Origin: Fimbriosthenelais zetlandica
Lineage: Eukaryota
Length of the DNA: 64,000 nucleotides
Assembly (NCBI GenBank): GCA_977030845.1
Contig: OZ365113.1
Coordinates: 34,286,001 to 34,350,000 of the forward strand
Direction of reading: 5' to 3'
The translations under genes and the position numbers were made by a program. Shown here piece by piece: positions 1 to 64,000 of this stretch (position 1 is the stretch's first letter; each line of letters starts with the position of its first letter). The notes beneath the pieces were generated by a model. The model was not told the origin of the DNA and did not search any database. It worked only from the letters and a program-made list of their open reading frames with translations.

Positions 1-429
1 AAAATATTCTAATAATTAAAGTACTTTCTCTCAATTGCAATATTTAAAATGTACAATGTCGGCCAACCTTCTGGAGCCGTTAGCTTAACTGTTGTGAAAC
101 GAAAGGTCTGTATTCAATTTAGATTAAAAGAGAAAAACTTATAATCAAGCTCAGCTATGTTTTTTTCCGCCCTATCTTTACAGAGAACATGGATTTTCTA
201 TTAACACCAGGCATTGTTTTGGCTTAATCATTCCCTTTATCAGCTATTCTAGACCTCACGAAATTATGATAGAAATTCTGACTGAAGAGGGAGAAAAACC
301 TCAGAGAAAATTAGTTGGATTAGGAATTTTTGATATCTAAATGTCAAGCTGAATGTCAGTTTTCTTGTGCTGTAGGATCATGAAAGCCTGGGTGTTGTTT
401 GTCATGGTTTGTCTTTGTCTTTTCTCTAG

Positions 430-3400
430 GTATGACGTCACATTTCTATTGGGTGGCCAGTGACAGTTGGGGGTCGAAGCTCTACCCTGTAGAGCGACAG
501 GAATGGGCGGCCGAGGGCACGGTAACAGTCCTCCCTCAAACTGAAGAATTGTCAGGTAAATTCACACTTAAATCTTTAATGTTCCCTCTCTAGTAATGTC
601 ATGACCCGATAGACGGACGCCCTGAAATCAGGAGCGATGCTATTGTGTCTTATAGAACCGATCTCCAAGCGATTTCGCGTCAAAACTAAAATAGATCGCT
701 TCAAAATTCAGCTTTGGAGATGCATTCGGCCTAGATCACTTTCATCTTCATCTGATCTAAATTTTATGACTACCTACTTTAGATTCAGTGATCTGTTCAA
801 ATGCAATTCCCAACCCACGAAAAGAGACATGTATGGTCTATTTCAAAAGTAGGGACCTGGATGTACATTTACAGGACAAAGGACAACCATGCCTATGGTT
901 GCACAACCATGTTTAGCCTATGGTTGCACAAGGGTCTTTAGGCCTATCATCGATCGAATATAGCATTGAACCTAAATACTATTGCCTATCATAATGTAGG
1001 GCATCTATATCAGGAAAAGTGCGGCAGAACCTGAGTCCTGCAATGCATTTTATGTGCATACAAAATATACTCAATGCATGGCCTTCCCCGTGTTAAATTA
1101 AACCAACGGTTTTCTTTGCCCAAGATCCGTAACATGAGTGCGAGTTAGTAACATTAAAGGTGCACAGTTTTATGATCATTTAACTATGAATAGAAACATA
1201 AATTGCCATAAAACTGGACGTGATTTTGTCTTATTAAACTACAGCAGCTCCATCTTTCTCCAGCAATAACGATGTGACAGCCACCATCTGAGCAAATGAA
1301 ATTGCGCCCACCTTTTATTCGTGAGCTGTTTTTTTCCAGGCCTGTCTCTGAAATGTGCAGGCTCATTTTTCATTTCTCATTTCTCGCCCAACAACAACAC
1401 CATGGTCAAGAGTTTCAGGAAATTCTCATATATGCATTGTAAGAATCCAATCTAGAAAGTACATGCTATAAGAGAGATCCCAGATTTGGCTGAGAAAAGT
1501 AATAATACTAATGCATACTGGCCAATGCATTGTGTATAGGCTATTCTTGGGATATTTCAATATGTTGGGAGCCCTCTGAACCAAAGCCCCTTTAAGATAT
1601 GAAGTTAGAAAAACAGCTAAGGAATACGATGTTATCAACAGGGTATAATAGGAAGGCACCTGGAACCTGTTTCATAACAGATCTAGAGTTGTAGTTGATG
1701 TCCACAATTCTTTCAGGTCATTGTACAGTAATGCTATAGCTTAATATATGGCTGTACAATGTGGATTGAGAACACAAGAATAGATTCAACAATAGGTTCA
1801 AGTACCGGAAGTGCTTTATGAGACTAAAAGAAACTGCTGTATTCTCACGAGACCTCTGCAGCTATAGAAACTGCTACGTTCATGACATTTATCACAGAAA
1901 TCTGCTAAAGTTCGGGTAAACGCAAATTTGTTATTTAACAGGATTGACAGTCTTAACCAAGGCAATGGGTGAGTGATTCAGTCAATGAAAACTTTAGATG
2001 TGACATCGCATTTAAGACATGCTAAGAGATAGCCTCTAAGCTTGAGCACTTTTCACCAGGAGCTTCCTTAAGCCTTAGCTGTATTCACCAAAAAATATGC
2101 AATTAAAATTGCATCGTGTCCATGTCATACTAGCACTTAGAGGGCGGGGATGTGAGAGCCTTGGTCAGGTCCAGGATATCCCACGAAATACGATAATGGA
2201 CAGTTTATCTATTATACACTATTTTACATTGAAAGTGATCCACAGAAAAAAAATGTTTTAGCCCATCAAGTGTTCTTGGAAAATATTCCTCGGGGCTATG
2301 ATGCTATATGATATCTTTATACATTGTTCCCCATCTATGCTTCTGTTCCTATTTCTGTTATAAAGTTCTAACTATATTACTTTTGCATTTACTTCAGGAT
2401 TCAATGATTACCTGGCCAATTTAAACCCTGCAACCAACACACGGAACCCCTGGTTTATAGAGTTCTGGGAAAAACATTTTCACTGTTCGTTTAGGAACGC
2501 ATCATCGCACTATAGAAGGTGTTCAGGTATGTTCGCTTCCTCTTTAAAATCATCAATTTATATATTATAGGTCTAGTTATGGCCTCATCCTCTTTCCCTC
2601 CTTCGCTCTCTATGCCTTCCTATCCCTTTCCCTATATGCTTCTCACTATCTTCCGCTTCTCACTATCTTCCCCTGACTAGAACTATTGCTAATTTTCTCT
2701 CCGCCCCTGCTCTCTCTTGCTCTCTCGGCCTTTGAGAGTGGAACCTCCCTCTCTTCTCTATCTCCCTTTCTGTCTCCTCCCTCTGTCTCTTACACTCTCT
2801 CCCCTTCCCTCTCTCTATGAAGATGTAAAATCAGGTTGTTGTACAACCATAGGCTAAAGCATTGTTGTACAACGACCTGATTGTCTATGCATATATGGAA
2901 TATCATTTCTAGCTATCAGATCATTAAAATATTAAAATACACAAATTATATAAAATATTAAAATATAAGATCATTTGAACATATTACAGGAAAAGAGAGG
3001 ATATCTCCTGAGACAGCCAAAGTCCTCCAGGAGGGCCTGGTACCGTTCGTGGTTGATGCGGTTTACGCCATGGCACACGCATTGTCTAATATGCATCGTG
3101 ACAAATGTCGGGGCAGATCTTATATATGTCCAGATATGCTTCCCATTGCTGGATCTGACCTCCTGTTTTACATCAGAAATGTATCATTTAGAGGTGAGTT
3201 ACTTTGACAAGTCCTTGCAGTAATGGTGGGTGATACGATAGATCGTATGGTTGTAGTGGGTTAGCTCCACTTGGGTTCTTTTACCTTGCAAGTGTACCTT
3301 CTCAACTCATCATAATTTACCATGCCCTCTAGCTAGACTGTCCTAGTATCAATTAGCACGCCTTTTGGATTAATTTCTTATGTAAACCTTTGGCAGGAAA

Positions 3401-6400
3401 GATAATTAACTGTGTCAAGGTATAGGACTGTATACATGTTCTTGTAACAGACAGTAACAATCTGAGCATTGGAATATTGCCATTCTGGTAACAGACAAAT
3501 ATGCTGCTGCATTTCTCCTCAGTTTTCCATTTGGCATTTGGTTTTGAGGAAATATTATATATCTATTCTATCAATGTGTACCGTTTTAAATGCATGGGAT
3601 ACCTCAAGTGACTTACGGTCATTTTCAATTCAAAATAAATCAAATTTCACTATGATACTTCAGTCAAGTTCAATCTCCTTTCTATTACATTTTACAGACC
3701 AAAGACTCTGGAGAATGTCCCTATGTTTTGGGCTTTAGAAAAAGACTCCAGGAGGGAGGACGAGATGAATGTTTTCGTGGATAAAACCCATCGTGAACAG
3801 TTCAAACTCAAACTTTCCCTGATACAAAAAGGCCAGCCACTACTCAGACACCAATGTATAAAAATATGAAGAAAATGAAATAGATGTTAATCCTTTATTT
3901 TGTTTTCTTTTTCTTTGTCAGGTATTACAGGCAATCATGTTCGATTTAATCAGGATGGAGACGCCTTGGGCAGATACACAGTCTACCAATACCAGAAACT
4001 GGAAGCTAATAAATATGATTACGTTGTCATAGGCAATTGGACGCATGGGTATGGATGGAATCCGTGAGCAATTATAAAATCTTTGCATGTGTAGCAAACC
4101 CCTTTTCTCCTCCATCAACAATTTAATTTCCAATTAGAATCCATTTATCGGAATACATCCCATGTGATTTGTCATCCCTCGAACCAAGTCCCTGCTGAAG
4201 CTTCATTAAGACTGAGATATTGGCTCATGAATACAGCCGTGGAAGGAATCACAATGGGCGAGTGCTATATTCAAGCGCGACAAAAATAAGTGCCGAGATA
4301 TGGACCTTCTTCCCCCATTTGTGTGTTTTAATTTTGTCATCCCACCTTCTTGTTGTCTCCTATACAACCTTCCCTCGATGGCCTCAAGCCAGTATATTGC
4401 ATGTTGTTTTCCCTCATACATTTCCTGCCTTACCCCCATCCCACCTTTTCAAGGGAAATACAATGGCAGTAATTGAATGCAGTTAAAATCAAACAGTCAT
4501 TCCATAAGAAACCATTCTGATGAATGGCAAAATTCCAGCCAGGGAATATTCCAGAATACATAACAGCCTGTGATCATTTCTTACAAATATCCTTAACAAT
4601 AAAGAGAAGGGTTGTTCCAGATGTCATGGAAAAGTTTTCAAAAGCATGGTACCTTTCCATACAGTAAATACACCTGTTCAATTGCACCTGCCCAGTATTC
4701 AATTTCACGGGTACAATACAACAGTATTGATCAATCTTTAGGTGTACTTCACCATTTATGATAACGAATTGAACCCCTCCACGTCTGTGGCTCAACACAA
4801 GGAGGGACCTTCCCTGGCCAATAATTTCACAAATCAATATTAGAGCCTTGCACAATCTTGTGCAGCTTGAAAGTGAAGGTAACCATTAGCACATGCTGTT
4901 CGTTTTTCAATCAAACCTCAATCAAACTGCTGGGATTAGTGTTCTCCAGGAAAAACTCACAGACTGATACAACGTGTCATGTTCCGGGGATGACTGGTGA
5001 AAAGTTACCAGAAAGCTTGTATTACAGATGTGAGACCAACCTGACACACTGGGGACATGGGAGAGGCTCTGTACTCCTAAAAATGTAATCAAAATGCAAG
5101 AGCGATCCGCCAAATGATTCTTCAGTCCCTTCAGCAAAATATTCAGACCTTTCTTCTATCACAAGCTACATGCATCGATTTTGATATTAAATTTTGATAA
5201 TATATTTTAAAGTAATATATATTTTGAAGTAAGTTTTGAGAATATATTGGATACATTATTAATTTGATTATTCATTGGATTAGATAAGTTAATATAAGAA
5301 ACATATTCAATTAATACTATTGTTTTAAGATTATGGAGCTGTTTTTAATGTGTGTTCCTCGTGTTTGTGATATGAATATTAATGGATCTCTTCCTGCATG
5401 GAATGTGCTCATTTGCATGTATGGTTGGTGTTGTTTACTTCTTGTGTCCAAAGTAAGAATTGGTGCTGGGCTTGACAAATTAATCACCCCGATATAATAT
5501 TTCAAAGCATCATTAACCTCATCCTACATCCAGTCTTATTAGTACATTGGCACAGTCAAGCTCAGGATTTCTCCTGGGAATATATATACAGCAAAAACCT
5601 GTTCTTTGGCAGTCAGATGAACTATACAGATTTTAGCTTGTCCAACTTCCAAACTTTAGTTTGAAAGTTAAAAAAATATAACATCGACATAAAAATCAAT
5701 ATACTCTCCAGGATGATAATTATCATTATCTTGATGCTCATTGGCATATTGGTAGTAATATATAATCAATAGAAGCAGAAATGGTACTAATTTAGATTTT
5801 AAATACATATTATTGTTGCATTTAAAATTCTGTATTATACACATACATGGCTTCCAATCAGCCATGGGTTAGGCTCCCTCTTTAGTCCTAATCATTAATA
5901 TTTGATTACTATATGAAACCATTTTATCGATCATTGCCAGGCCTTTCCTTTACCCTCTTAGATTATAATTGATTGGACATATCATGTAATGGATATGCCC
6001 CCTTATTTCATTATAACTACCCCGACTTTATACCATAATACATCTACAGATAGGGGGTGGGGGAGCTAATATCAACTGTCATTTAATATAATGACATATA
6101 TATCCATAATACCACACGAGGATCAGTTAGTGGGTATATGGGGCCCGGGGCTCCTTCATTTGTAACTTCCGGTATAAGAAGCTCACTGTCAACATCTATG
6201 TTGGCTATCATTTATCCCGGTCAATCAGCCAAGTGGGTCATGGACAATGATAGATTGGTTGATCAATTATTGATTGGGATAGCACAGAGCAATCCACGGG
6301 GCATGTTTCATAGAACGATGGTCTGTTCAAGGTGAAATACCATTCGTCTTAAGTTCCATTGCACACATGCCAAGCCATTGTACAACCATAGGCTAAAGCA

Positions 6401-9400
6401 TTGTTGTACAACCATGGGCTAAACCATTGTTGTACAACCATAGGCTAAACCATTGTTGTACAACCATAGGTAACCATTGTTGTACAACGGCCTGACTTTA
6501 TGACCCGATGGCCTCTAGATTCAATATTGAGAGTCTATAAAATTGAGTGCTGGCCCTTAGCTTCTATCCAATATTAGATATAATATTATATTATACATGT
6601 AAGAAAAATCAGGGCATTTAAGATAAGCAAAAAGTCTAGAATTACATAGGAAAACGCTTCTTTTTACTCCCTAAACTGCCTTAGCTATTTCTCTCCAAAC
6701 CCACAACACCGTTTGACTTTTTCTAGATACCAGAGCAAATTTATATCAGTGCTCTGAATATTTTTTGCTATGAAACGGACCCCGAAACTGTGTAACAGGG
6801 AAGGAAGAAAGGTGTACCAGTTAATCAGTAAGGCGTAGTTTTAAATGGCACTGTACTTAATCGTTTTCCTGATCATCAGTGATAGTTGGGGCATGGAGGG
6901 TGAGCAAAACAACACTCTTCCTCTCATACTTCAGTTCTGGTTAAAGATTTTTTTAGAATCCGAGATTGCTTTTGGGGGGATTGCTTTTTCATTTGTCATT
7001 TTTCCTAAGGTGTCATAACTGTTTATCCACATCTTATCTTTCCCTGGAAATTTGCTTTCTCATTTATCTATTTCTGATCAAATAATTAACTGTTGCAATT
7101 CATGACCACTTTTTACCAATTCCCATTCCACCCATCCATCATAATTAATTTGCTCATTTCAAGGATATCTGAATGTACTTGGAAGTCTAGACATCCTTTC
7201 AGACAACTGGAGCTAGCTACAAGCATGGAGTATATAGGAAATGCATGTTGCCATGTTAGGTAGTCCCTTGAGGTGACCTTGCAGTATGTTCGATTGGCTG
7301 GGATTCGTGTAACTAGGGGGAGACTTAGGACTCCTCTCTAATCGCACGCCCCTGACCCTATTGCCTCAGGCAAGACTTTTATACGGCCTCACTCAACTGG
7401 CTTAGGTTTTCCTCTTTTATTTTTTCTCCTGACTTGAGCAATCTTGTCGATATGTGAAGATGTTTGCTTTTTACACATATGGCACAAAATGCTTGAGAGT
7501 CACTTGGTCTTTCATTCACTTATGCACATTTTCCCATTCTTTTCCCTATGTCTAGATTCTCTCATATTTTCTCTTTTTCTCTTTTTTCTAGCATGAATTG
7601 ATATTATGCCTTTAGTCGAAGAAGTGTTTCACGGTTGACTAATAAAAAAATGTATATGTATTTTTCTTCAGACTGAATTTGGATCTTGGACGGGTTCAAT
7701 GGAAAAATGGATCTACCTCGATCCCCAAGTCAGTGTGTTCAGAGCCGTGTGCCCCTGGATATGTGAGATCTTCTAAAGGCCCCAATACTTGCTGCTGGGC
7801 CTGCATTAAATGCACAGAATATGAAATATTGCTGGACGAATACAGCTGTAGTGAATGTGCCAATGGATCTTTGCCGACCGAAAATAAAACTGCTTGCTTG
7901 CCACTTCCAATACTTTACATGTCTCTAGATAGCCCCTGGGCTATGGTTCCCGTGGTCTTCAGTTCAGTTGGAATACTCATGATCATCCTTACCATAGCTG
8001 TATTTGTGAAATATAACAAAACTCCTGTGATTATGGCTTCAGGGAGGGAGCTATGCTATGTACTTTTATTTGGACTTGCATTCTGCTATTCCATGACCTA
8101 CGTCATGGTCACTAGACCTAGCCTCTTCACATGTACTCTGCTGAGGATAGGCCTTGGCATGTCCCTCTCAATATGTTATGCTGCACTCTTCACTAAAACT
8201 AATAGAATCTCAAGGATTTTCAATCGTGGAATCAAAGCAATGGTTAAGCGTCCGAGCTACACAAGTCCTCGTTCCCAGCTGGTTATATGTGGGTGTCTTG
8301 TGTCTGTACAAGTCATGGGAGCCCTCACATGGCTGGGCATGGATGCCCCAGGCACATCCTATGCCTACCCTGACAGAAGAACTGTCATTCTTCGATGCAA
8401 AAGCACGAACTTTGCAATAGTTATGTCCCTTGTCTACAACATGATTCTGATTATATTATGTACTGTGTATGCCTTCAAAACACGCAAGATACCCGAGAAC
8501 TACAATGAGGCCAAATATATAGCATTTACCATGTATTCTACTTGTATTGTGTGGCTTGCATTTATACCAATATATTTTGGGACTAAAAATGACTATAAGG
8601 TAAGTGTAGTGTCATATTTTAACATATCTCTTGTCCCCCTCTCCTCCGGTCCCCCTATTTAGCTCTCCTCCCTCTTCCCTCCCCCTCTTCCCTATCCCTT
8701 TTTCCTCTCCCTGTCTCCAACTACCCCCTCTCTGTATCTCTCTCACTGCTCTACCTCCCCCCCTCTCTCTCTCTCTCTCTCTGTCCCTCTCTGTCTCCAT
8801 CTACCCCCTCCTTGTATCGCTCTTCCCCCTCTCTATCTGTCCCTCTCTATGTCCCTCTCTAATCATGTAATATGATATAAATATCAGGTGGCTGTTTTAA
8901 GCGCTGCTGTGTGAGGCTATTTTACCACTATTATCTACACTGTTCCAGCCTCGCGCTCCATTTGCCGGAGCACAACATCGCCACTCATTATCCCCTTTGT
9001 TAAGACCCTCCTCTCCTTTTTGAGTTTGAATGATTTGATGGCTCATAACGCTTAGGACTCTAAGCAAAGGCAATAACTTTGCCAATTGGCAATCGGGAAC
9101 ACCTTGCTTCCCCCCTATTACAAAGGGAAGGTGGGCCCTGTTATTGGCTGTTCTAGCCGTTTTTAAGCTGTTTCTATGACCTGTTAAAAGCACTTATAAC
9201 CTTGGTTTTTATCTCTGATTCCCTTCCAGCTTGCTCTGTTCTGAGTGATGCAGTTAGAAACAGAATTAGATGATAAACATTATTTCCAAGTATGAAATTC
9301 TGATGCTGGGATGCTTTTGACATTCGAGTTTTCCAGCAATTCCATTTCAAATCCTTTGCTATTATTTCCTTGGCAAAATCTGACTGGCATATCTGAGTGA

Positions 9401-9969
9401 ATGTTTCTCGAAAGGAAGAAAGAGAGCCATCCTGGATGGTAATAAAATTGTATAAAGACCCCCTCCTTACAATATTATTCACTTAATTTCCAAGAACATA
9501 TTTTGCATAAGATGATTATGAGCCATTCTGACGTTAAAAGCCCCATGCAATTAATTCATTATGTTCCACTGACAGAAATCAAGCAAATTAGATCAAGACG
9601 TAAAATGTTTAACGCAGTAGGATGCTATATTTAGCGTCCTGTCGCTTCCTGCACTAAACAATGCCATTTTACCAAACGCTGTCAACTGGATTATATTGCC
9701 TACCGCTCTTCCCCTTACTTCAATAGAAAGCCTATGGCAATTGCTGGAATAACAAAATGATCAGCAAACGTCAGTGTCATTGTCTCTTAATAATAATTTC
9801 TTTCTCCAGGTCCAAATAACTGCTTTGTGCATGTGTCTCAACATCTCGGCTGCGGTTGCCTTTGGTTGCATGTTTGCACCAAAAATGTACATAGTGCTCT
9901 GCCAGCCTCACAAGAATGTTCGCCAGTCGGTCGGCATTGCTGCTGCTTTGAATCCACAGCGGACAAGTG
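430..9969 (+). CDS. Metabotropic glutamate receptor family (class C GPCR), 5'-partial; exons join(430..555,2398..2526,2990..3193,3922..4048,7672..8599,9810..9969); C-terminal tail continues downstream
   Basis: All six exons have AG/GT boundaries with matching phases (1,1,1,2,0,1). Translation gives Venus-flytrap motifs (HFYWVASDSWG, NTRNPWFIEFWE..F.C, QEGLVPFVVDAVYAMAHAL), a Cys-rich domain (SVCSEPC..G......CCW.C..C) and a 7TM domain (TPVIMASGRELCY, KTNRISRIF, YAFKTRKIPENYNEAKYIAFTMYSTCIVWLAFIP, FAPKMYIVL.QP.KN). Confidence 0.96.
887..932 (-). repeat. Diverged copy of the 26-bp 'gttgtacaaccataggctaaa' repeat family
   Basis: Reverse complement reads gtgcaaccataggctaaacatggttgtgcaaccataggcatggttgt. 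Confidence 0.7.
2581..2818 (+). repeat. CT-rich polypyrimidine low-complexity tract (mGluR intron)
   Basis: Predominantly C/T sequence. Confidence 0.85.
2829..2882. mobile_element. 54-bp MITE-like hairpin with 19-bp terminal inverted repeats (1 mismatch), same family as the 6376-6496 array
   Basis: AATCAGGTTGTTGTACAAC ... GTTGTACAACGACCTGATT. Confidence 0.55.
6376..6496 (+). repeat. Minisatellite of about 5 x 26-bp units (cattgttgtacaaccataggctaaac)
   Basis: Units at 6376, 6399, 6425, 6451 and 6475, the last partial and ending ggcctga. Confidence 0.92.
8631..8860 (+). repeat. CT-rich polypyrimidine tract including a (CT)n microsatellite
   Basis: Predominantly C/T sequence; (ct)n around 8763-8781. 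Confidence 0.9.
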
Positions 9970-12900
9970 GTAAGAAAATTCTTTTCCGTTGTATCATTTA
10001 AATGTCAATATTTAACCTAATTTCTACTACCCTCTCTACGTCTTTGGGTTAATTACTTGATATTTTATACACTGTGTTCATATTCAAACTGTATTTGGGC
10101 GATGCTATAATGTCTTAAGTGTGTTTAAGTAAAATTAATATTCTCATAAGCTGCCCTTCAGATTCCTTGGGAAATCCATGGGGATGTGTTTGGGGTCTCT
10201 CTTAACCCTTTAAACAAATAAGAATAGACCAGAAGATCGTCAGAACGATAGCAACGTGAATGTTATGACCAGTTGTAGCCTACAGACTCGACATATTATG
10301 ATGAAATAAGTGAACATAAATTGTTCACTAATTTATGAGTCTACTCATACACGTCAAGGAAGTGAGGCTTTGGAAGACAATTAGTGAAAGGCTATGAATT
10401 ATCAAGGTGGTTCAGGTGGAGGTATTTAAATCAGTCGTCTGACATTAATGTCATGATAGAGGCTAATGATGAGTGAATGTGACTGGAGGTAGATAGACTA
10501 TATAGAGAGACATTCTCAGCTTTTATGAGACTTTACAAATGACACCAAACAAGCAGGCTGCCTTCCACTCATTCATAAACAAGTTTTGCTGCAACAAGCT
10601 CTTCCTGGCCTGGGCAGATGCCAAACAAGGGGAGATGCAACAAGGGGACACACAGGAAGTCACCATTTGTCCTGCCCAGGGAATGCCTCGTCTATTGATA
10701 AATTGAGATATAATTGTTCACCACAGTTTCAGTTGCAGTAAAAAATGTGCCTGATGAAATCCTATAGGTACGCTATAATGGTACTCGGCAGTCCAGAAGT
10801 TTGTTACCATCAGTGGACTGGGGAACCCCCTAAGTGGGAGGTATTTGCCTCGTTCTGCCCAAAGGAAATCCTGGATGAACCAATTACTTCATACAGGGTG
10901 ACCTCATTTGGAGAGCTCTGATTGGTTGATGACATTGACGTCATCCCAGCGTCACTGATACTGACCTGTGATTCTCTGTGACAACCATGTCCACTCAAAA
11001 CGTGTTGTAATAGGTGTCAAAGTGTGATATTTCATGGTTTGGGTTTCATGGCATGGATTCGCCTTGGGCTCTGCTGTGCTCTGCCCTCAACATATCAATC
11101 CGCCACGTTCCCTGGCATGATACGACTATATATACCCTTGACTGCCTACCCTTAGTCAGTTCTATGTATGATCTGCATTTGCTAGGTTTATGAGTGTTTA
11201 TGTCCATCACTAATGGTGGGCAGATACCACATATGTGTCGTCTACATATATATGTAACCACTCTTATCTCAGCCCAGAGCTGAGGCATGGACTGAGCACA
11301 TCAGATGCTGCCCAGTATAGTGTCAGCACCATGAAAAGCTTATGAATCCTTATGAAGTGTCAGAGATATGTCAGTGAATTCACAGAGATCTCTTGACAGG
11401 CTCTCGCGTGAATGACATTCACTATAGACAGCCTGCCTTGACAGGCTCGCCTGCAATGCCATCTTTTTGTCCACAGCCAAAATGATGGTGTATTAATGGT
11501 CCCTTTTTCCCCGGTGATGTTGCTTCATTTCTCCATTTTAACATCTTCATCAGTGAATGAATATAGAGGATATTATCAGGCAAATGTGACTTTCAGGGTC
11601 AGAAAGGTATTTGAAAATGTATACATGTATTATAAGGAGAAGCTCTGCTTTCATTTGAATGATATTCATAAAAGTTTCAAGCAATCCAAGCCTGATCAAT
11701 CAAGCCAAAAATGAAACTTTCATTTTCAAACTGAATCAGATACTCGTTCAATGCTGTGGACTGTATTGCTAGATGGTTGTTTTTTGAAAGTGGACATGAA
11801 TTGTAAGTTCATATCGCTCAGAATGCCATATTACGTGAAGTATTTATATATAATATAAGAAGGGATTTAATCGGGATTCTCAATGATTATTTTACATTCA
11901 TTAGAAAGAAATAAACCCATGGGAGATTATCAGGAATACCGCACCAATATCATCGCTATAGGGTAATACATATTGATGAGAATTATTATTGAAGATAATT
12001 AAGGATACAAAAAGTAACAGTATGTTCCCTTGGCATCCAGAATGTAATAGACTAATGCATGTGCAGTCGACAGCTATTTTTAGTGCATTCCAATATATTA
12101 TGGCAAAACAGAGTACTGCAATGAACATGTACATGTACCTATATTCCGGCTATCACCCAAAAAGCCATAACTGTCCGTGTTTTGTGCCCAGCTACCCGTT
12201 AGATGCTACTTAAGCATCTGCGGCCTTTACACACTAAGCACAAAAAGTGCTAAGCAAATATACAGAGATTCTAAGCTTATTCAGACTGAATTTCTCCTTT
12301 CACAATAGGCTGGCCAAATAAGCTTATACGAGAATTATATGAGAATATTCAAAGGTATAATATTATATGGCTGATTCTCAATTATTGGTGGACTGATTGC
12401 ACTTTTGGCTTGGTGTGAACGAGGCTTTATAGTGCCAATATCTACGATATCTCCCCCCTCCAGGGTTGAAGTAGATTCATAATTGGGACAGTCCTATGCA
12501 GCAGTAGGTGAGATTTGCTCTGGAAAAACAGCCTGCTGGTCCATTTACATCGCCAAGTGAAGGCATTCCCGTACAAGCCCAGCCACAAGGCAAAGAGGAA
12601 AATGCTCTGAGCACAGACTGTATCTTTTAACTGGTTAGGCCTCTATATATGGTTCAACCACTGAAGCAAATGGGTAAAGTTGCCCGAGCAAAAGCCCTAG
12701 AAGCAAGTGATGGGGGCTGACGAGGTGCTGGGAGCAGCAGCTAACATTATGACAACATTCCTTGAGCGGTGAAATAGGGTCAGTGTGAGGTCGCCGCCGG
12801 AAGTAGCGATGTCTGCGGCATCAGTAGTGAAAAGTGGACCGGAAGTAGGTCCGTATTTATGGCCTGGGGTCTCGTAAGCACGTGACTACAGACGAGGGCT

Positions 12901-14358
12901 GATTTGGATGGTGATGCTCCCGGGCTATCAGTCTGGTTGATGGGGAAAATGTAAAGAGACGACTACAAACCGTGTTTCAGAAATCTAGATGCCACTCTGC
13001 TGGATACGTACACAGTGTGTGCTTGCCAAGCCCTTCTTGCTGCAAAACACTTTCAACATGAGACGACTGGAGGTTTTTTCAGCTCTCTGACTATTACAAG
13101 CCATGTTTGTGAGAGATAAGACAGAATGTTCCATCCTTGTCCACCATGTTAAGCTCAGCACTATGTAGTCACATGAAAGCTAGAGGCAGATCCAGCAGAT
13201 AGGCTTGATTCATAGGCTCTATCAGTAAACCTCCAGTAAACTATATACCCCGCCTTACTTCAACTTTCAGTTAAGGTCGAGACCAACTTTCAGATTTTCA
13301 ACAGTTGAAATCGTTGAAAATATAATGAAAATAACATATAAAATATCGGATGGCAACGGATGACAAAAAGAGTTTCATCCCTATCGGTGGAGGTTATTTG
13401 AAAGAAAATGAGGGCTATTCAGAGAATTCAAGGACTATCAGACGGGTTACTACTCTCTCTATGCTTAATTTTCTCCTTTTTAATGACCCAAGGAAACCTC
13501 AAGAAAGTAAAGCATACTAAAATGTCCCTTAAAGGGTTTCGGGGCGAATTATACTAATATTTTATCTGTTAATGTTGTAGTTTTTCCACTAAAGTTCCCT
13601 ATATAGACCTCCTTCAGCTAAAGATACCAGAGCCTTAAAGGAAGCAAGGCTTTGATCATTTCATATTGATACAAGCACCATATTGGAATTCCAGATTTTC
13701 ACTTTAGGTGATTGATAATTGCTGGCGATAATGAAGCAAATAATTGCCTTCTTCTTTCTGAATAATTTCTATCAGTTTCCCCTTTGGGGCGCGCATCCAT
13801 TGTACTATGTTTCTACCAGACAAGGGTTTGGTTTGGTAAATGAGGGGGCTGGGATCGTATAGAGAGCTAGAGGGGGTGGGAGGGGTGGGGGGGTGGGGGT
13901 GGGGGGAGGTTCATTAATTGCCTGAGGGAGATGACAGACGGGGTAGACTTCCTCTGTTCCCGGGGCCAGTCTCCAGCTCCCGATCCCCACAAGTGATGGC
14001 CCCCATTTCTAGCATAAATCAGCCCCATCATAGTCCCTTAAACATAGCCTTTATCAAACGTAGCTCAAACTTTCTATGCATCTTTTACTTAAAAATGGAA
14101 ATTCATGTGAGAATTTTCCTATTAAAAGATTTAAAATTTCCTTTAAGCTTTAGCTGATTTTCAGCATCTGATTCAAGATATTATGTTTGGAATTCCATGT
14201 TTATATAATGTCGTCGATTATAAAGAACAAATCCTTTAATGGATAATCGAATACTATAGATAAAGAACAAATGACAGTATAAAACATATATAATGTTGGT
14301 TAAAGGACTATCTATTCATAGATACCATATCTCTTGGTTTGCCGTTTTTTGTGTGCAT

Positions 14359-14468
14359 CATCTATATATATATAGTGCTAATTCATCTATATATAGTGCT
14401 AAACTCATCTATATAGTGCTAAACTCATCTATATAGTGCTAAACTCATCTATATAGTGCTAAATTCAT
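14359..14468 (+). repeat. Minisatellite, about 5 x 20-bp (catctatatagtgctaaact)
   Basis: Near-perfect tandem units with variable TA number. Confidence 0.92.
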
Positions 14469-14972
14469 AGACGCACATCTCTTCCTTGGATTCAAAGCTC
14501 GGAATTTGACTCTTTGTCAAGACATGAATGAATTATCTGTCGAAATTAGCACAATACTGTCTAAATGTCAACCAATTCTCCCCCTGCAATCAGCTTTTGC
14601 ATTTTCTTATGGAAACTAAATGCCATACAAAGGGAAATGTCATTCCTTTTCTCTAATTCACAAAATGAAATAAGTCGTATATTTATCCCAAGAAACATTG
14701 CACTACGATAAACGCTATATAGTTTTTTGTCAATTTATGAGTCCAGCAAGGAAGATGTGGCAAAATGCATTTTAAAACTATTAATTCATGAATCTAGCAC
14801 ACAGTGAACAAAGGGGAAATGTCCTGCAAGGCATATGGAAATGAATCTTCAATTTGTTGCTAGGAAACCAAAGACAAGTTTTCAAACTCTTGATGAAGAC
14901 GTTTGCTTCATTTGACACATGGTTGAGGGCCTTTGTTGCTAATATTTGTTCAATTAATTTCCTCCCTTGCAG

Positions 14973-15145
14973 CTGGCCTAGCTCTTCTCATTGCCCAAAC
15001 AACCGTCAAAGCTGCAGAGAGTGCAAGACAAAAGGAAATGGAGACCAACAAAACTCCAGAATCGCAGCCAGACCTCGACTCCATTAGAGATCTGGACAGC
15101 TGTGCATCCAATCCTGACACTTCCGAACCAGAAACTCATCTCTAG
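14973..15145 (+). CDS. Candidate terminal coding exon of the mGluR (AGLALLIAQTTVKAAESARQKEMETNKTPESQPDLDSIRDLDSCASNPDTSEPETHL*)
   Basis: Acceptor ttcctcccttgcag at 14971-72; phase-1 entry matches the exit of exon 9810-9969; open to TAG 15143-15145; ends in T-x-L. No family motif recognised in it. Confidence 0.45.
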
Positions 15146-17423
15146 AGGTGAGACTTTCACAACTGTTTGCATTTTCTTTTTGAGATACCTTTTGACAGTT
15201 GTTAATTTTCATAATTTCCTTGAAACTGGGCTAAGTATAAGAAAAAATTGCAGTTTCAAAAAGTGGTGAGCTGAGTAATTGGTCTTCCAAAAGTGGGCAT
15301 TACAGCTAAAAACTTTTTTTAATCAGTTTCTTTTCCCATCCTTACGATGCAAATACTCTATAAATGGAAGCATCTAAAAGCAACAAAAAGCAATACATCC
15401 TGTTCATAGCTTCCGTGCTTCTACCAGAATTACTTATACTTTACTTTTCCTCCAATTAATGTATGGCCATAATCGCTTTCTAATAGCACTTATAAATTTC
15501 CTTCAAATGATACATGACCCATATGTCTGGTTGCTTATTCATGATATGACTCTATAGAAATGTCTCCCATGCTGCAGGTTATTGCTCTGGATATATTGGT
15601 CTTCTATATACTAACGGTGGAAGGGACTTCATCATTGGGACATCATTAGACAGGAGTGAATAGCGACTGTATGAGTGAGACCATCTCGTTCCTTGCTTGT
15701 GAAACTAAGTCCGCGTGAGGTGACAACTTTCCTCCTACCAATCACACAGGGAATCTCGCTCTACCACCAGCTCAGCTGCTGGCAATAGAAAATGGGCCAG
15801 GCTTGGTGAGCAGCTCAGAGACTGAGCTAAAGTAAATAAAGAAGAGGAGCTGCTCGTAATAGAGTGGGGATTCCCCCTCTACCAGAAAGGTTGGCGCTCT
15901 CGTCTTACTATTGGAAGAAACATATCTAAGATGATATATAATGTACATGTACACTTATATACATATATATTTCCAGTGTCCTTCAGTGAATCTTTGGTAT
16001 TTTCTGTACGGTGCAAAATAAGCTACTCCTAAAGACTTCTATGTTATTGAATGTGATGACCGACCAAACATGCCAATGGAGGCAACTGCAAAATCTGGAT
16101 TAGAGGAAACCACCTCATATCAACCTTGACTCATTAGCTTCTCCCCCTATATATGACAAAATTGACATTGCATCTTTCCCCCACAGACCCTTCCGGAAAT
16201 GCTATTGCAAGTACAAGTTAGACATAGGTATTTGTATTGTTGAGTACTTGAATTTAACTCAAGATGGTTTCCTAATTCAATTCTCAGTAATTTTTGGCTT
16301 TCATTCATTGTGTTTCACGTGAATCATTGTGGATAATTTAATTGCTTAATTGCATTTGGATTTCATTTGGAGTGAGAATTGGATTTAAACTCCAAAGGGA
16401 TAATGTAAGCAGCCATGACAATCTGGGTGGCAATCCATTATGAAAATGTTCAAATTTTCTCATTGTTTTAGTGGATCAAAGTGCGGCAAACAAGTCCAGG
16501 TAGGAAACAGTTGAATTGAAACAGACATCAAACCTTGAGACATTAACTTTGATTGTGGTAACGATTCTCATCCAAATATCTGGTGAAATTTCATATCTAT
16601 ATCTAAAATTGTTGCCATGATTTTTCGTGGATGTTTGCGTTACCCATTGGAAGGTAAATTGTATGTATATTATCTGTTTTTTGGAACTGGAGGCCTCGAA
16701 TGAACAAGAAGCCCCAAATAAAATCATGGCAGTTTTCTCATGATTGACATTTAGACAAGGCACTAAAAGTCACAAGAAGGAAGGTAATCGTTTATATAGA
16801 TTAAAGAAAATCCAAACCGAAGGTAGTGTTTGGTGTTAGGGTTGACCCGCGTACCACACTTAAGCATGAGACAATTTATCCTGAGGATTTCCACATGAAA
16901 AATTCATAGTAAGACATCATAAATGATGTGATACCTCGGAGGGTGGGATTTAGTGTTCTATTTTGGCCCTTCCCTATCCACCAAATAATAATTAAACATT
17001 GTCTATACTCATTAAATGTACATGTACATTCCAGTAATGAAAGTATATTTTGTATATCAAAAATATTTTAGTTGATACGATATTTTATCCAGTACAATGT
17101 CCAATACAATGATTTACTTTAATATAATCGAGCCTTTGTCCAAATATATTTTTCATAATCGTGGAACAATGCAATAAAACTGAAACCATAAATTTTAAAT
17201 TGTTGAAAAAAGGTAATATAGTCTATATTGAAAGCTTGACATGGGGCAGTGAATAAAGTGCGACGAGGAGTAAAAATGATATATAATTTTTCGTAGCAGC
17301 TAAAAACTTGACAAATTTTAGGTTATAATAAAAATTCCAAATATCAGAAAATATAATTTGATTACAAAAGTTGGGATTTTTTGAGGTACCTGAAAAAATA
17401 TTTGCCATATCTCTGTTTCCAAG

Positions 17424-17558
17424 CAGAACTTGACAGGCTCCTTTCCTGTACTCAAATCGAGGAGGAATACTTTCCGACTCAAATCCCCAACATTGAAAAG
17501 CTTTTAGTACCTGAGTTGCCCTGCAGCAAAAGGGCAAAATCAATGACTTCAGACGTGG
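17424..17558 (+). CDS. Orphan exon-like segment, symmetric phase 1 (AELDRLLSCTQIEEEYFPTQIPNIEKLLVPELPCSKRAKSMTSDVG); parent gene unknown
   Basis: Acceptor ctctgtttccaag, donor G|gtgaga, 135 bp, open in the phase-1 frame. Confidence 0.3.
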
Positions 17559-17989
17559 GTGAGACAGGTTTGTTCCTTACTATGAATGTTAGTGGAATAA
17601 AGTATGCACCTTAACATGTGATGTGTATACATGAGCCTTTCAGATACATCTAATTGTTAGTACTTTATGAATTGAATCTTTTCGGTCACTACCAAATCCA
17701 GAATCTTCTGAGGGGAATATAATAGTACTTTTCGAAAATGTAAAGCTAAAAACGCAAGGATTAAATTTCATTTTCTGAATGCTGAATTGAATCAGAGTAT
17801 ATTGTTGTCATATGCCATAAAATGGTCGACAGGGATTATAAATTTGATAATGAGGATGCAATCAAACCTGTGTGATCTTTGTCCTTTACTCTGTGTTGCA
17901 TATTTTTCTAGGACTGATCAATAGACATTGAGCCAGGACTGCTGGCCTATCTCTTATAGGGGGTATACCTCCAAGAGGTCCGGGTAATG

Positions 17990-18300
17990 TTAGTATCAGA
18001 CTGGGTCTACTCCTGTGTATCAGACTGGGTCTCCTGTGTAGACGGACCAATATACCCCTGCAGATAAAGACCAATTTCTCACACAGTGCTCTGCAGATTG
18101 AATCAAATCTCCTGCAGATTGACCCAGTCCCCTGCATGCAGACTGGGTCCAATCACAACCAGTCCCCTGCAGATCGGATTTAGCTACTGCAGATTACCTC
18201 TACACAGTACAGTCGCCTGCAGACCGGATCAACTCCCCTGCAGATTGAATATACCTAATCCCCTGTATAAGACGTGTGGACCAAACCGATCCCAGTCTGA
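17990..18300 (+). repeat. Degenerate minisatellite with recurrent cctgcagat / cagactgggtc cores
   Basis: Roughly 8 (c)ctgcaga cores and 3 cagactgggtc cores at about 20-30 bp spacing. Confidence 0.75.
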
Positions 18301-21300
18301 TGGCTGCCAGACATTCAGTTTAAGAAATCCTCTATATGGCCTTTGGCTTCAAGAGAAGCAAAGCTGGAGTAAAATAGGCCTTTTACTATGTACATGGCTT
18401 GTGTGATTTGAACCTATGTGGCTTCAGACATTACCCCCTTGTGGTTGTAGACTCCTAAATGAGACATACATGAACAAGCACTACAAACCGTTCAACCCCC
18501 AGGATGATCATCCTCTCCCCCGTCATTATCCAATCAGCTCGCTTCCCCTTTGAATGGAAGGTTTTAAAAATTAACGCCTAATCCCAGGAATGGTGTGTTG
18601 TGGGAACCAGGTCTGTCTATCATGCTCAAAGACTCGGGCGCCATGAAAAGTTTAAAAGATTCAGGAGGCTGCGAAAAAGATTGTACAACAAATGTTACCT
18701 TTGAGAATTGCTTTGAACAGGGAAGGGATTAGAGAAGGGCTTTTCAGATTGTTCTGGTGCTGCAAAGAGCTAGGTTAATCAAGCGACTGGTTTTCTGAAA
18801 AGTTGAGGTCCAGGAGGCAAGGCTTTTTAGTGACATTTTCATGTTATTTTACACTGGGTGTTTGTATATATTTTGGTTTGTTTTTTGTTAAATCACAGGG
18901 ATATGAATGGGCGACTGGCTGTTGATTTTGTAAATGTGATTTTTCAGTATTATATATTATAGATCCAGGGTGGTTATTACATGCATCGGAACCATTTGTT
19001 GAGTCGAATGGATCCTTATAATTAATAATAAAACAAAATGTAAACATTCCTGTACATATTAAATATTAAACATGTACTCCAAGGCTCGTCATGGTCTGTG
19101 AATGCTGGTGTATGGGTATTTGTGTATTATGGAATAGTTCAGTCTCTAGTTGTAAATAATAGGGCAGGCTTGGAAACCTACCCCTATCGCATATCCTGCA
19201 CCACTGTAATATTGCAAAATGGTCGTTACATTATGTGAACCCCATATTCAACACAATGTATCTTTATCTAGATTACTACTGCCTTTTTAGCATGTACATG
19301 TTAGAAATTATAAAGGAAAGTATATATATGACATGGCAATCCACAATTGACACTGATCCATGCACAATATTGTTATTTTAGTTGAGAATCACTACAACCC
19401 CCTTACATATTATATGTATCAATATCAGAGGTTTTTCCATCCGGATTTGTAATTCTCAATTGCTCCCATGATATGTGAGGTCATATTTAGGGACTATGGA
19501 CTGTTCACTGTAGGCCTACTGGTCTCTGTAGGCCTACTGTAGGCCCTGTCAAGGGTAACAGTGAAGCCGCCAGCGCACAGTCAAAGTAGAAACTGTATTA
19601 TTACTTTTGACCAGAACTGTGAGATAGTGTGTTTTGAGTGAGAGTGCGTGTTGGGGTGTCAGCTACATAACGATCACCCTGGTTATAATAACGTGTATCA
19701 TATAATTCCGTTCACTTCCGATGATTAATGGATAAGTAAACTGAAGGGCATATGTATGTGCTTGAAGGTCAAATGTATGTATTTTGTCTTTGTGCAAAAA
19801 AGGCTCATCTCGAATGAAATGCTCGTGACAGGTTTTAGCTCTAGATAATGCTGCATACAGACAGAAGTATTTGTAGAAGAACGCAGAAGGAAAGTATAGG
19901 ATTTCAATATTGCCCTTTTATGAACTGCAGTGCTTCTTAGGACCAAGTAAATAACCTATACTTACTTGTCTAAGCTTGAAGATGTACATTCTACCTTTGT
20001 CTAGAAATGTCTTTTCTTGATTGAAAGCTTCATTGTGACGATATGTGGAGTGGGATGTTCTTCTAAGCGAGCCCCTGAGGGTTGTGAACCATGTTCATCT
20101 GAAAGAATACATGATATTTTTGTTACAATGGTTCAATGGTTCAATGGTTCCTTCATATTGATTATTTTGGTAATGAATGAGTTTGGTCAAGCACTGGTAA
20201 CGTTAGATATACACAAGAGATGGATTCATTTGTAGGATATCAGAAAATCAAGATTAGTGTACGATTATGTTGTTAGTCATCATGGGCTCTCTACTGGCTG
20301 TAAAAACAACTTGTTACTCCATTCAACTTCTCCCCATTTCCATGCATCCCTGAAGTTCTGTTGACTGTGGTTCTTTCTTCTGTGGTAATTTCATGGAATG
20401 CAATCCCACAACTTCAATAAATAAAGGTGAATCAAGTCATTCCAATGTGAACGTGTACAAAGTGAGTTATTGTCCAATTTTTGTCTCTAGTTCTAATAAT
20501 GAGATACACATTCTGGGTTTCCGAAAAACCTTCATTACTGACGTGGTTCTTTGTTAGGGAAGGATTTAGTAGAATAATTTTTGTGAGAATAAATTTGGAG
20601 TTGATAAACATTGACCATATTAATTTTGCAAAGTCCTGGGGATTGATATGGAGAATTCAGATGTATATAAATGCACGAATGGGTATATATAATGTATATA
20701 ATATGAATCATTCCATCATCCAGTGTGTATAATGTATTATACCCTACTATTATAAAGAGTAGCGCTATGTCAATTCTTTACAGCATAAAGCCTGTTCATC
20801 AACCACAAATCCAAATTTTCAACCCGTGTTCTCAATTTAGGAAATTGAATTCAGTCTGTAATACATATCATAAAGCGATCCCTGGTTTATAGGTCAATTA
20901 TTTCATGAACATTAGATTAACTATAATATGGTTTAGTTCAGAATACATTGGGCCGGTTTTTCCATTGAATTGTCCTTACATGAGCCACAAATGTAGAAGG
21001 GAATTTTTTTCAGGCAATTGAAAAAACGACCCAATGTGTTTTAACCCTTTTATCCAGTGATGTCTGATGAAATTCTGTGGATAATTAAATCACTCTTGTT
21101 AAAACAGCTGTGTGAAAACGAGGTTCAAAAAAGCCACGTGAGAACAGGGCCATAGGCAATACACATGACTTGCTTTCATACAAGTTTAAAACAGCTAGGA
21201 TGACATTATTGAACAGTTCACTGAGATAAATGACCTATTTTGAAATTTCCTGATATTATTTGGTATATTATGTATTATCAATAATTATAATGTATGGGTG

Positions 21301-21848
21301 TCCATGTTGGCACCAGCATGTGACTTTATATCACCATCTGTCAGTATATCTGTATAATGATCAACGTAAACACCTGTGTGTTGTTGTGCCAAATAGAGGC
21401 GTAATAAATGGTGGATGGTTAACCAGCACTTCTTCTTTTTCTGTTTTCAAAAATAAAATTCATATCGTCAAAAATAGACATCTAAATCTTTTATATGTTA
21501 ACTTAGACTGGCCCTATGACACTATTGTCCCAAGCCTAATATGTAAAACGTTAGATTTGAATTGAGAATTTTGGAAACGGGGGTGTGTTGGGGGTGGGGG
21601 GTGGGGGGGTCAGTCCTATCATAAAATGAAAAGGGGAGGCGTCCAACATTCTGGCAAAAACATTTGAGGGACAAAAAGTCAAGAGGTGAACTTCTTCTAT
21701 TCTATAGGCGAAGGCTTTTCTCCACTCTATATATCTACACAGACAGCCCTTGAAATATATACAAACCAATATAAAGATAGTGAACTATTGGGTTACTCGC
21801 TGAGAGTGTAAAGCAATGAATTATAGACTATTATCTATACAGCTGAAA

Positions 21849-22040
21849 GCCTCGGCCACACTGAGGCGATTCCCCTAGCGATAGCAGAGCGATACAATAT
21901 TTGTAATCACACAAATGCTTCAATTTTTAACAGTCCTTTACACCTAGCAGGCTACTGATGAAATTAAAAGCATTGGGTGTGACTGGAAATATATCATCAC
22001 GCTGCAATCGCTTGGAGAATCGTCTCTATGTGCCCCAGGC
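21849..22040. mobile_element. About 190-bp MITE-like element with degenerate 34-bp terminal inverted repeats
   Basis: Left gcctcggccacactgaggcgattcccctagcgat versus reverse complement of the right end gcctggggcacatagagacgattctccaagcgat; TSD not recognisable. Confidence 0.6.
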
Positions 22041-23717
22041 GACCATGTCTGTTTCTTGCATTATAGCGAGTGACAACGACTATAGACAGAAGGTTCTTTC
22101 TGTACTCCTTGAGTATCTATATGAATTATAGGCATCTGGCTGCTATCGTATTATTTCTCTGGAATAAAATTATTATCTCATAGTCTGAGAAAAGGATGGG
22201 ATGCATTAGCTAAAGTTACGTCTATGGGTCAATTGAACACAATTTGTTCTGAAATGGGCAGCAGATTTCCATCAGAATCTAAAGTCAAATTAAATACAAA
22301 TTTGTTCTGGCAACAAATCGTCATCAGGGCAACAAATCGCCATCAGGGTCTTTCCACTTACTATTTCAGTATTTTGCACTATTATTTAGATCTGATTGAA
22401 AAGCAAATTATTTTAGGTCAAACTACATTTGATTCCCACAGGACTTAACAACTGTTTTTCAATGGTCTAAACATATATATCATCGTTTTTTGGCTACTAA
22501 CACGTCCAAACAATGGTTGACACGAACCAGATGACCCGAAGGACAAGATGTGGTCATAAAATTACTACCACTCCACTCAGATGGTATCACGACCATAGAA
22601 AAGATGCTTATAATCACGACAAATAATCATGTCTCAAAAACATATTCTGACCTGATTACGTCTTGGCAAAGAACAAGAAGGTACTTATCTTTTGTTAATA
22701 GGGCATGTATATAAAGGGGTAACTATACTAAATAACCTCATAAATTTATTTGACCTAAATACTTGTAGAATGAGTCTGCCCCCGGAGGAGGCTGCTGCCC
22801 CCTACATCCAGTACTTGAAAGCATTGTTTTCACCTCATCTTGTTTCGGTTGCATTTTTATCCACGTAATTATTAGATTTTTTCCTATCTTGCTGTCTATT
22901 TGGAACGATACTTAGTTTAAAGGTATAGACTCATATTATAAAAGAATTCCACAGGTGTTTACCCCCATTCAACCATACCGACATGCTCACATGATTAATG
23001 CATGTAGAAGCTCCCCTTTATTCAGGTCTATAGGCCATAAAAAGTCTAGATCTCCCGCATGCAATCTATTCATTAAAAAAGTCTGTACCTTCGAGTTCAT
23101 TTGGCAGGGAAGTTAGTTCTCCGACATCCAAACGTATGGATGGAGTAGAGATCCTTTCTTTGAAACAAGAAAGTAAAAACATCAGATTGAAGTTGATTTC
23201 TGACCCATGACATCAGTGTATGTTTGCAGGGCCCACACATCATTGTCAGTGTGAATAGCATTAGTCACAGAGGAGAGATGGGCCTTCCAGCAGCTGACAT
23301 ATATATCCCACCACTGTAAAATCACATATGTTTTATTATTGAATGAGTACAAAGTCTCTCTATATATTCATCACAACATTACTTCGTGAGCGTCCATTAA
23401 AGATCAGGCCAGTCACGTTAGTGGATGATTATGTGTTAGGATTTAGAGTGATATGGTTGGCTGGGACTTGCCCCCCTTACCTAGTTAAATCCTTTACATG
23501 CTCCATATTCTATATTTCAAAGCATTGTAGTCAATCTTTACCTAACTATATCCCAGTGGTGGATCATATATCATTAGGTATGGTAGCTTACATACCAACT
23601 GGTTCTATTTTAGACATCATTTTCTGACTCGGTGGATTGTATCAGTTTATATTCAAAAGTCATATCGTTAAAGCGGGCAGTGACCAGCGGTTGTGCTTAC
23701 CTAGCTTTTGTATACAG

Positions 23718-25607
23718 AGTAGAGTGTCTTTAAAGTTGTCCCAGTTGGCACAGGTCGCTGCTAGGGAGCAAAGACTGGGAGTTGAGCTCTTTGCCTTACA
23801 TCAAAAGTCTTCACAGAAGTACAGGTAAGGATCCATTGTCTATTGTCTTCATACTAATTGTTTCTTTAATTTTGTAAAACTTTCAAAGTGAATTGTGGCC
23901 ATATTTAGTTGATTAGAGTATATGGTTGAGTTCCATGAAAGTATCCGATAGGATACATGTGAGGTGTTATCATTATCATATGTTTAAAGCTGATCTTAAT
24001 ATAGACATGCTGTTGTTGGCTAGGTTTGACTGCATGATATGAACTTATATGAACATATAAAGTATTGGCTTTGTAATAATATATACATGTATTTGAAGTC
24101 TAATGCATTCTGACATGCTTGCATGGATGGATGCATTGATTCAGGTTGCTCATATTTACATGATGGGATTAGCAATTCACTTTAAGTCATGTGGAATTCA
24201 CTTTAAACCCACCCACAGACACACAATACCACCCCCTGTTCCCTTTAATTGCTCACTTGCGTTGCATTTTAGGCAAAAGGCCTGCAACTTATACATAGAT
24301 GCAGACAAGTGAAAGAGTTAGATTGTATAACCTTTTGAGGACAAAGATATACATCATAGGTGTGACCCAAAAAATAAAATTGGAGCATCTGTTGAGTCGA
24401 GTATATAATTAGAGCAAAAAACAGGACATGGCCTGGTGGTGATTTTTTTACAAGGATGTATAATATATATGTCCATATTAAGCATAGTATGATCCGTATT
24501 GATTTATAACTGATTTCCGGCCGGCCAAAAATAAGTATAGGGAATAAATATAAACTACCACATATATTTAACGGAAATAAAGCGTGATGGATAGGGATAT
24601 GATGATATTAGTCTCGGTATGGTTTTTGTCCTGTCTGAGATCAAGGATCAATGCAAGTAATGAAACTCTGAAAGTTTCAACAATTTTTTTCCCAGGATTT
24701 TCAGGGTGATTCTTTAAACTGGGAGGGATGAAACCGGCAAATAGATTAATAATATCCCAACGCATAAGAGATATCCTGATAGATCTTAGGGGCTATTATA
24801 GTGTAGATTATAATATAATATTTGACTATCTAATTATATTCTGTCTAATATAAAGCCATATACAACTGTGTCAATGGTTCAGTAGTTTACATTCTGTCCC
24901 TATCAGTACCTGGGCATCCTACCAACAACACCCTCACCACAAGATTAATTACTGTAGAGGGCATGCCTCTTACCTGAGCCAGACTGGTAGGAATATTTTG
25001 ATTGCTTTTTAATCCATATTCTGAATAAATATATGGGCTCCTTATCTCTAACTTTTAATATGGTTTAGTTTTTTTAAATTTTGATATATGACCCCTTGGC
25101 GTCGGATGGGAGTAGACTGCCATTTAAAATTGCATAAAATAGCATTCATAAAGCTTACATATTACCAGTGTAGATATAACTTTCTGCGAACACAATTCAA
25201 CAGCAATTATTGCTCTAGTTAATGAACAGTTCATGTCGTGTTTAAAGGTACAATGTTAGTTAGTCATTCTTTCCTTTATATTAGTACTAACTTGAATATT
25301 CTCAGTATCAGATTAGATTTCAACAGTCCATCTTTCCCACCACAAAATCCACTTAGTCTGTAGCCAAGCCCTGAAGACAGGGATTATTGAAAGAGGAAAA
25401 AAGCTGTCTGGAACTTATCTTAGTGAAACAGATCGGGACCTGTTACTGTCAGTAAAGACTGCTGGTCCTAAGTAGATTCAATTTCATGGAGACCTTGGGA
25501 TAAACCAGCGAGCTGCTCAAATTTCAAATATCAGCCACTTGGAGCGGTTGATCCCTTTCACAAGAGATAGCTTTCTCTGGACTGACAGAGGTTTCGCAGA
25601 CTTGTAG
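23718..25607 (+). other. Pair of exon-like segments (23718..23824, 25364..25607): possible upstream exons of the transglutaminase transcript or relic of another gene
   Basis: Acceptors ttttgtatacag and cttagtctgtag; donors AG|gtaagg at 23825 and 25608; phases compatible (0 to 2); frame open except for one TAG at 25473-75 and the terminal TAG at 25605-07. Confidence 0.35.
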
Positions 25608-27566
25608 GTAAGGGGTTGGACCGCAGTGCTTCATAATATAAGCTCTTCATATTATAAGCTTAGAGCAATATTGCATGCATGTGACATTATCTGTTTTGTT
25701 TAAATTTCCACTTTGTAATCCCTGGATTTCTAATTATGTTCAAAGTATTGATTTCTGACGTTTTAAATTTAAGGTTACCGATATTTGGAATGATATGCTT
25801 TAGATTAACAAATTGAAGTTTTCTATTTTCTATTACAGGAGGAAAGAAATTGTATTTGATTAGTGATTGAATACTTGTTGTTTGAAAAAAGTTCAAAAAT
25901 GAGTTCACAATTGTAATGATCATTCTCTCAGTCCATGAGATTTCTACCAAGATTGCCTTCGAATCGCTTATGTCTATAGCAACATGTAGAGTAGTAGTAG
26001 GTCTATGAAAATGAGTGACAGCTAACATGTTGGGAGAATCACATGTAATTTTGTAAGAGACATGTATTTCCCCTCTAATTTTCCACAATATTAAATCCCC
26101 ACTGGGTTAGAGATATGTGCTAATGGCGTTCGATCCCAATATTTTCCCTCGTTCCCCTGTGCGCGCAGCCTCAAATTGATCAAACATTGTTTGCCTGGGA
26201 GGCCCAATGATTTAGCCACTTAGCTCCAATATGTTGCCTTTACACATCTTACCCCCATCCCCGAGGCTTCCCTAAATAATTGTCCATTCAAGCCAAGTTT
26301 CCATCGACATTTTCACACCCGAGCCATTGGATTGTGAGGAAAAGGGCCAGAGAGGAGCTATTTTGGTGTTGCCAATTTGTGAGCAGCACACCTCTACCCA
26401 CCCTCCCCACCTTCCTTGGACCTTCCACACGTTCGTCGTTTTTTTATTGGTCTCTGGATTAGAACCAGGGGGGTTTCCCCCACCCCCAGCCCCCCTGTAG
26501 ACACCCGCAAGCATCGATTTAGATGTCTGCAGATTACTGCCACTTGACTCGGTCTTTTTGCCCTGATTTGGGGGACTTTCCCCCGCGTCCCTTACGTCCC
26601 AGCCAGTTCAATCGTCACTGATGCCCACAAGCAGGGTTCTATCGTGGAGGCGAGTCACCCACGCTATAGCCTCCCTCATTCATGCATGGGCGGGCAGATT
26701 CTGTATTATTACGTCTTTATAACAGGGATGTTGCTCCTGTCGAACCCACTTAGACGCCCGTCCACCGGCCAGTCGGTATGAAATACTACCCACTAGCACC
26801 AGATGAATACCACCCACCCCGCTTTTTCTTTTTCTGATATTTTTCATCATCTTTCTTTAGCCCGTATTCCCCACAGATGGTACATAGAAGTATTGGAGGA
26901 AGCACACAAAGGATCCTTTCTCTATTTTCTTGCGTATATAAAGATGGTTTTTCAATGCCAATTCCTTATAAAGAAGCTAGAACAGTTACCATCAATCCAA
27001 CTCCCATGGACATAAATGTGTCCATTTTGAAAAGGCAGTGTTCATTATGAAGGAATTCAGTATAAAATATAGGTTACATTTCATTTATATAACATAATGA
27101 AGTATCCCCTGCAAAGCTCCTCCCATGCAAGTTCAATGAAGAGTTTTTTGTACCTTTTTGGCAGAGATACAACATAAATAGCAGCTTTAATTGCCATCTC
27201 TTCTTTAAATTTAATGTCATGAAAATTCTGCACATTCTTTCTTCATTAAATATGCAACACATCATATATAACATGAGCATAGGAGCAATCTGAACACCTC
27301 TGACGAGATAAGCGTGGAAAGAGGGCAGCCAGTAAGGCCCCCTGCGGTCATTTAGATCAACTAAACTTCATGGGAGGCAATTGAAAGCAGCTCAACATCA
27401 AGAACATTCCCACCCTAGAAAATAGGTCCACAAATTGTTAAGTAATGTGCCCCCAGACCTACCCCAGCGTTGCTTTAACACTTTTACTGCACGTCATAAC
27501 TGTGAAATATGATTTAATTTGAGTTTTCTGAATATTTTGCAGTATTATTTTCGGATCTAAAACAAA

Positions 27567-28392
27567 ATGGAGTATCGGTCCCGTCTCCCTGATCTTCCAG
27601 GCCGTAATTTTAGGTCGACCTATAACTGGTCGTCTTCAGGAAGATTCGACGACGATTTCTTCGACACATTGCCATCGCTTGATGTCTATAATTACGGTGG
27701 CACTAATGCACAAACTGGTAGGGTTCAAATCCTATTTTTTGTCATAATTTTATAACAATTTAATATTATATTATATTATATTTTTTCAGAAGAAACCGAA
27801 TAAGCCATACCTATATTTTTTTTATCAGTGCTAGATGTGTTATGAAAATTCCAGGGACATGTTTCAGAGAGAAAATATGATATATGTGGACTTGTTACAA
27901 TATATTTTGTGTTGAGGACAAGGGCTCGACTATAATCACGTCAAACATTATTTCAAATATTAATATCATGTCAAAGGCTGTTATGAGACACTTTAGGCTG
28001 ATGTATGATTTAATTTTTCAGATAACACAGACCGTTTTTTGAATCCTGATTATGGGACGGTTCGCCATCACTGGACGCCTATCGGTAAGTATTAGAGCAT
28101 AGAAAATTATCCTCAACACTTTTATGGTTTAATAATGTTGGTGTATATCTTTCTATGGTACTCGTCCAATAACACTCGACAAACACTTAAAAAAACTATT
28201 GAGTGGTAATAAAATTCCTGGAAAATTACTTGTAACACAATTATTGAAGCATGATATCAGGAATCTTATTTCAGGTCATGAGATCTACTCTCAGGGTAGT
28301 TTCTGATCAGAGTATCGTATAAAATACTCAATTTATGAAACGATAACTTGTCATTTTTATAGACATGGCCCCCGGACAAATCACTATTCCAG
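27567..28392 (+). CDS. Probable alternative N-terminal exons of the transglutaminase: join(27567..27717,28022..28084,28363..28392)
   Basis: ATG in AAAATGG context; three exons of 151, 63 and 30 bp with canonical splice sites (donors gtaggg, gtaagt, gtaaaa), all exiting in phase 1, the phase needed by transglutaminase exon 35659. Encodes MEYRSRLPDLPG...GTNAQT-DNTDRFLNPDYGTVRHHWTPI-DMAPGQITIP. Confidence 0.7.
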
Positions 28393-31236
28393 GTAAAATT
28401 ACTGTAGAAAATAGATAACCTCTTCATAATAAGGAAGCTGTCAAATCACTCCATAACCATCACATTAAAAAATATGGCTCTCACAATCTAATTTTCAATT
28501 ATGGCTCACTTAATAGGACTACAAGTTTAAGTTAATAGTCATAGAGAGTACAACATTATTAGTACTGAAGCTATCTTATAATTATTAATATTTTGCATAC
28601 ATTAATGTGATAATCCTGAAAAAATAAATATCTAATCATAACAACATGCGCCATAACATAACAAACAAAATACCACAAGTATTCACACAACATTGCGGTT
28701 CTTCAAGTGAATAAAAACATAGGGATGGATGTACATGTATTGGGAAGTACAGGAGAAATAGTCATTTCATGTTTTCTCTGTAGCATCCTTGATCAGTGGG
28801 AGGGGGGAGACCTGTTTATCCATGAATAATATTCAGGGTTTATGTACCCCAGTCTCAATAAACATTGGATAAATATTTTTTATGATCACGAGGAATGAAA
28901 TTATGCACTAAAAATCCAGTGCAAGGAGGGGATATGATTTGCTGTTGGATTGCAATTAGTAATATGACTCAGATATGTTTGTTATTTCAATATGGATATC
29001 AGTTGAATCAATCTAACAGTTTAGTGTTAGAATCAATGGAGATGCGCTATAGGAACTATTTGAGGTGAAAAAGATACAGAGACGTGGGGGAAGGTGTTTG
29101 AATGTTTCCCACAAATTCTGACACTTTGGAAAACAAATGATAATTTCTCAAACCACAGGAACATCCGACCACCCTTAGGAACAGTGAAGGTGAATTGCAT
29201 GGAAATAATAAACACTTCTAACTGTGTGGTTGTCCATGATTTATACTTTTCTTTTTGGTGCATTTTTTTTCTTTTCATTTCTATTTGCATGTTTTTTACA
29301 GTGGGTTACTGTCACCGGCAGATACCAATATAATGCACAAATAGACCTATACAAATAGATCTTCACTCCACCTTCCAATGATAAAAAGGTGTTAGTGCAA
29401 TGGGACCCATACATTAGTAAAGGTATAATGAAATGATAAATGGCATTCTTGTGGCAAACAAAAGCAAGAAAACTTCAGGATGTTTTTAGGTGGATTATCA
29501 TAAAATATGATCTGTGTATTCTTGCTGGTTACAAACATGCAATAATCTAGGATTGTTTAGTCTGGGGGTGGACTGTAATCATCATTGACCTAAATACCAG
29601 GAAGGATCCACATTCATTATCCGAATTCATTTAATGCAGAGAATAGCGGAATATTAGCTTCTCTAACTGGTTTCAATTACTGAATTTGTCAGCGTTTCTC
29701 CACTTGTTTGTGTAGTATTTGAGGGCGTTTTCAGACACTGCTTTGACGGACCATGGTCCATAATAAAGATTGGTTGAGGCGGCTCAACAAAAACTTGGCA
29801 GAGGTCTGTGTTTTTCAGGGAAGCATTAATGAGGTTGTAAGTCATGGTGAGAAGGCCCGTGAGCATGGCACATTACATGCTTTTCACATGACTTAAACAT
29901 GTAATTAACATCCATATAACATGCCTGTATAATCCAATACATCATATCATTAAATATGCACATTTAATGGTACTTATGATGTGTAGAAATGAGCATAAGG
30001 ACAGGCTTTGGGCTAGATTTTTGTGATCATGACACAAGGGGGTCGAGACATGGCCTTTATGTTAGCAGAGGTCACCTTTGTCATTTTATATTCATACATA
30101 TACCCACGGTCGGTGACACCAGTGGGACAAGTGAGACAGACAGAGTGCACCTCTGTGCATTTAAATCCCTTTCTCAGTATGTTTTGTAATATAAGTCTGA
30201 CAGTGTGGACACGGGGGCTTGGAAGTTCCCTCTCTGTGCTTCTGTGGCAGGCAAGGTACGAGTCAACAATGTTAAGAGTGTATAAGCTTCCCCCCTACCC
30301 ACCCCCCCCCCCCCTCCAGGTAACTCCTCCTGCCCACGACGATCCCATCCACATTGAAGTAGGTTAGGTATGCTTGGTTCCTAGGGAGCAGGGTCGTTGC
30401 TATGGGAACGGGCCACAAAACCTACCCGCTTATAACTATTACTTTTTTGTGTCCGTGTCAGTGAGAGCCTGTGGGGTTTTTACCTTATTGCCGGAGCAAA
30501 TCCGACCCGCCGTTTTCACACTTTTTATAAAATAATCTTTTGGAGGGAGGGATGCTTTCAATTACAATTGAAAGCGCCACTTGTTGTGTACCGGGGAAAT
30601 GAATGAGGGGCTGTTGGCGGGGATTTTCTGCCTTGGGTGTGATTTTTGAAGCAGTTGCTATGGGCTTATATACTGCCTGCTCCATGTGCTAGTTAGCCTA
30701 TGTATCCACCATAACTCCGGGACAGGTGATCTAGGGGAGTGGTGCGGGGTCTCGACAGACCCAGGAGGTGGAGGTAGCCTTGGCTCCCCCTACAAAAGCA
30801 TCATCCTCCTCCTTACTGAATTTACATGTGTTATGTTCGTGCCTAGGACTCTTTACGGTACACATCTTATATCCCAATAACGGGCATTTCGATCTGATTA
30901 TAAGATGTCCACATAACACACAAGTTGTCGAGGAGAATCCTCCCATGCTCACAAACTTTGCCGCCCACTCCTTTCGGATCTGTGGTTTGGTTACCAAGGG
31001 AGCCCTCCAGGGGAAGTTCTCATAACTTTCCAATGGTTCCAGTGGATTGAAAAAGTCTCGTTGGAGTGTAAAAATACTCGTGTAATGGCCAGTTGGAGGG
31101 ATTTTACCACGGAAACATCACTGGGCAATTTAAAACTTACATGAAGGAATAATTACATTTGCTGAGATGTGGATTTGAATAGCCTCGGACGTCAAATAAG
31201 TTTCTTGAAAAAAAGTGCAAAAGTTTGCTGATCAAA

Positions 31237-34200
31237 ATGGGATGTTGTGGAAGTAAAAAGGCCAAGCCAGACAAGACCCTGTCTGGTGGACCAATTAGGG
31301 AATCATTCTATGACAAACATAGGAATATACATCAAAGAGGTGGCGATCCCAAGGATCCACCTCCCCAGCCTAGTGCTAAAGGTGAGAAATTCATCTCTCA
31401 TGCATATTTCTTACATTTTTCAAATTTCTTTTCTTTTCCAGTGATATCATATAAAACCTAAATGAAAACACTTGCAGACATATCACTTTGAAGTAAATTG
31501 CACAGGTTCTTTATATTATTTCAGACAACATTGTTATAATCTTCTTAAAAATAGAGGAATAAAAAGGTAGTAACCTAGTTTTCATCCCACTGAGTGGAAG
31601 GTCTCTCCCTGTGCGAGGTAAAGAAGTCCTACATATATCTTGAGCGTGCGAGTAAACATGCAGACAATATGTAAACAATCTGTAGATGTGAGGCTGAGGA
31701 AACTGACATATATCTATGACAATCAGAAATCAGAAATGAAAGCATCCATAAAGAAAATAGGATTTCTGGACTGATTTTCACAGAGTTTATGAAAAAGATC
31801 ATTTTGATTCATATACCGAACTACTGAATTCATATTGCCTTTTACTTGTTATTTCCCATGCTTTTTGTGGCAGAGCGAAAAAGTTCTTTGAAGTATATAG
31901 GACAATCCTATATATAAAATGGACTTTTTAATCAATGATCCTGCGCTGTGGACCATATGTTTTCATTCAATATAAATAATCTGGCATATGGGTGGGTACC
32001 ATTTGGTATATCCTCGATATATATATCCACTTTTTCAGCACAGTTGCAGCTGTCATTTATCTCTTGCTGATTGCACAAGATCATATAGTACACACCCATC
32101 CTTTACTTAGTCCATTGGTCTAGACAGTGGGTGGAATTCACCAAAAACAGTTACCATAAGCCAATGGGAGCTGCCATCGAGTATTATGCTCAATATTCTG
32201 AAATTCATACATATGCATGTCACTTGTCAACATGCCTGGGAACTTACATGTTAAAGTTGCTATTTTTGAAAAGCAATATATGAGCTGGAGGCAGGACGAG
32301 GTTGTACTAATTGCCAATTTGCCCATCACCTCAGTGGCTAATGTAATTACCATCTGTACATGCATGTTAACCATGAAACTGTGGTTTGGAACATGGTAAA
32401 TATGTGTTATGAATCGGCCGGATACCATTCCTAGCGGTTCTCATCCGATAGAGAAAAACTCAGTTCCAAGTGATTCATTTTCAAGCCACCTGATATTGAG
32501 TCGGCCCATATAGAATTCTCTCGTTTATTTTGCAAGAAAACCTGTTTAGATTTATGGTTTTAAAAACGAGTGTACAGAAAAGCTTTGTAAGTCTCGATCC
32601 CACAGGCCAATTTAAGATTAATAGCTTTCCCAGACCAAAACTCTGCAGGAAAAATGTTTTGTTTGCTACTTCCAAACAAAAATGTCAGATAAAACATAAA
32701 ACGTTGTAGATAAATAACTTGAAGGGAATTTTTCGTATAAATGAACTACAGAATAGATTAGGAGAAAAGTCTCCTACCAATGGTAAAGTTGCACATAGGT
32801 CAATGCATCCCTTATCTTGATGAAAACCACATTGCAGCAGAGAATTGGAACTCTTGCTAATGCCCTAAAATTGGGATTTTCAATCATTTTAAAACAATGA
32901 ATATAATGGCAGTAATTATTGTAACTTTCACTGACAAATAGATGCGCTATAGGCCCTACATTAGCCAATATTGTAACTGAATGGGCTACTCCTTTTCGAG
33001 ACGGGCCCCAGAGCCATTTCGCACATTCCTATAGATACATATCTAGTTGTTGAATTATATTCATTCCATCAGGATTTTATTTATAGCAATCCATTTATTC
33101 TGACAAGGGAATGAAGAGTAAATGGGACTGAATGTACATGATGAAGGGGGCTGTGAGTAGGTGGTGGGGGCTGGATTTTGGCAGGGAGTGTATTTGTGAC
33201 ATCCACCTCATGGTTGAGTATGATATATTGTAGTTCAATGATTGAATAAGGCCAGTGTATATAAGTGGCCTGTTAAACTCTGCTTAAACAAAATGGCAGT
33301 CAGCAGTGTGTTTAACCTCTTATCGATCAAAAGCTCCTGAAAACAGATTCAACAATGTTATGTTGATTCTGCTATGGACTTTATTTCATTATTTTTTTAG
33401 TTGGGATATTTTGACAGCAAAGGAGGATGATACCTATAGGCTCAGAGGGACCACTGAGCATGTAGATTTCTGTTGTTTTCAGTCTATGCATTATTCTGGC
33501 TGTATGAAGTACAGGGTATAGGGGGGAAATATGAAGATGTGGCCTGGACCTGGGACAAATGGGACCTGGGACCTGGGAAAAAAGTCGTGAATATGGGTAT
33601 TTAATGTAGTGTCCAAAACACAATGATGAATGACCATTGTTATATATTGGGAGCAGTAGGTATCAACAGCAATATACTGTAACATCAGTATAGTGGCTAG
33701 TGTTTTGGAGGCTGGACAAAATATCAGTTATTTTGGTCATTTAATTACAATTGCAAGGTATGATAAACACTATATGCCTACTGTATGGAGAGGGGCGTGG
33801 TCAGAAATGTCAACTATATTTGTACAAAATCATACTGATTCACCATAACATGACAGTAATGTCCCTATTACAACTGGATGGGATTTTAGGGTTACATATA
33901 CCTGTGTAAGGGAACCCTAAAGTTCATGAACCTCCACCATTGCCTGGAGGATGGGTTTTAATGTTACATGTGCCAGTGTAAGTGAACCCTGAAGTATGTG
34001 AACCCTGAAGTTCATGCACCTGTACAAATCATCATCAATTCTACCATTTCTACCATGGAATAACAGCCAATGACCGTATTAAAACGGCATGGGTTTCAGG
34101 ATTACATTTGCTAGTGTAAACACACTAATCCGATTCTTAATCCGGCCCCATCCGATAGCAGTAAATAAATATATTATATCTATTCACACCAAATGTTTGT

Positions 34201-37200
34201 GATTTGAACATAACTTTACACCTAGGAAAGGCTAACCCCTGACAAAATTCCAATCATTAGATGCCATTAGAAATGGGGTTTCGGATGGCGAATCGGATTC
34301 GTGTGTTCCAGGCTTAACGCTACTGTAAGGGAACCCCGAAGTCTGTGAACCCTGAAGTTCACACATCTGCATGGATCTTCACCGTTTTTATCGTGAAATA
34401 ACGGCGAATGACCGTAATAAAACAGTATGGGTCTTTAGGGTTACATGTGCCAGTGTAAGTGAACCCTGAAGTTGCCTCGTCCTCCCTTCACTAGAGCAGT
34501 GATAGAAGCCGCCATAATGTTGTTATAGTAAAGGTGGGAAACTTCAGGTGGATGTCTGTGTAAATACACCGTAAACATTGAGGTCATGATAATGTTGATC
34601 TCAGAGTCTGAGGAACTGACTCCCTCAAACTCCTATACCCACTACTATACATAACTATTACTAGCTTCTTATCACTCACCTGCTAACGTATATACTATAT
34701 ACCCCATTACCAGCCTCACCTTCTACATACCAGTGTTTTTTTGCAGACATTTACTGCAGTCTTACTAAAAAAACTAGGGTTCTTTCAAAGTAATTGCAAG
34801 GGCAGTGCAAAGTGCTGTTGCATAGATCTACTGGCCAAATATTTGGCATCTTTGGGACGGCAGAAAATAGTGGGAGGGTTGTTCAGGATTCCACACTTGT
34901 TCTTCTATGGGGAAAACTCTCGTGGAGGTATTGAAACAATGCTAAACATGTTTCAGAGAGAGGATGCATGAAATAATAGCAAAGGCTTTAGCCCAGAAAA
35001 AAATGGGTTTAGTGCAAATTTTCTTTATGAAACAATTCTTTAACCCATGAGAAACATACAATGTTTATGGAACTGACGCTTGGCATCAGAGATTACCTCA
35101 TAATAAATCATGTGGCATCCTATATGTAACTGTCATATGTTGAATAACTCATGACATATCAGTTTTAATAGTGGGAGTTCCCCTGATTTGCTCCCAATAA
35201 TACTCATGGGTCATTATTTATATAAGTGCACTCAGAAAAACACACACAGCTCGGAGACTTCTCCCACTTTCTATACGCCTATATTTTAAGGCTGAACAGC
35301 CACTGAGAATCTGTTTCTTGTTGTCACCTTTTTATCTCCATTCCCCTGATGTTTAGAAGAGAGTTTTAAGCTCAGCAGCAAAAAGTAAATACACACATGT
35401 GTTCCAGTATTTGTACAGTACTTTATGCAACTTAGCAATATTAAATTTAGTCATCAATTTCTAAACAAATACTAAGTAGATGGTGTGAAATACTATAGTT
35501 TTGAAAATCTATATCTTCACTGCGAAAATAGACAAGATCATCCACAATTTAAGCTTTTTAAACTACTATGCTATGTTTCAATTCAAAAATATTTTACCCA
35601 ACTTTTATAAATCATTTGCTACAATCTTTCCCATATATATTTTTTTCATGAAATGTAGATGCAAAGACGCCCGAGGAGAAGAAGGTGTTGAAAGTGTCTG
35701 ATGTTGACTTGAATGTCGAGGCAAATGCTCAACTTCATCACACAGACCAATATGAAATCACAGAAAAACGGTACGTGTAGACTCGACTAGAGTTACTGCT
35801 TCATATGCTATACAGAAGCAGACAGCATCAAGATTAGATTTCATCATTTTCTGTATGCTTACTATATTTTCTAAAATTAAAAGGATCTAACTTGTAGCCC
35901 TATATATTAGCTGCAACAAGGACAAGTTTTATGGGTCTGAATTTATAGGTCTAATGTTGTTTCGGCTCCGTATGTTAATAAATAGCCATATACTAATAGA
36001 CTAATAATTTGTTGCATACTTAATAGAAAAAGTTACTGTGTTTTACTGAAAGGTATGAGCGGGGAGAAGTACTTAAACCACAACTGGTGGTGAGACGAGG
36101 AACACCATTTGACATCACCGTCACATTTGACAGGAATTATGATGAGACAACAGACGACATCAAACTTATATTTGACACTAGTAAGTTACCGTATACATCT
36201 TAGTATGGAAGTCATTTCCATTTATCATTATTTAGAAAATGTTGCATGGAAGTATGGACTACATCTTTCTGGGTTAGGGATGGAATGATTTCTTTCTCAA
36301 CGTCGGTAAAAGGGGAGGGAAGGGAATTTCACCAGGTCATTCAGGGGTCAGTTACCAATAAGCAAAGGGTTAGAAGTTCAATCTCCAGAGCTATCCATGG
36401 CATTTTCATTGGCGTGGTATTGAGGTTTAAGCAATAGTTTTCTCTTGCAGGTGATAAGCCTAGAGAAAGTAAAGGCACAAGACTGGTCATCTTGGTATCT
36501 GACGAGGATAAACCTCGAGAATGGGGAGCCAAGGTTCTCAAGATGGAGGGTGAGACAGACTAATCTAAAATCCTGAACAATTCATATCAGTTATCAAAAT
36601 AACTGTACATATTGAGTACTTGTTATCACAAAACATTTTCTATCACAGAAAACACGGTGAGCCTCCGGATTTTCACCCCACCCAACAGCCTAGTCGCCAA
36701 GTGGACATTCAAACTGGACACCATTTTGAAAGAAGAGGACGAGAGGAAGGTGTTCCGTTACACACACCCCCATGCTATCTACCTGCTATTTAACCCCTGG
36801 TGCCCAGGTAATACTTGAAATTAACCAAATGTATTTACTTGTCATTGCAATAAACAATTTCATTATGGAATATCCAGCAGACATGGGGCAAAGCTTGTGT
36901 AGATAGCAACAGCTGGAATTAATTTGAATGGGTTCTCCACCATAATTATTATGCCTTCATAAAATGTCAGTGTATTTTTAAATATGTAATATGGTTTATT
37001 TTTATTCTGTATACCGATATTTTATGGATCATTTTTCTTCCTACAGATGACCAAGTGTATATGGATGACGAGCAGAGTCGTAATGAATATGTCTTGAATG
37101 ACCAGGGTCGTTTGTATATGGGAACTCAGAAACAAATCGGTGCTAAACCTTGGAACTTTGGACAGGTGAGATAAAACGATCTCACAAATCTTTGTCATAT

Positions 37201-40200
37201 AGTTACAAGGTATACCCTATGAAAGTAGGCCTATATTTTTCGAGGAATGTTGCTTCAAAAATATATGTAACATAAAAAAACTATTTTGATTTATCTTTTA
37301 GTTTGAGGACTTCATGTTGGACTGTACATTCCACCTGCTTGATAAAGGTGGACTCAATTACTCAGCCAGGGGTAACCCTGTCTTCGTGGTCAGGAAAATC
37401 TCTGCCATAGTAAGTATAATAGGTATTTTGCTCTCACCATCTATCACTATGTCTACCTGACGTCTATATTTCCCTGGCTCCCACTCTCTACTTCTGCCTC
37501 CTAACCCCCCTTTCTCCCAATCTCCTTCCCCCTCTTCACCTCTACCTCCAATCCGCTACCTCTCCCTCATTCACATTGATGCATGCCTCTTCTTATGACA
37601 AACCTTACATTTCAACATGTATCGGAAAAAGTTCGATGTGTTTGAAAACAGAAAATAGTAAAAGTTGAATCTACTTGAATCTAAAAGAATAGTAAATCTA
37701 AACAAAAGGTATAAAGTGATGTCATTGTTAGCAAACCCTGCCCTCACGGCCATTTCCTACACTACTCGTGTCGCCAGCAGCTGGGACACGTGCACCCTGA
37801 CAAGCTTTGGTCGGGGGTTAGTGTTTTTACTGTTTTTATGTTTTATGGCCTTGCGGCTTGGCTCGCTATCCACCGATTATAAAAAGCCTTCAAGCTGAGG
37901 TGTCCGTGATTTATTAGGTGCAGTGAGTGTGGAGCATATACAGGAGAAAGTCTACCAAACAGTTCTCCACTCTCACCTCACACACAAATAGACAGGGTGG
38001 AAAAATACAGAGAGGTCTTATACAACATTGAGAGATCTTATGCTCAAATTATTGTACACAAGCGATCCACTAAATACAAGTTATTTGAAATGGATTGGAC
38101 ACTAAATTTGATACACAAGTTTCAATCAAAGACAATAAATTATAAATATTTGAGTCTCCACAAATATCAAATATTGTATCAAAATTAATGCCCTAGTTGT
38201 TTTAAAATTAATAGTGAGGTCGATTCCTGTATAATATTCAAATTTTGATTTCTATGGGAGGAGGGACGATGTAGTGAACCTAGATAATCCTGATATTGTG
38301 TCTATCTTAGAAAGTCTGAAACTTTCATAAATAACATAAGATATTGTATAGTGAAGACTTGATTATTTTTTAAATATATTAATAAAAAATAACCAAAATT
38401 CATTATTTTTCAGACCAACTCTCCAGACGACAGTGGCGTACTGGTAGGTAACTGGTCTGGAGAGTACGCTGGCGGGAGGACGCCTCTGTCGTGGATAGGT
38501 AGCGTGGCTATACTGGAGGAGTACTGGAGGACGCTACAACCCGTCAAGTTTGGACAGTGCTGGGTCTTCTCCGGGGTGGTCACTTCATGTGAGTACATGG
38601 CTAGATATAAAGCCAGTTTTTTATTATATTATTATTTTATTTGGAGGGATGGGGAGCCAGCAGACTCAGGGATCCACCCATAACAGCAAGGGGTGTCAGA
38701 TTTACAATTTTATTACTTCTGGGGCGAAAGCAGGGGTCTCTCGGGATTTTTAGGGGACCCACAGACTCCCATTAAAATCGACTCCTGGTTTATAACAGTG
38801 TCATGTATATTCACCTTTATAGGCCTATATAATGTACATGTATCTAGACTGGGTCTGGTTTCACATATACAGGGTCAAGATTCCCTAACGATTGAATTTT
38901 ATATCTCATAGAAGGATCCAGTTCACCTAACGATTGAGTCTGACATTTCCCAGTTCCTTTAAAATCGAGTCCATTACTCTTAAAGATTGGATCTTGTTCC
39001 CCTGGAGTTTTGTGTTCCAGCTCCCTTAAAGATGGGGTAGAACTCCCCTAGTGCTAGAGATTGGGTTTTGTTCACCTAGAAATGAATGGATATCATTCCC
39101 ATGTACATTCGGTTCATTACTTCATTACAGAATAGCCTCAATCATCATCAGACTACTTTCAAAACCTTGATTTTAAAAAGCTAAAATATCTGCCTATAAA
39201 CTTCTCCAGATAAAATGTATTTCTCTATATATTTGACAGTGTGTCGGTGTTTGGGAATTCCTGCCCGGAGTTCTACCAACTTTGCCTCAGCCCATGATGT
39301 GGATGGTTCAATCACCATCGACCAACACTGGAATCAGGACATGAAACCATTTGATGCCCTAAACGACGATTCTGTCTGGTGAGGAAATGCCCTTATATAA
39401 TACAGTTTGGAGAAAAACTAAAGAGACAAAATTTATATCCTATCAAGTGGCTGGAAAAATTATTGAGTGCTTCGATCCATATCGTAAATATAATTTTAAA
39501 AAATATAAAGACGGTCTTAATAAGACCACTGCTTGTTAAACTAATCTACGGTGGTTTGGTGTAATATTCAAGACCACTGCGTTACTTGCGCTTCAATCAA
39601 AAGTAGCCTACTCCAGCCAAAAATCTGATCCACATTTTCTATGTTCAAATTTCTTTCAGATTCACAAACAGAATGGTAGTGTAAATTAAGATCTCATGTT
39701 CTGTAGAGGTATCACCTTCATTTAGATATTATTTGATGGTATAATTGATCGTGTATAAGGTGATTCATTCACATCCCAAATCATTTAGTTATTTTTTTTT
39801 CATCTCACCCAAGTTGATTTCAGTTAGGTCCACATTGTTATAGCTGCACTAGATGAGGTATAGAAATGAAGCACAAAATAGTGAATCTTGCACATAGGAA
39901 ACCTATTATTTATCCATTATAAAAGTCCTCACCTGCACGTTTTTACGATCACAAATCACTATTCATAATTATTAGACAAAAGGTGTAGGGTAAGAAATTG
40001 AATTCAAAATATGACATGGTGAAAGTTCCAAGAAGACCATCTAAGAATAATCAAATTTTGACCTTGATATTTGCCTCAAAAATGCATTAAATCAGTTAAA
40101 TCCAAACTAATAAATCAGATATAAAATTATTTTCCCCGTACTAATAAATCTCTGGTTGTGGTTAACTGGTTATCTCAAAGGTATACGTGAAACAAAATAG

Positions 40201-43174
40201 ACCTTAAAAACCTGCAGTATTGTAGAAATCTTTCGGATAAATTGGAAAAATAAAAATTAACTGGTATTTTTTGTATAGGAATTTCCACGTGTGGAACGAT
40301 GTGTGGACGGCCCGGCCCGACCTACCTTCAGGTTTTGGTGGATGGCAGGCTATTGATGCCACTCCTCAGGAGACGAGTGATGGTAAGTCACAGCCAACAT
40401 GACATCAATTGATGGCAAATGACATCAACTTAATAATAGATCACCTTCATGTCTACTGCCCTTAGTAGGGCATAACTCACGGCCTTGGTGTGACAAGGCC
40501 GTGAACACCCTGATTGGGTTTCGGGTTGGACCTGCCAGCTTTTCCGGGTTGAAGGGTTTACTACCCATGCCCCCCATGCCTCGTCAACCCTAATCTAGTA
40601 AAAGGGTCAGAAGTTAATTCCAGTATTCTCCCATTTTCAGGGGTCTACCAGGCCGGGCCGGCGTCTGTGGAAGCCATCAAGAATGGCCTTGTCAATCTGC
40701 CCTATGACGGACCATTCATCTTTGCTGAAGTGAACGCTGATCGTTTGAATTGGTTGAGTGTGGAGGATGGGAGCTGGAGATGTGTAGGCAAGGTGAAGGC
40801 CAGGTAGGTCATACGGGGTCACAGGGGTCAGAACCTGGGTAGGTCATATGAGGTCAGAATGTAAGCAGGTCATATGAGGTCACCAGAGGGGTCAGAGCTT
40901 AGGTAGGTCACATGGGTTCAAAGCTAGGACACACTGGGTAACACTAACAGAACCTAGTGATGTACTATAGGGGCCTTTATGTGGGTCACATGGGGTCAAA
41001 CCAATGTAGGTCACATATATATGGGGTCAAATCAATGTAGGTGACATGGGGTCAAAGCTTAATTAGCTCAATTTTGTATGCATCCAGTCTTTCGAAAAAG
41101 CAAATTGAATAGGCATGATATGTGGGTTTATAAGGATGTGGATACACATAACTTTCAAATTATATCATATTTTTTCAGCATTGGTAAACACATCAGCACT
41201 AAGAGCCCCTACTCCCGTGAGCGTCTGGACATTACGTACATGTATAAGTTCCCTGAAGGCTCCCAGCAGGAGAGAACAGCCGTCTGGCGGGCCATCCGGG
41301 AAGGCTCCACCAGGAAGGAAGCTTATGAAATCTCTATTGAGGTGAGGAGGGGTGATCGAAAGAGGGTTTCAAAAGGTAAAGAAAAAGCGAGCAATTTAGC
41401 TCGTGAACAATTGAGGGGGAAAGAGAGGTGGTGATGACCAAACTAGCAAGCGAGTGAACGAGCTAGTGAGTGATTGACCAAGGGAGCAAGTGAGTGAACA
41501 AGCTGGTGACTAGTGGTTAGGCAAGGCAGTTTGGTTTGAGAAAATGAGCTAGCAATTGATTGATCCAGCGACTGAGTAAATGAGCTTATGCGCTAGGCCT
41601 ACTGCAGGTAATTTATCAAGCAATATAAGGCCAGATTACAGTATTAATTAAAGGTGTATTAACTTTTCAGGACATGACTTTCGACCTGATAGAGAGAGAG
41701 GACACGTTGATGGGAGAACCATTTGACGTAACGTTGAAAGTGAACAACAACAGTAAGGAGGCACGCAACGTGAAGGTGTCACTCACGGCCTCAGTCGTCT
41801 TCTACACTGGTGTACCCGTGTGTCAGATCAAATCAGAAACTTACACCCTCGAGGCCCCTTCCAACGCTAGTAAGTTCACATCAATGTCAAACTTCTTGAC
41901 GAAAATATAAAAAAACTGTGATCATTTCGACCCAACCTAACCACAAAACTACATTTCCAGCATAATACATTAATAGCTAAATGTAATTCACAGCCTCAGT
42001 TTTTCAGACAGAACTAATGTTGATCTTTCTTATTTTTCAGGCGGAGAGGTTAAAATGGATGTGGCAGTCAAGGATTATTTAAACAAACTGGTTGACCTGT
42101 GTAACATCAAGATCAGTTGTATGGCACAGGTAATGGAGACTAAACAGTTCCACTGCGCCTCTGATGACTTCAGACTACTCAAGCCTGAACTAGATGTTAA
42201 GGTAAGTACAAGGTTTTTATGATCCTGGAAATGTTTTTTTTTCTATTTTTACCATTTTTAACCCAAATATGGGGAGAGCCGATTTCAAAGAGGGACCATA
42301 TCATAGCAAAAATGATATGACAAATTTTCACACTATAGCAAATATTTTCGATTAAATATTTGAATGGGGTTTTTCTATTGTAGGTACCAGATGAGGTGCA
42401 GGTTGGGGAGCCATACTGTGTGGAAGTGTCATTCATGAACCCACTACCAACATCCCTGACCAAGGCAGAGTTTGAACTGGAGGGAGCAGGACTTCAGAAA
42501 CCACTGAAAATCAAACACAAGTGAGCACCGAACAAATTCCCCAATAAACTCAAACTACAGCACCTGATCCGGTTTTAGATTACCAGTTTGGAAAAATAAA
42601 TGTCAAATTAGAAACCGTATTACAAAATCACAAATAAGGATAATTATGTTCCTTATTGCCAGATTTCCTAATTAAGAATCGGAGGTCATGTTGCAAGGGT
42701 TTTCATTAATTTCAAAGTGGATGGAGACAAAACATTGCTTCTATTTCATATTAGGTTTAATGAAATTCTGTCTTGGAATTACGGGAGAAAATCATCTCTC
42801 CCACCTTCAAACCCAATGCTTTAAATCAGTGCGAGGGTGATTATCTTACCAAAAATACCCAACGCGTTCACTCATGGTTTTTTTGGTCTGGGAAATTCAG
42901 TATTTGTTCCATTTCTGCCTCCATTACGCCTCTTAATGGCTCCTTACGTGCATCTTTTTAAATATTGAGATTCCCACGACCATTCCCAGTAAGATTTCTC
43001 ATTGAGTTTTTTGTTTTTCTCTGAAGGAATGTGCCTGCTAAGAAGGAGGTCCGCATGAAGACGACCCTGACAGCGCGCAGGGTGGGAAAGCGAGAGTTGG
43101 TGGTGGGATTCGATGCTCGGGAGATCGCCTCAGTGACTGGACAAGCCTCTATCAATGTCATACCTGCTCCCTGA
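31237..43174 (+). CDS. Protein-glutamine gamma-glutamyltransferase (transglutaminase), 752 aa; join(31237..31381,35659..35770,36053..36180,36451..36549,36649..36807,37047..37165,37302..37409,38414..38588,39240..39378,40279..40382,40641..40803,41179..41341,41671..41869,42041..42201,42384..42520,43027..43174)
   Basis: 16 exons, phases all consistent, total 2259 nt. N-domain N...[18 protein letters not shown]; catalytic core GQCWVF (Cys 38558-60), WNFHVWND (His 40286-88), [11 protein letters not shown] (Asp); [38 protein letters not shown]; two C-terminal beta-barrel regions; stop TGA 43172-74. Confidence 0.97.
33871..34473 (+). repeat. Degenerate satellite-like array (gttacatgtgccagtgtaagtgaaccctgaagt units)
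   Basis: An identical 33-mer at 33963-33995 and 34440-34472, with diverged copies near 33890 and 34325. Confidence 0.8.
34119..34307. mobile_element. MITE-like insertion with degenerate inverted termini nested in the satellite
   Basis: aacacactaatccgattcttaatccggccccat versus reverse complement aacacacgaatccgattcgccatccgaaaccccat. Confidence 0.5.
40806..41054 (+). repeat. Degenerate GGTCA-rich minisatellite in transglutaminase intron 11
   Basis: About 14 RG(G/T)TCA hexamers in 250 bp. Confidence 0.85.
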
Positions 43175-45339
43175 ATATCACCTCAAATTACAGGAGGATT
43201 GACTGACAGCTTCAAAACACAGACTGACAAACAACAATGGCCAATATATACTTAGCATGAGCCATAAAAACAGAAACTACATGCCTAAGAAGTCTTTTGG
43301 AGAGAAAACGTTCTAAAGCAGGCGTTCTCTCAAGCAGGAAGGAAGCAGAAGCAAAAGAGAGTGCAAAACCACAGAACAAATATAATCATCCAAGTGTCAA
43401 CTTCATATAGTGTATTTCAATGTATGAAAACCGATCAAAAGAATTTACATAATAGAAAAGCCTTTGGAAAGCCTCAAATTCAAAGCTTTTAGTGACTGAT
43501 TGGAAATACTTACGGGGAAACATAATAGCTCAGACGAGGAGAATGACGGATAAGAAATCCTTTTTACCAGAAAAAATGTAATAGAAATATCTGGGATCCC
43601 TCAAAACAAATAGCAAAATAAAGGAATATTGACCCAATGATATAGATTATCCAAATACATCATCCAACTATGGTGCTCATAATTATACTGTATAATATAT
43701 CTGAATTTAGTATAGACTGGTTACATATATTCAGCCTATTGCAATGTTTTTGTTATGCATATAAGGCTGAGCGGTATCCAAATGCCCCAGATACCATGAA
43801 GTTTGCTATATTTTTGTCCCAGCAAGACTACTATGCAATGAACTGTATCAGTGAACCGTGGTTAGTATAAAGAGAGCTGTGTTCTGGGGATTGTTTCATA
43901 AAATGCACCCCATTAACTGATGGTATTTTTATGAAACAGACCTTAAGTTGAAATCGTAGAAATGGTAACTCTAATGTAAAGATAGCGCAATTTCCGGTAA
44001 AAATATTAGTCTATAGGAGAAATGTAAGCTAATGTATGATAATTAACATATATACAAAAACGAAAAAAAAAACATGAGAATAATTGCATATGTGAATCTG
44101 TCACAAGTTTGTACAGAAAAAAAATATTTTACTAGATTGAAAAATGGGTGAAAAATTGGCTACTTTAGTTCGTATATGAACCGCTTGGAGTCAGTTAGTT
44201 CATTGGCATATCCACAGGTGGGAAATGAGGGAAAATTTGGTGGATTGAATGATTCAGCTTGTACTTTCTGATCAATGGGGACTTGAGTGACGTAGTTTAC
44301 TAAGCCCAGCTGCTACCGTGCTTTCATCCGTGTTAGACTAAATCCCAATGCTAATTAACGCTAATTAATTAATTTGACGTCATGTTAAACATCACCAATT
44401 TAGTAGTGCATGGAAGTGGGATATTTTTAATGGATTTTAATTGTAGTTATCCGTGGAAGACGAGTTTCATCAGATCATTGAGATGTCCGTGATTGAATAC
44501 ACACCAGAAATGTCAAAGATTATTATATGGGCGAATGTCAGTAGACTCACGCTAAAGTATGGAATATTCAATCATGTGGTCTATAACAATATAATATAGA
44601 ATGACTGAAATATATACGCCTAATGTAGCGCATTTCTTGTTTTTTTATATTTGAATGTGTGAACACACCGACAGAGTATTGACATTTATGCTAATCGAGT
44701 TTCTAAAGTCATCAATTTTTATTTTTGAGAGATAAAAGTGAACTAGTAACCCGCCAGCTCTTACCAACGTGTACCCAGAGTTGTTGTAGACATTCTTGCC
44801 TGGATTGGTAAAGCATAACATTGAACCCCCACAGTGTAGAGTGGCCAGGCATTGGTGTGAATTACAAATTTCTAGGTCATAGTATTCAAAAAGACCGATG
44901 ATAATAGAAACTTTGAATTTTTAGTTTGGCTGGATACAACGCTTTTTGAGAAAAAATAAAGATGGAAAAAGCTATACCACAGATTCTTGTCTATATTGTC
45001 GAACCTCCTTCAGAAATTATTTGATACACCCGCAACCCACGCCCCCTCCCCTTCCACCATAGCTATTCTAATGAAGTGTCTGGAAAGCCGTAAAAACATT
45101 TCCTCTTTTTTTTTATTATGAAATACTATTTACAAAACGATATGTAATATCAGTGCGATGTTCGAGCGAACATCACCAGCCACTTCCCTCTTAAGTAAAT
45201 GAATGCATGACGGGCTAATTAAAATTACAGCTACACACAAAAAAACACACTCTTTCTACAACGACTACTTCCCCCATTTAAACTGTAAATGACGATGAGA
45301 AATTATGTTTGGTTACTATGGAAATAGCCAGACGAATTA

Positions 45340-46359
45340 CTAAGACAAACATCCCTTGAAAATAAATATATTGCCGCATATACACAGAAGGATGATTGTA
45401 AATCCATTGAAGTATATTAGTTTCCTAAATCGAGGTTCTAGGTCACCATTTCGATACCAGTATATCTGACAAAAAACAATGCCTGGAATTAGGCTAAAAA
45501 CTAAGCAGTTGTTGATACTGTTATCAGAGATTGATATAATATCTGCTGCGAGTGTGCTGTTTATTTGTCAAAGACACATTTGTAAATAGGAAAAAAGATG
45601 AGTATTAGATTATGTATTCAGAGCAGGACATTATATGGTCCAATGCTGAGCTTATGATGTTCTACTCTGAGCTCTTAATTTAGACTTAAATCTATACTTA
45701 TTCTATGACTTAATGCTATGAACATGAGTCAATATAAAGGGAACTTTCCCTGTAAAACTCACAAGTATGAGATGAGATATCAGTACTAGAAGAATGCAAC
45801 AAGAAACCAGGATGTTCGCAGCATGTGGCGGCCAAGGATGAGCAATAGCACAAACAAGTGTTTCCTGCAATGAAAAATGCAAAGTTAAAAACCAAAATTA
45901 AACTAATTTAATTTAGTAATAAAAAATACATGGATTTGAATGATTATATATATTTTACAGATAGGAATGGTCTACTTACAGTAACTAGAAGAGCTGTGAA
46001 GGCGCCTACAACAAGGTTTACAAATCTGTCCTGGAAGACAAAAAATATATTTAAAATCTTAGATGTTTATATACCGGTACTGGACTACTGGTACTGGTAG
46101 ATCCATTGTGGGCCTACATTTACATTTAAAATATGAAATTTTGGCAAGATTTCTGGAAAAATTATTAGGCCTACAGTGTACCGTCTATATGACTAATTAG
46201 TTTTTAGACTAGTAGGCTTTTTATTTCAATTTTGTAAGCTTAATCTTCTGTATACAAAATAATATATTTGTCAATACTTACACGTGGAGTGCTTTCTCCG
46301 AATAAAGGTTTATCTGAGGGATCTTCGTATTTGGAGTAGTCATCAATATAGCCAGCCAT
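45340..46359 (-). CDS. TMEM243: Transmembrane protein 243, 118 aa; complement(join(45340..45465,45763..45864,45980..46030,46282..46359))
   Basis: Four phase-0 exons (78, 51, 102, 126 bp) with donors gtaagt/gtaagt/gtgagt. Protein MAGYIDDYSKYEDPSDKPLFGESTPRDRFVNLVVGAFTALLVTETLVCAIAHPWPPHAANILVSCCILLVLISHLILIYWYRNGDLEPRFRKLIYFNGFTIILLCICGNIFIFKGCLS matches the recalled TMEM243 signatures PLFGE...DR..NLVVG and IYWYR.GDLEP.FRKLIY. Confidence 0.93.
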
Positions 46360-48666
46360 GATTGAAGTCAAGATCGGGTACCAATTATAACATCTCACTT
46401 CCCCAGACCTTCCTTCTTCATCGGTTTAATTATTTCCTATACCAATGACATTCTAAACAAAGATGAAAATGAAATTGAGTCTCATTAGAAAACACAAGAA
46501 ATTTGAAGTCATGAGACATAACTACATAAGTTTTAACTTAGGCTACCCAGGTACTAAAGAAATAATTTAAATACGAATTGTCGAATAGAACCAGGCAGGG
46601 TTGATGACAAGTTTGCAGCCGTTTTGCCAATAATTCACAACATAAATGAAACATTTTCAGGTGTTTTCAAGCTCAGGAACCTCTATAGTAATAAATAATG
46701 ACGTGTAAATACCCTTTCCTGTTCTGAATTTATAATTAGACGGCAGGTTCTGACCTCAGTTTGTGAGTTCATGTGCCACATGTTTACTGAAGTGAAGCGA
46801 GGTCCTGCCTACAGTAACTGTCAAATCGGGGGAGGTAACTCCACTGGATTTATCCCATTTTATAACCAAACTCCGATAAAATACGGCATGGACGACATGT
46901 ACAGTTAGTCACCGGACATGTCACATTATAAAAATTATCTATAAACCGTCTGTGGTCCCTAGAATACGGAGAAAATCACGGGCATCATCTGCCAGATGGC
47001 GACACGCGCAGTCAGTAAAAGTATAATATTAGTAAGGGTGTGAAACTCTTTTTTCAAGATGGCGGACGCTGTTTCAGGCCCGCAGTAAATGCAGTAAATA
47101 TATGCAAATCAGTCTCACTGAAACCATAATAAAACAACCAGATTCACCAAAGCATAAAAATGTGTAAAGTCTTCTGTCTTTATGGGTTTCTCATTGTTAG
47201 CACACAGTGCGTTAATTTATACGAGCTTAATAACGATATAAATTATCAACTTCTTGAAAGCCCCCACCTGAGGGCCCCTGACAGAGCAGAGCATCTCATC
47301 GGATTTGATTGGTGGATAAAAATAGTACATCGAGGTGTTTTCTACACATGTCGTCATAATTTCAAGGCTTTTTAAATTGCCATCTAGTGTAGAACATAGA
47401 AAACATGAAAAAGCATCTATATCGCCATCTAAATGTATTCATATAAATTAGACCTACCCTATTGGCCTATATGAAGAAGGCCTCGAGTCATTTATTCCTT
47501 ATAATATAGATTAGGCCAACTCCTGCCACTTCATAGAAATAATTTCCTCCCTGTCAAAATATGAATATTCCCTGCTTATTTTTCCTCTTAGGCCTATGCC
47601 GCTAACAAATTTAATTTGTAATTTTTTTACCTATTTAAAATCCTCAAGGAAATTGGAATGTATATAATATATAGGCTAATGTTAAAATGTGCTGTAATAG
47701 TTACTGGATAGGGCCCTAACTAAATCACTAATGGAAATGAGTACAAGAAAATAATATGATAGGAAACCTAGGCCTATGGCCTAATGTTGAAGCCTTGGTG
47801 TGGTAGCAATACCGTACTGATACCCCCTCTAGTTTCACAATCCTGAAATATGTACCCATGCCTATAAGGCCTGAATGCAGGCCTGCTGCCGTCTGGTGTA
47901 ACTTAGGCTCTCCAGGTATATTTACTGCTTCATAATTATTGACTATTGTTAGTTATCATGGTAACGACCATAATTTTTAAATCCCTATGAGTCTCTTGAT
48001 GATAACTGGGTTCCAGGGATCTTATCAGAGGCATGTAGGCAAAGCCTAGTCTAATTATTGAAACCCCCACTACAGGCCCCTTTAGCTGAGTGGAATTCCC
48101 TCTCATGCAAGAAGGTAAACAATAACATGTGAAGCATGGCTTCTTCCACGCTAGGCAATACCTTCCATATGACAGGGATCAGGTCCCGATGACCAAACAA
48201 TTTTCAACCAATACTATATAGAATAAAAACAACACCATACTATTTAGAAATAGTTCCCTAAAACAGCATTTTCGTGGAGACAGCACGTGCTGACCAGTGG
48301 CCAGTGTTTTGGTTCACCGAGTGCTGTTCTCTGATTGGCTGCCAGGTCGGGGTTACTAACAGTGCACACCATCTCACAGGCAGCAAAATCAATTTATGAC
48401 TGAAAACTTTTTATTATCTCTTTTATTTTCAAAACCCTGACGAAAATTAGAGAGAGAAAAGAATTTATTATCAGACAATCATCAATAAAGTATTCGTACT
48501 ATTGTAATTTTCACATAAATCCAGACTTTCATCACGCTACAGTGCACACCGTCTCACGAGTTTCATACCCTCTTTACTTTACTAGATATCTAGAGGCTCC
48601 AGTGTCGCCATCTAGCAGTTGATGCCCGTGGAGAAAATCATCAAAATATTACGCAAATCTACTCAC

Positions 48667-48700
48667 CCTGTGACTATGTCCGCCATCTTGAATATGCACG
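48667..48700 (-). other. Putative first exon 3' end of the minus-strand (TMEM243) transcript
   Basis: On the minus strand caagATGGCGGACATAGTCACAGG|gtgagt: strong donor at 48666-65 in CpG-rich sequence. The TSS is not determined. Confidence 0.5.
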
Positions 48701-49318
48701 CCGACCACCGGCGGAAACGGGAACGAGGCTATCAATGCGCCTCGCGGTGGAGAGATTGAGAACTAGAGGCCGCTGTGTCCGCCATCTAGAATTTGCACGC
48801 CGATGCTAGGGATGGATACTCTATCTACAGCCATAGCAGCTGTTTCTTTGGATGCAATACATTCTTCATGGAAATCTACCGAAGGATTTCAGTTTTGGCT
48901 CATGTGGGTGCTTCTATAAATCTAACGACGCCCGCATAACGGGGTTGGCCTTGGGCGCTCAGCCGATAGTGGTGGTAAGAATCAGTGGCGGCACCTGGTG
49001 GTTTCCTGCTGAAGTAAAGGTGCCCGTGGGAGCATAGAGGTGTAGGAAGGGAGTTAAGACTCAGTTCACTCGCGGCACACAAGGTGGCAGCACTAGATAA
49101 GCGTGGTCATCGTGCTTGTGTGGCCCAGCATAGAGGTACACCCAGGCACGCCGCGATGTCCGCCATCTTGAGTTTGCACAACAATGCTCGCGGTGGAGAG
49201 ATTGAGAACTAGAGGCCCCTGGTTCCGCCATCTTGAATTTGCACGCCGACCACCGGCGGAAACGGGAACGAGGCTATCAATGCGCCTTGCGGTGGAGAGA
49301 TTGAGAACTAGAGGCCGC
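48679..49318 (+). repeat. Two 95-bp direct repeats (48679-48773, 49224-49318; 2 mismatches) plus partial copies (48776-48802, 49156-49217)
   Basis: Direct comparison: tccgccatcttgaat(a/t)tgcacgccgaccaccggcggaaacgggaacgaggctatcaatgcgcct(c/t)gcggtggagagattgagaactagaggccgc. Confidence 0.95.
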
Positions 49319-49384
49319 CATTGCCAACCGGTCGACAAATCACCTGGAATTACGGTCTAAAACTGAGAGTCAAGAGCGTCTAAA

Positions 49385-52300
49385 ATGGACAGACTTTTGT
49401 GGACGAGTGTGTTGTTAGCTCTTTTATTGTCTGGCAAAGAAGGGTTGTGCCCTGTGCTTGCTGAGAGTGATTCTGAAGTTGTAGAAGAGGGGACGGAGAC
49501 CGGCGAGGGCGCGGAGGATGTTATCGGGGACCAGGGGTGTGGTTGCGGGAGCGCAATTAACAGAAAAGACGGGAAGAAAAATTCGATTGACAGCTGCCCT
49601 GCTAAAGATGAGGAATCCCAAAGTTGTGATATTACAAGAGAAGAATCTTCAGAAAATGTTGAAGATGTAGAGAGGACCAACCAGATGGTTTACATTGAGG
49701 TATGTGGCAAAGACTTTTGGTAAAATTTGGCCTATCAACTTTCCTGTGGTATTCCATGGCACGTGGCTAGACTAGTCATTATCAATCATTGCGATCACTT
49801 AGGCTTAGCTAAAAATAACATAACTTCAGTAGGCCTATTATAGGCCTACCAATTATGCCAATATATCGTTAAATAATACAGATTCTAGGAGTATGATACC
49901 TTAAAGCTAGGGTCTTACTTTTGCCCCACTTTTAACTAGGCACGTGGGTGTGAACTTTATTTCATTTTCGATCATTTTCCAGGCAGGATTTTATCTAGCT
50001 TATTACCAGCTGTTTCGGTCCATATATTGACTGCCCCTCGTTAGATCTTATCTTATCATGACAGTTAACATCTGCATGTATTGAGTTTAATTCGTTATCA
50101 TTCATCAGTCGTTATCATTCATCAGAATATAGGCCTAATTATCTCTATGTTCCCATATAGGCCTACATGTAGGCCCTAGGCCTAGGTGACCATGTCCGTG
50201 AACTAATGAGTGGAGTGCACGTTTAAATAATATTTATCATGTAGGCTATGCCTATAATAATAGGCCTATTATTCGTTCCTTTTAATTTTATCCAATACAC
50301 ACAAGTCGTTTCATATTGAAGTTTTTGTGTATTGCCTATGGAATTTATTATAAAGACAGAAAACTAAGACATCGTCCCCGAGGCTAGCACTAGTGTTGGC
50401 CTAGTTAGGTAGCTCTAGACCTGCCTATTCAGTGGTACTCTATCTGCCACCTCGCTCCATCAGCGCCGTAATAGCCGTGATCGTATAGTGGTTAGTACTT
50501 CTCGTTGTGGCCGAGACAACCCAGGTTCGAATCCTGGTCACGGCAGAGGCTGTGTGGTCTCTATCATGGCTGGCGCTTAACTTTTTTCCCACCCTCAGTA
50601 AATAAATTCTAAAGGAAAGATATTGTTATCATATATGAAATAATATTATTTTCTGAAGTTCAATTTGTTGTTCTAGAGCTACAATTATGATAGTCTAGCA
50701 CTAGCCTAGGCATACTCATAGGCCTAGCCAGTATAACCAGCCTTGTCCCTGTAGTCTGTACCTTGGTAGAGATTGATACTCTGGCACTCTGGCCTAGGCA
50801 TACTCATAGGCCTAGCCAGTATAACCAGCCTTGTCCCTGTAGTCTGTACCTTGGTAGAGATTGATACTCTGGCACTCTGGCCTAGGCATACTCATAGGCC
50901 TAGCCAGTATAACCAGCCTTGTCCCTGTAGTCTGTACCTTGGTAGAGATTGATACTCTGTCTACATAGGCCTAGCTTTAGATTGTGAAATTATGTACCGG
51001 TATTAAATGTCTCAAATATTAATTTGTATGGAGACGGGCATTAAAATCCTCCTAGCATAATCTACTTGATGAATATTTAAAAAAAAAACTAATTATATTT
51101 CGGCCTATAAAAGATGAATTATTTCTGATTTCAGGGTGGGACATTTATTATGGGATCTGATAAGCCTGTGCTAATGGGTGATGGAGAATCGCCTGGACGG
51201 AAGGTGACCCTCTCCTCCTACTGGTTAGACAAACATGAAGTCAGTAATGCTGAATTCCAACATTTTGTCCAAGCTACTAAATATGTCACCGAGGTAGGAT
51301 TTCCTATTCCATAAAATATTTTTTGTTTTTAAACTTCTAGTCCCTTATTCATTCAAAGTGAATTTTGTTCATAATTTTGGGTAGTGTAGGCCTACCGTAA
51401 TATATTATAGAAATATTTTCAGGCGGAGAAATTTGAGAATTCTTTTGTTCTGGAGATGTTCATCAGTAAAGAAGTTAAGAAGAGCATAACGCAAATGGTG
51501 AGAATTATTTATTTCTTTGCAATATACATAGGTTTTCTAACAAAACCTTTATTGCTAATCCTATAGAGGAAAGTGATGGGCTTGTTTCATCGCCTTAGCC
51601 GGAGCCGGCCACCTATGACCAGGTGTGGAACTGTTAACATTAATACTGTGATCTGATTGGTTGGTTCAGGTGGCGGCCGCCCCCTGGTGGCTTCCCGTGG
51701 ATGGAGCAGACTGGAGGCATCCAGAGGGTCCTGATACAAGCATAGACAAGATGTAAGACTTATATTCCATGTTCTCATATTAATAAATAAAATATTATCA
51801 GATTATTATCAGATTTATATCAGAAAATATTCAGCTGTTTATGGTGAGAGGCATGACTGTGAAAGAACCACTGCTGCCGTTCAAGAAGAGTAGCCATTGA
51901 GTACCGACAGCGTGTTTCCTTCTCGTACTGATAATGTACTGTACTGTTTTAGTATGGACCATCCAGTGGTGCATGTGTCATGGAATGATGCCACGGCTTA
52001 CTGTACATGGGCTGAGAAGCGGTTACCGACGGAGGCGGAGTGGGAACATGCCTGCCGCAATGGTAAAAAAGACAGGTAGCTGATGTTTCTTATTTGACTT
52101 TTATAAGTTTTATTTGCCTCAATTTCACACCTATTTCAGTTACCTCCTTACAATTTACGAATACAAAATCTGAGTATCAACTGCAATAATTGTACATGTG
52201 TTTTCTGTGTAATCTTTCCTAAAGTATCATATATTTGTTAACTTGAAATCTGTTAATTTCACTAGACATCATCCATGGGGAAACAATGAAACGCCTAAAA

Positions 52301-53142
52301 ACACTCACAGAATGAACATCTGGCAAGGAAAGTTTCCTGAAACCAACACTGAAGAAGATGGTTATAACAAAACAGCCCCAGTAAGTCTATTTTACACCAC
52401 TGCTATAAACTATAATCTAGTGGCCGCCATATTTGTGACAATGGTGGCCTCAAGGAGTCAAGATTGGTTCATTCTGATTGGCTAAACTAACATCATTACC
52501 TAAACATAGCGGCCTCTATAATGAACCTATCATTCTGTTAAGTGGTACTAGTATGAGATGTGTCATTATTTTAATTTTGATATATTCTCTAATTTCAGGT
52601 CACTATGTATGAAGCCCAGACTACCCACGGCCTGAAGAATATGGTGGGCAACGTCTGGGAATGGGTGCAAGACTGGTGGACGACAACCCATAAAAAACAC
52701 CACTTTACAAACCCTGTATGTCCCATTCCCACACATCTCTATTTTTATAATTTACCTGTGAAAAAATCTGATTAATTCCAACTCCTAATATAGTATAGTC
52801 TACTTGATATTTGTTGTATAATTATTCATTAAAAATTAATTTTCAGACTGGTCCCAAGGAAGGAACAGACAAAATCAAGAAGGGAGGCTCGTATATGTGT
52901 ACCAAGGTGAGTTCACATTTTTATTTCCCTGACATTTCAAATAATATGCAAATGATCATACATATTATTATAAGGTTAATTTCCAATAGATTTTTACTGA
53001 AATACGCCCGTTTTTCCAGCAATATTGTTACCGGTATCGATGTTCCGCTCGCAGTCAGAACACGCCTGATAGCTCGGCCTCTAATCTTGGTTTCCGCTGC
53101 GCTGCTGACCAACTACCCAAATACCTCCATAAAGATGAATAA
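49385..53142 (+). CDS. SUMF1: Formylglycine-generating enzyme (sulfatase-modifying factor 1), 389 aa; join(49385..49699,51135..51293,51423..51497,51670..51752,51953..52075,52266..52380,52599..52715,52847..52906,53020..53142)
   Basis: Signal-peptide-like N-terminus and CGC motif; [72 protein letters not shown] (both catalytic-loop cysteines present, so SUMF1 rather than SUMF2), [17 protein letters not shown]. Phases consistent; 1170 nt. Confidence 0.97.
50474..50545 (+). tRNA. trnH-GUG: tRNA-His (anticodon GTG), within SUMF1 intron 1
   Basis: 72 nt cloverleaf: acceptor GCCGTGA/TCACGGC, anticodon stem TCTCG/CGAGA with loop TTGTGGC, T-arm CCAGG-TTCGAAT-CCTGG; A and B boxes present. Confidence 0.97.
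50582..50587 (+). terminator. Pol III terminator (T6) of tRNA-His
   Basis: TTTTTT about 36 nt downstream of the tRNA 3' end. Confidence 0.7.
50704..50959 (+). repeat. Perfect 88-bp tandem repeat, 2.9 copies
   Basis: Unit starts at 50704, 50792 and 50880; no mismatches seen. Confidence 0.95.
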
Positions 53143-53146
53143 TACA

Positions 53147-53164
53147 AATAAAGTTATAAAATAA
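53147..53164 (+). promoter_or_regulatory. Tandem AATAAA polyadenylation signals just after the SUMF1 stop
   Basis: AATAAA at 53147-52 and 53159-64. Confidence 0.45.
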
Positions 53165-56100
53165 ATGGGGAGTTGGTGCAAAACTGGATCAAGCCCCAGT
53201 TTTTTTTAACAAGGACTGGGGATTTTTCAAATCTTTTTTTTTTTACTTAGAACTTCTACTATTCCACCCACCTCGTAGACAGGACACCCCCCCCCCCTCC
53301 CCCACCCCCACTTCAGTCTACCTAACTGTATGAATTGAATCTGCTGTGTGAATGTACAGTATTAAGGATATAAGGTTAAACAGATGTCCATGACTTGAGG
53401 TATTATTTCATCGAGGATTTTCCATGGTTTTTTGGGAGCATTCATTCTCCTTTTGAGTCATTCAGGTGTGGGGTTATTACGTTTTGGAGGTTCTATAGAA
53501 GTGAATCGGATTGTTACTATCGTGCTGATGCTACAGTAACTATTATGAGACAATTCCGTTAGATTAATATCATGAGATAATTCCGTTGCATTAATATCAT
53601 TAATTATTTTCCTACTATTTTGGAAAATTTAATTGCACATAAGGTTTGCGCCTTCAATGTTCTGAGATTGGTATGGATAGGAGATTTTGTATTTCTGATA
53701 AATGTATATTGGTAATAAAATATAAAAGTATAATTCTTTTCATTTGTTTCCCCATTAAAAGTGACTGAATGGATGAGGAAATGAATGACAAAATGAAGCA
53801 ATGAGAAACTAGTGAGTGAGAGGATATGAAAGGGAATGTGGATGGAGAAAAGCAAGAAAGAAGGTAAGTTATATCGTGATTCTAGTATTTTTCCAGTATG
53901 ATTTCACCCTTCGTTTCACACTAGGTGGTAGCACTTACTCCCAGTATGAGTAACAGTTTTCAAACCATTGGTGACGTGTGGGTCATTTTTCAATCATAAC
54001 GTGTAACACTTTATATTTTGTACTGCTGTTATGGGTTGTACTTGTTGGTTGCACATAAGTTGCCAACATAGCATGTTTGAAAACACGGTTCGGACACGAT
54101 TACTTTATAACAATGTTACCCTCATGGTAGCATTGCTGCTATTCTCGAATCTTAATTGCCCTTTTCCTGAGTATGTGGGTTAATTCTATGTTCAATTGAT
54201 GTAGATCGACCTCCATTTTAGTATATATCAGAGTAAAAATGAAGATGACATATCACGCCTCTCCATCAGTCAAAGTATTGAATCATTCTAAAGGTGTTTT
54301 TAACATCATCCCATGCTGGATGTGCCCTTTAATGAAGGCATTATTTCCTTTCATCTCTGAGACAGCCTTCTTGTTCACGTGAGAATTTAATAGCATGAAA
54401 CGCAAGGTCATAATGGAACATGAAAGCCTTGGATGTTTCAATGTAAAACTTGCCCACAAGATGCAGACATTTCATGGTGCCCCTCCCCCTGACATTTTGA
54501 CGATGTTTCTCTCACACCTTGCCAAACCTTGGATTATTATCTCCAGCATCCTTTTGTTGGTTTTAAATATCCTATTTCTCATAAACAATCAATACATGTA
54601 TTAGGGAAATATTTGAGGGGACTACTTTGTGTTGGGGGAAGGCTTGGAGGCCATTACTTTCCAGGACATTTCTTCCACAACCATCTGTATATGCATTATA
54701 TTCTTCTTCCACTTGATAAAAAATGGAGATAGGTCCGAGATATCACTCTGGAACTGAAGGGAATATATATTTGGGATAGAGGGGAAAGTGGGAAAGCACT
54801 TTGAGAGAGAAGTATAAGATAGACCTAGTTGTGATATATACTTTCTGTAGTTACACGTCTATTGTTGTAGAGATGCTATTTTTTCTATTGTCCATCAGTG
54901 TCTTACATGCCATTTACTCACACTGGGGAAAATGAACTTCACAGAGTTTTTTTAAGCGTCTAGAAAGAGCTCCAGTTAAAATAGGAGAATTCCCCTTCTG
55001 TCTTACATTTGATAGTAAAAAATGTTCTTTTATGAAAAATGATTGAATAGGGTCCTTTACTGTAAGGATTTCCATGTGGCATTTTTTAAGTCTTCCATGT
55101 ATTCATCGCTTATCTTTGAGATCTAAGTGATGATGGAAAGAGTCATAACACAGAATATAGACATGAAAGGAATGAATTTCAAGAAAGTGTTTTTTTTTCA
55201 CATGAGAGCTTATATTTCAAAGATCTGTACTACGGCTCCTATCAAACCCAACTCAGGCCAAAAAAGGTCGATTCAATGAGCAATACATTGTGACATAATG
55301 TCTTAAAAAATAGTGTTATATCCCTGTCCCTACATCCCATAATTCCCCTGAGTAATAATAAATATTCATGATCACTGATTATGATCTTTCTAATTTCCAT
55401 ATTTCTGCTAGTGTGATGTGCTAAGAATTGTACTGAAACACCTGCATCGTCTTAAAATGTCATTTTAAATGGCAAATGAATAATATTTGGTTGCCATTCT
55501 ACCGAGCAGGTGGGACGTATATCATTGTAATAGCATAACTGAATGGGCAATTTGTAAGTTGCGGTCCCTATCAAAATATTCCCATATAAATTTTGTCACA
55601 CTAACCACAAGTCGTAATGGTCGTCATAACTTGTTTTATTCGCATTAAATCACACGTTACTCGTGCTAGTACTGCTCTGCCTGGCTTGCCATAATGAGCA
55701 TGGAATCATAGAGTTCACAGGCTTATCTAGTGCAGTAGTGCAGTGCACGATTCGCACTAGGCCTACATGCCTTTTTGATGATGCCTTTCTAACATGGCCT
55801 CCTCTCGCCTGCCCCGTACAAGATCATTCATAATCATAGGGTGTGTAATGCCTTCAAAGACATAAGGACTCAAGCACTGACTGTGACCTTTGCTAAGGTC
55901 ATGATGGTAAAGAAAAAAACATCCAACAAGCTGGGGATTTCATATATGAAATTTACACACTGAAAATTTCCAATCATTTTGTTTTTGATTGAATATTTCA
56001 TAAGTGTTCTTGGTGATGAAAATCTATGTCCAATTTCTAACTATATTTTATACCAGCTGTAATATATGATTTTTACCACATCCACTGACCTTAATATGTT

Positions 56101-58047
56101 TCTCAGTATTTTTTACAATGTCTACATGTGTCCTCCCTTGCCCCTGGTCTACCTTATTGACCAGGCAGACCCCTCACGCTCATTTGCTAGCTCGTTCCCA
56201 TAGCAGCCTGTAGCAACGTGCCAAAAGGTTAAAATGTGTGAAATCTTCTACCATAATGCACTCCCCCCGGGCTCTGACCCTCCCTCAATACAATTAACGT
56301 GACTAAGGGCCATGGTGGGTTAGCAATGACCGCCTCTTTATCTCTCTATGTAAGTGTTGGTGGAGTATATAGCCAGAACGCTTGTGTCTCCAAATTGTTG
56401 AAGATGAATGACTTGGAGGGGTGTGGATGTGACTAGGGGCTCTTTAGAACCTGTTATACTGACAGAAAGCAGTGAAGACATTTCAGCTAATCAAGCTGAC
56501 TCGGTTTCAGAGCTATAAATCATTGTTTGTTCATTTAGAAAGGAAAAAAGGTAAAGGAGGAAAGGTCGAAGGAAAGGTGAATGTATCTGATAAGAATTGA
56601 TAAACTTAGAGTTATTTGAATGTGTAAAGCTTCTACACTGTTTGGATTTTTAAGGTTTCAATGTCTCATTAATTTCACACAGATTTTTTGAGGTTTCAGT
56701 GTCTCGTCACTTTCTCCTAAACATTTAAAATCTTCCAGATGGGATTGCAAAAAGAAAAGGCAATTCTAAATGGAAATCCCAAATAAATGGACCATAACTC
56801 ATCGTGCTTAAAATTTAATCCAACTTTAAATGAGCGCTGCGAAATGCTGAGGCATTTCTAGGCAGTTGGAAATAGTGGGAAGTACGTGAGAGAGTGCCTG
56901 ATGGGCGAATCTTTGTTTATGACCCAAAATGGCGGCTAAAATGTGCCTATTTACATTCCAAATGAGATGTAAATGATGAACATTGGAGAACAATTGAATT
57001 ACCAGGGATGGTCTGACAATTAAACGTTGCCTGAAATGTTATTTTTCCCAGGTCCTGTCTTAACAACATGGCTAAAGGATTCCCCCTGGAGGCGATTTCT
57101 CACTTAAAAAACGGGAACCCGACAACGGCTCCAATTTTTACTGGGAATATTCATTGCCTCCATCCGAGTGGGAAAAGTCATGAGAGAAAAGAAATAGTCC
57201 TGATGAGCGAATGACCTTTAAAAAGTCAACGTGGACTTAATGGACATTTACACTGTGAATTCTTCTACTTTACTATGTATTTTTTTAAAGTTTTGCTCCC
57301 TAACTTTAACATCATTGACCCACATGCTCCTACTCGCTTGTCAACTGCTTTTGACCTTAATTTTGGCTGCATGATGGCTATCGTTTTGGACTTGTTCAAG
57401 CCAAAGAAAGGCTGCCTCTCCACTTATAGGGGACTATCTTAGAAACCCTATACAACAAACTCAATTATGCCGTGCAAGATTCAATATTGGGGAAATACAC
57501 TGAGCCATATTCAGGGCGCCATGGGGGATGTTTCATAGAAAATCCCCAGCTATACTCACCCTAAGCTTATTGGGAAATATCCCAGAACATTTCAGGAAAC
57601 AGGCCCTGGGCATTGAACCTCCGTGGCCTCTTGCCTGGATAGGGTTGCATGGAAACCGATATGAGAAACCTAGGATAGGATAATATTGCCAATAATGTTT
57701 TTGCCTTGAAGGGTCCATGAGCACATTGCCATGCCCCATAGGGGGTTGGTTGATGGAATTTGCGTTTGCCAATGCAATTGTGTTTACAAGGATGTCTTCG
57801 AAAGCAAGTGCCCACTCTGGTCTTGTTAGTAAGCTCACACTGAGGCGATCTGCTGTCCAGTTTTATCTGCGATTAGCGACGATTTTGTACGATTGCGATT
57901 GCAATTGAAATGAAAGCCTTTGCTGTTCTATATAATGTAATGGGCCATAGAGATAAGTTCTATATGACATCTTCTTGTAATACGTTTGCACCGTGGATTG
58001 TATATGTACGTACACTAACATAAGGTAAAGTTATAAAAGCACCCAGT

Positions 58048-58069
58048 CCCCCCCCCCCCCCCCCCCCCC
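58048..58069 (+). repeat. C22 homopolymer
   Basis: Direct reading. Confidence 0.95.
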
Positions 58070-61000
58070 AAACTCATCTTACCCCCCAATGTCCAGCATT
58101 CAAACTGCATGTTGAAAGTGATGTCCGAGTGGTCAGCGAGGGCGCCATAAAGGGCCTCCCGAGGGTCAGCCGGATCACATAAGTATTGATTTGATCCTAG
58201 AGACCTCTCGCAGTTATCACGTTAGCCCGGGCTGTGTGGAGTCAGCAAGCTGGAGATAACTGAGTGAGAGATCCTTACAGTAGGCATTAAATAGTCAGCT
58301 GCTCGCACTGCCCCCTACCGGCCTCCAAATGACACCAGGCTGGCGGAGTTTGCTCAACTCAGCTCAAAGTTACTGAACATCAGAACCGCGGGAATAAACA
58401 GATTATTGGAAGGTTACTGCATCTCTCTCTGACCTACAATGACCCCGGCACCATGCACCATCGGATTATATAGTTGTGAAAAAAGGTTTATGAATCCATG
58501 AAGGAAATTTAGGAAACAGCAGGGACGGATCCAGTCTGTGGTGGATTTTGGAATGGGGAAATGGGAGGGGGTTGGGGTATCAAAGCTGAGGGTCAAAACT
58601 GTGGTACAAATAATTTGCTATTTGAGCAAAATTATCGTCTTTGAAAGGGGGTCCCACCCCACTAATCCCCCACCGATCCGTTCATGATTATTGCTTGGAA
58701 ATACCTCACCAAAAAGATTGATATGTAAGCCTTTCCAAATGTGCTATTCAATACCTGGGGAAAGTAAGAAAGGAAGGAAAGAGTCGTCCGAGAAAATATT
58801 GATTTTCATTCATTCGGTGAATTGCTTACAAGTGGGCGATTCAGACTATTTCTCAATAGTTTGAATAGAGAAGACTTGGTCTGAAGGACTGAGGTAATGC
58901 TAGGTGGCACGGTCAGGGTTATCTGAGTCTAGCACCCCTGTCCCCAGTCACATACACTTTCTGCTGACTATAGAGACCCTCTAATAGAAACTGCTAGGAA
59001 CTATTTTGGAAATAAAATTGACGGTTTAAGAAATTTTAATTTTCCCAGGGAACATGATTTCACAAAAGGGAGTTTTTATATCCTGTGAGTTTAATTTTTT
59101 AAATGGTGAACAGTTTCATCTGATGAAAAAAAAATTGTCTTGACCATAATGATTTTCCTGAGATTTTAAAACAGAAATGTTTCACACACCATTCATATTC
59201 GTTTATACTTTCTGGCAAAAAAGCCATGGAAATATGGAACAATCACACTGGGCTTCATCAATGAAAGTGGAAATATTGAATGGATCTTGTTAAATAAACC
59301 AAAAAGGGAATTCTCCTTCATGAATGTTAACAATTGTTGTGAGAACAATTCCGAGCGAATAAAAAAAACATTGGAAAAATGGAAGAAAAACAGGTCTGAG
59401 CTTCCATTTCAAATTTGCCAGGCATTTTAAAGCCATCTCAGATCTGCAGCATCCGGGGCTTTTCACCGTCATAAACATCCCCCTCTCCCATCAATTACTG
59501 TAATTATCCAATTATTCAGATTTCCCTGCCGCATGTAATCCTAAATTTCCCCACAAAATACAATCACTGGCTTCGGCTTTGACAGAATGCAAGGCGTGAG
59601 ATGGGCTCGTTTGGATGAAAGGCAGAAGGCAGGGGTGAGGGTTATATGGTTTCTGGCCAGGATCTAGAGCATTCATGCTGTGTCCCACCTCTGAGGATCA
59701 AGGTAAATGGCCATTCACCACTACATCCATATATCAAGCTCTCATCCACTATATCCCAATTAAAAGCCTACAATCATGTCTGTAAAGCCATAAGCTTTAA
59801 AAGCCACCCCACATTTCACCTAGAGAATTGTTCAATCTTTTTATAATCGCTTTCCAAGCTGGTTTGAAGCAAAATGATGATGCTTTGGAATGAATCCATT
59901 TTCTATTAAGATGGCCTCCATTCTCTTTCTCCTTCTAGTTGCTACAAAATGCAAATGGGGGTAATTTACTGTGCTGGAAATATCAGCGCATTGAGTACAC
60001 TGAGTTAGACTGCCTCCACCAACCTCACATTCACGTTATTAGTGGGTGAAACGTGATGCCCAATTCCCAAATTACTACAAATGGAATATGCAAATTGCAC
60101 TTTGATAGTAAAAAGAGAAAGGGAATTGGATAGGTATAATTCTAAATGTCGAAGGCTTTCATTTCAAAGAAGCTTCAACACCTCTGCTGTATTCTGTATT
60201 TGAATGGGAAAATGTCTATTTAGTATTGGATTATGAACATTTTGATCTTGACTTAAATCTTTACAATGTATATCCCTACATGCCTTATAGGCAAGATCAC
60301 AATAGAATTGCAAGGATTTATAAAACAATAAATTTATTCAAAGTTCATACAGAAAATCCCCGTCATTAGAACCATGTATGCATGTATTTCTAAATGGGAT
60401 GTTCGAGTTAATGAGGTTCTCTTTATAATGGTAAGGACTTAAGCGAGGTTTTTCTGTCCTTATCTTCTTATCATTGCTTTCCATTCTCCTGAATTTAGTG
60501 CAATTACGAGCATATCATGTCTCATATAAAACTAATTTAATAGTGTTATGTAACACGTACTCGGTGGAGAATTTCAAAATTGCACTTGAAAAAAACTTCT
60601 TTCTCGGTGTTTTAATGCATCGGGTGGCGAATAACACATCCACACAATCCCGAAGAGCTGTGCTTTTTAGCCAGCAAACTCTGGCTTTTTAACGTGGAAT
60701 GGGAAAAGCATGAGCTCTCTTGGCGCTTCTAGGGCTGGGAAGTGTGTTGGCAACAACCTCGGTATATGGCCTCAGCACATCTTCATTCCAATAGACGGGC
60801 CGAGGCAGGAGTCCTCGGGGGAGGTGCTTCAATGAATGGGGCAGGGAAAGGCGCCAGAACGTGAATCATCATGTTGTGGTCAAGCAGAAGAAGTCTTACT
60901 GATAAATATTTAATTAAAGGAATCTTAAATGAAAACGTCCTCACATGTCAGTTTGATTCTTATGGGAATTGATATGAACATTTCATATGGTGACTCATCA

Positions 61001-64000
61001 AAAAACCTACGGGAATTAATCTATGATAGGCTAATACACATGAACATCTTATACTCCAGCATGTTCATTTTTGTTTTTAATACTCCATGTTTCCTCCCAA
61101 ATTTGCTGCTAACTGGGTTATTAAAGACCAGTCATATATATAGCATATCTCAAACTGCCTCTGTAAAAGTCTGTACAATTGCTGCCGTTCGAGAAAAGCA
61201 GGCCATTGTCCGGCTAGACCGTATTTTCTCATCCTGCTATAGCTTAAAAATTACTGATATGACTGCTAAACAAATAATCAGATACTCAATTGAAACCACA
61301 CATGAGCGATTTCTCAGGATTCATTCACTTATAAACCAAATCAATATTTCAAACACTAACATGTGTTTGTTCCTATAAAGTTCCCTCCACCATGACATAC
61401 GTTCCACCATCTTTCACTACCACTAAGATATATGTTTTAAAAGGCATCGTTCATCCACTTGATGTATTCCCTGCATTGGAGATGATGAAAGTAAATGGAG
61501 CATTAAATCAATATTACTCTTCATACAACATTGATTGAACCTTGCTGCCGTGTGTATACCTGCCACTGTAAGATAAAGGGATATGTATCACAATTAATGA
61601 TAGACTATAACTAAAATATTAGTATGATATATGACACTACCGGTACCACTAGCTCCCCCAACGGGCCCTCCATGAGGCACATTCATCACTACACTCTCCA
61701 CATATTTGCAAGAACCAACAAAGTAATATATCAACATCCATACAGCATGAGTCAGCGGAGACTGTATGGAGCCATTACTGAACAATGCTTCATGGTGAAA
61801 TCAACCATATTATACACTGCTAGGCCGATTTCTTTAAAATTAATTAAACCGTTCACGAAACAGTTCATGATAGATATGATTGTGGTAGATCCCTGGTTCA
61901 ATTATCCAAGGGAGCTTTACCATGCAAAGTAAAGCTTATAGAACTTTGTCTATCGCAGGGGTGGGGTCGTGGCCTCAGCGGAAGGTCCCTGGTTCAATTC
62001 CCAAAGCATTCTCCCAATTTACCCACTCCTTTTCCACCCACTGCTGCTAACTGGGATTATCACAGGCCATTGCCTATGGTGTGAGGCATTTGAAAAAACC
62101 CTTGCAAGTTGCAGCCATTCAAGAAGAGCAGTCCATGACACTGACTGTCTTCTTCTTGTCATGAGATGGGTGCCAAATGGTTGATATGCGTCCATCCATC
62201 CAATTCCTAAAAGAGCAGCTAAATAAGAACTTGTGTTCACTGAGTGGCTGATTCATTTGCAGAAACAAGAAGCACTTATATCATTATTAATATGCATAAT
62301 TCCAGGAAGCAGGGATTGCCATGCTATTAGATTAGCCTAAAGCAAATCATCCTATGTTGGTTTTGTGGCTTGAGAGATCATGTTGTACAATGACAATGCA
62401 TATTCTCATTCTCATCACACGTTTCTTTGTCCACTTGCGCAACAGAAAAGTATTTGTAAACACTGGAATAATGAAATGTCTGAATGTGTTCGAATATATC
62501 TATGTCTAAAGATGAGCCAACATAGCAAACAATCCCCATATATTTCCTACCATTGATTTCTAATTTCAATTTTGATGGATGTGTGACAGGGAATCTAGTG
62601 GGGAGCCTCTCTTCCTCATTCCAGGTCCTGATGGATTGCATTTTGATGAGAAACTGACTCCAGCTTCATGATTCGACATAATATAATTTTATAAATGCCA
62701 GAGACGAGAGGATTCTGGCGGTTCCTTTCCAGGATTTAACAATGAAAGAAAAGGACTGATTGATAACTTTGGATATGGTTTAAATTGACTAAGTTTCCCT
62801 CTATAGTAAAGAACTCAGCTTTGATATATATTTTTTAAATGTCCATTTCTTTCTCCTTCTTCAATCTTTCTGCCTGAAACGTGGGAGTAGTGGTGGGGTA
62901 GGCAAACAAGTGATTGAGACAACTTCTGTTTGACAATGCCTACACTGGATGCAGTCCTTCCATAATACATTATGCTCTAACGACTCATTTTGCGTTCAAA
63001 ATCAACAATACAAATGAATGTAAAACATGTTTTGCTCCTCTACTCCATTCTTGTATATTTGGTTTGGGAATGAACCATTAGGCTCCAGCATGTTTTTACC
63101 CTCCTCTGACGTCTGCCTCCGACCCACCTCTTTGTTAGTCATGGCAGTGACTGCCATCCGGATATCTCTTTTCTCTCTCTTACATGGAAATGACCCAGAC
63201 TATTGATTTGCTAATTCCCTTGCTCATGAGCTCATGTCCTCTCTCCCTCTTTCAGTCTGGTCCATGAGCCATAAAAACACCAAATGGGAATGTCTATGAC
63301 CTGCCTCTATGACCTATGGATCTGAACATAGGTCCGGCTTCCTAAACCTTATACCAGAGACCTTATACATCAGGTCACTGATCATACCAAATATTGAATA
63401 TTCCCTTTGTTATGACCTGAATGTAGCTCCAAATCAAATTCCATAGCAAATATGCCCACGACAAGGCAGTTTGCACTGTCTTTACCCAGTACTTACATAA
63501 TTACAGTACAAGTATTAAATTGGGAATGGATTCAGACAAGCGACCACTTGGGAAGTCTCTAGGAAGACCTATGGCTTGTAGGACCATAAACTTCTGAGCA
63601 AACTGACTTGGAGCATGAAATTCTCTGGGATGGAAAATCAGTACAGAAGAGTTTTTTTTCCTATTGCTCTTCAGTGCAGAGGCCAACTGTAGCAGCAGAA
63701 TAGTGGAGGGGTCTAGAAATCCTGGTTTACAAATGACACAGACTTTGTGGGGACCTGGTAGGATTTCTATGGATCAATCTCCAATCGTGTGCTGGTCACA
63801 GCTTGCAAATCAAGCCAGGAGAGAGGGAGAGATTGGTGGTAACCCTGCAGGCACCTGCCCTGCCTGGAGCACAAGTGGACACTGTCACCTCATTGACCTT
63901 GTGGGTCACAAAAAGATGCAATATACTTCTGCCTTTTGCTGTATAGCACTTGCTGCATACATAAATTACTCACAGAAAGTTAGCTATATGTAAAGAAAAG

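What the first reader, a model, noticed from the sequence alone, without database searches (positions are those of the whole stretch)
3028..3057. mGluR lacks the glutamate gamma-carboxyl-binding lysine (QEGLVPF instead of QEGKVQF): probable non-glutamate, mXR/class IV-like receptor
Seen: codon 3037-3039 is CTG (Leu) in Q-E-G-L-V-P-F-V-V-D-A-V-Y-A-M-A-H-A-L, while the alpha-amino-binding Asp in WVASDSWG (exon 430-555) is retained. Established: the aligned Lys (K409 of rat mGlu1; QDSK/QESK/QEGK in groups I-III) contacts the distal carboxylate of glutamate. The insect mXR/Mangetout receptor has lost the distal-carboxylate residues, is glutamate-insensitive and responds to L-canavanine. From memory, the QEGLVPFVVDA and post-TM6 NDYK.Q segments resemble mXR-type sequences. 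Inference: an orphan amino-acid receptor of a clade absent from vertebrates, in an apparently deuterostome invertebrate.
Basis: partly seen in the sequence, partly recalled or inferred. Interest (0 to 1): 0.7.

Follow-up and report, generated by a model that had tools for sequence, protein, structure and literature searches.

The report
Class III mGluR with leucine pocket
This is an intact annelid-type counterpart of the vertebrate mGlu4/6/7/8 receptors, not an mXR/class IV receptor, and its leucine in place of a glutamate-contacting lysine is shared by every protostome and hemichordate counterpart examined, so whether these receptors still sense glutamate is an open, testable question.

Summary
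Codon 3037-3039 is CTG (Leu) in QEGLVPFVVDAVYAMAHAL, aligned to the Lys of QEGKVQFVIDAVYAM in solved mGlu4.

The classification does not hold. I rebuilt the gene as 9 GT-AG exons (C19:34236133-34296001), giving 866 aa with VFT, cysteine-rich and 7TM domains.
- Arg78 is retained (EEKGIQRMEAM), as are Ser165, Thr188, Asp208, Tyr236 and Asp318.
- The group III residues Lys74, Asn-Glu, Ser313 and Lys317 are also retained. Only the Lys is replaced.
- In a careful ML tree the protein sits inside class III (100/99), sister to Capitella teleta mGluR4-8_Cte (100/99). Class IV (mangetout type) is a separate clade (100/100).
- Joining the gene to class IV is rejected (AU p = 4e-6).
- The same genome has a true class IV gene on C25 (Arg78 to Ala, QLQFVSD).
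- The host is a lophotrochozoan, probably an annelid, not a deuterostome.

The useful result is wider. Leu (rarely Val or Ala; Tyr in nematodes, Phe in an acanthocephalan) replaces the Lys in all 41 protostome and 3 hemichordate class III orthologues examined. Vertebrates, amphioxus and echinoderms keep Lys. I found no paper noting this.

The ligand is untested. The retained basic residues favour an acidic amino acid, probably glutamate with altered affinity.

An earlier scan note (s1-181659) reports a class IV mGluR elsewhere in this genome.

The parts
430..555 (+). Exon 4 of the class III mGluR gene (VFT lobe 2). Encodes GMTSHFYWVASDSWGSKLYP, with Asp310 (mGlu1 D318), Ser311 (mGlu4 S313) and Lys315 (mGlu4 K317).
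   Evidence: AG/GT borders and phase 1 on both sides; tblastn to P0121 and P0126; residue table.
2398..2526 (+). Exon 5 (VFT): GFNDYLANLNPATNTRNPWFIEFWEKHFHCSF...
   Evidence: tblastn to P0126, P0122 and P0131; AG/GT borders.
2990..3193 (+). Exon 6 (VFT): GKERISPETAKVLQEGLVPFVVDAVYAMAHALSNMHRDKC..., the exon that carries the finding.
   Evidence: Pfam ANF_receptor positions 273-325, E 2e-8. Best PDB matches are mGlu4, mGlu8, mGlu7 and mGlu6, E 4e-17 to 1.5e-12; mGlu1 and mGlu2 are about 1e-9.
3037..3039 (+). CTG codon for Leu400 of the model. It stands at the position of mGlu1 K409, mGlu4 K405 and mGlu7 K407.
   Evidence: Direct reading; alignment to mGlu4 QEGKVQF; alignments of 68 and 51 proteins.
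3922..4048 (+). Exon 7 (end of VFT): GITGNHVRFNQDGDALGRYTVYQYQ...
   Evidence: tblastn; AG/GT borders, phase 1 in and phase 2 out.
7672..8599 (+). Exon 8: cysteine-rich domain plus TM1-TM6, ending at ...FGTKNDYK.
   Evidence: Pfam NCD3G (E 2e-14) and 7tm_3 (E 4e-68); tblastn E 2e-115 to P0121; GTAAGT donor.
9810..10001 (+). Exon 9: TM7 (VQITALCMCLNISAAVAFGCMFAPKMYIVLCQPHKNVRQ) and the start of the tail. There is an in-frame stop at 9999-10001. A possible donor lies near 9971, so the true 3' end is unresolved.
   Evidence: tblastn to seven orthologues. Tails are not conserved beyond QPHKNVR, and no RNA run was listed.

Best explanation
The window holds exons 4-9 of the single class III metabotropic glutamate receptor gene of a lophotrochozoan, most likely an annelid. 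This gene is the orthologue of vertebrate mGlu4/6/7/8. Exons 1-3 lie 3-50 kb upstream.

The protein is a standard class C GPCR: signal peptide, Venus-flytrap domain, cysteine-rich domain and 7TM. By homology it should work like other mGluRs. An alpha-amino acid is clamped between the two flytrap lobes. Lobe closure in the dimer is passed through the cysteine-rich domain to the 7TM domain and a G protein, which is Gi/o in vertebrate class III.

All contacts for the alpha-carboxylate and alpha-amino groups are kept (Ser158, Thr181, Asp201, Tyr229, Asp310 in the model). Three of the four basic residues of the class III distal pocket are also kept: Lys72 (mGlu4 K74), Arg76 (R78) and Lys315 (K317). 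The fourth, mGlu4 K405, is Leu400.

This Leu is not a peculiarity of this gene. It is the standing state of class III receptors in protostomes and hemichordates.

Inference: the ligand is still an amino acid with an anionic distal group, most probably glutamate. With one charge fewer in the pocket, affinity should be lower and agonist selectivity shifted relative to vertebrate mGlu4/8.

Shown: gene structure, class, residues, phyletic pattern. Inferred: ligand, coupling, affinity.
For: - Gene model: nine GT-AG exons and an open 866-aa frame. Pfam finds ANF_receptor, NCD3G and 7tm_3.
- Class: careful ML tree of 51 proteins and 877 columns, with the trait columns masked. Class III including the model has support 100/99. 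The model is sister to Capitella P0456 at 100/99, inside Lophotrochozoa at 98/99.
- Capitella P0456 (CAPTEDRAFT_198326) and Lottia P0440 (LOTGIDRAFT_130755) are the proteins named mGluR4-8_Cte and mGluR4-8_Lgi in PMC6307864. The Saccoglossus Leu-type protein is their mGluR4-8_Sko.
- The best solved relatives of exon 1 and exon 6 are mGlu8, mGlu4 and mGlu7.
- VFT identity is 51-55% to vertebrate class III against 36-42% to class IV.
- Pocket: residue tables.
- Phyletic pattern: Leu, Val or Ala at the site in 17 molluscs, 2 annelids, a nemertean, a flatworm, 13 named arthropods, 3 unnamed assembly-derived proteins and 3 hemichordates. Nematodes have Tyr and an acanthocephalan has Phe. Vertebrates, amphioxus and echinoderms have Lys. 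Arg78 is present wherever the N-terminus is present.
- In an earlier, smaller set, only three columns of the whole protein separate 14 Leu/Val-type from 12 Lys-type class III proteins.
- mGlu7 K407 contacts glutamate and agonists in active structures (PMC13544217).
Against: - No functional datum exists for any Leu-type class III receptor in the literature I could search. The oyster 'CgmGluR6' work is mRNA correlation only.
- The equivalent Lys is described as crucial for glutamate activation (PMC2695807; PMC6307864), so loss of glutamate sensitivity cannot be excluded.
- Hemichordate Leu-type proteins have Gln at the Lys74 position, so the 'three basic residues kept' argument is weaker there.
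- No RNA run was listed, so expression and the 3' end are unverified.
Confidence: 0.6

Rival explanations
1. Same gene and same class III orthology, but the Leu marks a real change of ligand. Under this reading, protostome and hemichordate class III receptors no longer respond to glutamate at physiological levels and sense another amino acid or a related metabolite.
For: The Lys is one of two distal residues called crucial for glutamate activation. The replacement is non-conservative (charged to aliphatic). It has been held for hundreds of millions of years across phyla, which points to selection for a different pocket rather than drift. It co-varies with Val in place of Ala at the residue before the Asn-Glu pocket loop.
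Against: Arg78, Lys74 (in protostomes) and Lys317 are strictly kept. This is hard to explain if the distal group of the ligand were not anionic. Class IV receptors, which did abandon glutamate, lost Arg78 and the position-74 residue as well. Vertebrate class III has more basic distal residues than classes I and II, so some redundancy is plausible (established knowledge of the group III pocket; inference).
Confidence: 0.3
2. One reading: the gene is an mXR/mangetout-type (class IV) orphan receptor.
For: Only the loss of the Lys.
Against: Arg78 is retained. Class IV forms a separate clade at 100/100. The AU test rejects the model plus class IV, p 4e-6, delta lnL 154.9. Class IV motifs (GGxQA, QLQFVSDA, Phe at mGlu1 S186) are absent. 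The genome has its own class IV gene at C25:17877679-17995100 with GGLQA and QLQFVSD.
Confidence: 0.01
3. The receptor no longer needs its own agonist. It would serve mainly as a partner in heterodimers, for example with the adjacent class II receptor, whose intact pocket would supply glutamate sensing.
For: A class II gene with a complete glutamate pocket lies head-to-head about 33 kb upstream. Vertebrate mGlu2/4 heterodimers have been solved (PDB 8jd5 and 8wg9, listed).
Against: Every alpha-group contact and three distal basic residues are conserved, which argues for a pocket that is occupied. There is no evidence of co-expression. Gene adjacency alone is weak evidence.
Confidence: 0.05
4. 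Artefact or decaying gene: the Leu would be an assembly error, or the gene a pseudogene.
For: No RNA or DNA run could be listed to check the base calls or expression.
Against: Nine exons have canonical splice sites and no stop or frameshift. The protein is 64-69% identical to Capitella over its whole length. The same residue occurs in the orthologues.
Confidence: 0.02

Closest known systems
Vertebrate class (group) III mGluRs: mGlu4, mGlu6, mGlu7, mGlu8
   Same: Orthologous clade at 100/99. Same domain architecture. 51-55% VFT identity. Same pocket residues at mGlu4 K74, R78, S159, T182, Y230, N286, E287, D312, S313 and K317. Best PDB matches for exons 1 and 6.
   Different: Leu instead of mGlu4 K405 / mGlu7 K407. 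Val instead of Ala just before the Asn-Glu loop. Ser instead of Tyr at model position 674 in the 7TM region. The post-TM6 loop reads NDYK rather than QSAEKxY. Pharmacology is untested.
mGluR4-8_Cte (Capitella teleta CapteG198326), mGluR4-8_Lgi and mGluR4-8_Sko of Ramos-Vicente et al. 2018 (PMC6307864)
   Same: Direct orthologues. Capitella is sister at 100/99 with 64-69% identity. All carry QEGLV and Arg78.
   Different: None of substance. The paper files them as class III and does not comment on the missing Lys in the text I could read.
Class IV mGluRs: insect mXR / Drosophila mangetout (mtt) and relatives
   Same: Class C receptors close to mGluRs. They keep the alpha-amino and alpha-carboxyl contacts and have lost the distal Lys.
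   Different: Class IV has also lost Arg78 (Ala, Pro, Thr or Phe) and the residue at position 74. It reads QLQFVSDA or variants and forms a separate clade sister to classes I-III. The window gene keeps Arg78 and is rejected from that clade. Canavanine sensitivity is known only for DmXR.
Nematode class III-like receptors (C. elegans mgl-3 is called the GRM7 orthologue in PMC11940234)
   Same: Same class III clade within protostomes. Arg78 is kept and the distal Lys is replaced.
   Different: Tyr, not Leu, at the site, and long branches. I did not verify that the Trichuris, Globodera and Pristionchus proteins are mgl-3 orthologues.

Membership tests
Class III mGluR (mGlu4/6/7/8 orthologues) | Class C architecture: Venus-flytrap (ANF_receptor) + cysteine-rich (NCD3G) + 7tm_3 | tested here: met
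   Pfam hits on exons 1, 2, 6 and 8; ANF_receptor exon hits in the genome scan.
Class III mGluR (mGlu4/6/7/8 orthologues) | Phylogenetic placement inside the clade that holds vertebrate mGlu4/6/7/8, apart from classes I, II and IV | tested here: met
   Careful ML tree: clade support 100/99, and all four classes are monophyletic. The quick tree of 68 rows agrees at 100.
Class III mGluR (mGlu4/6/7/8 orthologues) | Class III pocket signature besides the common contacts: Lys at mGlu4 K74, Asn-Glu at 286/287, Ser313, Lys317 | tested here: met
   The model has K72, N284-E285, S311 and K315.
Class III mGluR (mGlu4/6/7/8 orthologues) | Distal Lys (mGlu4 K405 / mGlu1 K409) contacting the agonist's distal acid group | tested here: not met
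   Leu400. The same holds for all protostome and hemichordate members of the clade. This residue is therefore a feature of the chordate and echinoderm members rather than of the clade as a whole.
Class III mGluR (mGlu4/6/7/8 orthologues) | Activation by L-glutamate, L-AP4 or L-SOP, and Gi/o coupling | not testable with these tools
   Needs heterologous expression.
Class IV mGluR (mXR / mangetout type) | Both Arg78 and Lys409 non-conservatively replaced (definition in PMC6307864; 'two residues' in PMC2695807) | tested here: not met
   Arg76 of the model (EEKGIQRMEAM) aligns with Arg78. Only the Lys is replaced.
Class IV mGluR (mXR / mangetout type) | Grouping with Drosophila mtt-type proteins, sister to classes I-III | tested here: not met
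   Class IV clade at 100/100 without the model. The AU test of model plus class IV gives p 4e-6.
Class IV mGluR (mXR / mangetout type) | Insensitive to glutamate; activated by L-canavanine (DmXR) | not testable with these tools
   Needs expression and pharmacology.

The most novel reading that the evidence does not exclude
Class III mGluRs of protostomes and hemichordates form a functionally distinct receptor type whose ligand is not glutamate, or is glutamate only at very high concentration. On this reading the 'group III glutamate autoreceptor' would be confined to chordates and echinoderms. Invertebrate genes annotated mGluR4/6/7/8-like would be misnamed orphan amino-acid receptors. The Lys/Leu switch, together with Ala/Val at the neighbouring pocket loop, would be the molecular toggle. 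It changed at least twice on the tree, and a single origin is not excluded (AU p 0.355).
Probability: 0.3. Interest if true: 0.7.

Novelty: new variant of a known kind. Interest (0 to 1): 0.45.

Why it matters
The gene itself is an ordinary member of a known receptor class. What matters is the pattern it exposes.

The published statement is that Arg78 and Lys409 are conserved in all mGluRs except class IV. That does not hold for class III outside chordates and echinoderms. Forty-four class III orthologues besides the window's own gene, from nine invertebrate phyla, carry a hydrophobic or aromatic residue where the agonist-contacting Lys should be.

This makes a concrete question testable: do invertebrate 'mGluR4/6/7/8-like' receptors sense glutamate? 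It bears on invertebrate neuropharmacology, for example L-AP4 effects and studies that assume these genes are glutamate receptors, such as the oyster CgmGluR6 work. It also offers a natural single-residue experiment on what sets agonist affinity and selectivity in group III mGluRs.

Tried and rejected
- Class IV/mXR membership was rejected on residues, tree and AU test.
- Hidden paralogy (separate ancient Leu-type and Lys-type class III genes) was neither shown nor excluded. The free tree follows the species tree, with hemichordates beside echinoderms at 92/81. Forcing all non-Lys proteins into one clade costs only 3.2 lnL, AU p 0.355.
- A second Lys-bearing exon 6, or a second class III gene in this genome, was not found at E <= 0.01.
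- RNA or DNA reads to verify expression, splicing and the codon: none was listed in two searches.
- The C-terminal exon or exons could not be placed, because orthologue tails are not conserved beyond QPHKNVR.
- Literature on mutagenesis of the Lys (K409A, K405A and similar) and on any note of Leu in invertebrate class III: nothing relevant in the held library. Mitri et al. 2004 (JBC) is not held.
- Papers on oyster CgmGluR6 and Schistosoma SjGRM7 give no pharmacology for a Leu-type class III receptor.
- Structure prediction was not run.
- The first Pfam call failed on a wrong frame and was redone.
Full report
**Observation.** Window 3028-3057 reads CAG GAG GGC CTG GTA CCG TTC GTG GTT GAT, so codon 3037-3039 is CTG (Leu) within QEGLVPFVVDAVYAMAHAL. 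The exon at 430-555 encodes WVASDSWGSK with the Asp retained. Against all PDB chains, the exon-6 peptide matches mGlu4 best (E 4e-17), then mGlu8, mGlu7 and mGlu6. mGlu1 and mGlu2 are about seven orders of magnitude weaker. The Leu aligns with the Lys of QEGKVQFVIDAVYAM.

**Gene model.** The window is G000:C19:34286001-34350000, and the gene starts upstream of it. A genome scan with Pfam ANF_receptor gave plus-strand exon hits at C19:34236355, 34275608 and 34288959. I fetched 60 kb upstream and laid full-length homologues on it by tblastn. This gave nine exons, all with AG/GT borders and consistent phases:

| Exon | Coordinates | Content |
|---|---|---|
| E1 | C19:34236133-34236648 | ATG and a hydrophobic signal-like N-terminus |
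| E2 | C19:34275632-34275848 | VFT |
| E3 | C19:34282624-34282785 | VFT |
| E4 | window 430-555 | VFT |
| E5 | window 2398-2526 | VFT |
| E6 | window 2990-3193 | VFT, carries the Leu codon |
| E7 | window 3922-4048 | end of VFT |
| E8 | window 7672-8599 | cysteine-rich domain, TM1-TM6 |
| E9 | window 9810-10001 | TM7 and start of tail |

The reading frame is open for 866 aa. The exons score for ANF_receptor, NCD3G and 7tm_3. The 3' end is unresolved: the tail is not conserved in orthologues, and no RNA run was listed.

**Binding pocket.** In alignments with 68 and 51 mGluR-family proteins, the model keeps these residues:
- Arg76, equivalent to mGlu1 Arg78 (EEKGIQRMEAM);
- Ser158 (S165), Thr181 (T188), Asp201 (D208), Tyr229 (Y236) and Asp310 (D318);
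- the class III-specific Lys72 (mGlu4 K74), Asn284-Glu285 (N286-E287), Ser311 (S313) and Lys315 (K317).

Exon 1 aligns without gaps to mGlu8 across KEKGIHRLEAM. The only canonical contact missing is the distal Lys.

**Class.** A search of 1.84 billion representatives with the 7TM exon, and two word-index searches with full-length hits, gave named relatives. Pocket signatures sort them cleanly:

| Class | Signature residues | Motif at the Lys site |
|---|---|---|
| I | Y-R...E-G...R | K(M/L)GF |
| II | R-R-Y-S...Q | QESK |
| III | K-R...N-E-D-S-K | QEG(K/L)V |
| IV | G-A...F | QLQFVSDA |

The class IV proteins include those of Drosophila, a hoverfly, a moth, a psyllid and a scorpion. They have Arg78 replaced by Ala and the Lys replaced by Gln.

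The careful IQ-TREE analysis used 51 rows, 877 columns and the LG+C20+F+G4 PMSF model, with the two trait columns masked. All four classes are monophyletic:
- Class III including the model has support 100/99, and class IV 100/100.
- The model is sister to Capitella teleta P0456 (100/99), inside Lophotrochozoa (98/99), inside protostomes (93/99).
- Constraining the model to class IV costs 154.9 log-likelihood units and is rejected (AU p 4e-6).
- VFT identity is 69% to Capitella, 51-55% to vertebrate class III and 36-42% to class IV.

The published classification agrees. Ramos-Vicente et al. 2018 define class IV by non-conservative replacement of both Arg78 and Lys409. They list CapteG198326 (my P0456), LotgiG130755 (P0440) and the Saccoglossus Leu-type protein as mGluR4-8_Cte, mGluR4-8_Lgi and mGluR4-8_Sko, that is, class III. 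CapteG168165 (my P0260) and mangetout are their class IV.

**Repertoire of this genome.** Own-genome searches show one gene of each class:

| Class | Location | Motif |
|---|---|---|
| I | C27:1948254-2023732 (+) | QDAKLGFVVNAI |
| II | C19:34192307-34202791 (-) | QESKIQFVYDAVYAM |
| III | the window gene | QEGLVPFVVDAVYAM |
| IV | C25:17877679-17995100 (-) | GGLQATEAM (Arg78 to Ala), QLQFVSD (Lys to Gln) |

The class II gene lies head-to-head about 33 kb from exon 1 of the window gene. The organism therefore has its own mXR-type gene, and the window gene is not it. An earlier scan note (s1-181659) also reports a class IV mGluR on another piece of this genome. I cannot confirm that it is the same locus.

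**The wider pattern.** The Leu is a property of the clade, not of this gene. The residue at the site is as follows:

| Group | Residue at the site |
|---|---|
| 17 molluscs (gastropods, bivalves, cephalopods) | Leu |
| Capitella | Leu |
| Owenia | Val |
| A nemertean | Ala |
| Macrostomum | Leu |
| 13 named arthropods (horseshoe crabs, scorpion, spider, mite, crabs, barnacle, centipede, millipede, sawfly, mayfly) | Leu |
| 3 unnamed assembly-derived proteins | Leu |
| Three hemichordates | Leu, Leu, Val |
| Three nematodes | Tyr |
| An acanthocephalan | Phe |
| Vertebrates, two amphioxus paralogues, three sea stars, a crinoid | Lys |

Arg78 is present in every sequence whose N-terminus is present.

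Across the whole protein, only three columns separate 14 Leu/Val-type from 12 Lys-type class III proteins in an earlier, smaller set: the site itself, Val against Ala at the residue before the Asn-Glu pocket loop, and Ser against Tyr in the 7TM region.

On the tree the Lys/non-Lys state needs two changes. Hemichordates group with echinoderms (92/81), as orthology predicts. A single clade of all non-Lys proteins is not rejected (delta lnL 3.2, AU p 0.355). Convergence, reversal and ancient paralogy therefore all remain open.

**Mechanism.** What is shown is a class III receptor with an intact, conserved amino-acid clamp and a distal pocket reduced from four basic residues to three. What is known from elsewhere:
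- The equivalent Lys (mGlu7 K407) contacts glutamate and other agonists in active structures.
- With Arg78 it is called crucial for glutamate activation.
- DmXR, which lost both residues, is insensitive to glutamate.

My inference rests on the retained residues. Arg78, Lys74 (in protostomes) and Lys317 are strictly kept, whereas class IV discarded Arg78 and the position-74 residue once glutamate was abandoned. The ligand most likely still carries an anionic distal group, with glutamate the obvious candidate. One charge fewer should mean lower affinity and shifted selectivity. I put about 0.6 on this and about 0.3 on a real change of ligand within class III. No pharmacology of any Leu-type class III receptor was found.

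The host is not a deuterostome. The gene is nested in Lophotrochozoa next to an annelid, and the nearest named 7TM hit was the annelid Dimorphilus. The NDYK.Q segment after TM6 is shared with protostome class III (NDFKIQ, NDYKIQ) and resembles class II (SDYRVQ). Class IV reads NHVPLR, SNVEVN or TDIPLR.

**Verdict.** This is an ordinary, intact class III mGluR orthologue. The finding has moderate interest because it exposes a phylum-spanning pocket variant of class III mGluRs. As far as I could find, that variant is not remarked on in the literature, and it makes the ligand of invertebrate 'mGluR4/6/7/8-like' receptors a direct experimental question.

Noticed in passing
outside the window: G000:C19:34192307-34202791 (-), loci L011, L015, L016: A class II mGluR gene (QESKIQFVYDAVYAM, full glutamate pocket) lies head-to-head about 33 kb upstream of exon 1 of the class III gene. 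Most of its flytrap domain is in a single 484-aa open frame, whereas the class III flytrap is split over seven exons. In the table of Ramos-Vicente et al. the class II and class III genes of Saccoglossus (Sakowv30000206 and Sakowv30000203) and B. belcheri (183730R and 183640F) have near-consecutive ids. That hints at an ancient II-III linkage.
   Followed up: partly
outside the window: G000:C25:17877679-17995100 (-), loci L019-L031: A genuine class IV (mXR/mangetout-type) mGluR gene of about 117 kb, with GGLQATEAM (Arg78 to Ala) and QLQFVSDSV (Lys409 to Gln). It is 56% identical to a Lingula class IV protein over the 7TM exon.
   Followed up: partly
genome-wide, e.g. C19:22567683-22569668 (-), C10:9924872-9926890 (+), C13:26597046-26599073 (+): More than 20 intronless open frames of about 700-780 aa encode complete flytrap plus 7TM class C receptors. 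They are only 24-33% identical to mGluRs. This looks like a lineage expansion of orphan class C receptors.
   Followed up: no
window 2830-2882: A short hairpin element in the intron before exon 6: AATCAGGTTGTTGTACAAC ... GTTGTACAACGACCTGATT, with 19-base arms and one mismatch. It has at least 45 copies across the genome at 80-98% identity and is MITE-like.
   Followed up: partly
window 8600-8870: A CT-rich low-complexity stretch starts directly after the exon 8 donor. It gives long spurious Pro/Ser/Leu open frames in all three plus-strand frames.
   Followed up: no
alignment of class III proteins (model positions 283 and 674): Besides the Lys/Leu site, only two columns separate Leu-type from Lys-type class III proteins. 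One is Val against Ala just before the Asn-Glu pocket loop. The other is Ser against Tyr in ...KRPSYTSPRSQ of the 7TM region.
   Followed up: partly
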